Source of the DNA: Escherichia phage DT571/2
Reading direction: 5' to 3' (one strand)
Length of the DNA: 64,000 nt
Sequence record: NC_047749.1
Positions within the stretch are counted from its first letter, which is position 1; every line of letters begins with the position of its first letter. The position numbers and the translations under genes are program-made. Shown here piece after piece: positions 1-64,000 of this stretch. Below the pieces are notes generated by a model. That model saw nothing but the letters and a program-made list of their open reading frames with translations. It had not been told where the DNA came from and searched no databases.

Positions 1-779
1 TCTTAAACAGACTGAAGAAAGTTAAGGCTAAACAAGCCCCTATTCTTTATATGCACGGTGGTTTTGGTGTACGTTTAGATGGGGAAGAGTATGTATGGCC
101 TATTTTTGAAGGTAGATCCTCTGTATCTCTTGGGTATATTGGGGTCTATGAGATGTGTCAAATAATGTTTAGTTTACCACAGACTCATAGGGACTGTATT
201 GAATTTACAGAGGAGGTTCTCACTCACCTAAAAAATCGTTGCGAAGTTAAAGCTAATGAGACTAATCTTGGGTTTAGCTTGTATGCAACTCCTAGTGAGT
301 CTCTATGTAATCGCTTTAATAAACTACTGGAACGTAGGTTCCCTGAGTATTCTTGGCTAACAGATAAAGGTTATCTCACTAATAGTCATCATTTGGACGT
401 AAGGGAGAAGGTAGCTCCAGATACTAAATTTGAGTATGAAGCTCATTTCACCAAAATAGCTAATGGTGGTAATATATCATTTGTGGAACTACCACAAATG
501 AAAAAGTTCCATAAAGCTCTTGAATACGTAGTAGATAAGGGACTAGAATGTAGCCATTATATTGGTGTTAATATACCGATTGATGAGTGCTTCAACTGTG
601 GGTATATGGGTGAATCTGTTGCCTCTGAACGTGGGTTTGTATGTCCGAGTTGTGGATCTGAAGAAATAGAGGTTACACGTAGGGTTTGCGGGTACCTGGG
701 GTCCCCGGGCAGTAGGCCTTTCAATTCTGGGAAACAAAAAGAAGTGCTTGGTAGAGTAAAACACTTAAATCTTAAGTAA
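1..779 (+). CDS. nrdD: Anaerobic ribonucleoside-triphosphate reductase (class III, NrdD), C-terminal part; 5'-truncated by window edge
   Basis: Frame is open from window start to first ATG at 51. C-terminus has CxxC...CxxC zinc-ribbon (CFNCGYMG...CPSCGS) followed by glycyl-radical motif RVCGYLGSP, as in NrdD. Confidence 0.7.
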   Translation, partial: LNRLKKVKAKQAPILYMHGGFGVRLDGEEYVWPIFEGRSSVSLGYIGVYEMCQIMFSLPQTHRDCIEFTEEVLTHLKNRCEVKANETNLGFSLYATPSESLCNRFNKLLERRFPEYSWLTDKGYLTNSHHLDVREKVAPDTKFEYEAHFTKIANGGNISFVELPQMKKFHKALEYVVDKGLECSHYIGVNIPIDECFNCGYMGESVASERGFVCPSCGSEEIEVTRRVCGYLGSPGSRPFNSGKQKEVLGRVKHLNLK

Positions 780-786
780 GCTAATC

Positions 787-819
787 AGCCAGGTTGCTAG
801 TCGACCTGGCTTTTATTTT
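787..819 (+). terminator. Rho-independent terminator after nrdD
   Basis: 8-bp stem agccaggt/acctggct with 9-nt loop, followed by ttttatttt. Confidence 0.6.
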
Positions 820-821
820 AT

Positions 822-850
822 TTGCTTTCAGCCAAAAATTTATATATAAT
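822..850 (+). promoter_or_regulatory. T5-type sigma70 promoter (-35 TTGCTT, 17-bp spacer, -10 TATAAT)
   Basis: ttgctt 822-827, tataat 845-850, then conserved leader agatttgtaaatttgagaggag containing the RBS for the ORF at 879. Confidence 0.65.
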
Positions 851-878
851 AGATTTGTAAATTTGAGAGGAGAAAGCT

Positions 879-1091
879 ATGAGGATTCATAAGGTAGATA
901 AAGATCGTATCTATTTTGTTATGGACTCCGGAGCATATGGATCTATTCTAAGAGAAGATGTTACTAAATTTTGCTTAATAAATACTTGGATGGATAAGGA
1001 GAAGATTGACCCTAGATCAGGCATATGCTTATCGGAACCAGCTCTTTTAATTGCAAATGCAGAAATTGAATTGTTTGAGGACATAGAATGA
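879..1091 (+). CDS. Hypothetical protein (70 aa)
   Basis: ORF directly downstream of promoter with RBS gagaggag; no recognisable motifs. Confidence 0.45.
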   Translation: MRIHKVDKDRIYFVMDSGAYGSILREDVTKFCLINTWMDKEKIDPRSGICLSEPALLIANAEIELFEDIE

Positions 1092-1318
1092 AAAACGTAA
1101 AACACCTTAAATATCGCTTAATTTATAACGGACGTATGGAAACAGAAGAGCTAGCTCAATTAGCTATTAACTCTAATGAGGTTATGGTGCGTGCGCTAGC
1201 AATTGAAAAGTTGCGTGCTTCTTATGAAAGCCGTATTATGCGGCTGGAGGAAACCCTTTATGGACTTCTTGAATCAGAAGCTAGAAGCAACCCAGAGGAC
1301 AGGCCTACTAAGCAATAG
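1088..1318 (+). CDS. Hypothetical protein (76 aa)
   Basis: ATGA start/stop overlap with the preceding ORF suggests translational coupling. Confidence 0.4.
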   Translation: MKNVKHLKYRLIYNGRMETEELAQLAINSNEVMVRALAIEKLRASYESRIMRLEETLYGLLESEARSNPEDRPTKQ

Positions 1319-1386
1319 AAGGTATGTATATAGGGAGTAATTTTACCTCAAAACATTATCGAAGGATTTAAGTGAGGAATTGTACA

Positions 1387-2211
1387 GTGCGTAGATTAAT
1401 TATTATTAGCGGTGCAGGTTTGAGTGTTGAAAGTGGTGTACGAGCCTTCCGTACTGATACTGCTAGTGGTAAAGCATTGTGGGATGATTATGATCTAGAA
1501 GAAGTATGTAATATTCATGCCTTTCGGGGTAATTTTTACCATAAAACCCACACGTTTTACAACAAACGTCGTGAAGAGTTAGAAACTGTTGAACCCAATC
1601 TTGCACACTTGCGTATTGGTGAATGGTATAAGAAATACCCAGGTCAAGTAGTAAACTTGACTACTAACGTTGATGATCTTATTGAGCGTGCTGGCGTTCC
1701 ACATAGTGACATTCTGCACATTCATGGATACTTAAAGGAGGTTGTTGTAGCTGATAGCTACAACAGTAGTAATAAACGAATTATTGATGTTGGGTATAAC
1801 TCTATTGACCCAGATGATTATAAATGGGTTAAACCTAATGTAGTCTTCTTTGGTGAGCATGCTCCAGCGTACGCAGAAATGTATAATATTTTTGATGGTA
1901 TTACCAGTCAAGATATGATCATTATGGTTGGTTGCTCTAACCAAGTAATTAACTTCTACTGGGAATTATTCCCTGTTCTTAATCTGACTGCTGCAAAACT
2001 TATGGTGGTTAACTACTACGATAGTGCTCTAGCGGTGGGACCAGGCTATCAAGGTATGACTCGTAGTGAGATGTACCAACTGGAAGAACGGGGTATTCCT
2101 TACTGGGGTAAAGGTGCGGTAGATGCTTTCAGTGACCCTGATTTTATTGCTCGTGTGGAAGCCCATCTAGAGGGTAGACCTTATATGCCGGGAAAACAGA
2201 TATGTCCATAG
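1387..2211 (+). CDS. Sir2-like (sirtuin-fold) NAD-binding protein lacking the Zn-ribbon
   Basis: N-terminal GAGLSVESGVRAFR matches the sirtuin GAGIS.ESGIP.FR motif; TTNVDDL resembles TQNIDGLH; IHGYL is the HG catalytic-His motif; no CxxC pairs. Start placed at GTG 1387 (SD gagga, 8-nt spacer); ORF track start is 1372. Confidence 0.6.
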   Translation: MRRLIIISGAGLSVESGVRAFRTDTASGKALWDDYDLEEVCNIHAFRGNFYHKTHTFYNKRREELETVEPNLAHLRIGEWYKKYPGQVVNLTTNVDDLIERAGVPHSDILHIHGYLKEVVVADSYNSSNKRIIDVGYNSIDPDDYKWVKPNVVFFGEHAPAYAEMYNIFDGITSQDMIIMVGCSNQVINFYWELFPVLNLTAAKLMVVNYYDSALAVGPGYQGMTRSEMYQLEERGIPYWGKGAVDAFSDPDFIARVEAHLEGRPYMPGKQICP

Positions 2212-2384
2212 TTAAATCTGTGTATACACATCCCGATGATATATTTGTATGGGCGGATGGTAGTTGGTGTTATCGATGTGAGTTATGGGAAATGGACTAT
2301 AAATCCGATGACTATGGTGTCATATATGTTGATACGGTTGAGTATGATATGTTCTTAGAAAGGAACAAAAATGGAAATAAGTAA
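2202..2384 (+). CDS. Hypothetical protein (60 aa)
   Basis: Small ORF overlapping neighbours at both ends; no motifs. Confidence 0.3.
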   Translation: MSIVKSVYTHPDDIFVWADGSWCYRCELWEMDYKSDDYGVIYVDTVEYDMFLERNKNGNK

Positions 2385-2877
2385 TACTCCAATTATTTTT
2401 CTAGACATTGATGGGGTGCTCAACTCGAGCATCTCCCATCACCATGCACCTGATGATGAAAAGATTTTCTTTGGAAGTGACTGGGTTTTTAAACCGCTTC
2501 TCAAGGCTTTTCAGGACTTTATTCGTCCTTCTCCAATAATGATTGTTGGGGTATCTTCATGGTTCTCTGTCAGGAATGAGGTGGAGAACGTTCAGATTAT
2601 GACCAGATTAGATCTTATCGATCGTTTTCTTGGTATAACGGATTTTACTGGTGGTGGGCTATCTAGGGGTAATTCTGTTCTTCGCTTCGTCGAAAAGCAT
2701 AAGCTCAAACATTGGTGTGTGCTGGATGATGCTGGTGCTATGATGTATCAGTATCCAACAGTTATAGTCAACGGTAGAACTGGAATAAATCTTCAAGACT
2801 TAAGAGCTGTTAGCTATATGTTAGAATTTAGTCCAGATCTTGAAATGTGTAAAGCCCTACAACAATTTAAGGTGTAA
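2371..2877 (+). CDS. HAD-superfamily hydrolase-like protein
   Basis: N-terminal FLDIDGVLN matches HAD motif I (DxDGT/V). Confidence 0.5.
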   Translation: MEISNTPIIFLDIDGVLNSSISHHHAPDDEKIFFGSDWVFKPLLKAFQDFIRPSPIMIVGVSSWFSVRNEVENVQIMTRLDLIDRFLGITDFTGGGLSRGNSVLRFVEKHKLKHWCVLDDAGAMMYQYPTVIVNGRTGINLQDLRAVSYMLEFSPDLEMCKALQQFKV

Positions 2878-2879
2878 AT

Positions 2880-3308
2880 ATGTTCAATAATGTATTCTCT
2901 AAAGAAGCTAACCCAATATTGGTTAATTTTTGGCGTACTCTTCCAGCCAACCTGTACAATGAGGCTATTAATGCTCTGAAAATATGGTGTGAGAATAATG
3001 AAATCTCCTTTGCTTTTAAGGATGAGATTGAAGAAGCTCCCTGTATTGGTTTAATTGTGCAGGTAGAGGATGGCTTTGAAGAGATTATCGGATGGAAAGA
3101 GCTGGATGAAATGGGATTGGTTTTTGCATTAAACTATAAGCTATTTATGCCCAATAAACACCGTATTGTTGTTAATTATAAAACCAGTGAATCTCCGGGC
3201 TTTCAAGTTAATGAACATTACGGTTGGTCTTACTCACCGGAAGAAGTAAATGATGGTATCCAAAGACTTCGTCGTTTTGGTTATCAAATTCCGGGTTTAA
3301 CCGCCTAA
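2880..3308 (+). CDS. Hypothetical protein, paralog A (142 aa)
   Basis: Shares C(I/V)G...(W/D)(K/N)EL(D/S)(E/A)MGL(V/I)(F/V)ALN(Y/F)(K/S)LF(M/H)P...(I/V)PGL with the next ORF. Confidence 0.5.
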   Translation: MFNNVFSKEANPILVNFWRTLPANLYNEAINALKIWCENNEISFAFKDEIEEAPCIGLIVQVEDGFEEIIGWKELDEMGLVFALNYKLFMPNKHRIVVNYKTSESPGFQVNEHYGWSYSPEEVNDGIQRLRRFGYQIPGLTA

Positions 3309-3317
3309 GGGGACACA

Positions 3318-3710
3318 ATGGAACAAGTATATTGGCGTCAGATTGATCCTAGTTTGGTGAAGAGTGCGGAGAAGCTGCTACAACGTTGGTTGGGGGTAAG
3401 ACAAGCCTCCTTCACTTTTCCGGAGCAGCAAATAGACGATCCCTGTGTTGGTGTTTTCCTATCAGGCTACGCTAGGGAAGTGGAATTGGATTGGAATGAA
3501 TTGTCTGCTATGGGTTTAATTGTTGCACTAAATTTCTCTTTGTTCCATCCACGTGGGTTGGCAATATGTCGTGTGCCTGATGACGGTTGTTCGCCCCATC
3601 TTTTACAGGTGGAAGATGATATTTGGGAGTACCCTCCAGATATTCTCAAAGAAGCTAAAGAACAATTAAATCGTGTTGGGATTTATGTTCCAGGCCTGAA
3701 TGATGAATGA
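3318..3710 (+). CDS. Hypothetical protein, paralog B (130 aa)
   Basis: Tandem paralog of 2880-3308 (same motif block and same C-terminal PGL ending). Confidence 0.5.
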   Translation: MEQVYWRQIDPSLVKSAEKLLQRWLGVRQASFTFPEQQIDDPCVGVFLSGYAREVELDWNELSAMGLIVALNFSLFHPRGLAICRVPDDGCSPHLLQVEDDIWEYPPDILKEAKEQLNRVGIYVPGLNDE

Positions 3711-3801
3711 TTTTTATTAGCTGAACTCTGATTACCGAGTCATTTTGGCTCGGTTTTCTCTATGCTCAAAGACACTGGTAGCAGCCCCTGGAAAAATTTA
3801 C

Positions 3802-3830
3802 TTGCTTGATGCTCAAAATCTTGATATAAT
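3802..3830 (+). promoter_or_regulatory. T5-type sigma70 promoter firing into a ~0.6-kb non-coding stretch
   Basis: ttgctt 3802-3807, 17-bp spacer, tataat 3825-3830, leader atttatattgaattgagagac; no ORF of 60 aa or more on + until 4425. Confidence 0.55.
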
Positions 3831-4424
3831 ATTTATATTGAATTGAGAGACATTAGTAAAAATTGATTTTGCTAATTTTTCTTAGTGAAGCTGACAAGGG
3901 ATTTACGGCGAGAGGAATCGATGACCCGTAAATAGCTGCATAAGGTACGTTGCTAGAGCTTTACGAAAAAGTTTTTTCTTGTTTACAATCCGCGATACGG
4001 AACAGTTAGGCTGCCCCATTAAGGGTTGTTTTAACTATTACTAGTGTTTATATTGCATTAGTTAACCTTCAATTAAGTGATCTGTGTACCCTGAATTCGG
4101 AAAGGTAAATCCAAACCGTGCATATTTAGCTCGTTATATAGGCAGAGCTTTATATGGGGGTGCGAACGAAAAGAGCAGCGAATGGCGGCACGTACAGTAG
4201 TCACCTACCAATAGGATAGTGAGGACAAGTAGAATCGGCTTAGCGGCCAATGACCTAGGTTCTATTCTGTATAAGAGCGAAGAGAGCACAGCACTGAGAT
4301 ATGATAACTTATTCATATTGTTTGATGATAATTGATGTTTACGTAAATAGTAGTAATAGTTGTTCTATTCTTTCTGAATAGTCCTAAAGAAAAGATTTCG
4401 ATTAACCAACACAGGAGTATTATT

Positions 4425-7214
4425 GTGTTTTCTATCCTCCAAGGTCACGCCGGGTTTTCTCGTGATTTAGCAACAGGTATTTGGCGAGAAATCAAAGCGG
4501 GAGATTATACCTTTGCCAAGCGATTCTCGAAAGAGCATCCAGAAGGTAAACCAGCTTCTATGCCCTTCAAATTTGATGTAATAGAAGAGCACGACCCACA
4601 AAGCCTTGCAGAAATGTTACCACTTATGAGACGTTTAACGTCTGACCCTCATATCGTTGCGGTACGAGGTCGATGTCTTGCACCTAAAAATAATGTGCGA
4701 CGTAAGAAAGATAACTTTAATGTATCTAATCCTAGTAATATTATTGCTATGGACGTGGATGGTATCCTAGATACCGGTGGGTACGACAAATTTAATCTTG
4801 TTGGTATGGCCCGCCACATTATTAAGATGTTGAATAGTATTAGTGAGGATATGTTTCCTCTTGATGCAGGCTTTATAGCTCATGCATCATCTTCGGCTGG
4901 GCTAAAACCAGGTATCCGAATGCACTTAATACTAGAATCTAACGTCAAGGTAACTCAGGGTCAGCTAAAGTTCTTATTTACATCTATCAATGATAGTAGT
5001 AAGCAAAAATTTGGTTTTGATATTGCCGACCTAGCTTATTACTCATCTGTCCAGCTCCACTATTTTGCCGACCCCTTATTTAGCGATGGTATTGTTGATC
5101 CGTTTAAAGCGGAGAGTAAGCCACGTCTGGTGTATGTTAAAGGCTCAAAAGTAAACTTACCTAATAATCTAGTTGACTATGAAACAACTAGAGGAGAGTT
5201 TAAAGAGGAATTCTACTCTTTACTCGATCAAATTAAAGGCAAAAAGATTGCTTCTGATAAAGTAGAAGAAACCATCAGCGAGTTAGAAGAGGCTGATGAT
5301 GGAGTGTACTTGCGTATTATCCCCAAACTATACCATAGAGCATTAGAGGATGGTGTTGATTTTGAATGGCTAGAACGTGAGATTAAACCAGCTTTATCTG
5401 AATATATTGCAACTAAAGATAACAGTCGTAATATTCAAGATTACTTTAATAACGGTCGCAAGCAGGCTCTCAAAGCGTTTGTTAATAATTCTAAACGTGA
5501 GATTCCACCAAATCTGAAAGGTGTTCCACTTAAGAAATTAGAAGTGGATTCTCCACCAGAAGTTCCGTACCTGAAGATTAACATTGTGCCCCCAAAAGGT
5601 CATATAACATTTGTTAAGGCAAGTCTTGGTACGGGTAAAACTACGGCAGTAACTAAATGGCTGGACGCAGGTGTTCTTCCGGGCAACTTTTTAGCAGTTA
5701 CAAATACTAGAGCACTGGTATCTTCAAATGCCAAGAAATTTAGTGCAGGACAATACGATAAGTCTGTAGATATGCTCAACTTTAAACGTGGGGCTATTGA
5801 TCGTATGTCCACAACTATTCACTCTTTGCATAAGTTCAAAAGTTTTATTGGGCAAATAGACACCATTTTTATTGATGAATGTGACGCTGTAATGAATGAC
5901 CTATTATTCGCCCCTGTTGTTAAACAACGTCGCGAGTGTATTCAAGTTCTACGTGACATCCTCATGACAGCTAAGACTGTAATCTTATCCGATGGTGATA
6001 TTAGTGCGGAAACAATTGAAGCATATGGTTCTTTGATTGAGTTCGATAAACCAGTTGCATTTTACAATCACCACCGTAAAATGTTATCAAAGGCTCATGC
6101 TTATGAATTCCCTGATGAATCCAGTATTTGGGTTGCACTTCAGACTTCTCTAGAGATGGGTGAGAAATCTATTCTAGTATCTGATTGTGGTCCTGATGAG
6201 CTGAATGAGAAGGGTATGGCACTACGTCGTAATACTGGTGCATTAGTTAAAGAAATCCATTCAAACTCCACTTCAGATGTGGATATTCGACGTATTCTGG
6301 ATTATACAACTAATGAGCTAATTGATCAACAAATTGATTGCTTATTATGTAGTCCATCCGTAACGAGTGGAGTTGACTTTAACTATTTTGATAACGTATT
6401 TGTTATTACTAGAACCAGTAATCAGGCGCCAAACATGCGTTTTCAAGCAATCAGGCGCGACCGTGGTGCTCAGAATATCTATTATTTTATTGATAAATCC
6501 ACTAGTGGATTCTCTGCGGGTTCTGAACAATATAATATCGATGAAGGTTGGCTGGAGTTAGCACAGCAATTATATGCACGTCGCAGGGAGCTGGAGTCTA
6601 GGAACTATACTAGTACTTTACGTTATTACTTGCTTGATCAGGGTGCAACTATTGATATTTTCAGTGAAAGCTGGGGAACTATTGAAGGTGCTGGTAAAGA
6701 ATACACAGAAGAGCGAATCAAAGCTATTCTACATTCAACTCCTGATTATTGTGCTCCACGTCATGCGGATGCGTATGAGGCTAAACTACTTATTGTTCGC
6801 TATTATCATCTTGAGTCTATTAAAGATGTAACAGTTGAGCATGTTGAACAATATATCAAAGATAAGCCGAATGATCGAGCTGCATTCTTCCATAAGATGC
6901 ACGAGATGTTCTGGGAAGATATTAAGAAGTGTTCAAATGTGACCATTAAACCATTCATAGAAGCTCTGAAAGGTAAGAAGAAAGATTTCTTCCTTAAAAC
7001 AGGTCAGAGTGCTAACCCAAAATATGCTAGAATGTATCTTGGTATGATGGGTATTGGTAAAGATATGAACACGGAGAATATCGTAGACTGGTATAGAACC
7101 TACTGCAAAATCGAATGTATGCCAATCCCTCTCAAATTCATGACTGAAGAAGAGAAGGCTATGGCAGAAGAAGCAATGTCAGAACTAGGTGCTAGAAATG
7201 ACAGTGAAGAATAA
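4425..7214 (+). CDS. 929-aa Walker A/B ATPase-helicase, putative replication initiator/origin-binding-type protein
   Basis: GTG start with SD acaggag 7 nt upstream; Walker A SLGTGKTT and Walker B FIDECD in the C-terminal half; N-terminal half has DVDG (DxD) and GIRMH motifs compatible with a primase-polymerase-like domain. Confidence 0.6.
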   Translation: MFSILQGHAGFSRDLATGIWREIKAGDYTFAKRFSKEHPEGKPASMPFKFDVIEEHDPQSLAEMLPLMRRLTSDPHIVAVRGRCLAPKNNVRRKKDNFNVSNPSNIIAMDVDGILDTGGYDKFNLVGMARHIIKMLNSISEDMFPLDAGFIAHASSSAGLKPGIRMHLILESNVKVTQGQLKFLFTSINDSSKQKFGFDIADLAYYSSVQLHYFADPLFSDGIVDPFKAESKPRLVYVKGSKVNLPNNLVDYETTRGEFKEEFYSLLDQIKGKKIASDKVEETISELEEADDGVYLRIIPKLYHRALEDGVDFEWLEREIKPALSEYIATKDNSRNIQDYFNNGRKQALKAFVNNSKREIPPNLKGVPLKKLEVDSPPEVPYLKINIVPPKGHITFVKASLGTGKTTAVTKWLDAGVLPGNFLAVTNTRALVSSNAKKFSAGQYDKSVDMLNFKRGAIDRMSTTIHSLHKFKSFIGQIDTIFIDECDAVMNDLLFAPVVKQRRECIQVLRDILMTAKTVILSDGDISAETIEAYGSLIEFDKPVAFYNHHRKMLSKAHAYEFPDESSIWVALQTSLEMGEKSILVSDCGPDELNEKGMALRRNTGALVKEIHSNSTSDVDIRRILDYTTNELIDQQIDCLLCSPSVTSGVDFNYFDNVFVITRTSNQAPNMRFQAIRRDRGAQNIYYFIDKSTSGFSAGSEQYNIDEGWLELAQQLYARRRELESRNYTSTLRYYLLDQGATIDIFSESWGTIEGAGKEYTEERIKAILHSTPDYCAPRHADAYEAKLLIVRYYHLESIKDVTVEHVEQYIKDKPNDRAAFFHKMHEMFWEDIKKCSNVTIKPFIEALKGKKKDFFLKTGQSANPKYARMYLGMMGIGKDMNTENIVDWYRTYCKIECMPIPLKFMTEEEKAMAEEAMSELGARNDSEE

Positions 7215-7431
7215 AAAATGGGAAACAAGGAAGTTTCCAGTAAAAGAACGTAAAGTTCCTGTTTATGATACTTCGGAGAAGCTATGTAGGGTGGTTCCTG
7301 CTAGACTAGCAGGTATCCCTAACATATCCGAGTGGTTACTTAAACAACGGAGGACTAGCGTATCCCTTCGCATAGGGTTTGAGTTGGATAAAGTATATGC
7401 TGAACTTTCTTCTTTGCTCAAGGAATCATAA
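7189..7431 (+). CDS. Hypothetical protein (80 aa)
   Basis: ORF overlaps the end of the 929-aa gene; basic; weak support. Confidence 0.3.
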   Translation: MLEMTVKNKKWETRKFPVKERKVPVYDTSEKLCRVVPARLAGIPNISEWLLKQRRTSVSLRIGFELDKVYAELSSLLKES

Positions 7432-7440
7432 AAAATTTAC

Positions 7441-7469
7441 TTGCATAGTTCAAAAAATTTCTGTATAAT
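7441..7469 (+). promoter_or_regulatory. T5-type strong early promoter (PN25-like)
   Basis: A-rich upstream tcataaaaaatttac, -35 ttgcat 7441-7446, 17-bp spacer, -10 tataat 7464-7469, leader agattcataaatttgagagaggag; near-identical to the T5 PN25 promoter as I recall it. Confidence 0.8.
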
Positions 7470-7500
7470 AGATTCATAAATTTGAGAGAGGAGTTTAAAT

Positions 7501-8205
7501 ATGGCTGGTTCTCGCAGAAAGAAACATATCCATGAAATCCCGGATGAAGTCTTTAAAAAAGTTATAGAGCATCTGGAGAACGGTGGTACTAAGAAAGCAG
7601 CATGTGAGATGCTCGGCGTATCATCCAATCCGACTATGGAAAGGATGATAGAAGAGTGGCAAGATCGCCAAATTCAAGTTGCCGAGATGAAGAAAAAGAA
7701 ACGTGGTACACTCATTGAAGGCATCGAGTTAGCTAACGTTATTGAACAGTATTTATCCGGTGATTCTTTTGAAGAGATTGCCGATCGTAATTATCGCTCT
7801 GTAGCAATGGTTAAATCTGTTCTGGAACGATATGGTGCTCTACTTCGTTTGAACGATATTGTAGACCCGTTGAATCCACCAATTATTCCTGATGATGCTG
7901 TAGCAGAAGAATTTGAAGTAGGTGAGCTAGTTTGGGTTCCTGGATACCAGTGTATCGGTGAAATCAAAAAAGCAATGGATAACCCTGTTGGTTGTTACCG
8001 TGTATGGCTTCTATCAGAAGGCAAACAACAGAATGTTCATTATATGAATTATGAATTAGCTTCTGTAAAGCATTTAGAAAAGCTAGGGGTTGACGTAAAA
8101 TCTCTGGGGTATAAATGGTCCCGGGAAGAAGTTATCACACTGATTAACGAAGCTGTTAAGGCTGCCTTGAAACTTGATAAAGAAAAAGGAAAACGCCGTG
8201 AGTAA
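7501..8205 (+). CDS. Putative DNA-binding transcription regulator with two HTH motifs
   Basis: HTH-like GTKKAACEMLGVS, and SFEEIADRNYRSVAMVKSVLERYG resembling sigma70 region-4 helices; immediately downstream of a strong promoter. Confidence 0.5.
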   Translation: MAGSRRKKHIHEIPDEVFKKVIEHLENGGTKKAACEMLGVSSNPTMERMIEEWQDRQIQVAEMKKKKRGTLIEGIELANVIEQYLSGDSFEEIADRNYRSVAMVKSVLERYGALLRLNDIVDPLNPPIIPDDAVAEEFEVGELVWVPGYQCIGEIKKAMDNPVGCYRVWLLSEGKQQNVHYMNYELASVKHLEKLGVDVKSLGYKWSREEVITLINEAVKAALKLDKEKGKRRE

Positions 8206-8449
8206 ACTAACTGATTTGCTTAAAGATGGGGAAGTAAAAACACTATATCGTAGAAGCTGGGATAACGATAATAACGGCTTAGTGTTACTAACTTTAGATG
8301 CTGACTCGGATGTAGCTACTCAACATACCTGGGTAGCGGGCAACTATCCATATAGCGAAGTTGTTTCATTAACAGTATGCGAAGCTGTTGCAGACGATTG
8401 GGAGATTGCCAGCATTGATGATATGCTCGCTGTTGGCCTGGTGGAGTAA
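8198..8449 (+). CDS. Hypothetical protein (~84 aa)
   Basis: GTG 8198 with SD aagga 7 nt upstream, in the same frame as track ORF 8174-8449. Confidence 0.4.
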   Translation: MSKLTDLLKDGEVKTLYRRSWDNDNNGLVLLTLDADSDVATQHTWVAGNYPYSEVVSLTVCEAVADDWEIASIDDMLAVGLVE

Positions 8450-8466
8450 CTACTTAAAAATTTCAG

Positions 8467-8495
8467 TTGCTTAATCCTACAATTCTTGATATAAT
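8467..8495 (+). promoter_or_regulatory. T5-type sigma70 promoter
   Basis: ttgctt 8467-8472, 17-bp spacer, tataat 8490-8495. Confidence 0.6.
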
Positions 8496-8552
8496 ATTCT
8501 CATAGTTTGAAAGAACTATTCTGTTTAATTCTTAATTAAGGAAATATAAAAT

Positions 8553-8963
8553 ATGACTACTCCAACTCAGTGGACTGATGAACTGTTCGAAAAAATGTCT
8601 TCCGAATACGTTGCTCGTATGGAGCAATTCCCAGAGGATGAACGTCCGAGTGTTAGCATGGAAATTGTTAGTGAAATTGCCCAGGAAAATGGTGTAACTC
8701 CGAACGGTTTTCGTATGAAGCTGACTAAAGCAGGTTTGTATATTAAGAAAGCTGCTGGCTCTGCTTCTAAATCTAGTGCATCTACTGGAGAAAAAGCTTC
8801 CGGTGGTTCTCGTACCTCCAAAGCCCAGGCTCATGCCGACCTTCGTTCAGCGTTCTCTGATGCTGGCTTAGCACCAGATTTTCTGGATGATGCAATTATC
8901 GACAAACTGACCGGTAAAGCGGCTGCTCATCTGGCAGAAGCAATCCGAGCTATCACTAAGTAA
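8553..8963 (+). CDS. Hypothetical protein (136 aa), Ala/Ser-rich C-terminal half
   Basis: RBS taaggaaatataaaat-ATG; no catalytic motifs. Confidence 0.5.
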   Translation: MTTPTQWTDELFEKMSSEYVARMEQFPEDERPSVSMEIVSEIAQENGVTPNGFRMKLTKAGLYIKKAAGSASKSSASTGEKASGGSRTSKAQAHADLRSAFSDAGLAPDFLDDAIIDKLTGKAAAHLAEAIRAITK

Positions 8964-8977
8964 TAGGGAGATTATAC

Positions 8978-9265
8978 ATGAATAAACAAGAAATTATCTC
9001 CGCATGTGAAGCCCATAATGAGTTCTACCTTCATTATGAGAAACTACGCCAAAAGGGTACTACATACCTTCAGGGTACTATGGATTTTTCTGATAAGTAC
9101 CTAAGTAAACGTTTTGCTCAGGAGCGTATCCGTCAACCAAAAGATGACGAAATTCTAGTGTTTAGTCGCACTAATGACAGCTTCCGATTTATTCCTGTTG
9201 CGAAAGTTCGTCGCATTACGAGCCTTCAGTCAGAGTTAGATCGTGCTTCTCCAGTAGGCCGATAA
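8978..9265 (+). CDS. Hypothetical protein (95 aa)
   Basis: RBS gggagattatac-ATG; followed by terminator. Confidence 0.45.
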   Translation: MNKQEIISACEAHNEFYLHYEKLRQKGTTYLQGTMDFSDKYLSKRFAQERIRQPKDDEILVFSRTNDSFRFIPVAKVRRITSLQSELDRASPVGR

Positions 9266-9275
9266 GAAACCAATT

Positions 9276-9300
9276 AGCCCCTATATGGGGCTTTTTGTGT
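9276..9300 (+). terminator. Rho-independent terminator
   Basis: Stem agcccc/ggggct, loop tatat, followed by ttttt. Confidence 0.6.
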
Positions 9301-9315
9301 ATTTGAGAAACGTAA

Positions 9316-9624
9316 ATGAGCGATCAGGTAAACCAAAACTATGAAGGACACGTTGATGATCAGTCAATCCTTCTATGGGAAAGAGAAGGGGAACAAATAA
9401 GATTGACAGTATCTGAATTTCGTGGGAATCTATACATGGGAATTAGGTATTGGCTCCAGGATATTACTGGAGAATGGTTTCCAACGAAATCCGGCTTCTC
9501 TTTTCCGTACACTCTAGAAACTACTTCACAGCTATTCTATGCTTTTACGCAAATCCTTAGTGAATCTGAGGTTTTACATGAAGTACAGAAACGAGCTGAA
9601 GAACTCAAAGCCAAGAATGCCTAG
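9316..9624 (+). CDS. Hypothetical protein (102 aa)
   Basis: ORF with downstream terminator; no motifs. Confidence 0.45.
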   Translation: MSDQVNQNYEGHVDDQSILLWEREGEQIRLTVSEFRGNLYMGIRYWLQDITGEWFPTKSGFSFPYTLETTSQLFYAFTQILSESEVLHEVQKRAEELKAKNA

Positions 9625-9640
9625 TTCTTGGCTTTTTCTT
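9611..9640 (+). terminator. Rho-independent terminator
   Basis: Stem gccaagaa/ttcttggc followed by tttttcttt. Confidence 0.6.
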
Positions 9641-9651
9641 TATAAATGTAT

Positions 9652-9680
9652 TTGCTTTCAACTCAGTTTTGTTATATAAT
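9652..9680 (+). promoter_or_regulatory. T5-type sigma70 promoter
   Basis: ttgctt 9652-9657, 17-bp spacer, tataat 9675-9680, leader atttatataaattaatgagagg. Confidence 0.65.
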
Positions 9681-9694
9681 ATTTATATAAATTA

Positions 9695-9910
9695 ATGAGA
9701 GGATCAATCATGGCAATGACAATAACACTTCCCAAGATTCAAGCAAAACTTAATCTACTTTCCACAGCACGCATTAATTATCAAGATAACATAGGCACAG
9801 TAAATCAAAAGGCGTACAAAGATGCGTTTCTGAAAGAATCTGCTGATTTGATGGATATGGTTACACAATATAATAAAGAACTCAAGATGGAAATCGCCGA
9901 TGATGACTAA
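9695..9910 (+). CDS. Hypothetical protein (71 aa)
   Basis: RBS gagagga; ATGA overlap with ligase subunit A start. Confidence 0.45.
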   Translation: MRGSIMAMTITLPKIQAKLNLLSTARINYQDNIGTVNQKAYKDAFLKESADLMDMVTQYNKELKMEIADDD

Positions 9911-10874
9911 TGTAAAAGAATTTATTAAACGCTGTCAAGAAGCATATTATCAAGGCATGTCTTTAATCTCTGATGAAGAATATGATCGCCTGGTAAAACG
10001 CTTCCCGTTAGAGGAAGAGATCGGGCCTAAGGGTGATATTCCACATCTATACCGTATGTATTCTTTACAGAAAGTTTATTATAATCGTGGAGATAAACCC
10101 CCATTTAACCCGTTAGGTCAAGTAGAAACTGATAAGTTAGATGGTTGTGCAATTTCCCTGCTATATATTAATGGCGAATTTGTTCAAGCACTAACTCGTG
10201 GTAATGGTATTCTGGGAAATGATGTCACAAGCAACGTAAGATTGCTGAACATCCCTAAAAAGATTTCTCAAAAAGTACCTACTCAAATCACTGGTGAAGT
10301 TCTAATTACAAAAGAAGTAGAAAATAAACGTAACTTTGCCTCTGGTGCTATTAACCTCAAAGATAGTGATGATTTCGTACAGCGTATCGGGGAAGGTGGT
10401 TTAATCTTCGTTGCATACGGTATCCAGTGTTCTGCTGAATCTGTAGGTATTACAGAAGCGTATTTAAAAGATATGCTTTGGCTAGAGAATGAGAACTTCT
10501 TAACAGTTGTTAATGTACGTTCCTTCTTTAAATGGATTCCAACGGACGGTAAAGTTGTTCGTATTAATGATAACAACAAATTCTTCCGTGAAGGCTGGAC
10601 TAATAAATTTCCTCGCGGTGCATTTGCTATTAAAGAGGATGAAGAAGGTGAGACTACAACTCTTACTAAAGTTGAATGGAATGTAGGGGCTTCTGGTAAA
10701 GTAACTCCAGTCGGTTATTTTGAACCAGTAATTATTGATGATGCTACAATTGTTAAAGCGACTCTTAATAACGTTGATTATATTAACTCTCTCGATCTAG
10801 AGATCGGTTGCCAGATTCGAGTGATTCGTGCTGGTGGTGTAATCCCGTGCATAGTAGAACGAGTATACGATTAA
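9900..10874 (+). CDS. NAD-dependent DNA ligase, N-terminal subunit (adenylation + OB domains)
   Basis: LigA-like N-terminus (ISDEEYDRL), adenylation lysine motif KLDGCA, OB-fold-like C-terminus; no Zn-finger, HhH or BRCT. Confidence 0.75.
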   Translation: MMTNVKEFIKRCQEAYYQGMSLISDEEYDRLVKRFPLEEEIGPKGDIPHLYRMYSLQKVYYNRGDKPPFNPLGQVETDKLDGCAISLLYINGEFVQALTRGNGILGNDVTSNVRLLNIPKKISQKVPTQITGEVLITKEVENKRNFASGAINLKDSDDFVQRIGEGGLIFVAYGIQCSAESVGITEAYLKDMLWLENENFLTVVNVRSFFKWIPTDGKVVRINDNNKFFREGWTNKFPRGAFAIKEDEEGETTTLTKVEWNVGASGKVTPVGYFEPVIIDDATIVKATLNNVDYINSLDLEIGCQIRVIRAGGVIPCIVERVYD

Positions 10875-10924
10875 TACATAACCCTTTGCTACCCATTTAC
10901 CATATCGGAATTATAAAGTGGTTA

Positions 10925-10953
10925 TTGACATTTTCGCCGCTTAGGTATATACT
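10925..10953 (+). promoter_or_regulatory. Consensus-like sigma70 promoter inside the ligase A/B spacer
   Basis: -35 ttgaca 10925-10930, 17-bp spacer, -10 tatact 10948-10953. Confidence 0.5.
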
Positions 10954-11017
10954 ATTATCATTCAGTTGAGGGATAGAAAGTTATGGCGAGGGTAAGCAAA
11001 GTTAGTTAAAATTGTAG

Positions 11018-11046
11018 TTGCTAAATGCTTAAATACTTGCTATAAT
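11018..11046 (+). promoter_or_regulatory. T5-type sigma70 promoter with extended -10
   Basis: ttgcta 11018-11023, 17-bp spacer, TGc-tataat 11038-11046, leader atttatataaattgataagga. Confidence 0.65.
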
Positions 11047-11073
11047 ATTTATATAAATTGATAAGGAAGAAAT

Positions 11074-11856
11074 TTGATGAAAATCGAAATTCCAACACAA
11101 TGTCCCTCTTGTGGTTCTAAGCTAGATCTTGTCAACGGACAATTATTCTGTCGTAATAAGTCCAACTGTCCAGCGCAATCAAGTAAGTTAATTGAGAACT
11201 TCTGTACAAAAATGAAGTTAAAGGGCTTTGGCCCGAAAACTATTGAGAAGCTGGAGCTGACGAAGATTTCAGAACTATTTTACCTAACCGAAGAAGATTT
11301 GGTTAGAGCCGTGGGTAGCAAGGTTGCCGCTAAGTTAATTAGCGAATTAAATACTAAAGTTCGCGGAGACATTGACTTTGGTTCAGTTCTCGGTTCTTTA
11401 GGAATCCCTCTAATTGGAGAGGTTGCAGCAAAGAAATTATCCCAAAATTGCACTAGCTTCCACGATGTGAAGGCTGACGGCAAGGCTGGAGAAAACTATA
11501 AAGCCTGGCTAAATTCCCCACAAGGCAAGGATGTTATCGAATTACCGTGGAAATTCTCAAATGGTATTAAAGGTGCTAAAGCTGACATCATCATTACAGA
11601 TGAATTAGTTGCCCCGCCAAATGGAATCACGGTGTGTATTACCGGATCTTTGCAAGATTTTGCAAATCGAACGGATGCAACAAACTATCTAGAAGGTCTA
11701 GGGTATACTGTTAAAAAATCAGTTACCAAAGACGTTAAATACCTCATCTGTGAGGATGAATCTAAGCGTTCTTCCTCATCTTATAAGAAAGCCGAAACGA
11801 ATGGGATAGAAATCCTGTCGATTAAAGAACTATTGGAGAAAAATAATAATGTCTAA
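11074..11856 (+). CDS. NAD-dependent DNA ligase, C-terminal subunit (Zn-finger, HhH, BRCT-like)
   Basis: Begins with Cys4 zinc finger CPSCGSKLD...CRNKSNC typical of LigA; Gly-rich helix-hairpin-helix-like segments; BRCT-like C-terminus (ITGSL...). Confidence 0.7.
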   Translation: MMKIEIPTQCPSCGSKLDLVNGQLFCRNKSNCPAQSSKLIENFCTKMKLKGFGPKTIEKLELTKISELFYLTEEDLVRAVGSKVAAKLISELNTKVRGDIDFGSVLGSLGIPLIGEVAAKKLSQNCTSFHDVKADGKAGENYKAWLNSPQGKDVIELPWKFSNGIKGAKADIIITDELVAPPNGITVCITGSLQDFANRTDATNYLEGLGYTVKKSVTKDVKYLICEDESKRSSSSYKKAETNGIEILSIKELLEKNNNV

Positions 11857-12616
11857 ACTGAACTGGAACGTAGAAGGTGTAACCGAGTCTCTGAAAGCAA
11901 AAGCCACTGCTCTGGGTGTTGCTGTAATCTCTCAAGAACAAGTAGCTGCTATCGCTGCTGAACTGGCTGCTGAAACTGGCAAAGACGTTACCGCTCGCTC
12001 TGTTGGCTCTAAGCTGCGTAAAGAAGGTTTCGAAGTACAGAAAGCTAACGAAGTACAGAAATCCCCGTGGACTCCTGAGCAGGAAGCTGAACTGGTTGAT
12101 TTCCTGAACTCTCATGCTGGTCAGTATACTTATGCTGAAATCGCTGCTGCTGTAGCTGGTGGTCAGTTCGGTGCTAAACAGGTACAGGGTAAGATCCTGA
12201 GTCTGGAAATGACCGCTTCTGTTAAACCAACTGAAAAAGCTGCTGCTGTTCGTTCCTTCACTCCGGATGAAGAAACTGATTTTGTTAATCAGGTTGTTGC
12301 TGGTGCTACTATTGAAGCTATCGCTGCCCACTTCGGTCGCAATATTAAGCAGATCCGTGGTAAAGCTCTGAGTCTGCTTCGTGAAGGTCGTATCGCTGCT
12401 ATGCCGGTACAGGAAACTTCAAGTGCTAAAACTCGTGAAGATCTGCTAGAAGGTCTGGATCTGGCTAACATGACTGTTGCTGAGATCGCTGAGAAAACTG
12501 GTAAGTCTGAGCGCGGTGTTAAATCTATGCTGTCTCGTCGTGGTCTGGTTGCTAAGGACTATGATGGTGCCGCTAAGCGTGCTAAACTGGATGCAAAAGC
12601 TGCGGCTGCTGAATAA
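11849..12616 (+). CDS. Abundant early DNA-binding-type protein built from ~4 tandem HTH-like repeats (possibly the T5 D5 equivalent)
   Basis: Four ~30-aa repeats of the form hxxIAxxxGxxxxxVxxKxL (e.g. VAEIAEKTGKSERGVKSMLSRRG); strongly biased GCT/GTT/CGT/CTG codon use typical of highly expressed genes; terminator directly downstream. Confidence 0.55.
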   Translation: MSKLNWNVEGVTESLKAKATALGVAVISQEQVAAIAAELAAETGKDVTARSVGSKLRKEGFEVQKANEVQKSPWTPEQEAELVDFLNSHAGQYTYAEIAAAVAGGQFGAKQVQGKILSLEMTASVKPTEKAAAVRSFTPDEETDFVNQVVAGATIEAIAAHFGRNIKQIRGKALSLLREGRIAAMPVQETSSAKTREDLLEGLDLANMTVAEIAEKTGKSERGVKSMLSRRGLVAKDYDGAAKRAKLDAKAAAAE

Positions 12617-12634
12617 TCTGGTAAATTAAACCTA

Positions 12635-12666
12635 AGGGGAGGGGGCTATGCTCCTTCCCCTTTTTG
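12635..12666 (+). terminator. Rho-independent terminator
   Basis: GC-rich hairpin aggggaggggg...ctccttcccc followed by ttttt. Confidence 0.6.
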
Positions 12667-12698
12667 CATTTAGAAGGCACGAAAGCGTGCAAAGGAGA

Positions 12699-14171
12699 AT
12701 GACCTTGTTTAACGTGCAAGCTGTAGTGTTGAAGATGCTTCTAGCTTCAGAACAGAAGCAAATAGCATTGGAAACATTCTCAAAACTGCATAAAGATCAT
12801 TTTAATGACGCTTTCTCCTCAATTTACCAAGCCGTCCAGAATTATTATAAAAAGTATAACACAATGCCGTCCATTGACGCACTGATGCTTGAGGCTAATA
12901 GGAACGCCCGCCTTTCTCAAGCTCTAGTCGTTTTAGCTAACACTCAAATTCCAGAAGTTAGCATGGAACAGGCACTTGAAGTCCTAGAGGCCGAGTATAC
13001 ACAGGATTTATTCCTGAAGCTTCTAGAAACAGACGTGCTTCAAGATTTAACAATGCTGGATCAGGGAGAAATTCTTAACCGAGTTGCCTCCCTTCACTTA
13101 AAATTAGAAGAGAAAGTAACGAATACTGGAAAAGTATTCAACGCAGATAACATGCGTATTTTCCAGAGAGAAGAAGATACCAAACTGAACTTAATCGCTC
13201 TTGGTATTTGTAATGAGTTCGACGCTCAAATTGGTTTAGCTCGCACAGAAACGTTACTGCTTGGTGGTTGGCGTGGTACTGGTAAATCCATTATCTGTTC
13301 AAACATACAGGTTCAGCAATATTTGAATGGAGATATTGCTCCATACTTCTCAATTGAGATGAAAGAACATGAAGTATTTAGACGTAATCTAGCTATGTTA
13401 GCTGGTGTATCAGCACTAGCAATGCGTAATAATACTCTAGAAGGTGCAGCTCTGTTGAGATTAGCCAGAACTAGAGCTAGGATGTTTAACGGTGGTGAAG
13501 AGCTTTTCGATAACTTCGTTAAACAGTATACAATGGCTAAGATGTGTGATTTCTACGATATGGAAAGTAAGCTAATAGAAGGGTATGAGCTACATACTCC
13601 TATGATTATTGTTTATGATCCTGAGCTGTCTATTACAACAGTTGACGTAGAATTAAATAAATTAGTTGCTAGATACGGGGATAAAGTTACAGTAGCTTTA
13701 CTAGACTATATTAACCAAACCCGACTTCCAGACTCTAAAACCATTGATATGTATGACTGGAAAGAACAGATGGTTGTTAGCTCGTCTTTCAAATCTATCT
13801 GCCAGAAACATAACGTGGCTGGTGTAGCTCCTTACCAGATCGATCAAGATGGTAGAACACGTATGTCGAAGGGGATTCTTGATTCCGCAGACATGGCTGC
13901 TAATCTTAATGCTGCAAAAGCTGATAATGGTCAAGGTGCTATTATGTTTGACTTCGTTAAGACTCGGTCTTCTGATAGCGTGAAGTTTATGCCTAAAATG
14001 AACTGGGAAACCCTGCGGATGGATAACACTACCAACCTAGCAATGGAAGATATATCTCAAATGGAAGCTGAGTTCGTTATCCCTATTGAGAAGGATAAGC
14101 CGGCTCAATCCAAACGTGCTAAGAAAGACAAAGCTGAAAATTCAACAGGTGAACAGGCCAGCGATATATGA
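12699..14171 (+). CDS. DnaB-like replicative helicase
   Basis: Walker A LLLGGWRGTGKS in the C-terminal RecA-like half; precedes the primase with an ATGA overlap. Start uncertain: track ORF begins at 12648 inside the terminator hairpin, so the ATG at 12699 or TTG at 12705 after SD aaggaga is more plausible. Confidence 0.6.
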   Translation: MTLFNVQAVVLKMLLASEQKQIALETFSKLHKDHFNDAFSSIYQAVQNYYKKYNTMPSIDALMLEANRNARLSQALVVLANTQIPEVSMEQALEVLEAEYTQDLFLKLLETDVLQDLTMLDQGEILNRVASLHLKLEEKVTNTGKVFNADNMRIFQREEDTKLNLIALGICNEFDAQIGLARTETLLLGGWRGTGKSIICSNIQVQQYLNGDIAPYFSIEMKEHEVFRRNLAMLAGVSALAMRNNTLEGAALLRLARTRARMFNGGEELFDNFVKQYTMAKMCDFYDMESKLIEGYELHTPMIIVYDPELSITTVDVELNKLVARYGDKVTVALLDYINQTRLPDSKTIDMYDWKEQMVVSSSFKSICQKHNVAGVAPYQIDQDGRTRMSKGILDSADMAANLNAAKADNGQGAIMFDFVKTRSSDSVKFMPKMNWETLRMDNTTNLAMEDISQMEAEFVIPIEKDKPAQSKRAKKDKAENSTGEQASDI

Positions 14172-15058
14172 GTAGAATAACAGAACTACTTGATCTGAAA
14201 GGCATTGAGTATAAAGACACAGGTGGGGACATCCTCATCTGTTGTCTCAACCCAGATCATGATGATAAACACCCAAGTTTGCGTATTGACCCTGAAACAG
14301 GTATTATGCACTGCTTGAGTTGTGGCTTCGGTAAAGGTATACCGAGCATTTACCATTATTTTAATGAGACTCAGTACCGACAGTCCCCAAGACTATCCCA
14401 AGTACGTAAAAAGATTTCAGAGATTAGAAATGGATCTACAAATCTTGCAATCCCAGAATCTGCTTTTCTTTTTGAAGGTGATTTCCGGGGTATCAGTTCT
14501 AAGACCTTAAAGAAATATTTTGCTTTCCAACACCAAGAGGACTGGGAGGGCAGAATTGTATTCCCAATCACAGATGCTGTTGGACGCAATATCCTATTTT
14601 TGGGTCGTTCTATAAACAGTTCTGCCCCTCCTAAATACTTAGTAAAACCAAAACAAGTTTCACCACCAATTTTCCCTGTACGATATAATACTCCAGTTCT
14701 TATTCTAGTTGAAGGCATCTTTGATATGCTGAAGCTAGAGGATAATGGTATAGACTATGCTTCCTGCTGCTTTGGTACACATCAGTTTACTTCTGATAAC
14801 ATTGCAGATAAGTTCAGTCCTTATATTATTGCCGGCGTAAAAGTTGTTGTTATCTTACTAGATAATGATGCTTCTGGTAATAAAGCTGCACAAGCACTGG
14901 CCAAGCTAATTCGTACAAAAACGCGTTTAACACCTGTAGTTGCTAACTTTCTTCTGCCTGAAGGTAAAGACCCTGGTGATTTAAATAAAGAAGAAGTCGA
15001 TACGTTAGCAAAACGTATTGAAATTTTAGTTGCTGAATCACTTAAAGATTTGGTATAA
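14168..15058 (+). CDS. DnaG-type DNA primase (zinc-ribbon + TOPRIM)
   Basis: N-terminal zinc-binding CCLNPDHDDKHPSL...HCLSCGFG; TOPRIM-like LVEGIFDMLKL and LLDNDASGNKAA. Confidence 0.75.
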   Translation: MSRITELLDLKGIEYKDTGGDILICCLNPDHDDKHPSLRIDPETGIMHCLSCGFGKGIPSIYHYFNETQYRQSPRLSQVRKKISEIRNGSTNLAIPESAFLFEGDFRGISSKTLKKYFAFQHQEDWEGRIVFPITDAVGRNILFLGRSINSSAPPKYLVKPKQVSPPIFPVRYNTPVLILVEGIFDMLKLEDNGIDYASCCFGTHQFTSDNIADKFSPYIIAGVKVVVILLDNDASGNKAAQALAKLIRTKTRLTPVVANFLLPEGKDPGDLNKEEVDTLAKRIEILVAESLKDLV

Positions 15059-15059
15059 T
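15030..15059 (+). promoter_or_regulatory. Sigma70-type promoter for the DNA polymerase gene
   Basis: -35 ttgctg 15030-15035, 18-bp spacer, TGg-tataat 15051-15059; overlaps the primase stop codon. Confidence 0.5.
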
Positions 15060-15061
15060 AT

Positions 15062-15106
15062 ATTGGTAAGTTAGAGAAGAAACACTGAAGTTATACTTAC
15101 TTACCA
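15062..15106 (+). promoter_or_regulatory. 5'-leader hairpin next to the polymerase RBS
   Basis: 9-bp inverted repeat ttggtaagt ... acttaccaa with ~27-nt loop; 3' arm abuts SD agaggag of the TTG start at 15121. Confidence 0.4.
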
Positions 15107-15120
15107 AGAGGAGATTAAAT

Positions 15121-17688
15121 TTGAAAATCGCAGTAGTTGATAAAGCTCTAAACAACACTCGTTACGATAAACATTTCCAGCTATACGGCGAGGAAGTTGA
15201 TGTATTCCATATGTGTAACGAGAAGTTGTCCGGTCGTTTGCTCAAAAAGCATATTACTATCGGGACCCCGGAAAACCCATTTGACCCGAATGATTATGAT
15301 TTTGTTATACTGGTAGGTGCCGAACCTTTCCTGTACTTTGCGGGTAAGAAAGGTATTGGTGATTATACTGGTAAACGTGTAGAGTATAATGGATATGCTA
15401 ACTGGATTGCTAGTATCAGCCCAGCCCAGCTACACTTTAAACCTGAAATGAAACCAGTTTTTGATGCAACAGTAGAGAATATCCACGATATTATCAATGG
15501 TCGTGAGAAGATTGCAAAAGCTGGTGATTACCGTCCTATTACTGACCCCGACAAGGCAGAAGAATATATCAAGATGGTGTATAATATGGTTATCGGACCT
15601 GTCGCATTCGACTCCGAAACCTCAGCACTATACTGTCGAGATGGTTATCTGCTTGGTGTTTCTATGTCTCACCAAGAGTATCAGGGTGTATATATCGATT
15701 CTGATTGTCTTACAGAAGTTGCAGTATATTATCTCCAGAAAATTCTGGATAGTGAAAACCATACTATTGTTTTTCACAACTTGAAGTTTGATATGCACTT
15801 TTATAAGTACCATCTGGGACTTACTTTTGATAAAGCACATAAAGAACACAGGCTCCATGATACCATGTTGCAGCATTATGTTCTAGATGAACGTCGTGGT
15901 ACTCATGGCTTGAAATCTCTAGCAATGAAGTATACCGATATGGGTGACTATGACTTCGAACTAGATAAGTTCAAAGATGATTACTGCAAAGCACATAAAA
16001 TCAAGAAAGAAGATTTCACCTATGATTTGATTCCATTTGATATTATGTGGCCTTACGCTGCAAAAGATACAGATGCTACCCTACGTTTACACAACTTCTT
16101 TTTACCAAAAATTGAGAAGAATGAAAAACTTTGCAGTCTGTATTACGATGTTCTAATGCCTGGTTGTGTATTCCTACAGCGTGTCGAAGATCGTGGCGTA
16201 CCTATCTCTATTGATCGTTTGAAAGAAGCTCAGTATCAATTGACTCATAATTTGAATAAAGCCCGTGAGAAACTGTACACTTATCCAGAAGTTAAACAGC
16301 TAGAACAAGATCAGAATGTAGCATTTAACCCGAACTCTGTTAAACAACTTCGTGTTCTTCTATTCGATTATGTTGGTTTGACTCCAACTGGTAAGTTAAC
16401 GGATACTGGTGCAGATTCTACAAACGCAGAAGCTCTGAATGAACTGGCAACCCAGCATCCGATTGCTAAAACTCTTCTAGAGATTCGTAAGCTGACTAAG
16501 CTGATCTCTACTTACGTTGAGAAGATTCTACTGAGTATTGATGCAGATGGTTGCATTCGTACTGGTTTCCATGAACATATGACTACTTCTGGTCGTCTGA
16601 GTTCTTCTGGTAAACTGAACCTGCAACAGCTACCTCGTGATGAATCTATCATTAAGGGTTGTGTAGTTGCACCACCTGGATACCGTGTAATCGCATGGGA
16701 CTTAACAACTGCGGAAGTTTATTATGCTGCTGTTCTATCTGGTGATAGAAATATGCAACAAGTATTTATTAACATGAGAAATGAACCTGATAAATACCCT
16801 GACTTCCACTCTAACATCGCCCACATGGTATTTAAATTGCAATGTGAACCTCGTGATGTTAAAAAGTTATTCCCAGCTCTGCGTCAAGCAGCTAAGGCAA
16901 TTACCTTTGGTATTTTGTACGGTTCTGGCCCGGCTAAAGTAGCACATTCTGTTAACGAAGCATTGCTAGAACAAGCAGCCAAAACTGGGGAACCATTTGT
17001 TGAATGTACTGTTGCAGATGCTAAAGAGTACATTGAGACTTACTTTGGTCAATTCCCACAGCTTAAGCGTTGGATTGATAAGTGCCACGATCAGATCAAG
17101 AATCATGGATTTATCTATAGTCACTTTGGTCGTAAACGTCGTCTGCATAATATCCACTCCGAAGACCGTGGTGTTCAGGGTGAAGAAATCCGTTCTGGAT
17201 TTAACGCAATCATTCAGTCTGCTTCTTCTGATAGTCTCCTTTTAGGTGCTGTAGATGCAGATAATGAGATCATTTCTCTTGGCCTAGAACAAGAGATGAA
17301 GATTGTTATGCTGGTTCATGACTCCGTAGTTGCTATTGTTCGTGAAGACTTGATTGATCAATACAATGAGATCCTGATTCGTAATATTCAGAAAGACCGT
17401 GGTATCAGTATTCCTGGCTGTCCAATTGGTATTGATTCAGATTCTGAAGCTGGAGGTTCTCGTGACTATTCTTGTGGTAAGATGAAGAAACAGCACCCAT
17501 CAATCGCTTGTATTGATGATGACGAATATACTCGTTACGTTAAAGAAATGCTTCTTGATTCTGAATTCGAGTATAAGAAATTAGCTGCAATGGATAAAGA
17601 GCATCCAGACCACAGCAAGTACAAGGATGATAAGTTTATTGCTGTATGTAAAGATCTGGATAACGTGAAAAGGGTTCTCGGTGCTTAA
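15121..17688 (+). CDS. DNA polymerase, family A with 3'-5' exonuclease (T5-type, 855 aa)
   Basis: TTG start after SD agaggag; Exo I motif FDSETSAL; motif B RQAAKAITFGILYGSG; motif C LVHDSV; 855 aa, same length as T5 DNA polymerase as I recall it. Confidence 0.9.
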   Translation: MKIAVVDKALNNTRYDKHFQLYGEEVDVFHMCNEKLSGRLLKKHITIGTPENPFDPNDYDFVILVGAEPFLYFAGKKGIGDYTGKRVEYNGYANWIASISPAQLHFKPEMKPVFDATVENIHDIINGREKIAKAGDYRPITDPDKAEEYIKMVYNMVIGPVAFDSETSALYCRDGYLLGVSMSHQEYQGVYIDSDCLTEVAVYYLQKILDSENHTIVFHNLKFDMHFYKYHLGLTFDKAHKEHRLHDTMLQHYVLDERRGTHGLKSLAMKYTDMGDYDFELDKFKDDYCKAHKIKKEDFTYDLIPFDIMWPYAAKDTDATLRLHNFFLPKIEKNEKLCSLYYDVLMPGCVFLQRVEDRGVPISIDRLKEAQYQLTHNLNKAREKLYTYPEVKQLEQDQNVAFNPNSVKQLRVLLFDYVGLTPTGKLTDTGADSTNAEALNELATQHPIAKTLLEIRKLTKLISTYVEKILLSIDADGCIRTGFHEHMTTSGRLSSSGKLNLQQLPRDESIIKGCVVAPPGYRVIAWDLTTAEVYYAAVLSGDRNMQQVFINMRNEPDKYPDFHSNIAHMVFKLQCEPRDVKKLFPALRQAAKAITFGILYGSGPAKVAHSVNEALLEQAAKTGEPFVECTVADAKEYIETYFGQFPQLKRWIDKCHDQIKNHGFIYSHFGRKRRLHNIHSEDRGVQGEEIRSGFNAIIQSASSDSLLLGAVDADNEIISLGLEQEMKIVMLVHDSVVAIVREDLIDQYNEILIRNIQKDRGISIPGCPIGIDSDSEAGGSRDYSCGKMKKQHPSIACIDDDEYTRYVKEMLLDSEFEYKKLAAMDKEHPDHSKYKDDKFIAVCKDLDNVKRVLGA

Positions 17689-18178
17689 TTTCAAATTGCC
17701 CGTCTATGCGTTACGGGCGTTTGTATCAATTGAGCAAGAAGGTGATTATTCCGTAATTACAACAAGATATAATAAATATGTGCTAGATAACAGGAAGTTG
17801 CCTGGCACGTTTTCTCAACGTAGGCTTATTCTATTTGAGAAACGGAAAGAATTACCATATAAGCTCTATCCTATTAGAGGTAGAATATCAATGTTGTCTC
17901 AATTAGTTGGGTCAAAGCGTAACCAATTTGTAGATTCTGATGGAAATCTTATTAATTGGAAGAAAACTACGTTCTATGATGTTGTCACCTCTAAAGTTTT
18001 GCATTCAGCTAGAATTTACAATGGAAAATACCAATGCTATGTGGCTAAAGTCCCTTATCCATTTGTATTATCCTATGTTCCAGCTTATATAAGCTATATT
18101 CTGGTAAATAATAGCCCTGTTATTTATCAAGTCCATCAAGAGGAGCCTGAAATTCCTAGACTTAGAATAAAATTATGA
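17681..18178 (+). CDS. Hypothetical protein (165 aa)
   Basis: ORF overlapping polymerase stop and helicase start (ATGA). Confidence 0.4.
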   Translation: MLNFKLPVYALRAFVSIEQEGDYSVITTRYNKYVLDNRKLPGTFSQRRLILFEKRKELPYKLYPIRGRISMLSQLVGSKRNQFVDSDGNLINWKKTTFYDVVTSKVLHSARIYNGKYQCYVAKVPYPFVLSYVPAYISYILVNNSPVIYQVHQEEPEIPRLRIKL

Positions 18179-19527
18179 AGGTTGTTATATCTAATAAAGC
18201 CTATTTCAAGCCCGATGATGAACTTTGGGATTATTGTAGTAAGCAAACCACTTACCACATAGAGACAATGACTAGTAAATACCCTATTATGTATAAGAAT
18301 AGTGGTGTTGTTGCCAAAGAGATTAAGTGGATTCCTATTACACGTCTGGATTTACTAGATGCTAAAGGAATAAAATACGAATTAGTTGATAAACGCACGT
18401 TAGCTCCGGTAGATATACCAAAACCGTCGTTTAAACTGCGTGAAGAAGATCAGCTTCCAATATATGAAGAATGCGATGATACCTGCATTATTAATGGTAA
18501 GCCTGGGTTTGGTAAAACTATCCTAGCCCTTGCACTTGCGTATAAATTTGGCCAGAAAACTTTGGTAATCTGTACGAATACATCCATTCGTGAAATGTGG
18601 GCAGCAGAAGTTCGTAAATGGTTTGGGTTTGAACCGGGCATCATAGGTTCTGGGAAATACAATATCGATCCACCAATTGTAGTCAGTAATATTCAAACAG
18701 TGAATAAACATGCGAATAATCTTTCTAAAGTATTCGGTACTGTTATAGTTGATGAAGTTCACCATTGTGTGGCTACAACTTTCACTAACTTCCTAGAAAT
18801 ATCATGTGCTCGCTATAAAATTGGACTATCTGGTACGTTAAAACGTAAGGATGGCTTGCAAGTTATGTTCAAAGATTTCTTTGGATATAAAATATTTAGC
18901 CCGCCGGTTAATAATACTGTTGCACCTACAATCCATAGGTACTCCGTACCAGTTGAATTGTCTGGAAACCAAAACGTACCGTGGGCATTACGTGCTAACG
19001 ATGTGTATAACCACCCTGAATATCGAGGAGCTATTATAAACCTAGCACATTTATATGTGAATATGGGACATAAAGTACTCATTGTAAGTGATAGAACAGA
19101 GTTAATCCAAACAGTACTAGAAGCTCTTACGCAGCGGGGTGTCACAACATATGAAATTATAGGGGCAACCCACTTAGATGACCGATTAAAAATTCAGGAA
19201 GATATAGCAAAAGGTGGGCCTTGTGTACTTGCAGCAGCTCAAAGTATCTTCTCTGAGGGTATTTCCCTTAATGAGCTATCTTGTTTAATAATGGGAAGCC
19301 TCATTAATAATGAATCTCTCATTGAACAGCTTGCAGGCCGTGTTCAACGTATTGTCGATGGTAAACTCGACCCTATTGTTGTAGATCTAATTATGAAGGG
19401 GGGCACTGGACTAAGACAGGCTTCTGGACGTATGGCAGTATATCGTAACAACGGGTGGAAAACTATTACTATGACTCCAGAGAAAGCAGTTCAATTAGCT
19501 AAAATTGCATTTGGCAACAGCTCATAA
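18175..19527 (+). CDS. SF2-type DNA helicase (T5 D10-like position)
   Basis: Walker A NGKPGFGKT, Walker B DEVHH, helicase C-terminal-like region; placement after polymerase as in T5. Confidence 0.7.
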   Translation: MKVVISNKAYFKPDDELWDYCSKQTTYHIETMTSKYPIMYKNSGVVAKEIKWIPITRLDLLDAKGIKYELVDKRTLAPVDIPKPSFKLREEDQLPIYEECDDTCIINGKPGFGKTILALALAYKFGQKTLVICTNTSIREMWAAEVRKWFGFEPGIIGSGKYNIDPPIVVSNIQTVNKHANNLSKVFGTVIVDEVHHCVATTFTNFLEISCARYKIGLSGTLKRKDGLQVMFKDFFGYKIFSPPVNNTVAPTIHRYSVPVELSGNQNVPWALRANDVYNHPEYRGAIINLAHLYVNMGHKVLIVSDRTELIQTVLEALTQRGVTTYEIIGATHLDDRLKIQEDIAKGGPCVLAAAQSIFSEGISLNELSCLIMGSLINNESLIEQLAGRVQRIVDGKLDPIVVDLIMKGGTGLRQASGRMAVYRNNGWKTITMTPEKAVQLAKIAFGNSS

Positions 19528-19539
19528 ATGATGTATAAT
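19511..19539 (+). promoter_or_regulatory. T5-type sigma70 promoter
   Basis: ttggca 19511-19516, 17-bp spacer, tataat 19534-19539, leader atatacataaatttgagagag. Confidence 0.65.
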
Positions 19540-19610
19540 ATATACATAAATTTGAGAGAGAAAGTTTCGGATTGATAAGAAAGTCCGAAGCAGAAAAATA
19601 AAAATTTTAG

Positions 19611-19640
19611 TTGCTAAATTCTCTCGAAATCTAGTATAAT
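19611..19640 (+). promoter_or_regulatory. T5-type sigma70 promoter (second of a tandem pair)
   Basis: ttgcta 19611-19616, 18-bp spacer, tataat 19635-19640, leader atatacataaattcgaggag. Confidence 0.6.
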
Positions 19641-19748
19641 ATATACATAAATTCGAGGAGAAAACAAAAAATTAAATTCTTCGATTATGAAAAGCTATAC
19701 TTACTAGCTAGAGGAAATTCCGACCTAATTATTAAGCTATTCAAAAGA

Positions 19749-20033
19749 ATGCTTACAGAGCCTGATGCTCACCAATTATTGGTCGGTTCCTCGTTCATTT
19801 TGAACGAATCAACGATAGTTGATAATCCAAATAAATTGTCTAATAGACAACTGGCAGAATATCTAGGAATTTTAAGTCTACGAAATTATGCCGAATACAA
19901 GTTTACAAACGATCCTAGTTTGGACATACAATATGTCCCAGTATGGATACCACGTTTAGTAATCGACACTAACCCACTAATCGCAATTAACAAATCGAAA
20001 TTAATCTTTAAAGAGGAAATAAAATATGGCTAA
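19749..20033 (+). CDS. Hypothetical protein (94 aa); weak
   Basis: ORF without a convincing RBS; may be leader sequence for the next gene. Confidence 0.3.
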   Translation: MLTEPDAHQLLVGSSFILNESTIVDNPNKLSNRQLAEYLGILSLRNYAEYKFTNDPSLDIQYVPVWIPRLVIDTNPLIAINKSKLIFKEEIKYG

Positions 20034-20799
20034 GTCTTGGGGCGAAACTACTGGCGGTTCTAACGATAAAATCGAATTCCTGAAGTTCAACAACGGTATC
20101 ACTCGTGTTCGTATCGTTTCTGGTGTTCTTCCACGTTATGTCTATTGGCTGACTAATAAAGAGGGTAGCGTAGCTCCTTTCGAATGTCTCCGTTTTAATC
20201 GTGACAAAGAGAGCTTTGTTCGTGGTAAAGCTGATCCGGTTCATGAGATGGGCTTCTTTGAGAAAGAGCTGGATAAAGATGGTAACCGCGTTCCGCTGAA
20301 ACCGAAGAAAAACTATATCGCTTTTGTTATCGACCGTTCTGATAACAAACTGAAAGTAATGGAAGTCAAAGCTACTATTCTGAAAGGCATCCAGTCTATC
20401 ATGAAGCAGTTGAGTCTGGCAACCCCGTTTGATATTGATATTTCTATCGAGAAAAAAGGCAAAGGTTTCGATACTGAGTATGATGTACAGCAGATTGCTG
20501 CTATGCAGTTCCAGATTAAGCTGCAAGATCCTAACAGTGCAGAATCTAAGCAATATGCTGCGGATGTAGATCTGATTGGTGAAGCTATGTGTGATGAAGA
20601 TGGCGACATCATTAAGTTCGAAAAAGTTCCTTCCCTGGAACAAACCTATCCGGTTCCTACCTATGAAGAGCAGAAAGAAGCAATTCAAGCCTTCATGGAA
20701 GGTCGTGAGAATAAAGATGATGATGCCAAATCTGGTAACAGCAATGCTGGTTCCCAGAAAGGTATTGACCAAGAAGCTGCAAGCGATCTGGACGACTAA
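20026..20799 (+). CDS. Abundant early protein with acidic C-terminal tail; putative ssDNA-binding-type protein
   Basis: Strong RBS aagagga; highly biased codon use; acidic C-terminus ...QEAASDLDD as in phage SSBs; strong terminator downstream. Confidence 0.45.
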   Translation: MAKSWGETTGGSNDKIEFLKFNNGITRVRIVSGVLPRYVYWLTNKEGSVAPFECLRFNRDKESFVRGKADPVHEMGFFEKELDKDGNRVPLKPKKNYIAFVIDRSDNKLKVMEVKATILKGIQSIMKQLSLATPFDIDISIEKKGKGFDTEYDVQQIAAMQFQIKLQDPNSAESKQYAADVDLIGEAMCDEDGDIIKFEKVPSLEQTYPVPTYEEQKEAIQAFMEGRENKDDDAKSGNSNAGSQKGIDQEAASDLDD

Positions 20800-20806
20800 T
20801 AAATAG

Positions 20807-20830
20807 AGGGGCTTCGGCCCCTTTCTTTTT
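20807..20830 (+). terminator. Rho-independent terminator with UUCG tetraloop
   Basis: aggggc-ttcg-gcccct followed by ttctttttaa. Confidence 0.75.
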
Positions 20831-20835
20831 AACTT

Positions 20836-21813
20836 ATGAGAATATTATTTAGTGCTGATCATCATATCAAACTAGGGCAAGATAAAATCCCCAAAGAATG
20901 GCAGAAGCGTCGCTTCCTGATGCTAGGAGAACGGTTAAATGATATATTCCATAATCATAACTGTGATTTGCATATTATTGGTGGTGATTTATTTGATCAT
21001 TCCGACCCGTCGTCAGAAGAAATAGAACTGCTTGAACAGTTTATGTCAAGACTTGACCATCCCGGCAAAATCTTTACTGGAAATCATGAAATGTTAACTA
21101 AAACCATTTCGTGTCTATATCATTATGCGGGAGTTATTAATAAAGTAACTAGTGGGAAGTGGGAAGTAATTACCAAACCATATCGTTCCCATGAATTTGA
21201 TATTGTTCCGTATGATGAGATTCATAAACCAAAGTGGAAACCTGCTGAATCAAAACTATGTTTCACGCATGTTCGTGGTGAAATCCCTCCACATGTAAAA
21301 CCAGAAATTGATCTAACTAAGTACAACTGTTATGATACTGTAATTGCTGGCGATTTACACTCTTATACTAATAGCCAGACTATCGGGTCTACTAGACTCC
21401 TCTACCCAGGGTCTCCATTAACTACATCGTTCCATAGAGAACGCACAAAAGGTACAAACGGTTGCTTTATCATTGATACCGACACATTAAAAGTAGAATG
21501 GATTGAACTAGGTGATTTACCACAACTGATTCGTAAAACAATCGGAGCTGGTGAAGAGATGGAACCTAGTGATTACGATCGTGTAGTCTACGAAGTTACT
21601 GGTGACGTTGTTCAATTAAAGTCTATCAAAGACTCTGATTTATTAGATAAGAAGATTAACCATCGAGTTACTAAAGACGCTAAGTTAAATCTTGTTGATC
21701 TTGATATGTTAGGTGAACTTGAACTTTACTTCCGTGAAGTCGAGAAGCTACCTCAAGGCGACATTGATAGAATCTTGGCTAGAGCTGCGAAATATGTCAA
21801 AGATTACAATTAA
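20836..21813 (+). CDS. SbcD/Mre11-like nuclease subunit (calcineurin-like phosphoesterase)
   Basis: Phosphoesterase motifs SADHH, GGDLFDH, GNHE in order. Confidence 0.75.
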   Translation: MRILFSADHHIKLGQDKIPKEWQKRRFLMLGERLNDIFHNHNCDLHIIGGDLFDHSDPSSEEIELLEQFMSRLDHPGKIFTGNHEMLTKTISCLYHYAGVINKVTSGKWEVITKPYRSHEFDIVPYDEIHKPKWKPAESKLCFTHVRGEIPPHVKPEIDLTKYNCYDTVIAGDLHSYTNSQTIGSTRLLYPGSPLTTSFHRERTKGTNGCFIIDTDTLKVEWIELGDLPQLIRKTIGAGEEMEPSDYDRVVYEVTGDVVQLKSIKDSDLLDKKINHRVTKDAKLNLVDLDMLGELELYFREVEKLPQGDIDRILARAAKYVKDYN

Positions 21814-23632
21814 GACACTAAAATTTAGTAACGTTATGTCTTACGGTAAAGACATCGTAATTCATTTCGATAAGAATCCAGTTACTCAACTAATTGGCGG
21901 CAATGGACTAGGGAAATCCACCATCGCTACGGTTATAGAAGAGCTATTCTATAATAAAAATTCTCGAGGTATCAAGAAGGATGCATTGTTCTCTTGGAAT
22001 GCCCCTAAGAAAGAATACGATATGCACGCTTATTTCTCGAAAGATGATGATGAGTATGAGCTGCATAAAGTAGTTAAGTCAACTGCTAAAGTAACGTTGA
22101 TTAAGAATGGGGAAGATATTAGTGGGCATACGGCAACCCAAACATACAAGATGATCGAAGAGATTATGGGTGGTGACTTTCAAACATTCACCAAACTGAT
22201 TTATCAATCAGTGGGTTCCAACCTAGACTTTCTAAAAGCAACGGATGCAACACGTAAGGCTTTTCTTGTTAATTTGTTCAATCAAGAGCAATACAAAGAA
22301 ATGTCGGAAACTATTAAGGCTGACCGTAAAGAAATAGCAAATACCTTAAATAATTTGCAGGGCCAAATGGCTGTAATTACGAAAATCCTTAATGGAAAAA
22401 ATAATCTAGGAACTTTGCAGGAACCCGTAGAAGTGCCGGAGTTTGATGAAGAGCCATTAGCACAAGAACTTACTGAATCGAAAATTAAGGCGGCATTAGC
22501 CAAGTCACAAGAGGCTAATATTACTAAGTTGCGTAATTTGGACAAAGCTGTACAAGTTGCCGAACAATCTTTCGAACCTTTCAAAAATTTGCCCGCGCCC
22601 ACCGACCAAAATGAAGAGATCTCGAGTGTTACGCGTGACCTAACGATTGTGACCTCACGTGCGAGCGAAGTTAAGAAACGTTATCAGAAGTTCAAGCAAG
22701 AGGCTTCAAATACTGAATGCCCTACTTGCGGTACTCATCTGGATACAACTGCTGCTCAAAAAGCAATGGATATGGCTAGAACAGAATATGATCCTCTGTT
22801 CAAAGAGAAGCAATCTCTTGAAGCTAAGCTAGAACAGTTGAAGAAAGAACAACTTGAGTACGTTGCGTATACTAGAGCAAAGGATGCTTTGGATAAAGCA
22901 GTGGTAGCTAGAGACGAGTTCAAAAATTCAATGAGTGATGCTTCTTTTGAAGAACTCAATGTGCAAATCCTACAGGTGCAAATCCGACAATTAGAACAGG
23001 AAATCGCTGATGGCCGCTCTAAGGTTGCAATTGCCAAAGAGCATAATGCAAATGTCGAATTAGCCAATGCAAAATATAAAGCAAAGCTAGAACAGATTGA
23101 GAAAGCTGAAGCAGAAATGTCTGAGATTACTTCCAAACTTGATGGAGTAGCCGAAGCTGTAGCTGATCTCGATATTCTAATTGCTGCATTGAAAAATCTG
23201 GTGGGATATAAACTAGAACATAGTGTGAAAGTATTTGAAGAACTAATTAATAAATACCTTTCCATTATGACTGGCGGTAAATTCGCACTTGGATTTGAAC
23301 TTGATGAAACAAAATTACAAGTAGTAATCTTCAATGATGGAAACCGTACCAGTATGGAGAACTGCTCTACTGGTCAGCAAAGTCGAATTAATCTAGCAAC
23401 CCTGCTAGCTATTCGGATGCTGTTAACCTCTATTAGTAAAGTTAATATTAATCTTCTATTCCTTGATGAAGTAATTAGCTTTATTGATACGAAAGGACTT
23501 GATACTCTCGTTGAACTATTAAATGAGGAAGAAAGTCTAAATTCTATCATTGTTTCTCACGGGCATACGCATCCATTGGCTCATAAGATTACTGTCAAGA
23601 AAGATGCAGAAGGATTTTCCTACTTAGAATAA
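21794..23632 (+). CDS. SbcC/Rad50-like ATPase subunit
   Basis: Walker A GGNGLGKST, long coiled-coil with central CPTCGT zinc-hook, C-terminal Walker B LLFLDEV and VSHG. Start at ATG 21794 chosen over track start 21713. Confidence 0.75.
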   Translation: MSKITIKTLKFSNVMSYGKDIVIHFDKNPVTQLIGGNGLGKSTIATVIEELFYNKNSRGIKKDALFSWNAPKKEYDMHAYFSKDDDEYELHKVVKSTAKVTLIKNGEDISGHTATQTYKMIEEIMGGDFQTFTKLIYQSVGSNLDFLKATDATRKAFLVNLFNQEQYKEMSETIKADRKEIANTLNNLQGQMAVITKILNGKNNLGTLQEPVEVPEFDEEPLAQELTESKIKAALAKSQEANITKLRNLDKAVQVAEQSFEPFKNLPAPTDQNEEISSVTRDLTIVTSRASEVKKRYQKFKQEASNTECPTCGTHLDTTAAQKAMDMARTEYDPLFKEKQSLEAKLEQLKKEQLEYVAYTRAKDALDKAVVARDEFKNSMSDASFEELNVQILQVQIRQLEQEIADGRSKVAIAKEHNANVELANAKYKAKLEQIEKAEAEMSEITSKLDGVAEAVADLDILIAALKNLVGYKLEHSVKVFEELINKYLSIMTGGKFALGFELDETKLQVVIFNDGNRTSMENCSTGQQSRINLATLLAIRMLLTSISKVNINLLFLDEVISFIDTKGLDTLVELLNEEESLNSIIVSHGHTHPLAHKITVKKDAEGFSYLE

Positions 23633-23635
23633 AAC

Positions 23636-24118
23636 ATGGCCGTAGATAGTAGAGAGAAAGGCAAACGTGGTGAATATCAGGTAAGAGATATTCTACGTGA
23701 GCGTACTGGTCTTGAGTGGGAACGTGTTCCAGGCTCTGGTGCTTTTGGCCAGAGCCACGGACTGAAAGGTGACATTTACCTTCCCCCACAAAGTGGACAT
23801 ATTAGTAAATACTGCTTCGAAGTTAAGTGGTATAAAGACGACGCATTATCAAGTAATTTATTTAATGTTGGTGAATCCACTCTAGAGAAGTGGTGGCAGC
23901 AGTGCTCACGTGAAGGTGAGCAGATGAACTCCAAGCCCGCATTAATATTCAAAAAAGACAGAGGACAGTGGTTAATAGCTTTGGATAGCTCGGACCCGAT
24001 GGTTGACAACTTAATGAGTCGTACCCATATGGTGTTAAATAAGAAAGATATGGAAATTGTAATAGGGTTGTTTGAACCGTGGCTACATCATGCATCTGTT
24101 GAGGACTTAATTAAATAA
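23636..24118 (+). CDS. Hjc-type Holliday-junction resolvase-like nuclease
   Basis: KGKRGEYQVRDILRE...GSG...GDIY...FEVK matches the Hjc pattern (KG..E.....L ... SG ... D ... E.K); sits between the SbcCD-like genes and the flap endonuclease. Confidence 0.55.
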   Translation: MAVDSREKGKRGEYQVRDILRERTGLEWERVPGSGAFGQSHGLKGDIYLPPQSGHISKYCFEVKWYKDDALSSNLFNVGESTLEKWWQQCSREGEQMNSKPALIFKKDRGQWLIALDSSDPMVDNLMSRTHMVLNKKDMEIVIGLFEPWLHHASVEDLIK

Positions 24119-24993
24119 TGAGTAAATCCTGGGGAAAATTTATTGAAGAAGAGGAAGCTGAAATGGCTTCCCGTCGTAACCTAATGATTGTCGATGGAAC
24201 TAACTTAGGCTTTCGCTTCAAACATAATAATAGTAAGAAACCATTTGCCTCAAGTTATGTTTCCACTATTCAGTCTCTGGCAAAGTCTTATTCTGCTAGA
24301 ACTACAATAGTTTTAGGGGATAAGGGGAAATCTGTATTTCGTCTAGAACATCTACCAGAGTATAAAGGTAATCGTGATGAAAAGTACGCACAACGTACAG
24401 AAGAAGAGAAAGCGCTAGATGAGCAGTTCTTTGAATATTTGAAAGATGCTTTCGAGTTGTGTGAAACTACATTCCCAACCTTCACTATTCGTGGTGTAGA
24501 AGCTGATGATATGGCAGCTTATATTGTTAAGCTCATCGGGCATCTTTATGATCACGTTTGGTTGATTTCTACCGATGGTGACTGGGACACTTTATTAACA
24601 GATAAAGTTTCTCGTTTTTCTTTCACAACACGTCGTGAATATCATCTTCGTGATATGTATGAGCATCATAATGTTGACGATGTAGAGCAGTTTATTTCCC
24701 TGAAAGCAATTATGGGAGATCTAGGGGATAATATCCGGGGTGTTGAAGGTATTGGGGCAAAACGCGGGTATAACATTATTCGTGAATTCGGTAATGTTCT
24801 GGATATTATTGATCAGCTTCCACTACCTGGAAAACAGAAATATATACAGAATTTAAATGCTTCGGAAGAATTGCTCTACCGAAACCTAATTCTAGTTGAT
24901 TTACCTACCTACTGTGTGGATGCTATTGCTGCTGTGGGTCAAGACGTATTAGATAAGTTTACAAAAGATATTTTGGAGATTGCAGAACAATGA
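24118..24993 (+). CDS. D15: 5'-3' exonuclease / flap endonuclease (T5 D15-like, 291 aa)
   Basis: N-terminal MIVDGTNLGFR and downstream acidic clusters typical of FEN/5'-nuclease; 291 aa, same length as T5 D15 as I recall it. Confidence 0.85.
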   Translation: MSKSWGKFIEEEEAEMASRRNLMIVDGTNLGFRFKHNNSKKPFASSYVSTIQSLAKSYSARTTIVLGDKGKSVFRLEHLPEYKGNRDEKYAQRTEEEKALDEQFFEYLKDAFELCETTFPTFTIRGVEADDMAAYIVKLIGHLYDHVWLISTDGDWDTLLTDKVSRFSFTTRREYHLRDMYEHHNVDDVEQFISLKAIMGDLGDNIRGVEGIGAKRGYNIIREFGNVLDIIDQLPLPGKQKYIQNLNASEELLYRNLILVDLPTYCVDAIAAVGQDVLDKFTKDILEIAEQ

Positions 24994-25436
24994 TTAAAAT
25001 TAAGTTAACTCATCCAGATTGTATGCCTAAGATTGGCTCTGAAGATGCCGCAGGCATGGATCTGCGAGCATTCTTTGGTACTAACCCTGCTGCAGATTTA
25101 CGTGCTATTGCACCAGGCAAATCCTTAATGATTGACACCGGTGTCGCGGTAGAAATTCCGCGAGGTTGGTTCGGTTTGGTGGTTCCGCGTAGTTCTTTAG
25201 GAAAGCGTCATCTGATGATTGCAAATACCGCGGGGGTGATTGATTCAGACTATCGTGGTACTATTAAGATGAACCTTTATAACTACGGTTCTGAAATTCA
25301 AACTCTGGAGAATTTTGAAAGACTTTGCCAGTTAGTGGTACTACCGCACTACTCAACCCATAATTTTAAAATCGTTGACAAACTAGAGGAGACTGATCGT
25401 GGAGAAGGTGGATTTGGAAGCTCAGGAAGTAAGTAA
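24990..25436 (+). CDS. dut: dUTP pyrophosphatase
   Basis: dUTPase motifs AAGMDLRA, VPRSSLG, GVIDSDYRG. Confidence 0.85.
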   Translation: MIKIKLTHPDCMPKIGSEDAAGMDLRAFFGTNPAADLRAIAPGKSLMIDTGVAVEIPRGWFGLVVPRSSLGKRHLMIANTAGVIDSDYRGTIKMNLYNYGSEIQTLENFERLCQLVVLPHYSTHNFKIVDKLEETDRGEGGFGSSGSK

Positions 25437-25671
25437 TTTTACTGATCCTAATGGGGTAGACTTAGACTTAGCTGAACCTACTAATTTCTATCATGTGGCT
25501 GTTGCTCAGCCTGATCTTAACAAAATTGTACTTAAAGTCGATATGTTTGGTAATGTGGAACATTGGGATGAGGAAGGATTCTTGAACTTATGTAATGAGT
25601 CTCAAGACCCAACTCTCAAAGCCCTGTTAGCCGTATACAATTTAGGTATTATCAAAGGAAGTAAAGATTAA
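25399..25671 (+). CDS. Hypothetical protein (90 aa)
   Basis: GTG start with SD gaggag 7 nt upstream; overlaps dut 3' end. Confidence 0.45.
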   Translation: MEKVDLEAQEVSNFTDPNGVDLDLAEPTNFYHVAVAQPDLNKIVLKVDMFGNVEHWDEEGFLNLCNESQDPTLKALLAVYNLGIIKGSKD

Positions 25672-25672
25672 T

Positions 25673-25709
25673 AAAAAACCCCCAGTGGACAATCCACTGG
25701 GGGTTTTTT
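25673..25709. terminator. Bidirectional rho-independent terminator between the early (+) and late (-) modules
   Basis: Perfect 11-bp stem cccccagtgga/tccactggggg with 3-nt loop, flanked by aaaaaa on one side and tttttt on the other. Confidence 0.85.
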
Positions 25710-25893
25710 ATTTATTTACCTACCTTTAACTCAGCAATCTCGGCTTACGTTGCCTAGATATTCGGTATCAACGTTTACACAGTGTGCGTCGTATTCCACA
25801 GCATGAGATGTGTATAGAGTTCCTTCTGCTCCAGTAAGTACCACCTGGCTAACACCCGCATACTTACCGGAGCCTTTCAGCGCCTTGAGTGAA

Positions 25894-28197
25894 TTATTTC
25901 GCTGCCTTCAGCGCGGCTATCTCTGCCTTCAAATCCTCGATTTGCTTATTGAGATACTGCACACAACCCATCAAATCCATAACGATCGGGTTTACATCCA
26001 CCGACGGCCTGTCGCGGGTCTTACCACCGATAATAGCGTTAGTCTCTGGGTCCACCTCCACATCGTACGTCTCTTCTCGATGTTTGATGTATTGAGGTGC
26101 AATCGCTTCAGCCTCCTCGGCAATTATGCCGAAGCGGACGCGCTCCTGCACATCGTCCTTATACACGTAGTTCACCATGCGCATTTGTTCAATACGTGCA
26201 ACCGCTTCTGTAACGTCTGCATTGACAATATCTTTCTTAAAGTCCCGCCCCGATGTGCCTTGCAAGGCAAGAACACCACCAGATGAAGGCCAGTTGATTG
26301 TAATGCCAGTGCCGTTTCCCTTCTCAAAATATTTATAGATCTGGTTACTATTGATATTAACCGAATCCCACATCGTGCGGAAATTACCAGCCGGGACTGA
26401 ATCTTTTGCGTTGTGTAGAACGAAAGACTTCACCGGACCGTCGGTAGTCGGGCGAATGGTTATATCACGGGCCCACACTACTCCGCCTGTTCCCGCTCCG
26501 GGGATCTCCACGACGGTATCTCGGTACGCGCCCGACGCGTCATATGATTGCAACTTAAAATTGCCCGAAGCGTCGTTAATCCCCATACGCCAGCGTACTT
26601 TATCGGCGGAATCCGCCCAACATACACCGTCAAAATCGGAGTTCACCGAGTTCACAACTATACTATTCGGTATAGTTAGTTTACCTGTTTCGTCAAAATC
26701 CAGATTCGCGCTTCTTTGTGTGGTACTGTTCGTTACGGAAATACGAGCAGAATAGTTACCGCCGATATCGGCACGGGCACAGAAACTAGCTTCAGCCTCA
26801 TTGGCGCCACTAATCTTGTACAATGAGAATATGTTACCACCTTGAGCAATTGTGCCGTCAGCTGGACGTGTCGCATCACCATTGATCACACTCCAAGACG
26901 TATTCGCCGCCACGAACCCGCCTGACGCTCGAATAACCCACACACCCATGAAGTTATTTGGACGCAACTCCGTTACGGTCCGACCATAGATCGCGCTGAC
27001 CCTCGAGGCGTCCAGGTTAATGATGCCGTAGGAGACCGCGCCGTTACTAACAGTTAGGTTGCTTGGCGTCCGATATTGCGAATCCGCGCCACCAGACCCA
27101 TGGAACGCGCCACTTTCACCGTTGATAATACTTGCGGACCCGCCGCCGTGTAATTCGACGCGGCCTGTGATGTTAGGTGCTCCTGATTCGTAGATATACC
27201 CATCGTTGCCACTTTGCCCGCCGTCCCCCCGGCAGAACAAGCCGAATATTGACCCAGGCTGAACACCATTACGGTCTGGCACTCGGAAGGTCGTTGTGCC
27301 GTCACCAGTAGAATACTTGCCGCGCTGATTTGGGTTAGCCAGCCAGGTAGCGTCACTAATTGGCGATAGCATTTGCGCATACGCCCAGAGTTCGGGCCAG
27401 TCAGCACGATTCAACAACTGACCATCACTCACCACCTCGTACGGCTGAATGTATGCGCGACTATCCCGCAGGTGAAAGTCACCTACCCCATAGTTCATAA
27501 CGCCATTCATGGTAGGTCCAACTGTACCAGTGTTAATCTTATTCTCTACCCAACGTTTGGTTACAGCATCGTAGTCCCCCACAGGGTCCCCAGCAAGAGG
27601 GGTGGACCCTTGTGGTCTTACAACGTCCCATAAAGCTTCTCTATTATTTACCCCGGTACCCCCTTGTTCAACCGGGAGTGCTAACCACTCATTCTCTGTA
27701 TCACTATAAACTCCCCAAGTACCATTATTTTGAATAGTTAATCTAGAATTCTTATCACCACTGTAGATTATGGTTTCTGTTTCGGACTCCTGACTAAATC
27801 TATCGAGTTCCAGTGCGGTTTTAGCCCCCTCTAGTGTAGAAGAACCAGTACCACCTTGAGCAATCGTAATAGCCTTAGTAAGCGCATTTAATTCTGTAAT
27901 ATCATTATTAGCACCTTTAGCAGCTTTACTATCTATGGTGATATTCATACTACCAAGAGCAGTATTGATATTCCCAATAGCCTCTACATTGTTCTGAATG
28001 GAACTATCAATACCAGTTAAACGAGTATTTAATTCTTCTTTATCTATAGTGTAGTTAGAGATTTGTAGGTATTTAGAAGTTAGTGCAACAGCACCAGCTT
28101 CTCCATCAACAGAGAAAACGCCTGCAACCGCAGCATCTCTGTTAACTACAACGTATGGCGCCATTGCGCCGGATTTAGGCATTAAATTACGTGACAT
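25894..28197 (-). CDS. Tail fibre protein with C-terminal intramolecular-chaperone (S74-like) domain; second L-shaped fibre protein (LtfB-like)
   Basis: 767 aa; C-terminus ...DVNPIVMDLMGCVQYLNKQIEDLKAEIAALKAAK resembles the auto-processing chaperone domain of tail fibres; shares an almost identical ~90-aa block with the 1039-aa fibre. Confidence 0.7.
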   Translation of the reverse strand: MSRNLMPKSGAMAPYVVVNRDAAVAGVFSVDGEAGAVALTSKYLQISNYTIDKEELNTRLTGIDSSIQNNVEAIGNINTALGSMNITIDSKAAKGANNDITELNALTKAITIAQGGTGSSTLEGAKTALELDRFSQESETETIIYSGDKNSRLTIQNNGTWGVYSDTENEWLALPVEQGGTGVNNREALWDVVRPQGSTPLAGDPVGDYDAVTKRWVENKINTGTVGPTMNGVMNYGVGDFHLRDSRAYIQPYEVVSDGQLLNRADWPELWAYAQMLSPISDATWLANPNQRGKYSTGDGTTTFRVPDRNGVQPGSIFGLFCRGDGGQSGNDGYIYESGAPNITGRVELHGGGSASIINGESGAFHGSGGADSQYRTPSNLTVSNGAVSYGIINLDASRVSAIYGRTVTELRPNNFMGVWVIRASGGFVAANTSWSVINGDATRPADGTIAQGGNIFSLYKISGANEAEASFCARADIGGNYSARISVTNSTTQRSANLDFDETGKLTIPNSIVVNSVNSDFDGVCWADSADKVRWRMGINDASGNFKLQSYDASGAYRDTVVEIPGAGTGGVVWARDITIRPTTDGPVKSFVLHNAKDSVPAGNFRTMWDSVNINSNQIYKYFEKGNGTGITINWPSSGGVLALQGTSGRDFKKDIVNADVTEAVARIEQMRMVNYVYKDDVQERVRFGIIAEEAEAIAPQYIKHREETYDVEVDPETNAIIGGKTRDRPSVDVNPIVMDLMGCVQYLNKQIEDLKAEIAALKAAK

Positions 28198-28215
28198 AGT
28201 ATTTCCTTAGTAAAT

Positions 28216-28231
28216 AGGGGCCGAAGCCCCT
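28216..28231 (-). promoter_or_regulatory. Intergenic GC hairpin with UUCG tetraloop between the two fibre genes
   Basis: On the - strand transcript: aggggc-uucg-gcccct; same hairpin sequence as the terminator at 20807. Confidence 0.4.
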
Positions 28232-28236
28232 TTGAA

Positions 28237-31200
28237 TTATTTAGCTTCGAGTTCAGTAATCTTGGCTTCCAGAGCCTCAACCTTATCCATCAAAGCGAGG
28301 ATAGCTTCGTGGTGGAGGGCTGCTGCAACACCGTAGGTGTCTACACCTTTAACGTCCGGGACTACCTCACCATCACGTAGATTCATGGAACCTGCATTGA
28401 ATATAGCATCCGGGAAGCGGTTCTCCACATCCTGAGCGATGAACCCGTAGTTCCTCTTAGAGTTATCCTGCTTGACACGCCACGATACACCCTTGATGGT
28501 ACGCATAGCGCCGAGAGGGTCCGGGATGCGTACAACATCTTCCTTGATGCGCTCGTCAGAAGTAGTGCTCCACCCACCCGGACATACCGCATTACCAGCC
28601 TGCATGAACTGGAAATACCTCGGAGTACTACCACTCACACTGGTCATTATGGTCATATCGCCATTACGTTCGGAGTATACTCGCCCGTACATGGCACCAC
28701 TTGGTGATACGAAGTCCAAAAATCCGGAGGTGTAACTACCACTACCTGTGATACGCACAATATTGCCTTTGGCAATCATATTGCCCGGTGTGACTAAGTC
28801 CCCGCTACTATTAAAGTCAAAGCTCCGAGTAACACCCAGAGTAGAGTTGTACACGGATATACGGGCAGCATACGTACCACCTATCGTGCCTACCATACGG
28901 AAATCTGCGGAACCTTCCAGCTGACCACCAACACGGTACTCACTAGTAACACGACCGCCAGTAACAGACGTTGTTGCAGGTGGCAGTGTGGCATCACCGT
29001 TAATCACAGACCACGACGTATTCGCAGCAACAAATCCGCCCGATGCACGAATCACCCAAACGCCTACGAATGAGTTAGGTCTTACCTCGGAAGCACGCCC
29101 ATAAGCCGCATTGACTCTAGATGCCCTGAATGTGTATGTGTTATATCTTGCGTTACTCCCCTCTGCGTTGCTAAGACTAATTGCAGAAGTTCCGTTATTA
29201 GAAGATGCAAATGCACCTGACGGAGCTCCTGCGAGATAACTATAAGAAGTAAAATCCCCTGAGATATCAGGGAGGCCGTTTTCAAGAATACCGCCATAAT
29301 TGCCGCCCGCATCACCACGCCCGAACAACCCCTTGATTGAACCTGTTTGAGTACCGTTACGGTCTGGCACGCGGAAAGTAGTAGAGCCATCACCTGTTGA
29401 ATACTGGTGTCTGTTCCAAGGGTCAGCAAGCCAATCAGCATCAGAAATAGGGGAAAGCATTTGAGCATAAGCCCACAACTCGGGCCAGTCAGCCCTATTA
29501 AGAAGTTGTCCATCAGAAACGACTTCATATGGTTGAATATACGCACGACTATCACGAAGGTGGAAATCACCTACACCATAGTTCATGACACCATTCATTG
29601 TTGGCCCTACTGTACCGGTGTTAATCTTATTCTCTACCCAACGCTTAGTAACAGCATCGTAGTCGCCAACAGGATCACCAGCCAGCGGCGTTGAACCAAC
29701 GGGTCGCACGTTAAGCCATGCGGCAGCACGGTCTGCCAAATCCGAAAGGTTATTAGCTTTTAATAAGTAATCAGTATCTGACTGAGTTTTAGCGTCTGCT
29801 AAAGCAGAATCAACCTCCATCTTAGTATACGTGGTAGCAATATCAGCCTTATCTGCTAAAGCAGAATCAACCTCCATCTTAGTATACGTGGTAGCAATAT
29901 CAGCCTTATCTGCTAAAGCAGAATCAACCTCCGTAGTACTATATAACTCGAGGGCTATACGGGCGTCTTCTTTAGTTGTTGCACCAGTACCGCCTTGATT
30001 AATACTAACAGTACCTTGTAGTGAGGTATCAATTTCAACGTTACCAGTTATATCATCTGGAGAGATACCATTAACTGTCACAACATAAGGAATCTGATCT
30101 TTAATAACGCCAGCATCTTCTTCGCCTTTAGTTGGTGCACGGAATGCCTGTCCTTGCATCATATCTGGTAGACGGAAGGTTGTAGAGCCATCACCCGTAG
30201 AGAAGTAAAGAGACGCACCGGCTTGCCATTCAGCTTCTGGTACAGAAGGAATTAAGCCAGCCTCAATAGCCTCCCAAGTATCTGGATAGTCTGCACGAAG
30301 AACTTCACGACCATCAGCAGGAAGAACACCAGGGTAGCCAACACCTGAATCTTTATCATAAGGGAACCAAGTAACTTCACCCAGCCATAAAGAGGGGTTA
30401 CCACCAGGAAGGGTGATCTGTACGTTACCCCCATCATCTGCACGAACGTTATTAACAGAAACTAACTTTTGCTCTGTTTCTACTAACTCTAATACTGGAG
30501 TCTCAGCAGTTCCAGCTACTTTGTACCACCCATATTTTGAGTTAGTTTGGTTCCAGACTAGAACCTTTTCGTCTAGCACACGGTTTACAACATCGGCATC
30601 AGCTTCTGCTTTAGTCTTATAAACTTTGATAAAACCAGAAATATCTACTTTATCAAGTTTACTATCAACAATCTGAGTTGCACGATCTGCCTCAGCTTTA
30701 GCACGATCTGCCTCAGTAGTAGCATCGATAGCTTTATCACCGGCTTCAGTAGCAGAACCAGCAGCATTAGTTTCAGAAATCTTAGCGTTTAGTTCTGATT
30801 GCCTTGCAGCAGCAGCATGTTCGCCAGCAGTGGTAGCAGCAGCATCAGCTCCATCTTTAGCTGTTTCAGCACCAGTCTTAGCAGCTTCTGCGGCTATTTG
30901 AGCTTGTTGCGCAGCTGTTTTAGCTTGTTCAGCTAGTAAACGACTTTGTTCAGCATTCTGCGCTGCCAATTCTGCAGAGTCTCTAAATCCCTCTGATTCT
31001 TGCGCAGAAGCTGCAGAATTATCTGCACTGCTTTGGGCTAAACCCGCCTGTCTTTCTGACTCAGTAGCAGAGGCAGCAGATTGAGTTGCTGAAGCTTCGG
31101 AAGCACCAGCATGAATACCCGCCTGAATCTCTGAATCTTTAGCGTTATTTTCAGAGTCCTTAGCTGCTATTTCAGAACCTCTAGCAGCAGCAGCGGATCC

Positions 31201-31356
31201 TGCAGAGGCCTCTACAGCAGCAGTTAATTCACCAGCAGTAATAGAACTAATAGAATTACCTAAAACTACTGTATATTTAGGATACTTACTAGCAGTAGTT
31301 GTAGTGTCATCTATGTTCAGAATCTGCTGTACAATAATTTTAGTTTTAAGTGCCAT
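28237..31356 (-). CDS. L-shaped tail fibre protein (pb1/LtfA-like) with C-terminal chaperone domain
   Basis: 1039 aa; Ala-rich coiled-coil N-terminal region; 19-aa tandem repeats; C-terminus ...ILALMDKVEALEAKITELEAK chaperone-like; adjacent to the collar gene. Confidence 0.75.
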   Translation of the reverse strand: MALKTKIIVQQILNIDDTTTTASKYPKYTVVLGNSISSITAGELTAAVEASAGSAAAARGSEIAAKDSENNAKDSEIQAGIHAGASEASATQSAASATESERQAGLAQSSADNSAASAQESEGFRDSAELAAQNAEQSRLLAEQAKTAAQQAQIAAEAAKTGAETAKDGADAAATTAGEHAAAARQSELNAKISETNAAGSATEAGDKAIDATTEADRAKAEADRATQIVDSKLDKVDISGFIKVYKTKAEADADVVNRVLDEKVLVWNQTNSKYGWYKVAGTAETPVLELVETEQKLVSVNNVRADDGGNVQITLPGGNPSLWLGEVTWFPYDKDSGVGYPGVLPADGREVLRADYPDTWEAIEAGLIPSVPEAEWQAGASLYFSTGDGSTTFRLPDMMQGQAFRAPTKGEEDAGVIKDQIPYVVTVNGISPDDITGNVEIDTSLQGTVSINQGGTGATTKEDARIALELYSTTEVDSALADKADIATTYTKMEVDSALADKADIATTYTKMEVDSALADAKTQSDTDYLLKANNLSDLADRAAAWLNVRPVGSTPLAGDPVGDYDAVTKRWVENKINTGTVGPTMNGVMNYGVGDFHLRDSRAYIQPYEVVSDGQLLNRADWPELWAYAQMLSPISDADWLADPWNRHQYSTGDGSTTFRVPDRNGTQTGSIKGLFGRGDAGGNYGGILENGLPDISGDFTSYSYLAGAPSGAFASSNNGTSAISLSNAEGSNARYNTYTFRASRVNAAYGRASEVRPNSFVGVWVIRASGGFVAANTSWSVINGDATLPPATTSVTGGRVTSEYRVGGQLEGSADFRMVGTIGGTYAARISVYNSTLGVTRSFDFNSSGDLVTPGNMIAKGNIVRITGSGSYTSGFLDFVSPSGAMYGRVYSERNGDMTIMTSVSGSTPRYFQFMQAGNAVCPGGWSTTSDERIKEDVVRIPDPLGAMRTIKGVSWRVKQDNSKRNYGFIAQDVENRFPDAIFNAGSMNLRDGEVVPDVKGVDTYGVAAALHHEAILALMDKVEALEAKITELEAK
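29795..29941. repeat. 57-bp tandem repeat (about 2.6 copies) inside the tail-fibre gene
   Basis: Unit tctgctaaagcagaatcaacctccatcttagtatacgtggtagcaatatcagccttatc starts at 29795, 29852 and 29909; encodes repeated TTYTKMEVDSALADKADIA. Confidence 0.85.
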
Positions 31357-31778
31357 TATTGAGTTACTCCATCGCTGATGTATACTTTACCTTCCATAAT
31401 ACGGAAAGAACTGACTTCAGAGCCAATTACATCACGAGTCATTAGGATATCATAATAACCCGCAAAGCGTTGTCTAGGGTTATACTTATCACGTTCTTTA
31501 GATGCTTTTTCACCAATATTAGTAACGTCTGCAACGGAAAGACTAATTGCAGCAGCACCTTGAGCAGCATCAATAATACTAGTAGTAAAAGATGCCAAAG
31601 TTTCCGCGTTCTCGTCTAAGCTAGACTTAATAGTTCCACGAAGTGAATAACCTGCTAGATTAACAGGTGTTTCAGAAGGAGGGTATACACTATCATCAAC
31701 ATCCATAAATTGCATGATAAGACCATAAGGCACTTTCTCATCAACAACAATATCAATTACTCTATTTTCAGTACTCAT
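31356..31778 (-). CDS. Tail collar/fibre-attachment protein (T5 p132-like, 140 aa)
   Basis: Position between pb4-like and tail-fibre genes; 140 aa as for T5 p132 (from memory). Confidence 0.5.
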
Positions 31779-31782
31779 TATT

Positions 31783-33855
31783 TTACCTTATATGAATATA
31801 TCCGTTTACTAGATCTATTTTCATCTTATATTGAGCTTCAGGATTTCCTGATAGTGCGGCAGCCCTATCATATATAGTATTAACACCTATTTGTGATAGA
31901 AAAGCATTCCCAGCTACTATTTTATCCGCTGTAATAGTACCATTAACTATCATATTACCATGAAGTACCATAGCTGGGTTAACCCAACCAGAACCGTTCC
32001 ATTGTCTAGTAAATGCAGTTTGAGGTGAATTACTATTAAATTCAGTTAATACATCATATTTAACTGGGGGAGAACCGAAGTTACTTTGAAAGAAAGAATT
32101 AGCTTGTCCATCGTCCCAACCACTTAAACCTGCTATACCTACAGAATACATCCCAGGACCACGTTGTCCATCATGCCCTATAGTACCTTCAGTACCGCTC
32201 CACTGAACTACATCCGACCAACTAGTACCCTCTAATAACCTATTAGTAACTGGATCAAGTGTACCCGTAGTCGCATAGATATTTTGTGTCATATCTGTGC
32301 GGTTAGGTGGAGTTTTTGACCAACCCGGAGGCGGATAATCCTGCTCTAGTGGTTTAGCAGGTAGAGATGTTGCTAACTTATAAACAAATACTGTTTGCTT
32401 ACCTTGCATACCAGTACCCAGATCTACATCGCCATTAGGAGTTCCAATAACTACTCCACTAGAAATACGTAGCACATCACCATCATAACGAATCCACTGT
32501 GTGGCATTACCAATGTCTAATTTAGCTTTGGCAGAGGTATTATCCATACCCATCCAAATACCTGAGTTATTATCCCCCCAAGATTTACCCTGAGTGTAAA
32601 TTGCCGGATTATCCTCACCAGATAAGTTAGTCATGATAAAGTTCGCAGCATTAATATCTCTAGTAATTACTTTACCATCAACGTTAACAACACGGTTTAT
32701 AGGGTCAAAAGAAATGGGTGCTTTTCCTTCTTCATCTAGCAGACCAATGTTAATAGCACCAGTAGCTGCGTCGATTAAGAATGTCTGTTTCCAGATTTCT
32801 CCCTCTTTCATGCTGCCCTTAATAAAGGCATAATTAACATCAATACCCGTCTCATTGACAAAACTGTTGTCTAGAGGAGTATCTTCATTCAATATAAATG
32901 TTGCAGGAGCTGATTCTGTTATATCTTGCCTATTTGGTCCCCAGGCAATTGATGATACCTTAAAAGTATGCTCAACTTTCCATGGGAATGATATAATCGT
33001 TGCAGCCCTAGCAGCCCCAACGTTTATCTTTTGAGCTTTAGCCCAACCAGTCCTAGCATATTCTTCAGAGTTTATATAAGTAACCAGAAATTCACGGACG
33101 TTAGCACCCGCCCCACGTTCCCAGTCCCATTCTATTCTAACATCATAACGTTCCTTACCATCTGCAATTCGTGCAGCTTTAAAGGCAATGTTAGTAGGTG
33201 CAGTAGGCGGTACGAAATTATAAGCTACAGTGAAAACGCTAGGATATTCATAATAACCAGATGAGTCAACTGTAACACCATCTGGCATCGTAACTTGGCC
33301 AGATATTCTGATCTTATAGTCACCAACAGGAACACCACCAAATTTGATAGTAGGTCCCAGTGCGCCTATATAATATTTAACCCATTCACTATCTTCTGAT
33401 GCAGTACTTTTTAATTCAATAGTGCAGTAACTAGCTTCACCAGTTGTCTCTACAACAACTATGGGAGCACCAACACCAACGTCAACGGGTTCTGATTCAG
33501 ATCTTGCTGCAACAATTATTGGCTTTTCCTTTGTTCTAAAGTTAGTTTCATTAGAGAGGTTGATACCAATCTTAGCTTCCAGTAACTCTGAGTCAATAAT
33601 TGAGTCATAGAAAGCCCCCTGAATCTCATAGGAGGTAGAGGGGGTTAGATTATTAATCATTACGAAGAAAGTATCTACACCGGTGTAATCACGTCTATCT
33701 ATACTTTCTTCTACTTTTAACCAAAAAGATCTACCAATAACATCATAATCAGTATAAATGGAGTGCTGGACATAAGCCAAAGTATATCCAGTCATTATAC
33801 TATTTAAGACCATTTTGGCTGGTGCATTATTTGAAATCATTAAATGGATGCCCAC
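31783..33855 (-). CDS. Tail tip/baseplate protein (T5 pb4-like, 690 aa)
   Basis: Size and synteny (downstream of the pb3-like gene). Confidence 0.55.
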
Positions 33856-36689
33856 TCCACAGACTGTTCTCCATCATCCCCTTCAGCTCTAATACGAAAA
33901 TACAATTTTCTATTTATACCTAGAGCATCACTGTTCTGGAGAGCAAAGTCTGCCTTATTATATGTTAATAAATAGTCATAAGTATACTGATTTTCAATAC
34001 GTACACTTCTTAACATCCTATTTTGTGGATCGTGTATTTCAAGGGTATAAAATATACTCTCTATTATATCTTCTTCAGGTATTCTATCCCAGGCTAGTTT
34101 CACATCTGGGCCAACAAACTCAGTTACATCTCCAGAGGCAGTATTAGTTACCCTAAAATTAGATACTACACTAAGGTTTTTAGCGGAGTTAAGTTCTATG
34201 GACAGAGTCACCGGAGAACTTCTTCTACCGTTAATATCTACTGCCCTTATCTCAAATATAGCCAGACCTGCTGGTTCCCCAATTATTTCTTGGATCATAC
34301 GTTCGTTAGGGTTGGTCTCTAACTGTTGTACTATGTAAGGTTCGGCATGGCCTGAGTGCACAATAGAGTAGTAAACTACATTATTGGTTAGACTCGGAAG
34401 CCAGGATAACTCACCATTTTTACCTATAGAGCCTACTAAACCGCCAGGAGTAGGAGTATATTTAAAGTCTCTAGGAGGAAGGACATTATTACTAATATCG
34501 GGGATATCATTACCGCTATTATCAACCTGCCCAGAGTTGATGAATACATCTTCTCCATACTCCTGTAAGGTAACATTTATCTTACCTTCTCTAGAGTTTT
34601 CCACTTCGTCTACTAGGAAGTACTTCCTATCCCACCCATAACGGTCATATGTGAATGCAATAGCATCGTTAGGTTCAATACCAATGAATTGATACGGCAA
34701 TGAGAAAGAAAGTGTTCTTGAGTATCTGGATTTCTTAAGTTCTCTATCAGCAAAACTTCTTGCAGTATAGTAATTAGTAATATTAGCAAAAGATAGTTGT
34801 AATTTTTTATCTAGGTTCTTGTCCTGTTCCTTATAATTGGAGTTATAGAATGTAATGGAATTAGTTTTCCAGCTAAGGGCTGGATCTACTATAGATGCTT
34901 GAACTGAGTTGAATTTATTTCTACCAGTAGTATCTGATAGCTCCAAATCGCCATAAGTATCTAGAAAATTAATCTCTAACGGAGTATTAGAGTATTTTTC
35001 TACAGTAACCCTATACTGGCCAGATAAGTTGTTAATAGCCCCACCATAGGACTCTAATAAACCTTGCACATTTTTAAATACTGATTCAGATGTATCCAGA
35101 ATAGTATTCATTTGTACTATTTGTCTATTTTCCGCTAATGGATTAGTCCACCCAACGTATCTCCAATATGGCTGCCAAGATACCTGATAGGATTCATCTA
35201 TAATATCTAAAATAGCTGCTTCCTGTATTAATTGCTGAAGGGGGAACTGATCAATGGTAATATTAGCGCCGTATCTATCAGAGGTTAAGTAATCAAGTGT
35301 TTGCCAAATACCATTTAAACTAGTACTATTAGCAGTTACTCTACCATCAGAATGATAGACTTTTACTTTTTTACCTTGAATTTCAGCACTAACTTCTGGA
35401 ATCTCAGTTCTGTTTTCATTAATAGTAAAACGCACTACGGCATAAGCAGTATCTAGTAGCTTATATCTAGCATCCCAGTATTCAGGCCCATTGCCATTCA
35501 TATTTTGAAGATAGAACCCGCGGTTTCTAGCGATGTTCACTAGCACATCAGAGGCTGTTTGATTAGACTTTCCGTGGTAAGTCCAGATCCTTATATCACC
35601 ATTTCCATCATTATACCTATACTCTTGACCATGAACGGATGGACTACTAGAGGAAATTCCAGATGCTATCCGCTGCATGGTATCTCCTACTATTTTTTTA
35701 GTACCGAAGCAGGTTCTAGCGGAGCTATCATTAGCGTCTACACAGATCATAGGATTATCACCGAAGGAGAAATCAAGAAAACCATCAATCTCCCCCTCAG
35801 CAAAGGCGTATACGACATAAACTATGTTGGGATTGTGTAGTTCTGTATCAGCAAAAATAGGTATCCCCGGTATTTTCTGTACACCATAAACTACTGGTAT
35901 ATATTTAGCAGCAAGGTTAAAATCTATATCTACTTCCTTAGTAACAGTTTCATAGTATTTTTTAAGGCTGTAGCTTCTAGATAAACCAAATAATTTTTTC
36001 TTTGATTTTAGCTTGTATCTTTCTTCCTGTACTTGGTACTTTGCCAGTATAGATATACTTTTATTAGCATGAAAGAACCCATAGTCTTCTTGGTACTCAG
36101 GTCTTTTAGCACCGTTAGATGGTACTAGCTGTCCAGCTACAACTTCAAGCCCCCTATGAGAAGCATCATCAGTATATCTGCCATTAACCCTATCAAAGTC
36201 ATAGAATTGGTTAGAACAATTCCAGGTAATTGTAGAAGTTCCTACTCCAGAGGTACTAATGTTATCTTTAATGCCTCCTCCAGTAATCCTTCCCCTAAAG
36301 TACAGTAAAGGACCATTTGTATCTGGGTCTACTGGCAGAATAGAACCATCTTCAGTAATAATTGCTTGATGAATTGATACGGTTCTATCTAAGAAGGACA
36401 CGCCATTTTGTACTAGTTTTAGCACTTCATCCTGTGCTGTGCCAGTAATGGTAAAAGATAGACTGCCAATAGATAAATCTCTGTTTTGTTTGTGTGAGCT
36501 AATAGACTTAACTTTACCTGCCTGGTATAGGATGCCATTATATATTACATCCCTAAAATAATCAGTTAAATAAATAAAAGCAGTACTAGTACCAGTAGAG
36601 CCAGGTAACTCTAGGGAAATTAGACTAGCAGTTTTTATTCTGCTATTATTTTTTAAGTAGTTTCTAGCACTATCTAGTATTTGTTTCAT
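33840..36689 (-). CDS. Baseplate hub protein (T5 pb3-like, 949 aa)
   Basis: 949 aa, same as T5 pb3 as I recall; between the distal tail protein and pb4-like genes. Confidence 0.6.
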   Translation of the reverse strand: MKQILDSARNYLKNNSRIKTASLISLELPGSTGTSTAFIYLTDYFRDVIYNGILYQAGKVKSISSHKQNRDLSIGSLSFTITGTAQDEVLKLVQNGVSFLDRTVSIHQAIITEDGSILPVDPDTNGPLLYFRGRITGGGIKDNISTSGVGTSTITWNCSNQFYDFDRVNGRYTDDASHRGLEVVAGQLVPSNGAKRPEYQEDYGFFHANKSISILAKYQVQEERYKLKSKKKLFGLSRSYSLKKYYETVTKEVDIDFNLAAKYIPVVYGVQKIPGIPIFADTELHNPNIVYVVYAFAEGEIDGFLDFSFGDNPMICVDANDSSARTCFGTKKIVGDTMQRIASGISSSSPSVHGQEYRYNDGNGDIRIWTYHGKSNQTASDVLVNIARNRGFYLQNMNGNGPEYWDARYKLLDTAYAVVRFTINENRTEIPEVSAEIQGKKVKVYHSDGRVTANSTSLNGIWQTLDYLTSDRYGANITIDQFPLQQLIQEAAILDIIDESYQVSWQPYWRYVGWTNPLAENRQIVQMNTILDTSESVFKNVQGLLESYGGAINNLSGQYRVTVEKYSNTPLEINFLDTYGDLELSDTTGRNKFNSVQASIVDPALSWKTNSITFYNSNYKEQDKNLDKKLQLSFANITNYYTARSFADRELKKSRYSRTLSFSLPYQFIGIEPNDAIAFTYDRYGWDRKYFLVDEVENSREGKINVTLQEYGEDVFINSGQVDNSGNDIPDISNNVLPPRDFKYTPTPGGLVGSIGKNGELSWLPSLTNNVVYYSIVHSGHAEPYIVQQLETNPNERMIQEIIGEPAGLAIFEIRAVDINGRRSSPVTLSIELNSAKNLSVVSNFRVTNTASGDVTEFVGPDVKLAWDRIPEEDIIESIFYTLEIHDPQNRMLRSVRIENQYTYDYLLTYNKADFALQNSDALGINRKLYFRIRAEGDDGEQSVEWASI

Positions 36690-37300
36690 AAACTTTCCCG
36701 TAAATTTAATGAGATGCCGGAATATGTTCCGTTATTATTTAATGTAGATCCGAAAGCATCACCATTCATGAGTTTTGTTCTAAATAGTATCCCATTAAAT
36801 ACTGGTTTTTCAGCTCCAGTGGTGGTTATAAATAGGTCAGGGTATATGTTAATAGACCATGAATTGCCAGATCTATTAAATGATGTTATTTTATAAACTT
36901 TTGGGTGATTGGATAATTTAAATAAATCACCTGGTTTAGGAATACCGGTAAGAACACCTCCTGTATCCATAGTAATATTGGAACCTCTTTGTCCTGCTGG
37001 TATATTTACTAAGTTAGTATTGCCCCTAACCCTAAAAGCCTCGTACTGGGGTAATATAACATCTATATAACCACCGGTCCTTTTGTACTCTAGAATAAAA
37101 GCATCTAGAACACTATATTCATCTGGAAATAGCTCTGGGTAGGAAATATTTATACCCCAGTATTGAGCAGATACCTTAACTTCGTTAACTTTACCATTAG
37201 GTAACTCATCACGAATTACTGGGTCATTATCAATCAGGTTAACACTTTCGAATCCTAATCCTGAAAGTTCTGGATTCGTGTATGGGTCTGGTAATCTCAT
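36686..37300 (-). CDS. Distal tail protein (T5 pb9-like, 204 aa)
   Basis: Immediately downstream of the tape-measure gene; 204 aa. Confidence 0.55.
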   Translation of the reverse strand: MRLPDPYTNPELSGLGFESVNLIDNDPVIRDELPNGKVNEVKVSAQYWGINISYPELFPDEYSVLDAFILEYKRTGGYIDVILPQYEAFRVRGNTNLVNIPAGQRGSNITMDTGGVLTGIPKPGDLFKLSNHPKVYKITSFNRSGNSWSINIYPDLFITTTGAEKPVFNGILFRTKLMNGDAFGSTLNNNGTYSGISLNLRESL

Positions 37301-37327
37301 AGTTAATTTCTCCTCTTAGATACAATT

Positions 37328-37356
37328 ATTATAATAGTATTAGAAAATTTTATCAA
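37328..37356 (-). promoter_or_regulatory. Sigma70-like promoter on - strand upstream of the pb9-like gene
   Basis: On the - strand: ttgata, 17-bp spacer, tataat; -35 at 37351-37356 and -10 at 37328-37333 in + coordinates. Confidence 0.4.
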
Positions 37357-37365
37357 GAAATTTTT

Positions 37366-37402
37366 ATTTTTCCATAAAGAAAAGGAGGACTCAAAGTCCT
37401 CC
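37366..37402 (-). terminator. Rho-independent terminator after the tape-measure gene
   Basis: On the - strand: ggaggac-uuuga-gtcctcc followed by ttttctttatgg. Confidence 0.6.
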
Positions 37403-37409
37403 TCCAGTT

Positions 37410-40400
37410 TTAAGAATTTCCTAGTGTTTTTAGGCTAGCACCATTCTCATTCAGAGCTAATTCTACTGCATCCCTCAGAGCACCGCTATTACTAGAGGCG
37501 AACTCTCTAAAACTAGCAGCATCCATAGCACTAATATTCAGGATGATAGGTCTTCCTGAAGTTGAATTAGAGGAATTTTTTAACTCATCATTAGGTGTAG
37601 CTTTCATAGGAACCATAGGAGTAATTACCTCGGTACCATGTTCTCCCATCTGATAGCTAACCCCTGGGTACATATTACCACCTTCGGCACGCGGTACAAA
37701 TGAGTTGGCATTACCAATACCCTTCTCACCACGTACATAAGATAGTTCTCCAGCATTAGCAGACATAGATACATCAATGCTCTTCTGACGCTCTCCAAGA
37801 GTTAAATAACTAGTGGTATTTGCTCCAGAATCCACAGAGGGCATAGAGGATGCATTAGAAGCAGCGGCTAAGGATAGTGCGCCTGCAGCAGCCGCAGTGG
37901 CCATCATCGTTAACCCTAATGGTAAGAACGGTTGGGTAGCTGCAGCGTTCATCATAGCTACGGCTGTAGATATGATTATTTGCTTTTTAGCTTCTCGCTG
38001 CTGTATCTTAGTCTTTTCTGCCTCCAACTTCTTGATTTTAGCTTTAGATTCCTCAGATTTACCATCACGCTTCTGTTCTGCTGCAATAGCCTGGTCTATT
38101 GCACTTATTTGCTGGTTAGCAGAATACGCCATCATCTGTCCCACCATCTGCATACCTGCAGATATGGTTGTTATACTATCCAAGCTATCTTGTGCATTAG
38201 CCACCACTGCTAAGGAGAAATTACCTATGCTGTTAGCCAATGCTGTAGAAGCAGAATCCACTTCTGACATCTTAGCTATAGCCTGATCATACATAGACAT
38301 TCTATTCTCAAAATCAGCAAACTCTTTATCAGCACCAGATAATCCATTGGTAGGAGTGAATGTACCCCCTAGTGAGGATACGACTGATTTGTACGTTTGA
38401 TCCTCTCTTTGCTTTTTAAGCTGTTCTAGGGCCGCTGAAGTTTTATAAATCTCATTACGATATTTGATTTCTTCCTCAGTATTACCCTTAGATAGTTCCA
38501 GCTGTTGCTGCAGAATGGATAGTCTTTCCGTAAGAATTTGGGATTGGCCAGTAACATTTCTTTGTGTTTGACTGACTTCTAGTGCATCCATGAGGGCTGA
38601 CACATGTGAGGCAGTTGCCTGATTTTCTGCTTCCCATAGCTCTCTATTTATCTGTGCTTGAGCACGCCTTGACTGTTCTACCTTAGCTTGACCATCCGCT
38701 TGTTTAGAGTATAATTCCGTTTTTTCCTGCTCTAACTGCAGCTCTAGTCTTAACTGCTCCAAACGATACTGAGTACTCGTCATAGTGCGGTCATTAAGAA
38801 GAGCTATTTCTCTATCAATACCAAGAATCTTATCTGTGTAATCCTTGACCTTCTTCTGAGCTTCCATTCCCTGGTTAGTGAGTTTAATTTTCTCCAGCTG
38901 AATTTTTTCAATTTCCCTCTCAACAGCTTTATTTCCCTGGTTTGTTTGAAGAACACGGCGTAAAGCAGCTTCTTGCTCTTCTAACTGTTGGAGTTCTAAA
39001 CGCCTACCAGCTTCCTGTGCCTTTTCTTTATCCTTAGTTTGATTATATACATCAGCTATCTTCTGTTGAACTGCTAACTGATTTTTAGTTTCATTACCAG
39101 TTAGTTTAACATACTCAGATAGAGCCTGAGATGCAGTTTTCATTTCAGACAGGGTGTTATAACCCAGGTTAAGGTTTTTAACATACTCATCGGCACTCTT
39201 ACCAGTGCCTAAGGATAGAGATTCTATATTTTTTATAGCATCTGCTAGTGTAGCACTAGTTTTAGCAGCGGTATCTGTATTCTGAGCAACGTTCTGTATA
39301 TCATTAGCTAGGTCACTAGCAGTTTTCTTAGTCTGATTATATGCTTTTTGTTGTTCAGTTAGTCCTTTTAATACAGTAGAGTTAAAATCGTATACAGCAC
39401 CAGGATCAGTAGCATCCCTCTGTAGATTAATCTGTTTTTGGAATTCTGGATTAGCTTTTGCAGCAGCAGCACCTGCAGCTTGATAAGCTGACTTCCAAGC
39501 ATTAAGGTTCTCGGTAGAATCAGTAACTTCTTTATCCAAGCGTGCTACTTGTAGTCCCATAGCGGCAGTTTCTTCTACAAACTTTTTATTGGCTTCAGAA
39601 GCACCCGCGGTTGCAAGACCAGCAGGAATACCCTCACCAACTTGACGTATAGCTAGTTTTGTATAGAAATCTGCTTGCTCCATTCGTTTATCAAATTCGG
39701 ATTTTAGCTTATTACGCTTATCAAGAGATTCCTTATACATATCTAAGGCTTTATTGTACCCCTCTTCAGAGGCAGATAGACTTAAAGCAACAGCACCAAC
39801 GTTGGTGGGATCTATCTGTTTATTAGTTTGTTCTTGCGCCCTAGCTGCTTCAGCAGATATAGAAGCCTGAGAAGTATAAAATACTGTGTTGATAGCATCA
39901 ATTACTGGCCCTAAGTACTTAGCAGCAGCTTGTTGTATTGTTCTTAGTGCAGCATCTGCGTTAGCAGCAAACTGCTCCCACGGAGTAGCGCGCAGAACTT
40001 CATCTAGATACCCAAAACGTTTAGTAGACTCTGCTATAACAGCATTAGCATACGCTTGCTGTTTCTGGAAGGTAGTAAGGCTATTAATATTATATGTTAT
40101 ACCTGTGTTTGCAGCATTTAACTGTTTAACGTAATCAGCATAAGCATCATTAAGACGGATAGTAACACCAAGTTCATCCAGAAGTTCGATTTCCTGTTTA
40201 GATACACCCTTAATTACACGGTTAAGTGCATCAGTCATATCAACGCCAAGAACAGCAGCAGCACGACGAGCTACTAGACCAAACTTATTAAGTTGTTCAG
40301 CATCAAAACCGTATGCAGAAGCAGAGGATGCTTGTCTCATAGCTTCTTCAAAGGAAATAGCGTACCCGGCTGCTTCTTGTAGTGATCTAGCAAGGGACTG

Positions 40401-41090
40401 AACAGGAGTACCTGTCTGAGTACCTACTATAACACCAAATTCTTCTAGACGATTTAGCTGGTCACCTAGTTTAAGTTGTTCGAATGCAGATTGCAAAACG
40501 AAGATGTTAGAAGCAATAGCAGCGTACAGAAGAGGTAAACCACCACCAACTTTAGCCATTGCAGCAAAATCACGAGTTGCACCGCGTGCGGAACCAGAAG
40601 TATTACCAATGGCTCTAGAAGCCCTGCCAGCAGCACCAGCAGTGTCATTAAAACCTCTAGTTGTACCACCTAAAACTCTATTGGTGTCATACAATCTATC
40701 TTGAACTTTCTCTGTTGCAGCTGCAACATCATTACCCATTACTTTAACAGACCTAGATACTCCATCAAATCCAGCCTCTAGTTTGTCTGCTACTTCAATC
40801 ATTGCAATAGATAGATCATCCAGCTTAGCACCTATACTATCAATAGATTTAGTGATACCAGCCATACCCCTACTAGCCTGCATTTTAGTAAGACTTTTTG
40901 CTGCTCTATCTGCCGCCCTCTCAATGGAGTATAGAGTTTTGGGCATTTTACCTAACTGTTCATTTGTCAGTTCGGAAGCAGCAGCAGCATTTTCTAATGC
41001 ATCAGATACGTTTTCAATAGACTTTGCAGTACGGGTTGCCCCCTTCTGTTTAACGTCTATTAGTAATTCTCGTATTAGCTTATCAGTCAT
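37410..41090 (-). CDS. Tail tape-measure protein (T5 pb2-like, 1226 aa)
   Basis: Long, Ala/Gln-rich coiled-coil protein with hydrophobic segments; located between tail tube/chaperone genes and the distal tail protein. Confidence 0.75.
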   Translation of the reverse strand: MTDKLIRELLIDVKQKGATRTAKSIENVSDALENAAAASELTNEQLGKMPKTLYSIERAADRAAKSLTKMQASRGMAGITKSIDSIGAKLDDLSIAMIEVADKLEAGFDGVSRSVKVMGNDVAAATEKVQDRLYDTNRVLGGTTRGFNDTAGAAGRASRAIGNTSGSARGATRDFAAMAKVGGGLPLLYAAIASNIFVLQSAFEQLKLGDQLNRLEEFGVIVGTQTGTPVQSLARSLQEAAGYAISFEEAMRQASSASAYGFDAEQLNKFGLVARRAAAVLGVDMTDALNRVIKGVSKQEIELLDELGVTIRLNDAYADYVKQLNAANTGITYNINSLTTFQKQQAYANAVIAESTKRFGYLDEVLRATPWEQFAANADAALRTIQQAAAKYLGPVIDAINTVFYTSQASISAEAARAQEQTNKQIDPTNVGAVALSLSASEEGYNKALDMYKESLDKRNKLKSEFDKRMEQADFYTKLAIRQVGEGIPAGLATAGASEANKKFVEETAAMGLQVARLDKEVTDSTENLNAWKSAYQAAGAAAAKANPEFQKQINLQRDATDPGAVYDFNSTVLKGLTEQQKAYNQTKKTASDLANDIQNVAQNTDTAAKTSATLADAIKNIESLSLGTGKSADEYVKNLNLGYNTLSEMKTASQALSEYVKLTGNETKNQLAVQQKIADVYNQTKDKEKAQEAGRRLELQQLEEQEAALRRVLQTNQGNKAVEREIEKIQLEKIKLTNQGMEAQKKVKDYTDKILGIDREIALLNDRTMTSTQYRLEQLRLELQLEQEKTELYSKQADGQAKVEQSRRAQAQINRELWEAENQATASHVSALMDALEVSQTQRNVTGQSQILTERLSILQQQLELSKGNTEEEIKYRNEIYKTSAALEQLKKQREDQTYKSVVSSLGGTFTPTNGLSGADKEFADFENRMSMYDQAIAKMSEVDSASTALANSIGNFSLAVVANAQDSLDSITTISAGMQMVGQMMAYSANQQISAIDQAIAAEQKRDGKSEESKAKIKKLEAEKTKIQQREAKKQIIISTAVAMMNAAATQPFLPLGLTMMATAAAAGALSLAAASNASSMPSVDSGANTTSYLTLGERQKSIDVSMSANAGELSYVRGEKGIGNANSFVPRAEGGNMYPGVSYQMGEHGTEVITPMVPMKATPNDELKNSSNSTSGRPIILNISAMDAASFREFASSNSGALRDAVELALNENGASLKTLGNS

Positions 41091-41102
41091 AATTTATTTT
41101 TC

Positions 41103-41138
41103 CCAATAAAAAAGGCTCTGGGCATATCACCCAGAGCC
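41103..41138 (-). terminator. Intrinsic terminator/attenuator hairpin just upstream of the tape-measure gene
   Basis: On the - strand: 9-bp stem ggctctggg/cccagagcc followed by ttttttatt; lies between the ORF ending at 41175 and the pb2-like start at 41090. Confidence 0.5.
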
Positions 41139-41174
41139 AAGCCTCATCGTGGAACGCCCCATTGGAGGAAACTT

Positions 41175-41666
41175 TTACCGTGCTCGAGATTTGGCATGTG
41201 GCTTAACGTTAGGTATTCTACCGTTTTGCGGTTTATGCTTCTCAGCACGTTTACGTGCAGCGTCTACAGCTTTAGCATCAAATATATTGATAATGTGTAG
41301 AACAAATTCTTTTTCTATAGGATCGGTAATCCCATAAATATCGAATAAAACACCTAAAGCAGCTTTGTCTTTGCCTATAAATATAGGAAAGTCACCCGGT
41401 ATGAAACAGTCAACTAGACTGTTATAGATATTCATGCTAATAGCTACAATAGGTGGAAAGTCTTCAAGTTCAACAGGCATAGCCTTAGGATCAGGTTCTA
41501 TACCCATTGACTCACAAAGTATTAAATATTGTTGTTTAGTCATTTTAGATGCTGAGCTTTTAATACACTTATCTGCAAAATCAGCAACAGCATCTAGTAG
41601 TTCTTTACGCTTTTGAGCTACGAAAAGTGTCGAGGTGGAACACTGTCTGGTTGATCCAAGAATCAA
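41175..41666 (-). CDS. Hypothetical tail-assembly-region protein
   Basis: Between tail tube and tape measure. Track ORF overlaps the upstream ORF by 62 nt; true start may be the internal ATG near 41543. Confidence 0.4.
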   Translation of the reverse strand: MILGSTRQCSTSTLFVAQKRKELLDAVADFADKCIKSSASKMTKQQYLILCESMGIEPDPKAMPVELEDFPPIVAISMNIYNSLVDCFIPGDFPIFIGKDKAALGVLFDIYGITDPIEKEFVLHIINIFDAKAVDAARKRAEKHKPQNGRIPNVKPHAKSRAR

Positions 41667-42024
41667 ACGCAGCAGAGTTCTGCATAAGCATTACAGCATT
41701 ATCACGACTAAAGGGAACTTCAGTAGTAGGATCAGCATCTGTTTCAATCAGCATCAGCTTTTCAACGTCGCCTACAGTCAAACCAGTCCAACCTTTAATT
41801 GCAGCATCAACGAAAGCTTCAATAAACTTATCGTCATCCTGTACTTGAATTAGGGTACCATTAACCCATTCATCACGTTTGGCAGAAGAGATAACACGCT
41901 TAGAAGTAGCACGAGACATATAGTTAAGCTCTAGCTTAAAGTTTGGCATACCTGGGTATGAAAGAGTAACAGTACGGGTATCAAGAGTAATATCTTTTAA
42001 GTTAATCATTTTTAATTTCTCCAA
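41605..42024 (-). CDS. Hypothetical tail-assembly-region protein (139 aa)
   Basis: Position typical of tail assembly chaperones. Confidence 0.45.
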   Translation of the reverse strand: MEKLKMINLKDITLDTRTVTLSYPGMPNFKLELNYMSRATSKRVISSAKRDEWVNGTLIQVQDDDKFIEAFVDAAIKGWTGLTVGDVEKLMLIETDADPTTEVPFSRDNAVMLMQNSAAFDSWINQTVFHLDTFRSSKA

Positions 42025-42904
42025 AGAAATCTATTCTCACAGGGTCTGAAGAAGCAGTAGGTATAATATCCCACTCAACTTTATACACATCTGAGAAATT
42101 TAGGCGTTTTGAAATACGTGCTAAAGGAAAATCTATAGAAATATTATTATTTCTTATATTTAAAGGTACATCGGTTTCTGGTTCAATATTGTAAACCATA
42201 TCTCCAGCAAAACGTTTTAAGTAGTATAGGGAAATGGTTGCTGAAGCATTCATTTCATTTACATAGGCTCTTTTATTATTATAGATTTTATTTATATCAA
42301 AAACACTCTTATCTTCTCTCCAGGAGCATTGCTGTTGAAAAGATAAAGAAGCGGAAATAAGACCAGGTAAAATGTTACCATTAGTAGAAACTATTACCGG
42401 GCTATAGGACATTGCTTCACCCTGTATAATAGAAGCTGCTTCTCTATATGTAGATACTTCGGAAAATTTCCCTGATTCGATACCAACGTTAAGAATTGGT
42501 ATATTCTTATCCAAAGAAAAATCTACAGTAGATACATAGCAGTTCTCAAAATATACACAGTTATTATCTTTATTTACTATATAGATATTAAACATAATAG
42601 GTTCAATATTGTTACTATATAGTGGTAGTAAGAAAGTATTACCTTTTCTATCAAAACCTAGCCATTCAAAAAAGTTAGCTTCAGTAAGTGTATTACTAAA
42701 ATTTATTGCTAGAGAGATAGAAGAAGGAGTTTGAGCATTTATAACAGAGTCTGCATAGTTAGTTCTACGATGAATAGTCCTACGAAGAGTCTTAAATTCT
42801 TCGTAGGAGGTTTGTACATCGTAGTTTGATAGGGCATCAAAATGAAATGCCCTACCATCATACTCAACTATAACCTTTGACTCTCGCATTAGAGAGTAGT
42901 ACAT
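42002..42904 (-). CDS. Minor tail protein (300 aa)
   Basis: Immediately downstream of the tail tube gene; no motifs recognised. Confidence 0.45.
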   Translation of the reverse strand: MYYSLMRESKVIVEYDGRAFHFDALSNYDVQTSYEEFKTLRRTIHRRTNYADSVINAQTPSSISLAINFSNTLTEANFFEWLGFDRKGNTFLLPLYSNNIEPIMFNIYIVNKDNNCVYFENCYVSTVDFSLDKNIPILNVGIESGKFSEVSTYREAASIIQGEAMSYSPVIVSTNGNILPGLISASLSFQQQCSWREDKSVFDINKIYNNKRAYVNEMNASATISLYYLKRFAGDMVYNIEPETDVPLNIRNNNISIDFPLARISKRLNFSDVYKVEWDIIPTASSDPVRIDFFGEIKND

Positions 42905-42908
42905 TTAT

Positions 42909-44315
42909 TTATTCACCAGCACTAACTGTGATAGTTTTAGTACCTTCTACACCAGAACCGTCTTTAGCTACAGCCTTCACAATAACTTCGCCCGTTTTAG
43001 AAACATCAGCAGTTAATAGTCCAGATTCGGCATCAATCGTAGCGGCATCACCACTAGAAATAGACCAAGTCACAGCCGTATTAGTAGCTTCTGGAGGGGT
43101 TACCTCAACAGACATCTGCAAAGTATCACTATTTGTTACAGAAGTAGCATCAGCAGCAGATTTAACTGTGATTGATTCGACCAGTATTGGTGGAGTTTCA
43201 GCACCATCCCCCGTAGCAATCAGATTAGCCACAGTAGTTTTTGTATACTTGTTAGAAAATCCAAGATAACCTTCGTCACCAGTATCCAAATCTGTAGGAA
43301 TAGCCTTAAACTCTACTGAAGTACCAAGTACATCATCAGTCTCAATAGTAGGAATGTTAACGTGCGCCTGTTTAGCAACTAACACAGCTGCCGGACGTTC
43401 ATCATCATATTCACCACCAAGGATAAGTGCAATCTCAAAACGGTTAACTACCTTAAGGGTTCTGACAAGATCTTTGTACAGTTCCATGGAACCAAGAGAC
43501 TTATCATTAAGGTATGCTGTCAAAGAACCCGTTAACTCAAACGCACCCGTAAATGAGCCGATTGGAATATTTACACGTGACATAATATTCGGGGTTAGGT
43601 ACGTGATGTTGTTATTAATGGTAAAAGTACCACCAGTAATAGGAATATCATATTCCTTATCAGAATCCATATCCTTAATTTTTAGGATAGTTAACTTGTT
43701 CTTAATGTAAGAACTCTGAATAGTCATATAGGTTTCATCATCAATACCTAGTGCATCTGGATCAAATGGTTGCTCATCCAGTGGGATTAGCTGATTACCA
43801 TTACCAGACCAAGTTACACGACCAATATCTTCAATATCAACGTTAACTTCTGCCTGGTTGATCTGGCAAGAGTCGATGTAACTCCACGCATTGTCAGTTA
43901 GAATGTAAATATGCAGCATAGCCAGTTCGTGATATGCGTTATCTTTGAAGTTAACCATGAAGTTAGTAGCATTATTATGTGCTCCAGTATCTCCATCAAG
44001 GTCAATAGCTTTACCACTAGAAAGTGCATGCCATAACATATAGTCAGGAACAATTTGTTTGCCAGTAGTTGTATCCTCGTATGGTAGGATATAGGTGGAA
44101 AAGCTCCACTCAGCCGCGTTCAAGGAATCGTTAAAACGTTTAGAACCACGAGTAGGACGCGGACCAGCTTCGTTAACAGTAATATCTGTTGAGTTACTGT
44201 CCTGACCCCAAGAAATATCATCCTGAACTAGAATCTCTTGCGTGTTGGTCGTATCGTGACCAGTCTTAACCGTAGACACGAAGATTCGAGTATTACGTAA
44301 TAGTTGTAAAGACAT
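42909..44315 (-). CDS. Tail tube protein (T5 pb6-like) with C-terminal Ig-like domain
   Basis: 468 aa; C-terminal ~90 aa Ig-like (BIG2-type) segment ...AVTWSISSGDAATID...KTITVSA. Confidence 0.65.
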   Translation of the reverse strand: MSLQLLRNTRIFVSTVKTGHDTTNTQEILVQDDISWGQDSNSTDITVNEAGPRPTRGSKRFNDSLNAAEWSFSTYILPYEDTTTGKQIVPDYMLWHALSSGKAIDLDGDTGAHNNATNFMVNFKDNAYHELAMLHIYILTDNAWSYIDSCQINQAEVNVDIEDIGRVTWSGNGNQLIPLDEQPFDPDALGIDDETYMTIQSSYIKNKLTILKIKDMDSDKEYDIPITGGTFTINNNITYLTPNIMSRVNIPIGSFTGAFELTGSLTAYLNDKSLGSMELYKDLVRTLKVVNRFEIALILGGEYDDERPAAVLVAKQAHVNIPTIETDDVLGTSVEFKAIPTDLDTGDEGYLGFSNKYTKTTVANLIATGDGAETPPILVESITVKSAADATSVTNSDTLQMSVEVTPPEATNTAVTWSISSGDAATIDAESGLLTADVSKTGEVIVKAVAKDGSGVEGTKTITVSAGE

Positions 44316-44341
44316 TTAATTATTTTCTCCTAATCTGTAAC

Positions 44342-44827
44342 TTATCTGCGAAGTGACCTACGTGGAGGCTGATACCTCACTGTTACATTTATTTCTGCTA
44401 AACCATATGGGGCCAGTAGACCCTCATCTGTACTAACTGATGTAATGCTCATATCAGTCGCCTCACATGGGAAGGTCGATCCATTAGGTTTACTAACAGT
44501 ATATTCTAAATTTCCACCTGTGTCAATAACGGTTTTTATATCCGCTACGAGTTTTTCAAGCTGCTCTTGAATGTCTGTTTTCTCTTTATCATAGACCAGA
44601 ATTGGAAGTTCTAAAAACATCCACTGTTGACCTGAAGGAAGATACTGCCCAGTTTCAGTTCCGATATGAACTGCAACATAAGGAAACTCTCGTATCTCCT
44701 CAAACTTATAAGTTTGACGTGAGACGTTTCCATACAAGTTATTAAAATATTCATCTGGTTGAGAGCCATCCATTTGTTGGGCTATTCGGTCAACCAGAGC
44801 TTGCGCTATACTTGTTCTGTGATCCAT
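44342..44827 (-). CDS. Neck/tail-terminator-region protein (161 aa)
   Basis: Synteny between capsid and tail tube genes. Confidence 0.4.
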   Translation of the reverse strand: MDHRTSIAQALVDRIAQQMDGSQPDEYFNNLYGNVSRQTYKFEEIREFPYVAVHIGTETGQYLPSGQQWMFLELPILVYDKEKTDIQEQLEKLVADIKTVIDTGGNLEYTVSKPNGSTFPCEATDMSITSVSTDEGLLAPYGLAEINVTVRYQPPRRSLRR

Positions 44828-44830
44828 TTA

Positions 44831-45598
44831 TTAGGTCCCTTGATTAACCTTAATTTTGTATCTGGAGTGAATTAAGTCTCTTGCAGCTTTAGCTATCGCC
44901 TCTCCAATTAGTCTTTGAGGGTTTCTAGCACCTGGGTAGGGTCGTAATGACAATCTTCGATATGTAGATACAGCAGGATTAAATACTGAATATGGACGTA
45001 CCATATAATTATATGTAACATTTAATTCAGGAGCACCTTTGCTAGTTCCAGCATCTCTAAGCATAACATCTTTAACTTTTAGAGAATTTGCAAAACGACC
45101 TGTTCTAAATTTAAGTGGAGCTCCTGCTTTTTTCATATCCTTTATTAAGTATTCTTTGGCAACCAACTCCAGAATAACCTTCATATTACTATTTGATACA
45201 AAACGACCAGAAGCCCCTGATACTGCACCTGAGTATCCATCCTCAACATCACTAGGATCACCAAAGTTTACCTGCACTCTACCAGTAGAGCGTTTTTTAC
45301 CTACAGAAGATTTCTTGCCTGCGGTTGATTGAATAAGGCTTTCTAAAGCCCCTAGATCTCCTGTCAGGTCTAAGCTAGAAGAAACTGCTTTTAGAATAGA
45401 GGCTGTCCTAACACTAAGGAGATCCTGTGATACCGGTTTTGAGAATTTAAAAGATACTTGAGCAACAGTACCATCTCTAGTAGGATCCTTTAATCCTGTT
45501 TCAACAGAATATACAACAGTATTCTTATTGTTCTCGGAACGCCCAACATTATCTAGCTGCTCTTTAATAATTCGTGTAGCTAAATCAGAAAGAGACAT
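44831..45598 (-). CDS. Neck-region protein (255 aa)
   Basis: Synteny only. Confidence 0.4.
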   Translation of the reverse strand: MSLSDLATRIIKEQLDNVGRSENNKNTVVYSVETGLKDPTRDGTVAQVSFKFSKPVSQDLLSVRTASILKAVSSSLDLTGDLGALESLIQSTAGKKSSVGKKRSTGRVQVNFGDPSDVEDGYSGAVSGASGRFVSNSNMKVILELVAKEYLIKDMKKAGAPLKFRTGRFANSLKVKDVMLRDAGTSKGAPELNVTYNYMVRPYSVFNPAVSTYRRLSLRPYPGARNPQRLIGEAIAKAARDLIHSRYKIKVNQGT

Positions 45599-46110
45599 TA
45601 TACTCTCCTGTAAACTTCAATAATAGTACGAATATGCTCTGGAATACCAGACTTAGTATTATTAAAAGTAACTGTTTCTCCGCCAATTGTTTTAGCTTGA
45701 CGGTAATCCTGTTTATGCCAGTGATCTACTAACATACATGCTGCAAGTTTGAGATCTTCAGGAATTGGGTTAAATCCACCTTGTGTGTACTCTACATCCA
45801 TATAACCTTCTGGGGGACTAAATTTAAGAAGTATAACCCCATCAGAGTATAACTTATACTGTTCGGGATCTATCTCCTTATCATTAATAGTCATTTTAGT
45901 TACTGAAGTAGCTGAGGGAGAACTTAAAAAGTATTTTTTACGAGTAGGTTTTGTATTGATTAACTGGTCTACCGCATCAGCATCATCCATACCTAAAAGG
46001 CTAGTAATCAGCGCATTGGCAGCAGTAATCATCATCTCTACTCCAGATTCTAGTTCAGGTCGTTTTAAACCACCGTATAATCTATAGTCTTCAGCTGTGA
46101 TGATTTGCAT
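45598..46110 (-). CDS. Head-completion/neck-region protein (170 aa)
   Basis: Immediately downstream of the major capsid gene and terminator. Confidence 0.4.
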   Translation of the reverse strand: MQIITAEDYRLYGGLKRPELESGVEMMITAANALITSLLGMDDADAVDQLINTKPTRKKYFLSSPSATSVTKMTINDKEIDPEQYKLYSDGVILLKFSPPEGYMDVEYTQGGFNPIPEDLKLAACMLVDHWHKQDYRQAKTIGGETVTFNNTKSGIPEHIRTIIEVYRRV

Positions 46111-46120
46111 TTATTTTTCC

Positions 46121-46152
46121 TAATAATAAAAAAAGGAGAGCCGAAGCTCTCC
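46121..46152 (-). terminator. Rho-independent terminator after the major capsid gene
   Basis: On the - strand: ggagagc-uucg-gctctcc followed by tttttttattatt. Confidence 0.75.
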
Positions 46153-46173
46153 TTATCGGCTGAAAAGCCTGTA

Positions 46174-47550
46174 TTAAGATGCAGCGTAAGCACCGGATAC
46201 AACGCCGTTCTCGAAGTAACGTTGCAGGTTAACACGCTGAGTAACGTAGTATGCGTCACGCTGTTTGCCAGCTTGGCGCTCACGTTCAACAGTAACAGCA
46301 CGCTGACGTGGCATCACGAAGTTATCTTTATAAACAATAACTGCGAACTCTTTACCAGCTGCTTTAGCTGGGAAGTACTCAGAAACTACAACCGGCAGAC
46401 CATAAATACGACCAACCTGACCCTGCAGTTTAACAGCATCATTACCAACCTGAGCAACATCCTGCCATTCTTCATCTTCCAGCAGATCGTAGTAAGCATC
46501 CATAGATACAATCAGTACCAGTTTGGACAGTTTCAGACCATGACGGCCCAGCTTACGACGCAGTTTAGAGATAGTTTTAGCAGTTACCAGAACAGAACCA
46601 TCAGCTTTAGCTTCGGTAGTAACTTTAGCACTATCTTCACTAGCAAGAGTCAGCAGACCTTTCGGCTTACCAGAACCATCACCAGTCATGAAGGCTTCTT
46701 CAATAGAAACAGCGTGTGCTTCAATTAGACGCTTACGAAGCAGTGGCAGCAGGGAGAAGATTGCATCTTCTTCAGTTTCATCAGTAATGAAGGATTTAGC
46801 AGCCAGTTTGTAAGTACTGAAGTGGATTTCTGTAAGAGCGCCTGTAACTTCGCTACCAGTAGTATTGTCACTACCATAAGCAGAAGCAGCAACCCAAGTA
46901 GCTCTACCAGCATCCGGTTCAACCAACATAGTAAGAATCTTACTGGACATCGGCAGTTCTTCGAACAGTGCGCCAACTACTAGCTCTTTCTGCAGGTCAC
47001 GGATAATACGCTGAGAGAAAATAGTTTCATAGCTTTCACTAGAAACTTCTACAGAAGAGGACTGATTCACTGCTTTCAGGTGTTTTTGACCGTGTTCGGT
47101 TTCGAATACGCCTTTTTCCATTACATAGGACAACAGAACCAGTTTTTCTACTTCGTCTTCAAAGGTTTCCTGAGTACCGTACAGTGCTTTAGCAACACTA
47201 TCACCAACGAAGGAACGACCTTCACGAGCTGTTAGCAGAGACTTAATTTCGTCCTGAAGACCAACAATAGTTTCCTGTTGTTTTTCTACAGTTTGTGCAA
47301 ACAGTTCTGCACTCTTCTTAGATTTCTCATCCAGAGACTTAACCAGTTCCAGAGCTTGTTCCAGTTTCTGACGATCTTCGCCAACTGCTTTAGAAACCAG
47401 GGCATTCATACGAGCCAGTTCTTTTTCTTCCTGCTCTTTACGCATACGTTCAGCTTCCTGAGCTTTCTGAGCAGCGGTCAGACCTTCCAGAGATTTAGCC
47501 AGATCACCCAGACCAAGTTCTTCTTTCAGCTTATTAATATCAATAGTCAT
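46174..47550 (-). CDS. Major capsid protein precursor (T5 pb8-like, 458 aa) with N-terminal scaffold domain
   Basis: 458 aa; N-terminal ~160 aa charged coiled-coil (scaffolding-like) followed by a capsid-fold-sized domain; highly expressed codon bias. Confidence 0.8.
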   Translation of the reverse strand: MTIDINKLKEELGLGDLAKSLEGLTAAQKAQEAERMRKEQEEKELARMNALVSKAVGEDRQKLEQALELVKSLDEKSKKSAELFAQTVEKQQETIVGLQDEIKSLLTAREGRSFVGDSVAKALYGTQETFEDEVEKLVLLSYVMEKGVFETEHGQKHLKAVNQSSSVEVSSESYETIFSQRIIRDLQKELVVGALFEELPMSSKILTMLVEPDAGRATWVAASAYGSDNTTGSEVTGALTEIHFSTYKLAAKSFITDETEEDAIFSLLPLLRKRLIEAHAVSIEEAFMTGDGSGKPKGLLTLASEDSAKVTTEAKADGSVLVTAKTISKLRRKLGRHGLKLSKLVLIVSMDAYYDLLEDEEWQDVAQVGNDAVKLQGQVGRIYGLPVVVSEYFPAKAAGKEFAVIVYKDNFVMPRQRAVTVERERQAGKQRDAYYVTQRVNLQRYFENGVVSGAYAAS

Positions 47551-47567
47551 TTTTAAATAATTCTCCG

Positions 47568-48200
47568 TTATTCTTTAACGTAGCCTAAAGCTATCGCAAG
47601 TTTTTCTAGTTCAGAAAGATTACGTTCTTGAGCTGGGACAGCTTTAGAACTTATTGCAGTAAAAGATTTACGCCATTCAGTATAATCATGACCATTCATG
47701 CTCTTAGCGAGATTGAATGTTGAGTCCTGATTACAAGGTACAGAAACTACCGAAACTTCGTATAGTTCTAAATCTTTAATAATAAATATATCAGTAGCTT
47801 CATCCCACTCTGCATCTAGGCAGCGGAATCCGATACTAAAAGTTTTCAGTACACCGTTTTTAATTAGTGAAAAGATAGCTGGGTCAGAACTTTCATAGAT
47901 CTCACATTCAATTTCGAGACCCATTTCAGTAGGGTTAAGATCAATACACTTACCGATTGGACGACGATGATCGTGTCCGAAAAGAATAATCGGGTTTTTC
48001 ATGTAGTTAGTAAGTGCATTAGACGTTTTCCATGCAGAAGCAGGAATTACATCGCCAGCGCGATCTTTACTAATTGTATTAGCGAATCCACGGATTTTTA
48101 CAACGCCCTCTTTGGATTCGCTATCAATAGATTTAATATAAGCATCTAAATGAACGGGTGCTGATTTTAACTTGTTATAGTCAATAGCAGCTTGTGTCAT
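47568..48200 (-). CDS. Prohead protease (T5 pb11-like, 210 aa)
   Basis: 210 aa; between decoration/portal and capsid genes. Confidence 0.65.
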   Translation of the reverse strand: MTQAAIDYNKLKSAPVHLDAYIKSIDSESKEGVVKIRGFANTISKDRAGDVIPASAWKTSNALTNYMKNPIILFGHDHRRPIGKCIDLNPTEMGLEIECEIYESSDPAIFSLIKNGVLKTFSIGFRCLDAEWDEATDIFIIKDLELYEVSVVSVPCNQDSTFNLAKSMNGHDYTEWRKSFTAISSKAVPAQERNLSELEKLAIALGYVKE

Positions 48201-48203
48201 TTA

Positions 48204-48941
48204 TTATTCTCCAGGAACAGTAGGATTAACTGTCACAGCACATGTAGTAGAGTCCTTGCTTACTTGCTTACTATCTGTTACAGTTACTTTATAAGAGCCG
48301 GCATCCTCAGCTGCTGCTGCAGGCTTAGTATAGGTAGCTTCTGAAGCATCCGGAATAGGAGAACCATCTTTAGTCCATGCATAAGTATATGGACCAGTAC
48401 CACCAGTTGCAGTAACAGAAAGTGTTAATGCTGCTCCCTCTTCGACTGACATGCTAGCAGCTAAATCTGTAGAAAGAGTTAATGGTGGAATAACCGTAGT
48501 CACACACTCAACAGACGTTATACTAGCTTGTTTACTATCAGTAACTACTACTTTATAAGTACCAGCGTCTTCCGCAGCTGCTGTAGCTTTAGTAAAGTTA
48601 GGTCCTGATGCTTCTAGAGGAGAACCATCCTTAGTCCAAGCATACGTATATGGAGCTGTACCGCCACTAACTGTTACGCTTAGATTAATTGCCGCTCCAG
48701 TATCAACTGCCAGAGTGCTATCTAGATCCTTAGTAAAAGCCAGAGGAGGAAATGCTTTATCATAAGCCTCTACAAATTTCTTCCATACTTTACGGTTAGT
48801 ATGCGCAGATGAAAGTCCTAGTTCTCTACGCAGAAAAGCATAGCTAGGAACATATTCATGCGCAGCGACCGTAGCAAAGAAGATATGAGATTCTGGCAGT
48901 TTTTCACCAAAAATGGTCTTTAGACCATTATAATCAATCAT
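48204..48941 (-). CDS. Capsid decoration protein (pb10-like) with two tandem Ig-like domains
   Basis: Two ~70-aa repeats (LSVTVSGGTAPYTYAWTKDGSP...YKVVVTDSKQ and LSVTATGGTGPYTYAWTKDGSP...YKVTVTDSKQ) after an N-terminal domain. Confidence 0.6.
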   Translation of the reverse strand: MIDYNGLKTIFGEKLPESHIFFATVAAHEYVPSYAFLRRELGLSSAHTNRKVWKKFVEAYDKAFPPLAFTKDLDSTLAVDTGAAINLSVTVSGGTAPYTYAWTKDGSPLEASGPNFTKATAAAEDAGTYKVVVTDSKQASITSVECVTTVIPPLTLSTDLAASMSVEEGAALTLSVTATGGTGPYTYAWTKDGSPIPDASEATYTKPAAAAEDAGSYKVTVTDSKQVSKDSTTCAVTVNPTVPGE

Positions 48942-50155
48942 TCTTTATCTCCCTCGGTGGAACCTTGAGGTCTACCACCTTCTTGACCAGATACACCTGT
49001 TGCAGAACCAGCAACGTTAGCAGGAATACGAATCCTATTCATCTGCTCATCATCTAAAGGTTCAAGGTTCAGCTCTAAACGAGCTTCGTTACCAGTCATA
49101 ATACCATTATTAACCAATGAGGTTAAATGTTTAGCCTCAGCTTCTTTATCTGGTGTTAATGCAGCTACCTCCTTAGTATTAGGGGTAATCTTATAACCAA
49201 AAAAGAAAGTAAGAGAACTAGTCAGTTTGTTCAGCATAGGAATGATAGTCATATAGTAGAACAATTCGATGTTTGGTCGAATATTCGCATTATTACCACC
49301 ATCAATCAGTACTTGCGGAACACCAAAGGCTAGACAGATAGATTTATTAAATCCTGCGATGTCTTCCTTAAAGTCTAGATCTTTAAAAGAGGATATTTGG
49401 GAGTACGGTTTAGCTTTCATACCACCATCTAGAATCAGGACAGAAGACTGACCCGTACTAGGATTATAATCGAGTTGTAATTCTTCTTGTTTACGCTCAC
49501 GCAATTTCTTGTTCAGGATTTCATCCGTTTCAAGAATAAGACCAATCACGGTTCCGTTATCTAGGAACTTCTCTTTAAAGTTAAGCATTTTAGAACGCTT
49601 CTCAAGAGAGTCAATAACAGTAGCAACACGAGATTGTCCAGAAATTTGAGAATTTGTGCCACACACGTAACTGTTATCCTTTATAAAGATAATCTCATCT
49701 ACGCGATAGTTTATCTGATTATTAAATATAAATTTTTTGATAAACTTATTGGCATCTGCCTCGACCTGCATGAGAGCGGCCGGGACATGGTAAAGCGATG
49801 TGCCATCCCAATAGATGTATGCACAACCCTCAAAAAGTAGGTCAGTGACTACAAGTCTACGGAATGTGCTTATATCCATGAATGGATTAGGTCGTACATT
49901 TAAGAGAGTGTCTAGAGTCTTTGTTTTGACGCCATTAGCGTACGTAACAATATTATATTTATCTCCGACAGTATAAGAACACTCCGCCGCACTATCTATA
50001 ACCATATTGGCAGTTCGATTGAGAATCTCAATCTTGCTATAGGCTTGTCCAGTGGTAAAAGGCTTACGGTTAGTGCGATGACTAACTGGTTCCATGTCTC
50101 TTATAATACGTTGACCCGGATTTAGCTTTTCAGTAATCCAGCTTTTAAAACCCAT
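48938..50155 (-). CDS. Portal protein (T5 pb7-like, 405 aa)
   Basis: Size and position between terminase and protease. Confidence 0.7.
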   Translation of the reverse strand: MGFKSWITEKLNPGQRIIRDMEPVSHRTNRKPFTTGQAYSKIEILNRTANMVIDSAAECSYTVGDKYNIVTYANGVKTKTLDTLLNVRPNPFMDISTFRRLVVTDLLFEGCAYIYWDGTSLYHVPAALMQVEADANKFIKKFIFNNQINYRVDEIIFIKDNSYVCGTNSQISGQSRVATVIDSLEKRSKMLNFKEKFLDNGTVIGLILETDEILNKKLRERKQEELQLDYNPSTGQSSVLILDGGMKAKPYSQISSFKDLDFKEDIAGFNKSICLAFGVPQVLIDGGNNANIRPNIELFYYMTIIPMLNKLTSSLTFFFGYKITPNTKEVAALTPDKEAEAKHLTSLVNNGIMTGNEARLELNLEPLDDEQMNRIRIPANVAGSATGVSGQEGGRPQGSTEGDKE

Positions 50156-50607
50156 TATAAGAACCTTGCGAATCCTGATTTTGTTTCAGTCTTGACTTGT
50201 GTCTTTTCTTGAGGATTCTGTAATTTGTCTTTCTGCTTTTGAACCCATGCTTTCTGTTTATCAGCAGAAAATAATGGAGGTTCTTTCGTGTAAACCTTAT
50301 GTAATAGTTGGTGATGGTGCTGGCACAATGTTACCACGTCCCTAACTAACTCATGCTCATATTTCTTGTAGAATGCTTCCCTATTTGAAAGGACGATATT
50401 CTCATCAGTGAAATCCAGCTGGAGTTCTTTAGCAAATTTTTTTATTAGCTGAGATATAGTATGATAATGGTGAAGTTCTAGGTCTTCACTACTACCACAT
50501 ATAGCACAGCAACCATCCTTACTATACCTAGATTTTATACCATCCCTCATTATAGAGATGGCATCACGTTTGTACTTAGTATTAGTGGCCATAATCCCCC
50601 AATCCAA
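50155..50607 (-). CDS. HNH endonuclease
   Basis: CAICGSSEDLELHHYH ... CQHHHQLLHK (HNH/zinc motif). Confidence 0.7.
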   Translation of the reverse strand: MDWGIMATNTKYKRDAISIMRDGIKSRYSKDGCCAICGSSEDLELHHYHTISQLIKKFAKELQLDFTDENIVLSNREAFYKKYEHELVRDVVTLCQHHHQLLHKVYTKEPPLFSADKQKAWVQKQKDKLQNPQEKTQVKTETKSGFARFL

Positions 50608-51110
50608 AGCTACTTAGAAAGATTACTATATCCTCTAGGGCAACATTGAGATTCCATCTAATGTGGTATAGCATATATGACCCTTATTGTGTTATAGATG
50701 TAGTTTTTATTATTATAGTTATTTAATAGCACATACTCTATTCTGGGTATTTTGGCTTTAATAGCTACATCTAGTGATATAGTGTAGAGGTGTAATGTGG
50801 TGTTGCTTCCCAAACGTGTGCTCTCTGGCATTTAAATACTGTTTTTGTACGTTGGTTTACATATTCACCGACAATTTGGATTCCACGATCAGCTAATCTA
50901 ATATTTATATCTTTTATTGTTAGCTTTTGTCGACCCGTAGAATCTCCTACACCTCATGTAGAGCATTAATTTTTTCTTGTTTACGTTCTATTATGGGAGA
51001 AGTTCTCCCGATCAATGAATATAGTATACATAATCGTATCGAATTTGTAAAGGGGATTTTAAAATACAGGAATGGGATACCAACTGAGTAGTATCCCATC
51101 CTATACTTAT

Positions 51111-52427
51111 TTATTTACCACGGGAAATAGAGTAAATTCCATAGCGGAGCGCATCACAAAGGTGAGAGTTAGCATCATGACGTGGTCTTTCACGTGATAA
51201 TTTCTCTTCGCCTTCTTGGAAATCCCACTTATAGTTCTGCAATGCATGAATTAAGGAGGAACATGAGGCATCCACAATAATTTTCCCTTGCTGGAATAAC
51301 GCTTGCAAACATGCTAGACCATCTAGGACAGATTTTTTAGCCGGAGCCGACGCGATTTCATGCTCATACGCTAAGTCCTGGCGGAACTGAGCTGCTGCAG
51401 AGTCAACAAAAATACGATCAACTTTATAACGATCTATACAGTGCTGAATATAAGCAGCATGCTGAGCTGTAGTTTTCTCCGCCTGCTGGTACTCTTCTAA
51501 CACATAGTAAGTATCCGTATCGTAATGATATTTAATAGTAAGAACTGCTGTAGGATCACGATAACCAACGTCAATACCAAGCAACGTTTCGAATGCTTCA
51601 TCATCTTTAAAGAAGTGGCGCATACCTTTGAGGTCTTTAACATGATCGATAGCATTGAAAGTATCAAATATCTGGCCTTCGAATACAGAGAAGTCAGCCT
51701 CGTATTCCTGACGGAAGTAGTTTTTACTAACTGTACGACGTGCTTCCTCAATGTCATGCAAGTCAGCACGTGGGTTATCACGATATGTACCATGAATGGA
51801 TACCCAGTTAGGCAACGTATCATCAAATCCGTAGGCGTAAAACTCTTTAAACCAGTTACCTCCACGAGGGGTGGAAATAAATAGAGCCTTAGAATTAGGT
51901 TTATCTAGAGTAGGACGCAGCTGAACCCTGAAGGCATCACCACCCACGTCGGAAATTGCCGCCTCGTCAAAGATGATAAAATCGTATGAACGTCCAACTG
52001 CGGAGTCAGCCTGAGCCGCGGAAGCTAGTTTAAATAGAGAACCATTAGCTAACTCAATCTCTTTATCTTTAGCGTTTTCACGTTCGGTTTGTAGGCCGTA
52101 CTTCTTAATAAGACCACGAATCTGAGACCATCCGATATTAGCCAGTGAATAGTTAGGGGCAACTACTAGCACCTTCACATTAGGTTCCAGCAACTTTAGG
52201 AACCCAAGTGTATATGCTATAAAGGACTTACCTACACGGCGTGATACACACGCCGTTACAAAACGATGTCTAGGGTCTTCTAGCGCATTGATAATAGCTA
52301 TTTGAGGGCCATTAGGTGTAATACCCTCTTGTGCTAGTATTCCGGAAACAGGTAGACGAAAGAAACGTTTATCTACCCCGAAATCAATAACATCTACTGT
52401 ATTAACATAGGGTCTTGATACTTCCAT
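51111..52427 (-). CDS. Terminase large subunit (438 aa)
   Basis: Walker A-like VSRRVGKS; 438 aa; start overlaps stop of the small-subunit gene. Confidence 0.8.
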   Translation of the reverse strand: MEVSRPYVNTVDVIDFGVDKRFFRLPVSGILAQEGITPNGPQIAIINALEDPRHRFVTACVSRRVGKSFIAYTLGFLKLLEPNVKVLVVAPNYSLANIGWSQIRGLIKKYGLQTERENAKDKEIELANGSLFKLASAAQADSAVGRSYDFIIFDEAAISDVGGDAFRVQLRPTLDKPNSKALFISTPRGGNWFKEFYAYGFDDTLPNWVSIHGTYRDNPRADLHDIEEARRTVSKNYFRQEYEADFSVFEGQIFDTFNAIDHVKDLKGMRHFFKDDEAFETLLGIDVGYRDPTAVLTIKYHYDTDTYYVLEEYQQAEKTTAQHAAYIQHCIDRYKVDRIFVDSAAAQFRQDLAYEHEIASAPAKKSVLDGLACLQALFQQGKIIVDASCSSLIHALQNYKWDFQEGEEKLSRERPRHDANSHLCDALRYGIYSISRGK

Positions 52428-52909
52428 TACTTCTTACCTCCAGTAGCTAGGGAAGTAATTAAGTCCATGTAGTTTTGGTCCCCAGCTCCAGCAATAATGT
52501 TATTCTGGATATTGGTCTGGTTAGCAGGAGCACGGACAGCAGCTTTAGCTTTTTCTAACTCTACCATCATCTTCATTTCTTCCATCTTCATCTTGTGTGC
52601 CTTCCAGAGAATATCCATAATATCCTGGTCAGAACCCATGCCAGTTTCTTCTAGCTCCTCTAGTTTACGTTTAATAACTTCGTCTAGAACACCAAACAAA
52701 CGATCCCTATTACGGAATCCACTCTCCATAAAAATATCGTTTAAGTAGTTCTTAACTTCACTACGATTCATAATATCTCGAAAAGCAATTTCAGACATTC
52801 CAAGACTACGTGCGGCAGAAGGCACATCGCTGCCGCACTGTAAATAAGCTTCAATCACATCCATCCCTTCAGGGGACATAAGATCTGGTACTAATACATC
52901 ATTTGCCAT
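52427..52909 (-). CDS. Terminase small subunit
   Basis: HTH-like [17 protein letters not shown]; immediately upstream of and overlapping the large subunit. Confidence 0.55.
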
Positions 52910-52919
52910 ATTTCCTCCT

Positions 52920-54680
52920 TTAGGTAAGGCGTTGAACTGTTACTCGTAGTCTCGGTAAGAAAACTGCTGAACCTAAACTAACGTGTAGTATAACACCTAA
53001 TTCTGCATTACCATTACCAAGATTTTTTATTGTATATATAAAACTATTTCTACTAAAAGCTCCGCTGTCTGGAGTATATTTATAAGCAGAGGTAGTATGG
53101 AAAGGTACTAACTTTCCAGGAGGAAGAACTAAAATTTGGTGAAATATAGCATCTCCTCCTGTATAACTTTGTGATTTTCTTCCTTGCACCTGAAAAACAC
53201 TACCATTCCACGTATTTACTGGTAACCCAGCAACATTAAGGTTACCAGATAGTATTTCACTAGTTAATATAACAGTAGAGTTATTATTTGGCAGACCTAA
53301 TCCAACTGTTGCTAGGGATTTATAAACATTACCAGTGCCTGGGTATGTCGGAGTAATATCGTTACCAATATAGGCGCTAGCCACGTTACCAGATAATAGG
53401 CGTAAAGGTACTGATGAAGGCCCCCAGACAACACCATTCTCATTACCAATAGTATTATTATTAGAGTTTACGTACCAAGTCTTACCAGCAGAGAACTTAT
53501 AAATACTAAGTTGTGCTCTTGTACCACTATAGTTGACTGGTGCCCATATAGATCCTTTATTGGAACATACAAATTCACATCTTCCAGTAGTATCCCCAAA
53601 CACTCCATCATGAGCAGCGTTTACTCCAATATACTCCATATCAGCACGAGAAGTTAGGTTTCCTAAAGCATTCTGATTAATAAACTTCCAACTAGTAGTA
53701 GATAACTTAACTCCCTTAATAGTAAAGTTGGACGGAGAAATTATTATGTCAGAACCCGTGAAAGGGTTACTAGAAACAGACATACCACCGTTAGAATACC
53801 TTAGGTTCAGTACATACCATATAACTTTTGTAGGAGTTACTCCGTAGCCATCTTGAACTATTTTTGTATTAGCTGATTGACTTGCTAACTTAGTAGCAGA
53901 ACCTCTACAAACATACCTATTTCCACCATCACTAAAGTGCTGTACTATATTGCTAGGAATTGTTTGTTTGTACCCAACATACCCCCTAATGTTAGAATTA
54001 CATACATAAAACCATTCATGGCCACGTTTACCAGCCCCCATTGGAGCCATCCAGTTAGGATTCCAATAGTACGTATCACCTGAAGATATAGGAACGGAAG
54101 AACTTCCTATAGGATACCCTAGTTGTTTGAAGGTTTCAGCTACAGTAGCACCCACAGGTGCACCACCCCCCGGTCTTACAACACCATGGTAAGTACTATG
54201 TAGTACAGTACCACCTGTACCACTTCTAGCTATAGATTCTTCATGCCCCAGAGAACTATTATAAGAATAAGTACCTGAAGCTAGACTATTCCCAAAAGCA
54301 AATCCAGCAGTTTGACTTAAACTAGCAAACGATCTATAGGGGTCAGCCTGAGTAGAAGAAAGAAATTGTCCAACTTGGGATTGAGTACCATTCAAGAAAC
54401 CACGATGAGTACCATTAACTTCTATAGCTGTTAGTATAACCCTACCAGGATCATTGCTCTTTAGGTTAACTATATCAGAAGGCATTTGGCATACATAGAA
54501 ACCATTCCCAGCACTACTTAATGCACTCTCATAAGTGCTTTCTACTAATACGAAGGGCATATCAGAATGAAAAATAGTATTAGTACTAGGGTTTTTATGA
54601 GCATTAATATCTCCACCACTAGCAGTATTTAGTGACAATACAGTTTTACCATCACTATATTTTCCAGCGAAAAAACCCAT
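52920..54680 (-). CDS. Receptor-binding tail protein (pb5-like, 586 aa)
   Basis: Last late gene, divergent from the lipoprotein gene as for oad/llp in T5; Gly/Ser/Asn-rich. Receptor cannot be told from sequence. Confidence 0.6.
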
Positions 54681-54705
54681 ATAATCTCCTATTATAAAAA
54701 TGTAT

Positions 54706-54734
54706 TTGCTTTTATCTCTCTATTTTGCTATAAT
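54706..54734 (+). promoter_or_regulatory. T5-type sigma70 promoter for the lipoprotein gene
   Basis: ttgctt 54706-54711, 17-bp spacer, TGc-tataat 54726-54734, leader agattcataaattagaaatggagag. Confidence 0.7.
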
Positions 54735-54765
54735 AGATTCATAAATTAGAAATGGAGAGATAAAT

Positions 54766-55032
54766 ATGAAAAAGTTTGTAATTGCACTAGTTGCCACAGT
54801 TATGTTATCTGGTTGTGCACCTGCTCCCAAACCATTTTGTACGGGATTTGTAAAATCTTTTGGTGGTGCGGGAGAGGAACATTACGGTCTCAAGGTTCAA
54901 AAAGTTCGTATTAAGGGAGATCGCTTTCCAGTAGTACAGCTCCGTACTAAGTTTGGGTGGTGGGATCTCAGTCAGTTTGACCTTAAATATGGTGATTGTA
55001 AATTTAAACTAGAGCAATCTAATTACCTGTAA
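54766..55032 (+). CDS. llp: Lipoprotein, receptor-blocking superinfection-exclusion type (Llp-like)
   Basis: Signal peptide plus lipobox MKKFVIALVATVMLSGC; small; divergent from the receptor-binding gene; early-type promoter. Confidence 0.7.
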   Translation: MKKFVIALVATVMLSGCAPAPKPFCTGFVKSFGGAGEEHYGLKVQKVRIKGDRFPVVQLRTKFGWWDLSQFDLKYGDCKFKLEQSNYL

Positions 55033-55208
55033 TTAGTATAAAACAAAAAGACATCCAAGTAAACTAAATTTTTTATTTCTTGGATGGTATATTGGCATAA
55101 ACCACTATGTAAGAAAAGTAGAAGTCCTTCTAGGAGTCCATAAGCACGGTTGGTTATGCACAAATTGTAGAATACTTTAAATATCACATTTATAGGAGCA
55201 TGAAAGAT

Positions 55209-55337
55209 ATGTCAAACAAGAGAAAAAGTAGACGCGGAGAAGTGTATGAGAGTTGGGTTAATAGTTTTGGACTTGGGACTATCCTATTTTTTATTTTCGT
55301 AGGTTTTTGGTTGGCAGCTATGGCGGGGTGGATTTAA
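55209..55337 (+). CDS. Small membrane protein (42 aa)
   Basis: SD aggag; C-terminal TM helix LGTILFFIFVGFWLAAMAGWI; stop overlaps the next start. Confidence 0.4.
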   Translation: MSNKRKSRRGEVYESWVNSFGLGTILFFIFVGFWLAAMAGWI

Positions 55338-55444
55338 TGGAATGGGTAATTGTTACATTGCTAGGGATTGTGATTATTGGGCAATGTATTTTAGATAATC
55401 ACTTAGCTAGAATTGAAACTTTACTAACGGAGAAACGTAAATGA
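55337..55444 (+). CDS. Small membrane protein (35 aa)
   Basis: N-terminal TM helix WVIVTLLGIVIIG; TAATG and ATGA overlaps with neighbours. Confidence 0.4.
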   Translation: MEWVIVTLLGIVIIGQCILDNHLARIETLLTEKRK

Positions 55445-55635
55445 TGGAAGTAGTAGCTACACTAATAGTAATACAAGTCTGGGCAACTTTCATTGTTTCT
55501 TATAACGCGTATGTTCGCCTAAAAACTCTAGAGGCTCAAGTAAAACAGCAACAAGTTACTCTAGAAAAGCTAGTACTACTGCAACGTTGTGATAGTACCC
55601 GCATTTTGCAAATTGAGAGGGAATTAGATGTTTAG
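55441..55635 (+). CDS. Small membrane protein with coiled-coil tail (64 aa)
   Basis: TM helix VVATLIVIQVWATFIV followed by a helical charged segment. Confidence 0.45.
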   Translation: MMEVVATLIVIQVWATFIVSYNAYVRLKTLEAQVKQQQVTLEKLVLLQRCDSTRILQIERELDV

Positions 55636-55873
55636 TATTATACTTGCTTTTATTATCGGGGTGCTTGCGGGAATTTTCGGAATGACTGCGGCTATTAACA
55701 AGCATCGCAAATATATCGCGGAAGTATCGCGGGAGATTGCGGAAAGGGAGCGGAAGTTTGACGAGAAACGTGCGGAGTTCGAACGGGAGTGGAGTGATGG
55801 TTCTCGGGCGTCGCGGAAGAGATTTCGTGAGTTTAGACCTGAACATCGGTTTGATGACCATTCTATGCGCTAA
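55628..55873 (+). CDS. Small membrane protein with highly charged C-terminal domain (81 aa)
   Basis: N-terminal TM helix FSIILAFIIGVLAGIFGM followed by an Arg/Glu-rich tail. Confidence 0.45.
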   Translation: MFSIILAFIIGVLAGIFGMTAAINKHRKYIAEVSREIAERERKFDEKRAEFEREWSDGSRASRKRFREFRPEHRFDDHSMR

Positions 55874-56038
55874 TTGGGAAATCTCGAAATTTCATAAGAT
55901 TACACATGGAGGTGTGCTCACCGCCGGAGGCGAAAATACTTAGTCTGCTAACCGCCACCCCCCGTTACTATTACTCTGCTAACTATTTCACCTTGCAACC
56001 ATTTTAATTGCAAGGTGAAACAAATTCAACTGTAATTA

Positions 56039-56773
56039 TTACGCTACTTTTAATTTCTCAATATATTGTTGTGGGCTGCAACTATATTCTGCGCGCTCCT
56101 CCTCGGTCATACCTTCCCAACATAATTGCAAGCGGTCGGCTAGGAACTGATAATCATTATCATCTTCAAGAGATTCATCAATAAAGGTTTCGCCGATCAA
56201 TGTGACGCCTATTGATAGAATATCGTTAACGGCTTGCGCGTCCAGCGTTTTAAATCCATATGCCGCCGCCGCTGATAATACGCCTTTATGATCATCAATC
56301 ATCGTGAAATCAGCGTTCGGATATAGCTGTTTGAATAGCTCAAAATAATGGCTTTTATATATAGCGTCTTTACTGTGGTATATTTCGCTAACCTTATCAG
56401 CCGTAAAATATTTGTGAAGTGTATCGCGGGAAAATACGCGGATATTGCTATTCCCACGCCCTCGCAGACCTTGTTTGCGCAAATAATAATAATCCGACTT
56501 ACTCATCAGGCGAGCGGTGCAAATAATGTTTAACGTGTTGGCGTCATTCATGCATTGGCGCATATAGGTAACGAGCGGCAAAAGCGTATCCTGCATTATT
56601 AACTCATGTTTGCACGCTTCATTTTTATACTTATTTAAATCTAAATCGCCTTCAATATCAAAGCAAGGCGCTACACGGTGGGCGGAGTTAATGATCGTGC
56701 CGTCCAGATCCCAAATCATTACGCGGGAAATATGCGGGTAATTGCGGGAAATATTCTTTTTATCTTGATTCAT
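56039..56773 (-). CDS. dmp: 5'-deoxyribonucleotidase (HAD family; T5 dmp-like, 244 aa)
   Basis: HAD motif I IWDLDGTI near the N-terminus; 244 aa; pre-early-region context. Confidence 0.7.
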   Translation of the reverse strand: MNQDKKNISRNYPHISRVMIWDLDGTIINSAHRVAPCFDIEGDLDLNKYKNEACKHELIMQDTLLPLVTYMRQCMNDANTLNIICTARLMSKSDYYYLRKQGLRGRGNSNIRVFSRDTLHKYFTADKVSEIYHSKDAIYKSHYFELFKQLYPNADFTMIDDHKGVLSAAAAYGFKTLDAQAVNDILSIGVTLIGETFIDESLEDDNDYQFLADRLQLCWEGMTEEERAEYSCSPQQYIEKLKVA

Positions 56774-56847
56774 TTTGTTACGTTCTCCATTAAAGGGATT
56801 AAGTTAATTTAATCCAGCCCATACAGTGGGCTGGAGTATTTCAGTCA

Positions 56848-57249
56848 TTAAAATACCAGACCATAAGCCAAAGCATCAGCGATAACAGTAATATCCTCGC
56901 CAGATACACCGGAACGAATACCGGCGCATGTAAATACCTTCGCGCTCATTAACTGATCATCAAGACAAGCGGGGCAAGGCGCGACAACTGCGAAAGCTAA
57001 ACCAGCTTTTGCGGCGTCAATAATAGTCGTTTCTTGTTTCATCGTATCAATGTAAACGCCTTTCGCCTTGATGCGGCTAGATAGCTTGCCCGTGGTGTAG
57101 GCGAAAGTAGTGATCTGTAGCGCCTCATTAAATTCGATTAAGTCATCAACAACGTGCCCCGCCTCGACGTGATAGCGCTCACCGGTAGAATAAACTAGGA
57201 CGATTGCAGACTGCGCGCGATCGAATGGGATACGGTTGTAAGTAGTCAT
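56848..57249 (-). CDS. Hypothetical pre-early protein (133 aa)
   Basis: ORF with the conserved ggagtt-ATG initiation region shared by neighbours. Confidence 0.45.
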   Translation of the reverse strand: MTTYNRIPFDRAQSAIVLVYSTGERYHVEAGHVVDDLIEFNEALQITTFAYTTGKLSSRIKAKGVYIDTMKQETTIIDAAKAGLAFAVVAPCPACLDDQLMSAKVFTCAGIRSGVSGEDITVIADALAYGLVF

Positions 57250-57318
57250 GCGTATAACTCCAATTAATTTAATAAACTTTTATGGCGGCGGTATATTTCG
57301 CCCGCCCGCCTGATTTAT

Positions 57319-58983
57319 TTACGCGAAAAATTTGCCGTTTTTAAAGTCGATTAACGTGCGCTGCCCGTTTGCATATGTAATTACATGCGTTTGCGTCCAG
57401 CTTGATGCGCCGACGTTGTAGCCCATATCGAGGCTGCCCGATACGCCAGCAGTATATACGCCGCCGTAAATGCTGGCGGTATGGGTGTGCCCCGTGTTTA
57501 ATTTGCCCAACTTTTTAAATTGCTTCGGATTGCCGCGGCTCCCGTTGATGCCGTTGTGACCGTGTACGCCGCACTCAATGCCTGCAATCTTGAATGATTG
57601 ATCAGTCGTTAGGAATATGGCGTTAAACTCACAGCCTGCAACCTTGCGCAGCGCATAATCCAGCACGTTGAAAGTATCGTCATTTTCTGCAATAGCTCCA
57701 TAGATCGCGGCGTTGAGGCGGTGATATAGCTCTGCGTTTGCTGGATCGTCTTTAATGTTAGCGTTGCGATCATCCAGCCAACGGGATAACGCCAGATCGT
57801 GGTTTGACTCAACAATGATTGTTTGCGAGAAATCGCGCTCCATTGATTCCAATACACGCCCCGTGTCGATAAGATCATCTAAAACCTTATCACGTCCGGC
57901 GGCGTACTGTTTTGCTAGGAATACGCCAGATGCGCGATTGTGGTGGTTGCGTGATGTAAAGTCATGCACATCATGCACGAACTGATATTTAGGTTTAAGA
58001 ATATCAAGCAAACTATTTTCGCCCGCCCATGACGCTTCAGCACACGCCTTATCTAATTTTTCAGCGTGCACGTCGCCATACTGTAAACCTAAAACATGCC
58101 CCGATGTTTCATAACATCCGGCGGGAGTGGCGCAAATATTCAAATCATAAAAAACGCCGGTTTCATCCATCGTCTCAAGCTGGCGAACAAAAAATGCCCC
58201 GTCCTCGTCAAACTCGACAATCAGCGCGCCAAAGTTATGTAACGCTTCGGCCTTTTGCCCTGCTTTCTGCTGAATGTAGTTTTTTAGCGTTGCCGCTCCC
58301 GTTGAGTACATACGGCGCACTACTTCACCTTTGAGCGCTGGAACGCTTTCTGCGGTGATTTTAGCTGCTCCAATTGCCAAACCTTCAAGATCAAGCGCTG
58401 TTGCAGTCTCAGCGAATCCAGAAAGCGGGTAGTCTGCCGTTGGCAAAACATTAATCTCAGCCATGAAAGCAAAGCGGCGACTATTTAAAAACACGTTTTT
58501 ATTACAGATATATTTATCAAAAGCGGAATCATATTTGATCCCGTCCGCACCTTCTCCATTCTGGAATCCTTTTTTGTTATAAATGAACTTGCTAACCAGC
58601 AAATCAGCGCCGATAAATTGGGCGTAATGTTCAAGTGAGGCTAAAAAGTTTTTATGCGGGAACGTGTTGTTCTGGATTGATGTTATAATGAAGCGTTTGC
58701 CCTGCTTTACTTCCCACTGTTCAACCGTGCTAGAAATAATTCCCGCCGCCTCTGGGCGCTCGTCGTTTTTAACGGCTTTTGATGCTTTCGCCTCTTTTGG
58801 TTTCGCTGGTTTGTTTGCTTCCAGCCAATCACAAATTGCGGTCGAATGTTTTGCCGTATCGTACACCGCTTTTGATATATCGTCGCAGACTTCCAATCTA
58901 GTAGCGCGCAGACGTTTACCGTAAAAATTAAAATCAGCGGCCAGCTTCAGGATAACGGTTTGTTTTTCTGCGGAAATAACCAT
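57319..58983 (-). CDS. A1: Pre-early protein A1-like, metallophosphoesterase fold (554 aa)
   Basis: Calcineurin-like motifs in order: GDVH, ESNHD, HGHNG, GHTH; size close to T5 A1 (556 aa as I recall). Confidence 0.6.
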   Translation of the reverse strand: MVISAEKQTVILKLAADFNFYGKRLRATRLEVCDDISKAVYDTAKHSTAICDWLEANKPAKPKEAKASKAVKNDERPEAAGIISSTVEQWEVKQGKRFIITSIQNNTFPHKNFLASLEHYAQFIGADLLVSKFIYNKKGFQNGEGADGIKYDSAFDKYICNKNVFLNSRRFAFMAEINVLPTADYPLSGFAETATALDLEGLAIGAAKITAESVPALKGEVVRRMYSTGAATLKNYIQQKAGQKAEALHNFGALIVEFDEDGAFFVRQLETMDETGVFYDLNICATPAGCYETSGHVLGLQYGDVHAEKLDKACAEASWAGENSLLDILKPKYQFVHDVHDFTSRNHHNRASGVFLAKQYAAGRDKVLDDLIDTGRVLESMERDFSQTIIVESNHDLALSRWLDDRNANIKDDPANAELYHRLNAAIYGAIAENDDTFNVLDYALRKVAGCEFNAIFLTTDQSFKIAGIECGVHGHNGINGSRGNPKQFKKLGKLNTGHTHTASIYGGVYTAGVSGSLDMGYNVGASSWTQTHVITYANGQRTLIDFKNGKFFA

Positions 58984-59080
58984 AATATTAAAACTCCATT
59001 AAAGGGATTAAGAACGTTTGTTATTGGCAAATATTGCCAAATATAACGCTGCTTATTAACAGCGTTATAATTTGCAATAC

Positions 59081-59326
59081 TTAACTGATCGGCATCAGGC
59101 TAGAACTAACACCACAAACAACGGCGGTAATAAAACAAAATAAGCCTAAACGCTTTGCTAACTTTGATTTGCGTTTAAAGTAATATGAATCCAGATCATT
59201 CTGGAAATAAGCGAACAATAATGAGGCCGCTACAATAAATAAACCTAGAATTAACGATTCAGTGGGATAAAAGATCATTTTAATAATTCCAGTTAAAGGG
59301 AAATTATAGTGGGGAATATTCCCCAC
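59081..59326 (-). CDS. Small membrane protein (81 aa)
   Basis: Two predicted TM helices. Confidence 0.4.
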   Translation of the reverse strand: MGNIPHYNFPLTGIIKMIFYPTESLILGLFIVAASLLFAYFQNDLDSYYFKRKSKLAKRLGLFCFITAVVCGVSSSLMPIS

Positions 59327-59335
59327 TAATTAAAT

Positions 59336-59752
59336 TTATTCACCTGCGGATTGTTTTACTTCATCTGCTACGCCTAGTAATTGCGCTACGGCGTCCAGCG
59401 TTTCTAATTTTGCGCTTTCCAGACTTGCCAGATCGTCGGCGTCTTTGATAATGCCGGAATCAATGGCATGTTTAGCAATAACGCGCACATAATGCGCCTT
59501 GCGGATTGAACTACCGCCGCCAACTTTGCGCGGTTTATCGCTTTTCTGATACGCTTTTGCGCTGGTCAATTTTGAGCGAACAGACACAGGGGAAGTAGCG
59601 CCCACTGTTTTGGCGATCTCTTTCAGGCCGTCGCTGTTTGCGAACTCTAAACCGTTTTCATTGATTAATTGCTGATACATAGAAACGGCTTTTTGGGTAT
59701 TTTCTTCATTCCATGCAAATTTTGCGGATTTTTCGGTTTTAACGTTAGTCAT
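59336..59752 (-). CDS. Pre-early protein, A2-like by size and position (138 aa)
   Basis: Directly upstream (in transcription order) of the A1-like gene. Confidence 0.45.
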   Translation of the reverse strand: MTNVKTEKSAKFAWNEENTQKAVSMYQQLINENGLEFANSDGLKEIAKTVGATSPVSVRSKLTSAKAYQKSDKPRKVGGGSSIRKAHYVRVIAKHAIDSGIIKDADDLASLESAKLETLDAVAQLLGVADEVKQSAGE

Positions 59753-59852
59753 GGTATAAACTCCAATTAATTTAATTTAAGGGATAAGATTAACATAATG
59801 TTAATCGTTATATTTCCCCAATAGTTCGGGGAAATATAAAGTTAACACTAAA

Positions 59853-60104
59853 CTATGCTACAGCTTCCAATTTTTCGTTACGTTGAACAACTTTTACAAC
59901 GTCGCCAGATTTAACGCGAACACTAAAAACGGTTTTTCCGTTGTTGCTACGTTCCGTTTCTGCATATACTGCATCAATTACATCGAACGGCATGAGCGCC
60001 GCGCCTTTGATGCGTTCGGCCTTTCCGGTTGCCTCGTCTGTTTTAGTAACGAAAGGGATGAAAACGGATTGACCAATTTTTGGCGCGGTGATAGCGTTTT
60101 TCAT
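59853..60104 (-). CDS. Hypothetical pre-early protein (83 aa)
   Basis: Shares the ggagtttatacc-ATG initiation region with the A2-like gene. Confidence 0.45.
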   Translation of the reverse strand: MKNAITAPKIGQSVFIPFVTKTDEATGKAERIKGAALMPFDVIDAVYAETERSNNGKTVFSVRVKSGDVVKVVQRNEKLEAVA

Positions 60105-60338
60105 GGTATAAACTCCAGTTATTTGATGGATTGTTCCGCATTACCTGCTAAAAAATAATAACAGGTAATAAGAAAAAATCCGCTCACCGTTAAAATCAAT
60201 TTAAGGAACTCCACACAGGCCGCTATATCCCGTTAGGGGGCGGGGCACATTATGGCAAGTACCGGCCGTCAAATTTTACCAAGTTATCGCTCTTGTTGAA
60301 TCGGGTACATTTTAAAGCCTATCGGCTAGGGCGTCAAA

Positions 60339-60509
60339 TTATTTTTCGTTTTCTTTTAAATTAGAATTCTCCCAACTGAATTGCATCTCGCAAAATATTT
60401 TCCCATCTTTATGATGGTAAGCGATCTCGCTCCCGTGGTTAGCACAGAAAGCGATCACTGCCTCAGCTTGTTCTACCGTGATATTGTTGGCCGTTTCTTT
60501 GATTTTCAT
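60339..60509 (-). CDS. Small hypothetical protein (56 aa, not in the ORF track)
   Basis: Strong SD aaggaga 7 nt upstream of ATG at 60509; translates to MKIKETANNITVEQAEAVIAF... Confidence 0.4.
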   Translation of the reverse strand: MKIKETANNITVEQAEAVIAFCANHGSEIAYHHKDGKIFCEMQFSWENSNLKENEK

Positions 60510-61132
60510 ATCGTCGTCTCCTTATAAGGTTAATAAGTTTGCCGCCGATGGGCTTTAAAATGCACCTGATTTTTAAAGAGCGCGGCGGTAAACTTTCCGC
60601 CGTGTAGTTCGTCATTGCCGCCCTACGAGATAAATAATAGGGAATACCCAAAAAAGGTGCAACCTTAATTTTGTAAAGAAATGTAAAGAAAGCAAATACC
60701 CGCACCGCGTCCGGCGATCGCCCAAGTTTAAAGGAAACAGGCGCGCGGATACCATAAAACCGAGCTGATTGGCAAGTAATTTTTTCATTTTTATTTGCCT
60801 TGCCCTACTTGACAAAACTTAAAAAGCTCGTGGTGACGATAAACGGGCTATCCCTTTATGATGGGATACCTGAAAAATTTACCGCGTTGTAGGACGTTTT
60901 AGGCCGCTTATCTTCGATTTAACAAATATTTAACAAAAGCAAAATTGAAAAATAGTTTGAGAAGGTATTGACTTTTTAAAATCAAGACTAAACGAGTTAT
61001 TTTAAAAAATTAATTAATTGACTTTTATTTGTTGTTGTGTAGTAGAAAGATAGCAGACTAATAATTGCTAGAATGATAATCATGCTGGTGATTGTAACAG
61101 ACTGAACTATTAGCAGACTACTGATCCCGGAA

Positions 61133-61176
61133 AATCTCATTAGCCAACTAACTATCTCATTAGCCAACTAACTATT
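61133..61176. repeat. Direct repeat 2 x ~21 bp (ctcattagccaactaactat)
   Basis: Two adjacent copies. Confidence 0.8.
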
Positions 61177-61185
61177 TCATAAGTT

Positions 61186-61365
61186 ATAATAACTATAAAA
61201 ATAATCACCGTTAAAATAATCACTATAAAAATAATCACCATTAAAATAATAACTATAGAAATAATCACCATTATAATAATCACCATTAAAATAATCACTA
61301 TAAAAATAATCACCATTAAAATAATCACTATAAAAATAATCACCATTATTATAATCACTATAAGA
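61186..61365. repeat. Tandem array, ~12 copies of a 15-bp AT-rich unit (ATAATCAC[C/T][A/G]TTAAA / ATAATCACTATAAAA)
   Basis: Contiguous 15-bp periodicity read directly from the sequence. Confidence 0.9.
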
Positions 61366-61401
61366 AACTATCGGCTTAAGTGAGAACCACTATCATTTAA
61401 G

Positions 61402-61510
61402 TTATCCACAACGTTATCCACAGCACAAAATGATTTGACACGATAGGCGGCGATATAAAGATTTATCCACAGACTTATCCACAGGTTATCCTACTGTATA
61501 TTTATCCAGG
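61402..61510. promoter_or_regulatory. DnaA-box cluster (4 perfect TTATCCACA plus 2 variants)
   Basis: TTATCCACA at 61402, 61414, 61463, 61475; variants ttatcctac 61486 and ttatccagg 61502. Confidence 0.8.
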
Positions 61511-61880
61511 GTAAAAAGATAGTGTTTACAACTGCAATCAATTTTGAGCGGCCTAAAACGCTTTCTAACGAGCTGATCGCTGTAGGGTAATATTAAAGTA
61601 AAGCCTTTACCCGTCGGCCTAGAGGCTTCGCCGTGTTTTGCTCTTTACTGCACCGCTGCGCGGTTAGCATAAAACTAGGTGTTAGGCAAGAAAAATAAAA
61701 AGTAAAGTAAACGTTGCCCCTAGAAAGAAAATAATTTTACCGGTAACATCGAAAGCGGGTAATAATTAACCTAATGTAAAGTTTTGTAAGGCCCGCCATA
61801 ATCAGCGGCCTTTTTTGTTATACTGCCCTTACACCGTTTAAGGACGGTTAAAAATTTCCCGAAAAATTTGGAGGCTTAAA

Positions 61881-62060
61881 ATGGTTATTTTTCGATCTAT
61901 TCTGGCGGGTATCTTGGGCGCTATTTTAACTCTATTTGCTACCGCTTACGGTATTCAAGATTCTTATTGCGGTTTAGTAAATACTAAACCTATGGTTATT
62001 ATTGGCGCGGGTATCGCTGTTTTTTCTTATTTGCTGGGCTGCATGAATAAAGGAGAATAA
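61881..62060 (+). CDS. Small membrane protein (59 aa)
   Basis: SD ggagg 6 nt upstream of ATG; two hydrophobic helices. Confidence 0.45.
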   Translation: MVIFRSILAGILGAILTLFATAYGIQDSYCGLVNTKPMVIIGAGIAVFSYLLGCMNKGE

Positions 62061-62062
62061 AA

Positions 62063-62275
62063 ATGATCCGCAACGTTTCTCTTGCTCGTTCCAAAGGTTT
62101 TAAGCTGGTGGATGTAAACACGTTCGAGCGTCCTGGTTGTAAAATCGAATATATAGCGCGGAATAAAAACGCTTTCCGCGTTACAGAAAAGAGATTCGAT
62201 AAACGCGGCAACGTGATAGCTGAAACGGTTAAATATTTTGCCACCTTTTACGCGGCCTTTCGTGGGGTATTATGA
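62063..62275 (+). CDS. Hypothetical protein (70 aa)
   Basis: SD aaggaga; part of a tightly packed small-gene operon. Confidence 0.45.
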   Translation: MIRNVSLARSKGFKLVDVNTFERPGCKIEYIARNKNAFRVTEKRFDKRGNVIAETVKYFATFYAAFRGVL

Positions 62276-62397
62276 AGAGCGTTGTTATTGTTATCCTTGC
62301 AATGGTTGGCGGTTTTACCACCACCTTGTTTAGAAATGATCCTCTTTTGCTAGGGATCTTTATGCTTTTATCTGGTTATCTGATCGGGAGGTTATAA
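62272..62397 (+). CDS. Small membrane protein (41 aa)
   Basis: ATGA overlap with the previous ORF; hydrophobic. Confidence 0.35.
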   Translation: MKSVVIVILAMVGGFTTTLFRNDPLLLGIFMLLSGYLIGRL

Positions 62398-62398
62398 A

Positions 62399-62743
62399 AT
62401 GGTGATTTATGAAGGTGATCGCCTTGTTGCTGATTGCCGTCCGGCATTGTTAGCAAACTACTTAAACCAGCTTTCGCCAGTATATAAAGGCGTTATAAAT
62501 ATTTATGAAGGCGGGGCGCATTATAAGATTAATGCGGTCGTTGCCCGTGAACTAGCGTTTCAATTTTTAACCTTTTCATCTTGCAATATTCAGGTCATGG
62601 GTGAGGCGTTAATTGCAGAAAATGAAGATGATTTTATTAATATCTTTCGCAAGATATGCACCGAGCGCCTGATAATGAAAGGGGCATATATTCAATCCAC
62701 TGCGGATAGTATTGAAACGGCTTTTCGAAAGGTGGCACAATGA
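62399..62743 (+). CDS. Hypothetical protein (114 aa)
   Basis: SD gggagg 7 nt upstream. Confidence 0.45.
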   Translation: MVIYEGDRLVADCRPALLANYLNQLSPVYKGVINIYEGGAHYKINAVVARELAFQFLTFSSCNIQVMGEALIAENEDDFINIFRKICTERLIMKGAYIQSTADSIETAFRKVAQ

Positions 62744-62848
62744 AGCTATATATTTTCGCGGGTAATGTTGAGGCTGCAAATGATTCCGCTGGTGGCGATA
62801 GCGTTCGCCATTATTGGCAAAATTATATTTACTAGGCGTAATGATCAC

Positions 62849-62903
62849 GGGGCACAACTATCAGGGAGTGCCCCTGATTCTCAAATGAGAATCATTCTCA
62901 TTT
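62849..62903. repeat. Hairpin (ggggcac/gtgcccc) followed by a perfect 21-bp palindrome aaatgagaatcattctcattt
   Basis: Palindrome at 62883-62903 is related to the 23-bp array units downstream. Confidence 0.8.
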
Positions 62904-63136
62904 GACCGCGCCCGCGATGGTTAGCACACTAATGATTAGGGTGTTACGTGTCGCCTTGTGTGATCGTTAGCGGGCTAACTAATTTTCAAGCCTCCTCCAG
63001 ATTTGCCCTTGTTTTAGTATCCCCATCAAAATAAAACGCGTTAGAAAGCGATTCAGGGCGTTTTAGGCCTATATTAGAATTATTCACTGCGTAGGAATAC
63101 TGTATATTTATACAGTAGAATAACCTGGGGATAAGT

Positions 63137-63208
63137 CGGTGGATAACGCTTCAAAATGGCTAGAATTTTGTCAAGGCAAATCGTGCTGTTGATAAGTCTG
63201 TGGATAAC
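63137..63208. promoter_or_regulatory. Second DnaA-box group, opposite orientation (tgtggataa)
   Basis: gtggataac 63139-63147 (8/9) and perfect tgtggataa 63200-63208. Confidence 0.65.
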
Positions 63209-63240
63209 TTAAATAACAGTGTTTCTCACTTCCGTTTTTA

Positions 63241-63505
63241 AATGCGAATCATTATCATTTGCATTCCACTTCTTAAATGAGAATCATTTCACTTCTTGAA
63301 TAGTTCTCATTCCCTTTCTTAAATGAGAATCATTTCACTTCTTGAATAGTTCTCATTTCACTTCTTGAATAGTTCTCATTCCACTTCTTAAATGAGAATC
63401 ATTCCACTTCTTAAATGAGAATCATTCCACCTCTTAAATGAGAATGATTATCATTCGCATTCCACTTCTTAAATGCGAATGATAATCATTCTCATTCGCA
63501 TTCCG
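63241..63505. repeat. Tandem array of ~9 copies of a 23-bp unit in two variants, flanked by palindromic aatg(c/a)gaat..attcgcatt elements
   Basis: Variants CCACTTCTTAAATGAGAATCATT and TCACTTCTTGAATAGTTCTCATT. Confidence 0.9.
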
Positions 63506-63509
63506 GCGA

Positions 63510-63755
63510 GCAGGGCAATTGCCCTGCGCTTATGTGCAAATCCGACAATTGCTCCAAGGGTTACGCGAGGGCATGTATGTGCAAATCCGACCCATTTTTT
63601 GGTAGTGTGCAAATCCGACCCCAAAAATTTATAAATTCGTGAGAGTGACAAATCTGTCTCCCAAAAACTCCAGCAATCACGAACTGCGTTCGAATCCTGT
63701 GGGGTATGTGCAAATCCGACACGGTTTTTCTAGGATTAAGATGTGCGAATCCGAT
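63510..63755. repeat. 18-bp palindrome gcagggcaattgccctgc plus 5 dispersed copies of the 14-mer TGTGCAAATCCGAC
   Basis: 14-mer at 63533, 63578, 63606, 63707 and variant tgtgcgaatccgat at 63742. Confidence 0.85.
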
Positions 63756-64000
63756 GAAATTTTTGTGACTTCGATGAGAGGGTGTGTGATTGTATAGGTT
63801 TGAGGAGAAGATGAGAGAGCGAGAAAAATTTTGGGGCTAGAAGTGTATGGGCGCAGGATTGGTGCGGAGCACCTGATTTGCGGGGGTTTTGGGGGATAGT
63901 GGAGATAATTTGGGGAAATTTGAGATAGGTGCAGAAAAAGTAAAATTTTATTAGCTAAAGGGGGCAATATAGCTTGACAATTGAAAATTCTTGTGGCTCT

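Follow-up and report, generated by a model that had tools for sequence, protein, structure and literature searches.

What purpose is served by the repeated leader sequences that stand before the first genes expressed by a T5-like phage? T5 is the classic phage of two-step injection, and these leaders bear on the speed and later shut-off of its pre-early expression. The window analyzed here, a 64,000-nucleotide stretch of Escherichia phage DT571/2 (NC_047749.1), is 100% identical to the T5-like Escherichia phage DT57C. It contains a leftward pre-early operon on the minus strand with the gene order 007, A2, 005, A1, 002, dmp, and the gene identities proposed in the initial annotation agree with the DT57C annotation, which lists dmp, T5.002, A1, T5.005, A2, and T5.007, all on the minus strand. 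Gene 007 encodes 83 residues (Pfam DUF7177), gene 002 encodes 133 residues, and gene 005 encodes a 65-residue membrane protein. Operon status and promoters for the region are given by the T5 annotation and by bioRxiv 10.64898/2026.04.02.716235. Shut-off of pre-early expression is known to depend on A1 (T5 annotation and literature), and the current view is that it reflects action of A1 on RNA polymerase at pre-early promoters. We found no earlier description of these leaders in the literature.

Both repeats reported by the initial annotation are present, far above chance. The 19-mer CTTAATCCCTTTAATGGAG has just two exact copies, both on the minus strand, one at 56785-56803 ahead of dmp and the other at 58994-59012 ahead of A1, ending 11 nt and 10 nt from the respective ATG; shuffled sequence yields 0.02 matches even with three mismatches allowed. 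The second motif, ATTAATTGGAGTTTATACCATG, expected in 0.00 copies by chance, is exact ahead of A2 (59750-59771) and has two mismatches ahead of the 83-residue gene 007 (60102-60123), where the leader runs on to 60132, slightly beyond the end of the region first described. Its reported copy ahead of the 133-residue gene 002 holds in part: a 13-mer is exact (57256-57268), but a one-base deletion and one substitution follow, so that the copy reads ATTAATTGGAGTT-ATACGCATG. The string TGGAGTTTATAC has two exact copies, against 0.03 expected. Separately, a degenerate copy, TTTCCCTTTAACTGGAA, missing from the original list, lies ahead of gene 005 at 59287-59302. The leaders are as follows, with E-values from a profile hidden Markov model (HMM) described below.

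56785..56803, minus strand: dmp leader, exact 19-mer repeat CTTAATCCCTTTAATGGAG (E=8e-4), with C-box AATCCCTTTAA at 56790-56800, Shine-Dalgarno (SD) GGAG at 56785-56788, and ATG at 56771-56773.
57247..57271, minus strand: gene 002 leader AAATTAATTGGAGTTATACGCATG (E=1.3, for the SD-proximal half alone).
58994..59012, minus strand: A1 leader, exact 19-mer repeat CTTAATCCCTTTAATGGAG (E=1.8e-4), with SD GGAG at 58994-58997 and ATG at 58981-58983.
59287..59302, minus strand: gene 005 leader TTCCCTTTAACTGGAA, a C-box and degenerate SD (weak match, E=1.4), with ATG at 59276-59278.
59750..59785, minus strand: A2 leader ATCCCTTAAATTAAATTAATTGGAGTTTATACCATG, the best match of the genome (E=1.2e-5), with C-box, 16-nt A/T spacer, SD GGAG at 59761-59764, and ATG at 59750-59752.
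60102..60132, minus strand: gene 007 leader AATCCATCAAATAACTGGAGTTTATACCATG (E=0.032).
61855..61883, plus strand: leader TTTCCCGAAAAATTTGGAGGCTTAAAATG, of the C-box and SD type, before the T5.012-like gene (T5p012 homologue), the first rightward pre-early gene.

The architecture of the operon leaders, read from the preceding stop codon, is a hairpin, a C-box (WTCCCWWWA) located 24-35 nt 5' of the ATG, 6-16 A/T-rich nucleotides, YGGAG, and the ATG. All copies lie on the mRNA strand, with a hairpin on one side and GGAG on the other. The SD is a minimal four nucleotides, GGAG, usually within YGGAGT, and is separated from the ATG by 7-9 A/T-rich nucleotides in the general scheme, or 7-10 nt over all copies; dmp, 002, A1, A2, and 007 have GGAG, while gene 005 has GGAA in DT57C and GGAG in T5 and most relatives. 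The C-box is less uniform. That of gene 007 is a degenerate AATCCA in DT57C and AATCCCC in most relatives, and the gene 002 leader has the SD-proximal motif with no C-box in DT57C and one relative (L020) but reads ATCCCTTATTAAAYTAATTGGAG in most others. The leaders of T5.003 and hdi also have no C-box, and in such cases the element is evidently dispensable, which counts against the translation-initiation reading given below.

To measure class specificity, a profile HMM built from relatives only was scanned over the whole 108-kb DT57C genome. Its four significant matches fell at A2, A1, dmp, and 007, with E-values that range between 1e-5 and 0.03, and no other match in the genome was significant; genes 002 and 005 ranked sixth and seventh. 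In a simpler count, TCCC occurs at -40 to -9 in three of six candidate starts in the operon span, versus two of 44 elsewhere in the window, and one of those two belongs to the rightward pre-early gene. By these measures the leaders are specific to the pre-early class.

The initial annotation had named lack of conservation in relatives as one result that would refute its proposal, and there the leaders are kept. In alignments of close relatives, conservation reaches at least 95% in the columns of the C-box and GGAG. The A1 leaders of the close relatives listed retain TCCCTTTA with the sole exception of L031 (TCCCTC), the dmp leader is conserved with an invariant spacer GGAGAACGTAACAAA, and the A2 leaders have an invariant C-box and a variable SD-proximal part. 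Over the last 30 leader columns, major-allele frequency is 0.78-0.92, versus 0.71-0.89 at the third codon positions of these genomes, and leader conservation is the higher in five of six genes; the exception is 005, in whose alignment two non-homologous upstream alleles are combined. Distant Demerecviridae, relatives that infect Klebsiella, Erwinia, Proteus, and Aeromonas, again have a C-box 5' of GGAG, as in TTCCCTTTAATTAGGAG (Proteus) and AATCCCTTTAAGGAG (Aeromonas). In this distant set, phages with 33-73% A1 identity whose intergenic DNA is unalignable, 23 of 34 operon leaders have WCCC at -45 to -13, versus 6.7 +/- 2.1 in shuffles, none of 2000 of which reached 23. The string ATTAATTGGAGTTTATACC is partly lineage-specific, the T5 A2 leader being aaataaacaggagttacatc. 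What is under selection is the bipartite C-box plus GGAG rather than the literal 19-mer or 22-mer. Conservation across the family together with confinement to the pre-early class marks the shared leader as, in all probability, a real expression signal.

The initial annotation offered translational control or RNA processing as the role of the leaders. Their position, fixed orientation, and GGAG-to-ATG spacing argue for a part in translation initiation, and we tentatively favor a reading in which the repeats belong, as its most visible stretch, to a composite translation-initiation region that is specific to this gene class and serves the leftward pre-early operon, with independent initiation at each cistron. 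A known case of an upstream enhancer that supplements an SD is T7 gene 10, whose leader combines the epsilon element UUAACUUUA with an SD in the same arrangement of a conserved short element just 5' of the SD that adds to initiation (PMC8748333). The T5-type C-box likewise lies immediately upstream on the mRNA strand, 6-16 nt 5' of GGAG, shows a local resemblance (UUAAUCCCUUUAAUGGAG versus UUAACUUUAAGAAGGAG), and can in part pair with 16S nucleotides 450-457, adjoining the proposed epsilon target. However, the C-box UUAAUCCCUUUAA is not epsilon UUAACUUUA and has no unique complementarity to 16S 458-466; it contains a CCC core, absent from epsilon, its distance from the SD varies, and it is found on at least six cistrons of one temporal class. 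In 16S rRNA it matches several G-rich sites equally well (140-150, 662-672, 450-457), none unique. Ribosome binding in vitro is promoted by C-rich motifs placed 5' of a start codon, and for those selected in vitro additional contacts of broad specificity to G-rich 16S segments were proposed in a multiple-contact model (Barendt et al. 2012, PMC3310771). Those motifs share with the C-box their shortness, C-richness, and location, but they replaced the SD, whereas the box described here occurs naturally in a coliphage, singly and with three to four C residues, next to a genuine GGAG. C-rich motifs by themselves perform poorly as ribosome-binding sites in E. coli in vivo (PMC3310771). The 6-16 nt range of C-box to SD spacing argues against a rigid composite site.

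Hairpins, listed here, occupy the intergenic regions and the 5'-UTR of gene 007.

56814..56834, minus strand: hairpin between 002 and dmp, CCAGCCCACTGTATGGGCTGG, no U-tract (fold z=-3.2).
57284..57310, minus strand: hairpin between A1 and 002, GGCGGGCGGGCGAAATATACCGCCGCC (direct reading).
59024..59069, minus strand: two hairpins between 005 and A1, at 59042-59069 and 59024-59040 (fold z=-4.9).
59307..59328, minus strand: hairpin between A2 and 005, TAGTGGGGAATATTCCCCACTA (fold).
59788..59838, minus strand: two hairpins between 007 and A2, at 59809-59838 and 59788-59806 (fold z=-4.8).
60140..60169, minus strand: 5'-UTR hairpin upstream of 007 (fold z=-4.0; covariation CG/UA/GC).

Every pair of the 005-A1 hairpins can form in 28-30 of 30 unique relatives, some by way of compensatory changes, and the 007-A2 hairpins covary strongly, one pair appearing as AU in nine, CG in eight, GC in six, and UA in four. 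At the 002-dmp position, relatives have another, non-homologous hairpin. Intrinsic termination was considered and rejected for these hairpins: no minus-strand example was reported with a T-run, the tails being A/T-mixed on direct reading, and since there is no U-tract they are not classical intrinsic terminators. A scan of 55500-64000 with 4227 Rfam covariance models gave just two sub-threshold chance matches.

Transcription signals of the operon lie farther upstream.

60309..60337, minus strand: sigma-70 promoter TTGACG-17-TAAAAT, counterpart of T5 P-D/E20, driving 007 through dmp.
60634..60662, minus strand: predicted promoter TTGCAC-17-TATTAT, upstream of a hairpin-boxA unit.
60570..60601, minus strand: the hairpin-boxA unit, hairpin GGCGGAAAGTTTACCGCC (60584-60601) followed by canonical rrn-type boxA GCTCTTTAAAAA (60570-60581).
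60197..60209, minus strand: variant boxA, GTTCCTTAAATTG in DT57C and GTTCTTTAAATTG in T5, downstream of the P-D/E20-type promoter and upstream of the 007 5'-UTR hairpin.

The match of the first promoter to P-D/E20 follows the T5 annotation and bioRxiv 10.64898/2026.04.02.716235, and in alignments of relatives it is conserved as TTGACA..TAAGAT. The predicted promoter at 60634..60662 was missed by a consensus scan but was read directly and is conserved in the alignment. The leaders themselves were rejected as sigma-70 promoters, as the promoter scan picked up none of them, and TTTAAT taken as a -10 element would put the start inside or after GGAG. The canonical boxA has the eight-nucleotide core GCUCUUUA on the transcribed strand, directly after a hairpin in a 5' leader, and is identical over GCTCTTTAA to the boxA of rrnH, whose leader reads GCTCTTTAACAATTT. 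The hairpin-boxA unit is found on the A1 strand in 43 of 43 close loci and in one to four copies in distant loci; Proteus phage 1 has five copies in 10.6 kb, all ahead of operons and on the correct strand. At the relative position of the variant, Epseptimavirus-like and Klebsiella relatives have the canonical GCTCTTTAA, a correspondence judged by position and a shared downstream ...aacgg, MAFFT having put the motifs in different columns. In every relative examined, boxA lies on the operon strand after promoters. This arrangement suggests Nus-factor antitermination through the hairpins, and the coordination signal that can be read here is transcriptional, namely boxA following the operon promoters; coordinated control by the leaders themselves we can only infer.

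Under the translation-initiation reading, transcription would start at sigma-70 promoters with an rrn-type boxA just after, and host Nus factors would therefore probably turn RNA polymerase into a fast, termination-resistant form. The modified polymerase would pass the intergenic hairpins and outpace ribosomes, so that each gene would need an autonomous ribosome entry site, supplied by a module of stop codon, hairpin, C-box, A/T-rich spacer, GGAG, and ATG. The C-box may be a second contact for the 30S subunit, through protein S1 or G-rich 16S segments, or a contact for another factor. By supplementing a short SD it would give similar, simultaneous initiation on all pre-early cistrons of the first-injected DNA. 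Read-through along a polycistronic transcript, dependence on Nus factors, and enhancement by the C-box are proposals that go beyond the observed sequences, class specificity, conservation, hairpin covariation, and boxA elements.

T4 provides a precedent for a different reading, in that RegB cleaves at GGAG in the ribosome sites of early genes while RegA acts on a translational operator. The C-box plus GGAG could similarly be an operator for a dedicated trans-acting factor, an RNA-binding protein or nuclease of phage or host, that activates or shuts off the first-injected genes post-transcriptionally on boxB-boxA rrn-like transcripts, for example as part of A1-dependent shut-off. We regard this as unlikely, though it is the most probable of the alternatives. 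Like the T4 sites, the leaders have GGAG as the SD throughout the class of genes that a virulent coliphage expresses first, which would permit class-wide control, and SD types in other genes are mixed. The motif is also more specific than a ribosome site requires, with TCCC never exchanged for other pyrimidine runs, and is limited to one temporal class whose A1-dependent shut-off is established. However, T4 has no counterpart of the C-box, neither cleavage nor a homologue of RegA or RegB was identified here, and no candidate regulator emerged from Pfam and PHROGs searches, which found no RNA-binding domain in the pre-early proteins. Annotated T5-type stable RNAs show no complementarity to the leaders above background, the genome holds no antisense copy of the motif, and shut-off is presently explained at the level of promoters.

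Folding bears on this and on a further alternative. The C-box and GGAG are the sole G/C-containing stretches in A/U-rich leaders, and in folding models they pair in both minimum free energy and ensemble structures, the C-box being the main SD partner with 0.1-0.55 of possible pairs. The C-box might thus be a weak cis partner of the SD (UCC-GGA), forming a small hairpin that damps translation or shields it from long-range misfolding. Replacing CCC by AAA in silico raises the SD unpaired probability by 0.07-0.20; in the models, therefore, the C-box does not act by freeing the SD, a result that weighs against the translation-initiation reading and in favor of an operator or a cis partner. Pairing as the function is nonetheless improbable: at most three contiguous pairs can form across a loop of 6-16 nt, the stems are marginal at 37 C, the perfect partner CUCC is never seen, and an invariant GGAG leaves no covariation to score.

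RNA processing, the other role named in the initial annotation, fares a little worse. A hairpin and C-box that together formed a processing or stability site would have the transcript cleaved at each gene boundary, so that 3' ends are protected by hairpins and 5' ends are fixed close to each ribosome site, and it is true that a covarying hairpin with no U-tract occurs in every intergenic region and that the hairpin-then-leader layout occurs six times. But stems of 8-12 bp fall short of the length of typical RNase III sites, the Rfam scan matched no family, and no RNase E-type motif is recognizable at a fixed place, so that we consider this role quite doubtful.

It is also very improbable, and already disfavored, that the motif has no function of its own and reflects common descent, gene conversion, or cassette recombination acting on generic A/T-rich SD leaders. 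In T4, PeSL cassettes of an early promoter and stem-loop flank small ORFs and are linked to mosaic gene content, and the T5 modules are similar as repeated short regulatory units with stem-loops between small early genes; the T5 modules, however, have no promoter, and it is the ribosome site rather than the stem-loop sequence that is conserved. Mosaic recombination is indicated by the exchange of upstream hairpins as non-homologous alleles with boundaries near the leaders; A2 leaders comprise several interchangeable alleles, and the exact 22-mer common to the A2 and 007 leaders is lineage-specific. Against this explanation, the C-box is kept where intergenic DNA is otherwise unalignable and even before non-orthologous genes, leaders exceed synonymous sites in conservation in five of six genes, and in the profile scan the other ~100 kb of the genome lacked the motif.

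Least probable of all, indeed barely credible, is that C-boxes are weak boxA copies that reload NusB/NusE between genes as the rrn spacer boxA does: they share a CUUUAA core and a place after a hairpin (as boxA follows boxB) in an operon with genuine boxA elements, with ATCCCTTTAA resembling GCTCTTTAA at C3, C5, U6, U7, U8, and A9 and ATCCCTTTA fitting C5 through A9 in the A1, dmp, and 005 leaders and more weakly in A2, 002, and 007, but the leaders invariably have A or U in place of the G at position 2 of GCUCUUUA and C in place of U4, NusB-NusE affinity drops strongly with the G2U change in lambda boxA (PMC3177189), more than 100 leaders show no drift toward GCTC while true boxA copies are strictly GCTCTTTAA, and C-boxes are not promoter-proximal and lie inside the ribosome-binding region.

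The leaders matter as a short, mutable cis element common to A1, A2, dmp, and their neighbors, and as an experimental handle on pre-early expression, with C-box conservation that spans phages from E. coli to Proteus and Aeromonas. The boxA in the same operon offers a second handle: is the host rRNA antitermination machinery borrowed for the first transcripts? In practical terms, the leaders flag the true start codons of small pre-early genes and could serve as compact ribosome sites for phage engineering. Should they prove merely ordinary strong ribosome sites, they would still provide a useful annotation rule for this phage family. If instead the operator reading is true, part of the timing of two-step infection in T5-like phages would be set through RNA.

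The 5-kb region that holds the pre-early genes is 100% identical to that of Escherichia phage DT57C (Tequintavirus), and 420 phage records match it. A window position p corresponds to position p-55915 of the record. The leftward operon comprises six annotated genes, listed here as they are transcribed, in window coordinates:

59853-60104, minus strand: T5.007 homologue (83 aa)
59336-59752, minus strand: A2
59081-59278, minus strand: T5.005 membrane protein
57319-58983, minus strand: A1
56848-57249, minus strand: T5.002 (133 aa)
56039-56773, minus strand: dmp

The corresponding T5 block lies inside the terminal repeat (the first-step-transfer DNA), downstream of P-H22 and P-D/E20, and has been handled as a single operon in recent genetics (bioRxiv 10.64898/2026.04.02.716235). 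A P-D/E20-type promoter, TTGACA-17-TAAGAT, is conserved at window 60309-60337. Comparison of window 60339-60509 (minus strand) with T5 4715-4918 shows that DT57C lacks T5 hdi (T5.008) together with the embedded P-H22 promoter, which reads TTGACA..TAAAAT in relatives, their place being taken by an unrelated ORF of 56 aa that has an AAGGAG site. A second sigma-70 promoter near 60250-60272 is not claimed, its spacer being just 12 nt.

Leaders of DT57C were set beside those of T5, and then beside 41 more loci retrieved using A1 as the query. The initial annotation had described two repeated sequences ahead of the pre-early starts, and both are confirmed. The 19-mer CTTAATCCCTTTAATGGAG occurs exactly twice, ahead of dmp and A1 (0.02 matches in shuffles, even with 3 mismatches permitted), and ATTAATTGGAGTTTATACCATG is found exactly ahead of A2 and with 2 mismatches ahead of 007. 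The gene 002 leader has the 13-mer ATTAATTGGAGTT exactly, with a one-base deletion after it; TGGAGTTTATAC is present twice, the chance expectation being 0.03; and the gene 005 leader carries a degenerate version of the 19-mer motif, TTTCCCTTTAACTGGAA. The leader grammar consists of a stop codon, one or more hairpins, a short A/T spacer, a C-box ([A/T]TCCC[T/A]T[T/A]A), 6-16 A/T-rich nt, the ribosome-binding site (SD) YGGAG, 7-9 nt, and ATG. The 19-mer is the shortest-spacer form of this grammar (AATCCCTTTAA-T-GGAG), and the second repeat is the SD-proximal half of the long-spacer form, which at A2 reads ATCCCTTAAATTAAATTAATTGGAG. Most relatives have ATCCCTTATTAAAYTAATTGGAG ahead of gene 002 and AATCCCCTAAATAACTTGGAG ahead of gene 007; in DT57C the C-box is lost from the former and degenerate (AATCCA) in the latter. 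The spacer from SD to ATG at dmp, GGAGAACGTAACAAA (window 56774-56788, minus strand), is nearly invariant among 28 unique relatives and exceeds every other leader spacer, which hints at an additional constraint on dmp initiation.

The first rightward pre-early gene (start 61881, plus strand) has the leader TTTCCCGAAAAATTTGGAGG. Other genes of the window have different leaders, such as the well-known T5 early promoter/leader TATAATAGATTCATAAATTTGAGAGAGGAG. This PN25-like element (TATAATAGATTCATAAATTTGAGAG..GGAG) is a second, distinct class-specific leader, with a chance expectation of 0 and four copies:

845-869, plus strand: PN25-like early promoter/leader
7464-7488, plus strand: PN25-like early promoter/leader
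19534-19558, plus strand: PN25-like early promoter/leader
54729-54753, plus strand: PN25-like early promoter/leader

Class specificity of the pre-early leader was assessed in two ways. In the window, TCCC lies at -40..-9 of three of six candidate starts in the operon span versus 2 of 44 elsewhere, and one of those two belongs to the rightward pre-early gene. A profile HMM built from 88 unique leaders of relatives only, with DT57C left out, was used to scan both strands of the complete DT57C genome (the window plus the remaining sequence, L059). The sole significant matches were A2 (E=1.2e-5), A1 (1.8e-4), dmp (8.3e-4) and 007 (0.032); 002 and 005 ranked 6th and 7th (E ~1.3-1.4), and no other match in the complete genome stood out.

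Alignment of close relatives, meaning those with A1 at least 89% identical, shows conservation of 95% or more in the C-box and GGAG columns. Major-allele frequency over the last 30 leader columns is 0.78-0.92, against 0.71-0.89 at third codon positions of the adjacent genes, and the leader is the more conserved for five of the six genes; the exception is the 005 leader (0.78 vs 0.81), for which two upstream alleles without homology to each other were aligned together. The SD-proximal string varies more than the C-box (the T5 A2 leader is aaataaacaggagttacatc), and the A2 leader has several interchangeable alleles among relatives. It follows that the close match between the A2, 007 and 002 leaders of DT57C is in part peculiar to its lineage. 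A distant set in which A1 is 33-73% identical (two Klebsiella-type loci, two further loci, Erwinia KEY, Proteus phage 1, Aeromonas Akh-2 and Vibrio D124) has intergenic DNA that is not alignable. WCCC is present at -45..-13 in 23 of its 34 A1-operon leaders, compared with 6.7 +/- 2.1 in composition-matched shuffles, and 23 was not attained in any of the 2000 shuffles. Among these leaders are TTCCCTTTAATTAGGAG and TTCCCTTTAAAAACTATTTAGGAG from Proteus, AATCCCTTTAAGGAG from Aeromonas and ATCCCTTAAATGGAG from Erwinia. Conservation of the C-box runs deep.

On folding, each intergenic region yields one or two strong hairpins, with z from -3 to -4.9 in five of the six regions tested and -0.5 in the region upstream of 002. 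Pairing is maintained in relatives by compensatory changes (one covarying pair upstream of A2 is AU in 9, CG in 8, GC in 6 and UA in 4), and some hairpins are swapped for non-homologous ones at the same position. Since none has a U-tract, they are not classical intrinsic terminators. Among relatives' loci L003-L043, the hairpins upstream of 005, 002 and dmp occur as non-homologous alternative alleles, with two unrelated ones each at dmp and 005; T5.003 or HNH genes are variably present between A1 and 002; and homology breakpoints lie near the conserved leaders, a placement that suggests cassette-like recombination.

Every T5-like phage examined has rrn-type boxA elements downstream of its pre-early promoters, on the strand that is transcribed. 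Those of this region are:

60570-60581, minus strand: canonical rrn-type boxA GCTCTTTAAAAA, directly after the hairpin at 60584-60601
60197-60209, minus strand: variant boxA in the 5' UTR ahead of the 007 hairpin (T5 GTTCTTTAAATTG, DT57C GTTCCTTAAATTG; also written GTTCTTTAA and GTTCCTTAA, respectively)
61640-61648, plus strand: GCTCTTTAC, after a hairpin on the rightward side

The hairpin-then-boxA order at 60570-60601 is the boxB-then-boxA order of rrn leaders (rrnH, GCTCTTTAACAATTT), and each of the 43 close loci carries the unit on its A1 strand. In distant relatives the copy number is 1-4: Vibrio D124 has a single copy just ahead of its A2-like gene, Erwinia KEY two, and Proteus phage 1 four upstream of the A1 operon plus one upstream of the divergent operon, making five in 10.6 kb. 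The form in T5-like phages is GCTCTTTAA[A/C]AA, usually right after a hairpin (loci L002-L043, L054, L055 and L057). Epseptimavirus-like and Klebsiella relatives have GCTCTTTAA within ~20 nt downstream of the P-D/E20-type promoter, and the variant in T5 and DT57C sits further downstream; the correspondence between the two rests on relative position, because MAFFT put the motifs in different columns. The small ORF T5.009 (T5 4915-5022; window ~60520-60615, minus strand) lacks an SD and runs over the hairpin-boxA unit; a 5' leader is the likelier identity of this stretch. Given the conserved boxA elements, the pre-early operon probably draws in NusB/NusE along with the other members of the host antitermination complex, which would explain the passage of polymerase through the six sets of intergenic hairpins. 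We found no paper linking boxA with T5 or Demerecviridae in the openly accessible literature.

Beyond the operon lie further repeats:

61402-61483, plus strand: four exact DnaA boxes TTATCCACA, in two pairs
61134-61358: 15-bp tandem array ATAATCACCATTAAA, 11.5 copies, and a 20-bp repeat, 2.3 copies, adjoining the DnaA boxes

The 'repeat completion protein' ORF (record 5237-5431, ~window 61152-61346) falls wholly within the tandem array and probably does not represent a real gene. A palindrome, TATCCCATCATAAAGGGATA (60850-60870, minus strand), lies upstream of a 58-aa ORF at 60612-60788 and pairs a C-box-like TATCCC with its own complement. On direct reading, TTATCCC/AATCCC is neither a DnaA box nor an IHF site, the critical CACA or TTR parts being absent.

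The leaders are best explained as a class-specific composite ribosome-binding site, in which a minimal GGAG would be joined by an upstream pyrimidine C-box. Repeated at each cistron, such a leader would let each be initiated independently and to a similar degree on a polycistronic transcript that would be made fast, antiterminated, and probably uncoupled from ribosomes. The interpretation in the initial annotation is thereby supported in part: a translational role is likely and coordination plausible, but processing is unsupported. One precedent is the S1 target site, rich in A/U and pyrimidines, that lies upstream of some SDs. Others are the T7 gene 10 upstream enhancer, as an element adding to the SD (PMC8748333), and C-rich motifs, which in vitro favour binding of the 30S subunit (PMC3310771). 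UUCCCUUU could pair with 16S nt 450-457, adjoining the proposed T7 epsilon target; specific pairing is unsupported, because equally long matches occur at the G-rich 140-150 and 662-672. No promoter-like site is predicted at any leader, and promoter geometry would also remove the SD.

There is room for an operator to which a trans-acting factor binds, on the model of T4 RegA/RegB, since TCCC is specific and restricted to one temporal class. The pre-early proteins have no recognisable RNA-binding domains (the 007 product is DUF7177), the genome has no antisense copy of the motif, and a search of window 55500-64000 against Rfam returned no known RNA family. Antisense pairing by the annotated T5 stable RNAs (RNAI, RNAIII, RNA2H, RNA3, RNAX) was rejected, duplex energies being within shuffled controls (|z| <2, except one value weaker than shuffle).

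Weak masking of the SD is less likely than an operator. The C-box is the main predicted SD partner (UCC:GGA, 0.1-0.55 of possible pairs in the ensemble), and an in silico CCC>AAA change raises SD accessibility by 0.07-0.20, so the C-box is not conserved for keeping the SD open. This pairing spans at most 3 bp, and the invariant GGAG leaves covariation nothing to score. The A1 and dmp leaders contain ATGGAG, which opens ORFs of 3 and 6 codons, the TGA of the latter overlapping the dmp ATG; a uORF role was rejected, as no SD precedes these ORFs and some relatives have lost the ATG, with ACGGAG or TAGGAG instead. Processing signals are less likely again. Still less likely are weak Nus sites. The C-box shares CUUUAA with boxA, but its position 2 is always A or U and its position 4 always C, failing G2 and U4; NusB-NusE affinity is much lowered by the lambda boxA changes G2U, C5A and U6G (PMC3177189). 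In over 100 leaders the C-box shows no drift toward GCUC, and true boxA copies are strictly GCTCTTTAA. Non-functional recombination relics are the least likely of these readings.

The composite ribosome-binding site is of an already known kind, that of extended ribosome sites and upstream enhancers. In the openly accessible literature no description of a T5 leader motif or a T5 boxA was found, and a leader of C-box plus GGAG that is confined to first-injected genes and conserved among Demerecviridae seems not to have been described there. As read from sequence, the C-box plus GGAG is a solid regulatory motif with a putative function, and together with the boxA elements it renders T5 pre-early expression directly testable.

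Follow-up and report, generated by a model that had tools for sequence, protein, structure and literature searches.

Mirror-image DnaA-box modules and a LexA-type palindrome in the injection stop region of a T5-like phage

Elements of the right terminal repeat

The window analyzed here, 64,000 nucleotides of Escherichia phage DT571/2 (NC_047749.1), is 99.9% identical to phage DT57C. Since its base 64000 aligns to T5 position 10140, and the annotated T5 LTR ends at 10139, the window ends at the right genome terminus, and the repeat-rich region near its end therefore lies in the right terminal repeat. The pre-early operon dmp–A1–A2 is annotated upstream of the repeats. Window positions 63006-64000 align end to end with T5 9238-10140 at 80% identity, and this T5 stretch is annotated as "injection stop signal (iss)" in AY543070. 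The individual T5 repeats are named in AY587007 (Wang et al. 2005), and each named feature was projected onto window coordinates. The region comprises the following elements (strand in parentheses, with a dot for features given no strand):

61134-61180 (+): 20-bp direct repeat (ATCTCATTAGCCAACTAACT), 2.3 copies; leftmost repeat of the zone that separates the divergent pre-early operons
61186-61358 (+): AT-rich 15-bp array, 11.5 copies, 17% GC, non-coding; two unit types alternate (30-bp super-unit)
61379-61509 (+): left arm (T5 IRC-spacer-IRD), with four perfect DnaA boxes in two pairs
61536-61560 (+): IRB', partner of the inverted repeat at 60895-60919 (T5 IRB/IRB')
61881-62835 (+): rightward pre-early operon of five small genes, homologues of T5.013-T5.015/ORF017
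62884-62904 (.): perfect 21-bp palindrome AAATGAGAATCATTCTCATTT, i.e., AAATGAGAAT-C-ATTCTCATTT; DRC-type, terminator-like, directly after the operon
63098-63117 (.): palindrome D, near-consensus candidate LexA (SOS) box TACTGTATATTTATACAGTA, 19/20 match
63100-63230 (−): right arm, T5 IRD'-spacer-IRC'; four DnaA-type boxes
63236-63502 (+): DRC/DRE array with palindromes E-I; 23-bp unit in 8.2 copies, 35-bp unit in 2.1
63510-63529 (+): palindrome J GCAGGGCAATTGCCCTGC, which overlaps CCCTGCGC; the T5 annotation gives the latter as the motif of the major 7.9% single-strand nick
63533-63755 (+): DRD 14-mer TGTGCAAATCCGAC, five copies in a single orientation (T5 DRD copies 1, 2, 3, 5 and 6)
63886-63924 (+): DRA copies 2 and 3, G-rich direct repeats, projected from AY587007
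63925-64000 (+): last 76 bases of the terminal repeat, from the T5 alignment

The order of these elements is that of T5: IRB/IRB', IRC-spacer-IRD, the rightward pre-early genes, palD and IRD'-spacer-IRC' with DRB1/2, followed after IRC' by the DRC/DRE copies with palindromes E-I, palindrome J with the nick motif, the DRD series, DRA and the repeat end. DT57C differs from T5 in lacking the genes hegG, T5.011 and T5.012 and the T5.016/017-palC segment, in carrying the DRC-type 21-bp palindrome in place of palC, and in having lost DRD copy 4. Its LTR, at 8081 bp, is the smallest among 25 phages (Davison 2020, bioRxiv 10.1101/866236), and the same region is present in BF23 (2023 BF23 paper). Judging from these alignments, the region is almost certainly the DT57C copy of the T5-type cis-acting LTR repeats (Repeat Regions 1-3), with its distal kilobase being the iss homologue. 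A sequence-only reading had noted a resemblance to the injection-stop/terminus region of T5; homology to the annotated iss supports this, as does conservation of the repeat families, which align with T5 and are kept among 29 T5-like genomes. The same reading had considered a host-derived insertion; the segment is not one, as a megablast search of 5,426 complete E. coli genomes gave no hit. The copy in the window is the right-end one, which is the last into the cell and unable to act as a stop itself; it is the same element as found once per concatemer junction. Because DT57C was among the T5-like phages analyzed earlier (Davison 2020), the region was already known, and this identification adds nothing to the literature.

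We then compared the repeats across the 29 T5-like genomes (28 distinct loci for the arms and 27 phages for the arm alignment). The DnaA boxes, 15-bp and 23-bp arrays, palindromes and 14-mer picked out by the sequence-only reading are all present, far above chance. The 15-bp array, put at about 12 copies, has 11.5 at 61186-61358; it is missing at this position in T5, approximately half of the relatives carry 2-5 copies of a 15/16/31-bp version, and the copy number of the AT-rich array ranges from 0 to 11.5 among them. The ORF annotated as "repeat completion protein" that covers this array has the translation VIIIMVIIFIVIIL... and no family match; we reject it as an annotation artefact, and the array is thus taken as non-coding. 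The 23-bp array was counted at about nine units and has 8.2 copies at 63262-63449 (approximately 4 in T5; approximately 2 to 8 between phages). Its units are indeed half-sites of the 21-bp palindrome at 62884-62904, the central base of which is C in the window versus G in GenBank KM979354. A perfect 25-bp inverted repeat (63437-63461 / 63472-63496) lies inside the DRC/DRE array. The palindromic array is kept in nearly all relatives, and the DT57C arrays are the most expanded of all loci compared.

The 18-bp palindrome reported earlier is palindrome J, at 63510-63527; it is recognizable in 21/29 genomes and the nick motif in 25/29. The five copies of the 14-mer TGTGCAAATCCGAC between 63533 and 63755 are likewise real, four being exact and one carrying 2 mismatches, against 0.21 expected at ≤2 mismatches. 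DRD repeats occur in 29/29 genomes, in 4-10 copies at conserved positions, and the family straddles the terminal-repeat boundary, with 6 copies inside and 3 outside in T5 and 5 inside and 3 outside in My1; in both phages the boundary sits in the largest DRD gap. By position, a part in packaging or in defining the terminus is more probable for the DRD repeats flanking this boundary than a part in the stop. As irregularly spaced direct repeats in one orientation, the DRD 14-mers resemble the repeat arrays of phage concatemer junctions and terminase sites (T7 terminal-repeat flanks, lambda cosB R sites).

Two modules around a variable operon

The two DnaA-box clusters form a single inverted repeat with arms of 132 nt (61378-61509 / 63100-63231), which are 77% complementary, lie 1590 nt apart and match T5 6022-6152 and 9332-9462. 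Perfect TTATCCACA boxes lie at 61402, 61414, 61463 and 61475 on the plus strand and at 63199 on the minus strand; all five perfect boxes of the 64-kb window fall inside this region, with approximately 0.75 expected from base composition. The minus-strand boxes at 63126, 63138 and 63187 carry one mismatch each. Together these form eight DnaA/DnaA*-type boxes in four pairs (61402/61414, 61463/61475, 63126/63138 and 63187/63199), with a 3-bp gap inside each pair (12 bp start to start) and pairs 61 nt apart. The sequence-only reading was right on the four perfect plus-strand boxes, but its two additional "near-perfect" ones, TTATCCTAC and TTATCCAGG, have 3 and 2 mismatches and share only TTATCC, the second belonging to a degraded LexA-like palindrome; its opposite-orientation cluster is present with four boxes rather than two. 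The long inverted repeat, this box count and 955 bp of coding sequence had been missed. The 2.6-kb stretch, described as non-coding, is so only in part: 61881-62835 holds five small genes, the products of which (59, 70, 41, 114 and 31 aa) match PHROG families at E values of 1e-23 to 1e-62. Chi octamers occur inside this operon at 62104 and 62788.

Each module consists of a DRC-like end, a DnaA-box pair, a 52-bp spacer, a second DnaA-box pair and a LexA-type palindrome. In the left arm, the outer end resembles a DRC unit and the inner end is the degraded LexA-like palindrome TACTGTATATTTATCCAGGG. The two 131-bp modules flank the rightward pre-early operon as mirror images and enclose it in every phage despite its variable gene content. 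Both arms were found in 28/28 distinct loci, at inter-arm distances of 1.7 to 4.1 kb, and across 27 phages they align over 131 columns without a gap. Right-arm identity is 87-97% in 26/28 loci and 70-75% in the two most divergent. The eight paired boxes had already been reported in 25 T5-like phages, including DT57C, and Type 4 phages lack IRC and IRD (Davison 2020). Phages can apparently do without the left arm, as in Type 4 and perhaps in T5 deltaL-deltaR, a viable mutant with a deletion given as "hegG to 017", without coordinates, which would remove this arm if it is one contiguous deletion.

We next asked how the arms vary. Several box positions drift only within TTWTNCACA (e.g., TTTTACACA / TTATCCACA / TTTTGCACA), and from this confinement the box sites look selected. 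In the right arm, conservation is 0.94 over the whole 131 bp and 0.937 over the boxes, so that more than the DnaA boxes is constrained. Identity between the two arms is 0.769 within a phage and 0.766 between phages, whereas the same arm compared across phages reaches 0.87 (left) and 0.93 (right); the spacer sequence is not the same in the two arms, but its length of 52 bp is kept. Since the arms evolve independently, a selected hairpin is argued against. Together, these comparisons suggest that the long inverted repeat is most likely a pair of independently conserved, predicted protein-binding platforms rather than a hairpin.

A LexA-type companion of the DnaA boxes

A panel of 30 consensus sites for host factors was scored against shuffled sequence. 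DnaA, LexA and Fur stood clearly above it, while a single Chi octamer was marginal. Palindrome D matches TACTG(TA)5CAGTA at 19/20 positions with its CTGT-N8-ACAG core intact (0.01 expected at ≤3 mismatches), and 0/200 shuffles matched the LexA consensus as well. The match is 18-19/20 in the right arm of 29/29 T5-like genomes; the left-arm LexA-like site of DT57C is degraded. The pairing of a DnaA box with a LexA box was also seen in phage My1 and in Proteus, Aeromonas, Klebsiella and two lineages of Vibrio phages. In the first four distant phages tested, 6/6 CTGT-N8-ACAG sites lay at most 300 nt from a perfect DnaA box, with a joint chance of approximately 1e-6. A predicted LexA-type operator thus pairs with DnaA boxes across Demerecviridae.

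In its consensus match, palindrome D is like the LexA operators of Gammaproteobacteria. It is unlike them in that it overlaps no recognized promoter (one weak promoter-like match, 9/12, runs over it at 63106-63079 on the minus strand) and in that the phage carrying it is strictly virulent. In phages, an SOS box is usually associated with a lysogenic switch or with genes of the colicin type. Since recA1 DH5alpha serves as a propagation host for T5-like phages (host field of ESCO40), LexA cleavage cannot be required. We could find no mention of a LexA site in T5-like modules in Davison 2020 or the accessible literature, a search outside of which Heusterspreute 1987 and Davison 2015 fell; a near-consensus LexA-type site in the DnaA modules is apparently new to print.

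The Fur signal, scored with the consensus GATAATGATAATCATTATC and the 7-1-7 form TGATAATNATTATCA, comes from the 25-bp inverted repeat, each arm of which matches at 16/19. The best Fur match in relatives has 2 to 5 mismatches. A perfect 7-1-7 core also lies inside dmp, where it is accounted for by the sequence coding for DDNDYQ, and an AT-rich motif of this kind thus arises easily.

Candidate functions of the modules

The explanation that we favor combines the iss-region identity with modules that are candidate platforms for host proteins, to which we give a probability of roughly 0.55. The platforms would act through bound protein and not through base-paired structure. On the left-end copy, the first into the cell, host DNA-binding proteins would assemble on both modules at the cytoplasmic face, with DnaA on the eight boxes, as proposed by Davison, and probably LexA on palindrome D. 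That this binding arrests the DNA is conceivable, although we would put it somewhat below even odds. In T5 the stop maps to this region, shear experiments having shown the first-step halt there, and a DnaA-tether model is already in the literature. Against arrest, binders in the cytoplasm would be expected to act as a ratchet that draws DNA inward and does not halt it, unless anchored in the membrane. The apparent dispensability of the left arm, the constraint on the right arm beyond its boxes, growth on a recA1 host and the degraded left-arm LexA-like site also count against this mechanism. At rather less than even odds, the iss modules of T5-like phages, and more broadly of Demerecviridae, may be composite landing pads for several global DNA-binding proteins of the host and not DnaA alone. 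DnaA boxes and a near-consensus LexA operator would here be joined by an adjacent Fur-like palindromic array, and LexA would be part of a complex holding, marking or regulating the first-step DNA of a strictly virulent phage.

Other explanations draw on the same elements. The DNA itself could jam at the envelope through hairpins or cruciforms, with no host protein involved, as later authors relay from Heusterspreute et al. 1987. Folded as a single strand, 63225-63530 reaches -61 kcal/mol versus -22 ± 3.5 for shuffles (z = -11), and the fold contains the perfect 25-bp hairpin and palindrome J; conservation of the palindromic array in nearly all relatives also agrees with such a model, and secondary structure is still an option in the 2026 PNAS discussion. 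Nevertheless, the 23-bp copy number varies between phages, and neither compensatory nor concerted evolution is seen in the long arms. Transiting or packaged DNA would be duplex in the narrow tail tube, and cruciform extrusion requires negative supercoiling, which would be absent from a linear, end-free segment. Ejection into FhuA proteoliposomes runs to completion in vitro (Davison 2020), and the DNA alone therefore does not stop itself; we consider a purely structural stop improbable. The DRC palindromes, palindromes D-J, or both could instead be recognition or cleavage sites for the phage proteins A2 and A1, which would cut or release the DNA to restart transfer and afterwards circularize the repeats, as in the restriction-type model of Davison. 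According to the literature, second-step transfer needs both A1 and A2, and A2 binds DNA as a dimer; palindromes such as AATGAGAAT-C-ATTCTCATT are favored by dimeric binders. The model takes A1 to be a nuclease-like metallophosphatase, and it suits an element that lies in both terminal repeats, with a DRC-like unit at the outer end of the left arm too. No Pfam domains were found in A1 or A2 to guide prediction, however, and in an Aeromonas phage, the A1 of which is only approximately 33% identical, the 15-mer TGAGAATGATTATCA is found again exactly, a recurrence that a conserved host factor would explain no less readily than a phage protein evolving fast. Sites for A1 and A2 are, in our estimate, unlikely but worth keeping in view.

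A role in transcription would leave the stop specified elsewhere or not by sequence, with DnaA, LexA and perhaps Fur using the modules as operators or insulators to control the divergent pre-early operons or isolate them topologically, for instance in the A1-dependent pre-early shut-off. All three are classical transcription regulators, the divergent pre-early promoters have the left arm between them, the right arm follows just beyond the rightward operon and its terminator-like palindrome, and the arms enclose the operon whatever its content. Yet by our own arithmetic the T5 sites lie approximately 200 bp from annotated promoters, not over them, promoter-like matches in the region are at background (11 vs. 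9.8 expected), and the pre-early genes are expressed at once, despite near-consensus repressor sites, while host DNA is destroyed early; such a role is also unlikely, and a little more so than sites for A1 and A2. A replication origin, which the sequence-only reading had suggested as an alternative, found no support. In DT57C the consensus DnaA-box cluster adjoins the 17%-GC tandem array, and a resemblance to oriC box clustering was noted by Davison 2020. As in E. coli oriC, datA and DARS, multiple consensus boxes stand in fixed phase; unlike those loci, the modules lack duplex-unwinding 13-mers and a GATC cluster and form two mirror copies 1.6-4 kb apart. No oriC-type 13-mer occurs within 2 mismatches in the non-coding parts, GATC stands at 3.4 per kb versus 2.8 in the whole window with zero in the arms, no skew inflection attributable to an origin is seen at the site, and most relatives, T5 included, have a short AT-rich array or none. 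No Rep or initiator gene is adjacent, the neighbors being pre-early host-takeover genes. T5 origins map near the genome center, and the replication genes lie in second-step DNA that is not expressed during first-step transfer (Davison 2020). An iteron origin was rejected as well, the unit being 15 bp versus 17-22 bp for iterons, with a variable copy number, no counterpart in T5 and no Rep gene nearby. A DnaA-dependent or iteron-type origin is thus very improbable.

For T5, an account of the injection pause at 8% of the genome has been wanting since the 1960s, a point repeated in papers from 2023 to 2026: functional studies were called lacking in the 2023 BF23 paper, and the stop mechanism is termed poorly understood in the 2026 PNAS paper. 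The present analysis narrows the hypotheses, favoring independent platforms over a hairpin, with boxes that drift within the DnaA consensus and a predicted LexA-type companion found family-wide.

Position of the region and its correspondence to T5

The 3-kb stretch around the repeat-rich zone at 61130-63760 is 99.9% identical to phage DT57C (KM979354.1, Tequintavirus), and 526 phage records match it, chiefly T5-like phages of Salmonella, Escherichia and Klebsiella. Since window position 61000 corresponds to position 5085 of the DT57C record, which holds one repeat copy only, the window overruns the record end and re-enters its start. Window base 64000 aligns with T5 position 10140, the annotated end of the T5 left terminal repeat being 10139; the window end is therefore the right genome terminus, and the region lies in the right terminal repeat, directly downstream of the pre-early genes dmp, A1 and A2. 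This repeat spans ~8,085 bp of the window (Davison gives 8,081 bp for the DT57C LTR, the smallest of the family) and differs from GenBank DT57C at two positions over 8,085 bases, one of which (62893, C vs G) is the midpoint base of a perfect palindrome at 62884-62904. The possibility that the segment is a host-derived insertion, raised in the sequence-only reading, was ruled out by megablast, which returned zero matches among 5,426 complete E. coli genomes.

All of the repeat families described from the sequence are present, in counts above chance expectation. Five perfect TTATCCACA boxes occur in the 64 kb, all inside the region, while ~0.75 are predicted from base composition. TRF resolved a 15-bp unit in 11.5 copies (61186-61358) and a 23-bp unit in 8.2 copies (63262-63449), and the 14-mer, known as DRD in T5, occurs as four exact copies plus one with two mismatches (0.21 expected at ≤2 mismatches). 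Each of the two DnaA-box clusters is one arm of a 132-nt inverted repeat (61378-61509 and 63100-63231), and the cluster in the opposite orientation, credited with two boxes, in fact holds four. The description of the region as non-coding was correct for the 15-bp array but not for 61881-62835 (955 bp), between the arms, which is an operon of five small conserved genes. GenBank places a CDS over the array, the 'repeat completion protein' DT57C_000008 (61152-61346, minus strand), whose translation, beginning VIIIMVIIFIVIIL, is a repeat of V/I/F/M only and has no PHROG family match. We therefore regard it as an annotation artefact, a repeat unit divisible by three keeping the frame open. An Rfam scan for structured RNA gave only sub-threshold chance matches, to the palindromes.

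In T5, this region is annotated feature by feature in AY587007, while 9140-10149 carries the label 'injection stop signal (iss)' in AY543070. We placed the named T5 features on the window through collinear alignment, and by this homology to the annotated iss the earlier suggestion of an injection-stop region of T5 terminal-repeat type was right.

T5 features placed on the window by collinear alignment
61379-61509: IRC-spacer-IRD
63098-63117: palindrome D
63100-63230: IRD'-spacer-IRC' with DRB1/2
63236-63502: DRC copies and palindromes E-I
63510-63527: palindrome J
63522-63529: 7.9% nick motif CCCTGCGC
five 14-mers: DRD copies 1, 2, 3, 5 and 6
63886-63924: DRA2/3

Compared with T5, DT57C is without hegG, T5.011, T5.012 and the T5.016/017-palC segment, carries a DRC-type 21-bp palindrome (62884-62904) where T5 has palC, and has lost DRD4. 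Two adjacent DRD-like 14-mers, TGTGCAAATCCTAC and GGTGCAAATCCGAC, separated by one base, were also found at 22960-22988 inside the tail-fibre gene ltfA, far from the terminal repeat; each has one mismatch, and the pair is unlikely by chance, with 0.21 matches expected per window at ≤2 mismatches.

Conservation of the arms and the question of an origin or a hairpin

Conservation was tested INDEPENDENTLY, the A2 protein being used to retrieve 38 loci from IMG/VR (A2 identity 66-96%). The repeat families are kept in related phages: both arms were found in every locus reaching far enough (28 of 28 distinct loci), and DRD in 29/29 genomes, its 4-10 copies lying at conserved offsets. Right-arm identity was 87-97% in 26/28 loci, falling to 70-75% in the remaining two, which are the most divergent (Klebsiella-type), while the left arm, in reverse orientation, showed 73-81%. 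The arms lie 1.7-4.1 kb apart in relatives; the 1.6 kb of DT57C is the shortest distance. Palindrome J was recognisable in 21/29 genomes and the nick motif in 25/29. Nearly all loci have the 23-bp and 35-bp arrays after the right arm; the 23-bp unit is repeated 2-5.7 times in relatives vs 8.2 times in DT57C. About half the relatives carry a short array (15/16/31-bp unit, 2-5 copies) adjoining the left arm on its left side; it is missing at this place in T5, and DT57C is the extreme with 11.5 copies (range 0-11.5). Both tandem arrays are copy-number-variable across the family, the largest versions seen being those of DT57C, which has the smallest terminal repeat.

The anatomy, homology and conservation of the region are matters of observation. 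Since Davison 2020 (bioRxiv 10.1101/866236) compared the same region in 25 T5-like phages, DT57C among them, the finding is a rediscovery and is already known, specifically for DT57C. That study reports eight paired DnaA boxes with a 3-bp gap inside the pairs and a constant 52-bp spacer, likens the region to oriC, proposes membrane-bound DnaA as a DNA tether, and attributes the first observation of DnaA boxes to the 1987 T5 sequence paper (Heusterspreute et al. 1987).

The alternative function suggested from the sequence, a replication origin, was rejected. The region contains no oriC-type 13-mers and is not enriched in GATC, no skew inflection was found at the site and no initiator gene near it, the AT-rich array is variable, and T5 replication origins have been mapped mid-genome (Davison 2020). 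As for the DnaA boxes themselves, the arm alignment revealed several box positions that vary solely at the degenerate sites of TTWTNCACA; for example, at one box 12 phages have TTTTACACA, 9 have TTATCCACA and 6 have TTTTGCACA, and at others TTATTAACA and TTATCAACA recur as alternatives. This substitution pattern suggests that a DnaA binding site has been preserved. Constraint in the right arm reaches beyond the boxes, since the entire 131 bp is equally conserved (0.94 vs 0.937 for the boxes).

An inverted repeat might also be kept in order to form a hairpin, in which case selected pairing predicts that the two arms of one phage should be more alike than arms of different phages. Arm-to-arm identity was, however, 0.769 within phages vs 0.766 between phages, with 130/2000 permutations reaching the observed value, and on this equality arm-to-arm pairing or gene conversion was rejected. 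Across phages, left arms resemble left arms (0.87) and right arms resemble right arms (0.93), and the spacers, unlike in sequence between one arm and the other, are both 52 bp long. From the within- vs between-phage identities and this separate descent, the arms are mirror-image copies of one site arrangement and not a stem. The palindromic array, treated as single-stranded DNA, has a very strong predicted fold (z = -11), but any palindrome would be expected to fold so, and extrusion in duplex DNA does not follow from it.

Candidate LexA sites beside the DnaA boxes

Palindrome D (TACTGTATATTTATACAGTA, 63098-63117), at the inner end of the right arm, agrees at 19/20 positions with the gammaproteobacterial LexA consensus TACTG(TA)5CAGTA, for which 0.01 matches with ≤3 mismatches are expected in the window. 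To guard against cherry-picking, a panel of 30 host-factor consensus sequences was run against 60850-64000 and 200 dinucleotide shuffles. DnaA (4/200 shuffles doing as well), LexA (0/200) and Fur (0/200) emerged clearly from the shuffles and one Chi octamer was borderline (7/200), while ArgR, Zur, CRP, TrpR and NagC, with AT-rich palindromic consensus sites, did not stand out in the same panel. The right-arm LexA box has one mismatch in 24/29 genomes and two in the other 5/29; the left-arm copy keeps its CTGT-N8-ACAG core in most genomes and is degraded in DT57C (61490-61509). Among the T5-like relatives, some phages have AA and others TT, its reverse complement, at the centre of palindrome D; neither of the intermediates, TA or AT (a perfect palindrome), was ever seen. 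This centre and the C/G difference at 62893 look like palindrome inversions rather than point mutations.

We then considered distant Demerecviridae chosen through A1 (31-73% identity): Pectobacterium My1, Proteus VTCCBPA139, Vibrio Thalassa, Vibrio D308, Aeromonas AhSzq-1 and Klebsiella Roth50. All six combine perfect DnaA boxes with CTGT-N8-ACAG boxes in non-coding DNA next to A2, and the mirrored order is kept in the My1, Proteus and Klebsiella phages. In the first four phages tested, 6/6 LexA-type sites lie ≤300 nt from a perfect DnaA box (product of chance fractions ~1e-6; ~0.2 of each motif expected per locus).

LexA-type sites in the loci of distant Demerecviridae (locus: positions)
L044: 7854, 11805
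L047: 6562, 10535
L045: 605
L049: 4165, 7264, 7941
L046 (AhSzq-1): 15286, 16640
L050: 4159, 8123

Rhizobium phage RHph_N2_6, whose host is an alphaproteobacterium and which has an A1 homologue, was uninformative as to whether LexA motifs track the host: it lacks both the motifs and any T5-like non-coding region, its A1 lying within a dense coding block. LexA, SOS, Fur and Chi are not mentioned in Davison 2020, and full-text literature searches, which did not cover the 1987 paper and Davison 2015, returned no T5-LexA link. A LexA-cleavage 'timer' for second-step transfer is disfavoured: T5-like phages are propagated on recA1 DH5alpha (ESCO40 host field), so LexA cleavage cannot be a requirement.

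The resemblance to Fur sites is weaker than the LexA case. Fur-like 16/19 matches (0.03 expected in the window) at 63440-63458 (-) and 63475-63493 (+) are both arms of one perfect 25-bp inverted repeat in the DRC array, and a further match lies at 61068-61086. In relatives the match has 2-5 mismatches, and conservation as a Fur site is only moderate; the exact 15-mer TGAGAATGATTATCA occurs again in AhSzq-1 (L046, 15431). A perfect 7-1-7 Fur core, TGATAATCATTATCA, lies in dmp (56143-56167, core 56148-56162), ~230 bp away from where the terminal repeat starts, and is present in most relatives and absent in My1. It spells the conserved peptide DDNDYQ in the phage's preferred codons, and its third-position conservation is only mildly raised (19/238 windows equally high). 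This box is probably a coding by-product, and that a perfect core can be DDNDYQ coding sequence indicates how easily the AT-rich Fur motif arises.

Chi octamers (GCTGGTGG) show a strand bias. The window has 4 on the plus strand (62104-62111, 62788-62795, 10830 and 12155) vs 0 on the minus strand, and the terminal-repeat zones of 29 related, and hence non-independent, genomes have 61 vs 2, at a density of ~2 per 10 kb vs ~0.15 expected. By the established polarity of Chi, the plus orientation here is that read by RecBCD coming from the right genome end. The bias could reflect right-end protection or inter-repeat recombination.

Proposed working of the modules

According to the T5 literature, DNA entry halts near here, with the first 7.9% of the genome inside the cell, until A1 and A2 have been made. 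We propose that both modules, i.e., the two arms with their DnaA-box pairs, may act as binding platforms for host proteins, with DnaA the best-supported candidate binder and LexA a strong new candidate, and that a host-protein complex on the left-end copy could mark or anchor the pause point. Against this, soluble proteins alone would not halt DNA entry. The palindromic array would be a putative site for a host factor or A2/A1, proteins in which no Pfam domains were found. A further limit on the platform view is that the left arm seems to be dispensable: it is missing from Davison's Type 4 phages and, probably, from the viable T5 deltaL-deltaR mutant, going by the deletion extent that we infer. 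For DRD, a role in terminus definition or packaging is more likely, since its copies flank the repeat boundary in T5 (6 inside, 3 outside) and My1 (5 inside, 3 outside). What remains of interest is that LexA and DnaA boxes are paired throughout the family, along with the evidence for a platform rather than a hairpin; both bring a long-standing question closer to direct testing.
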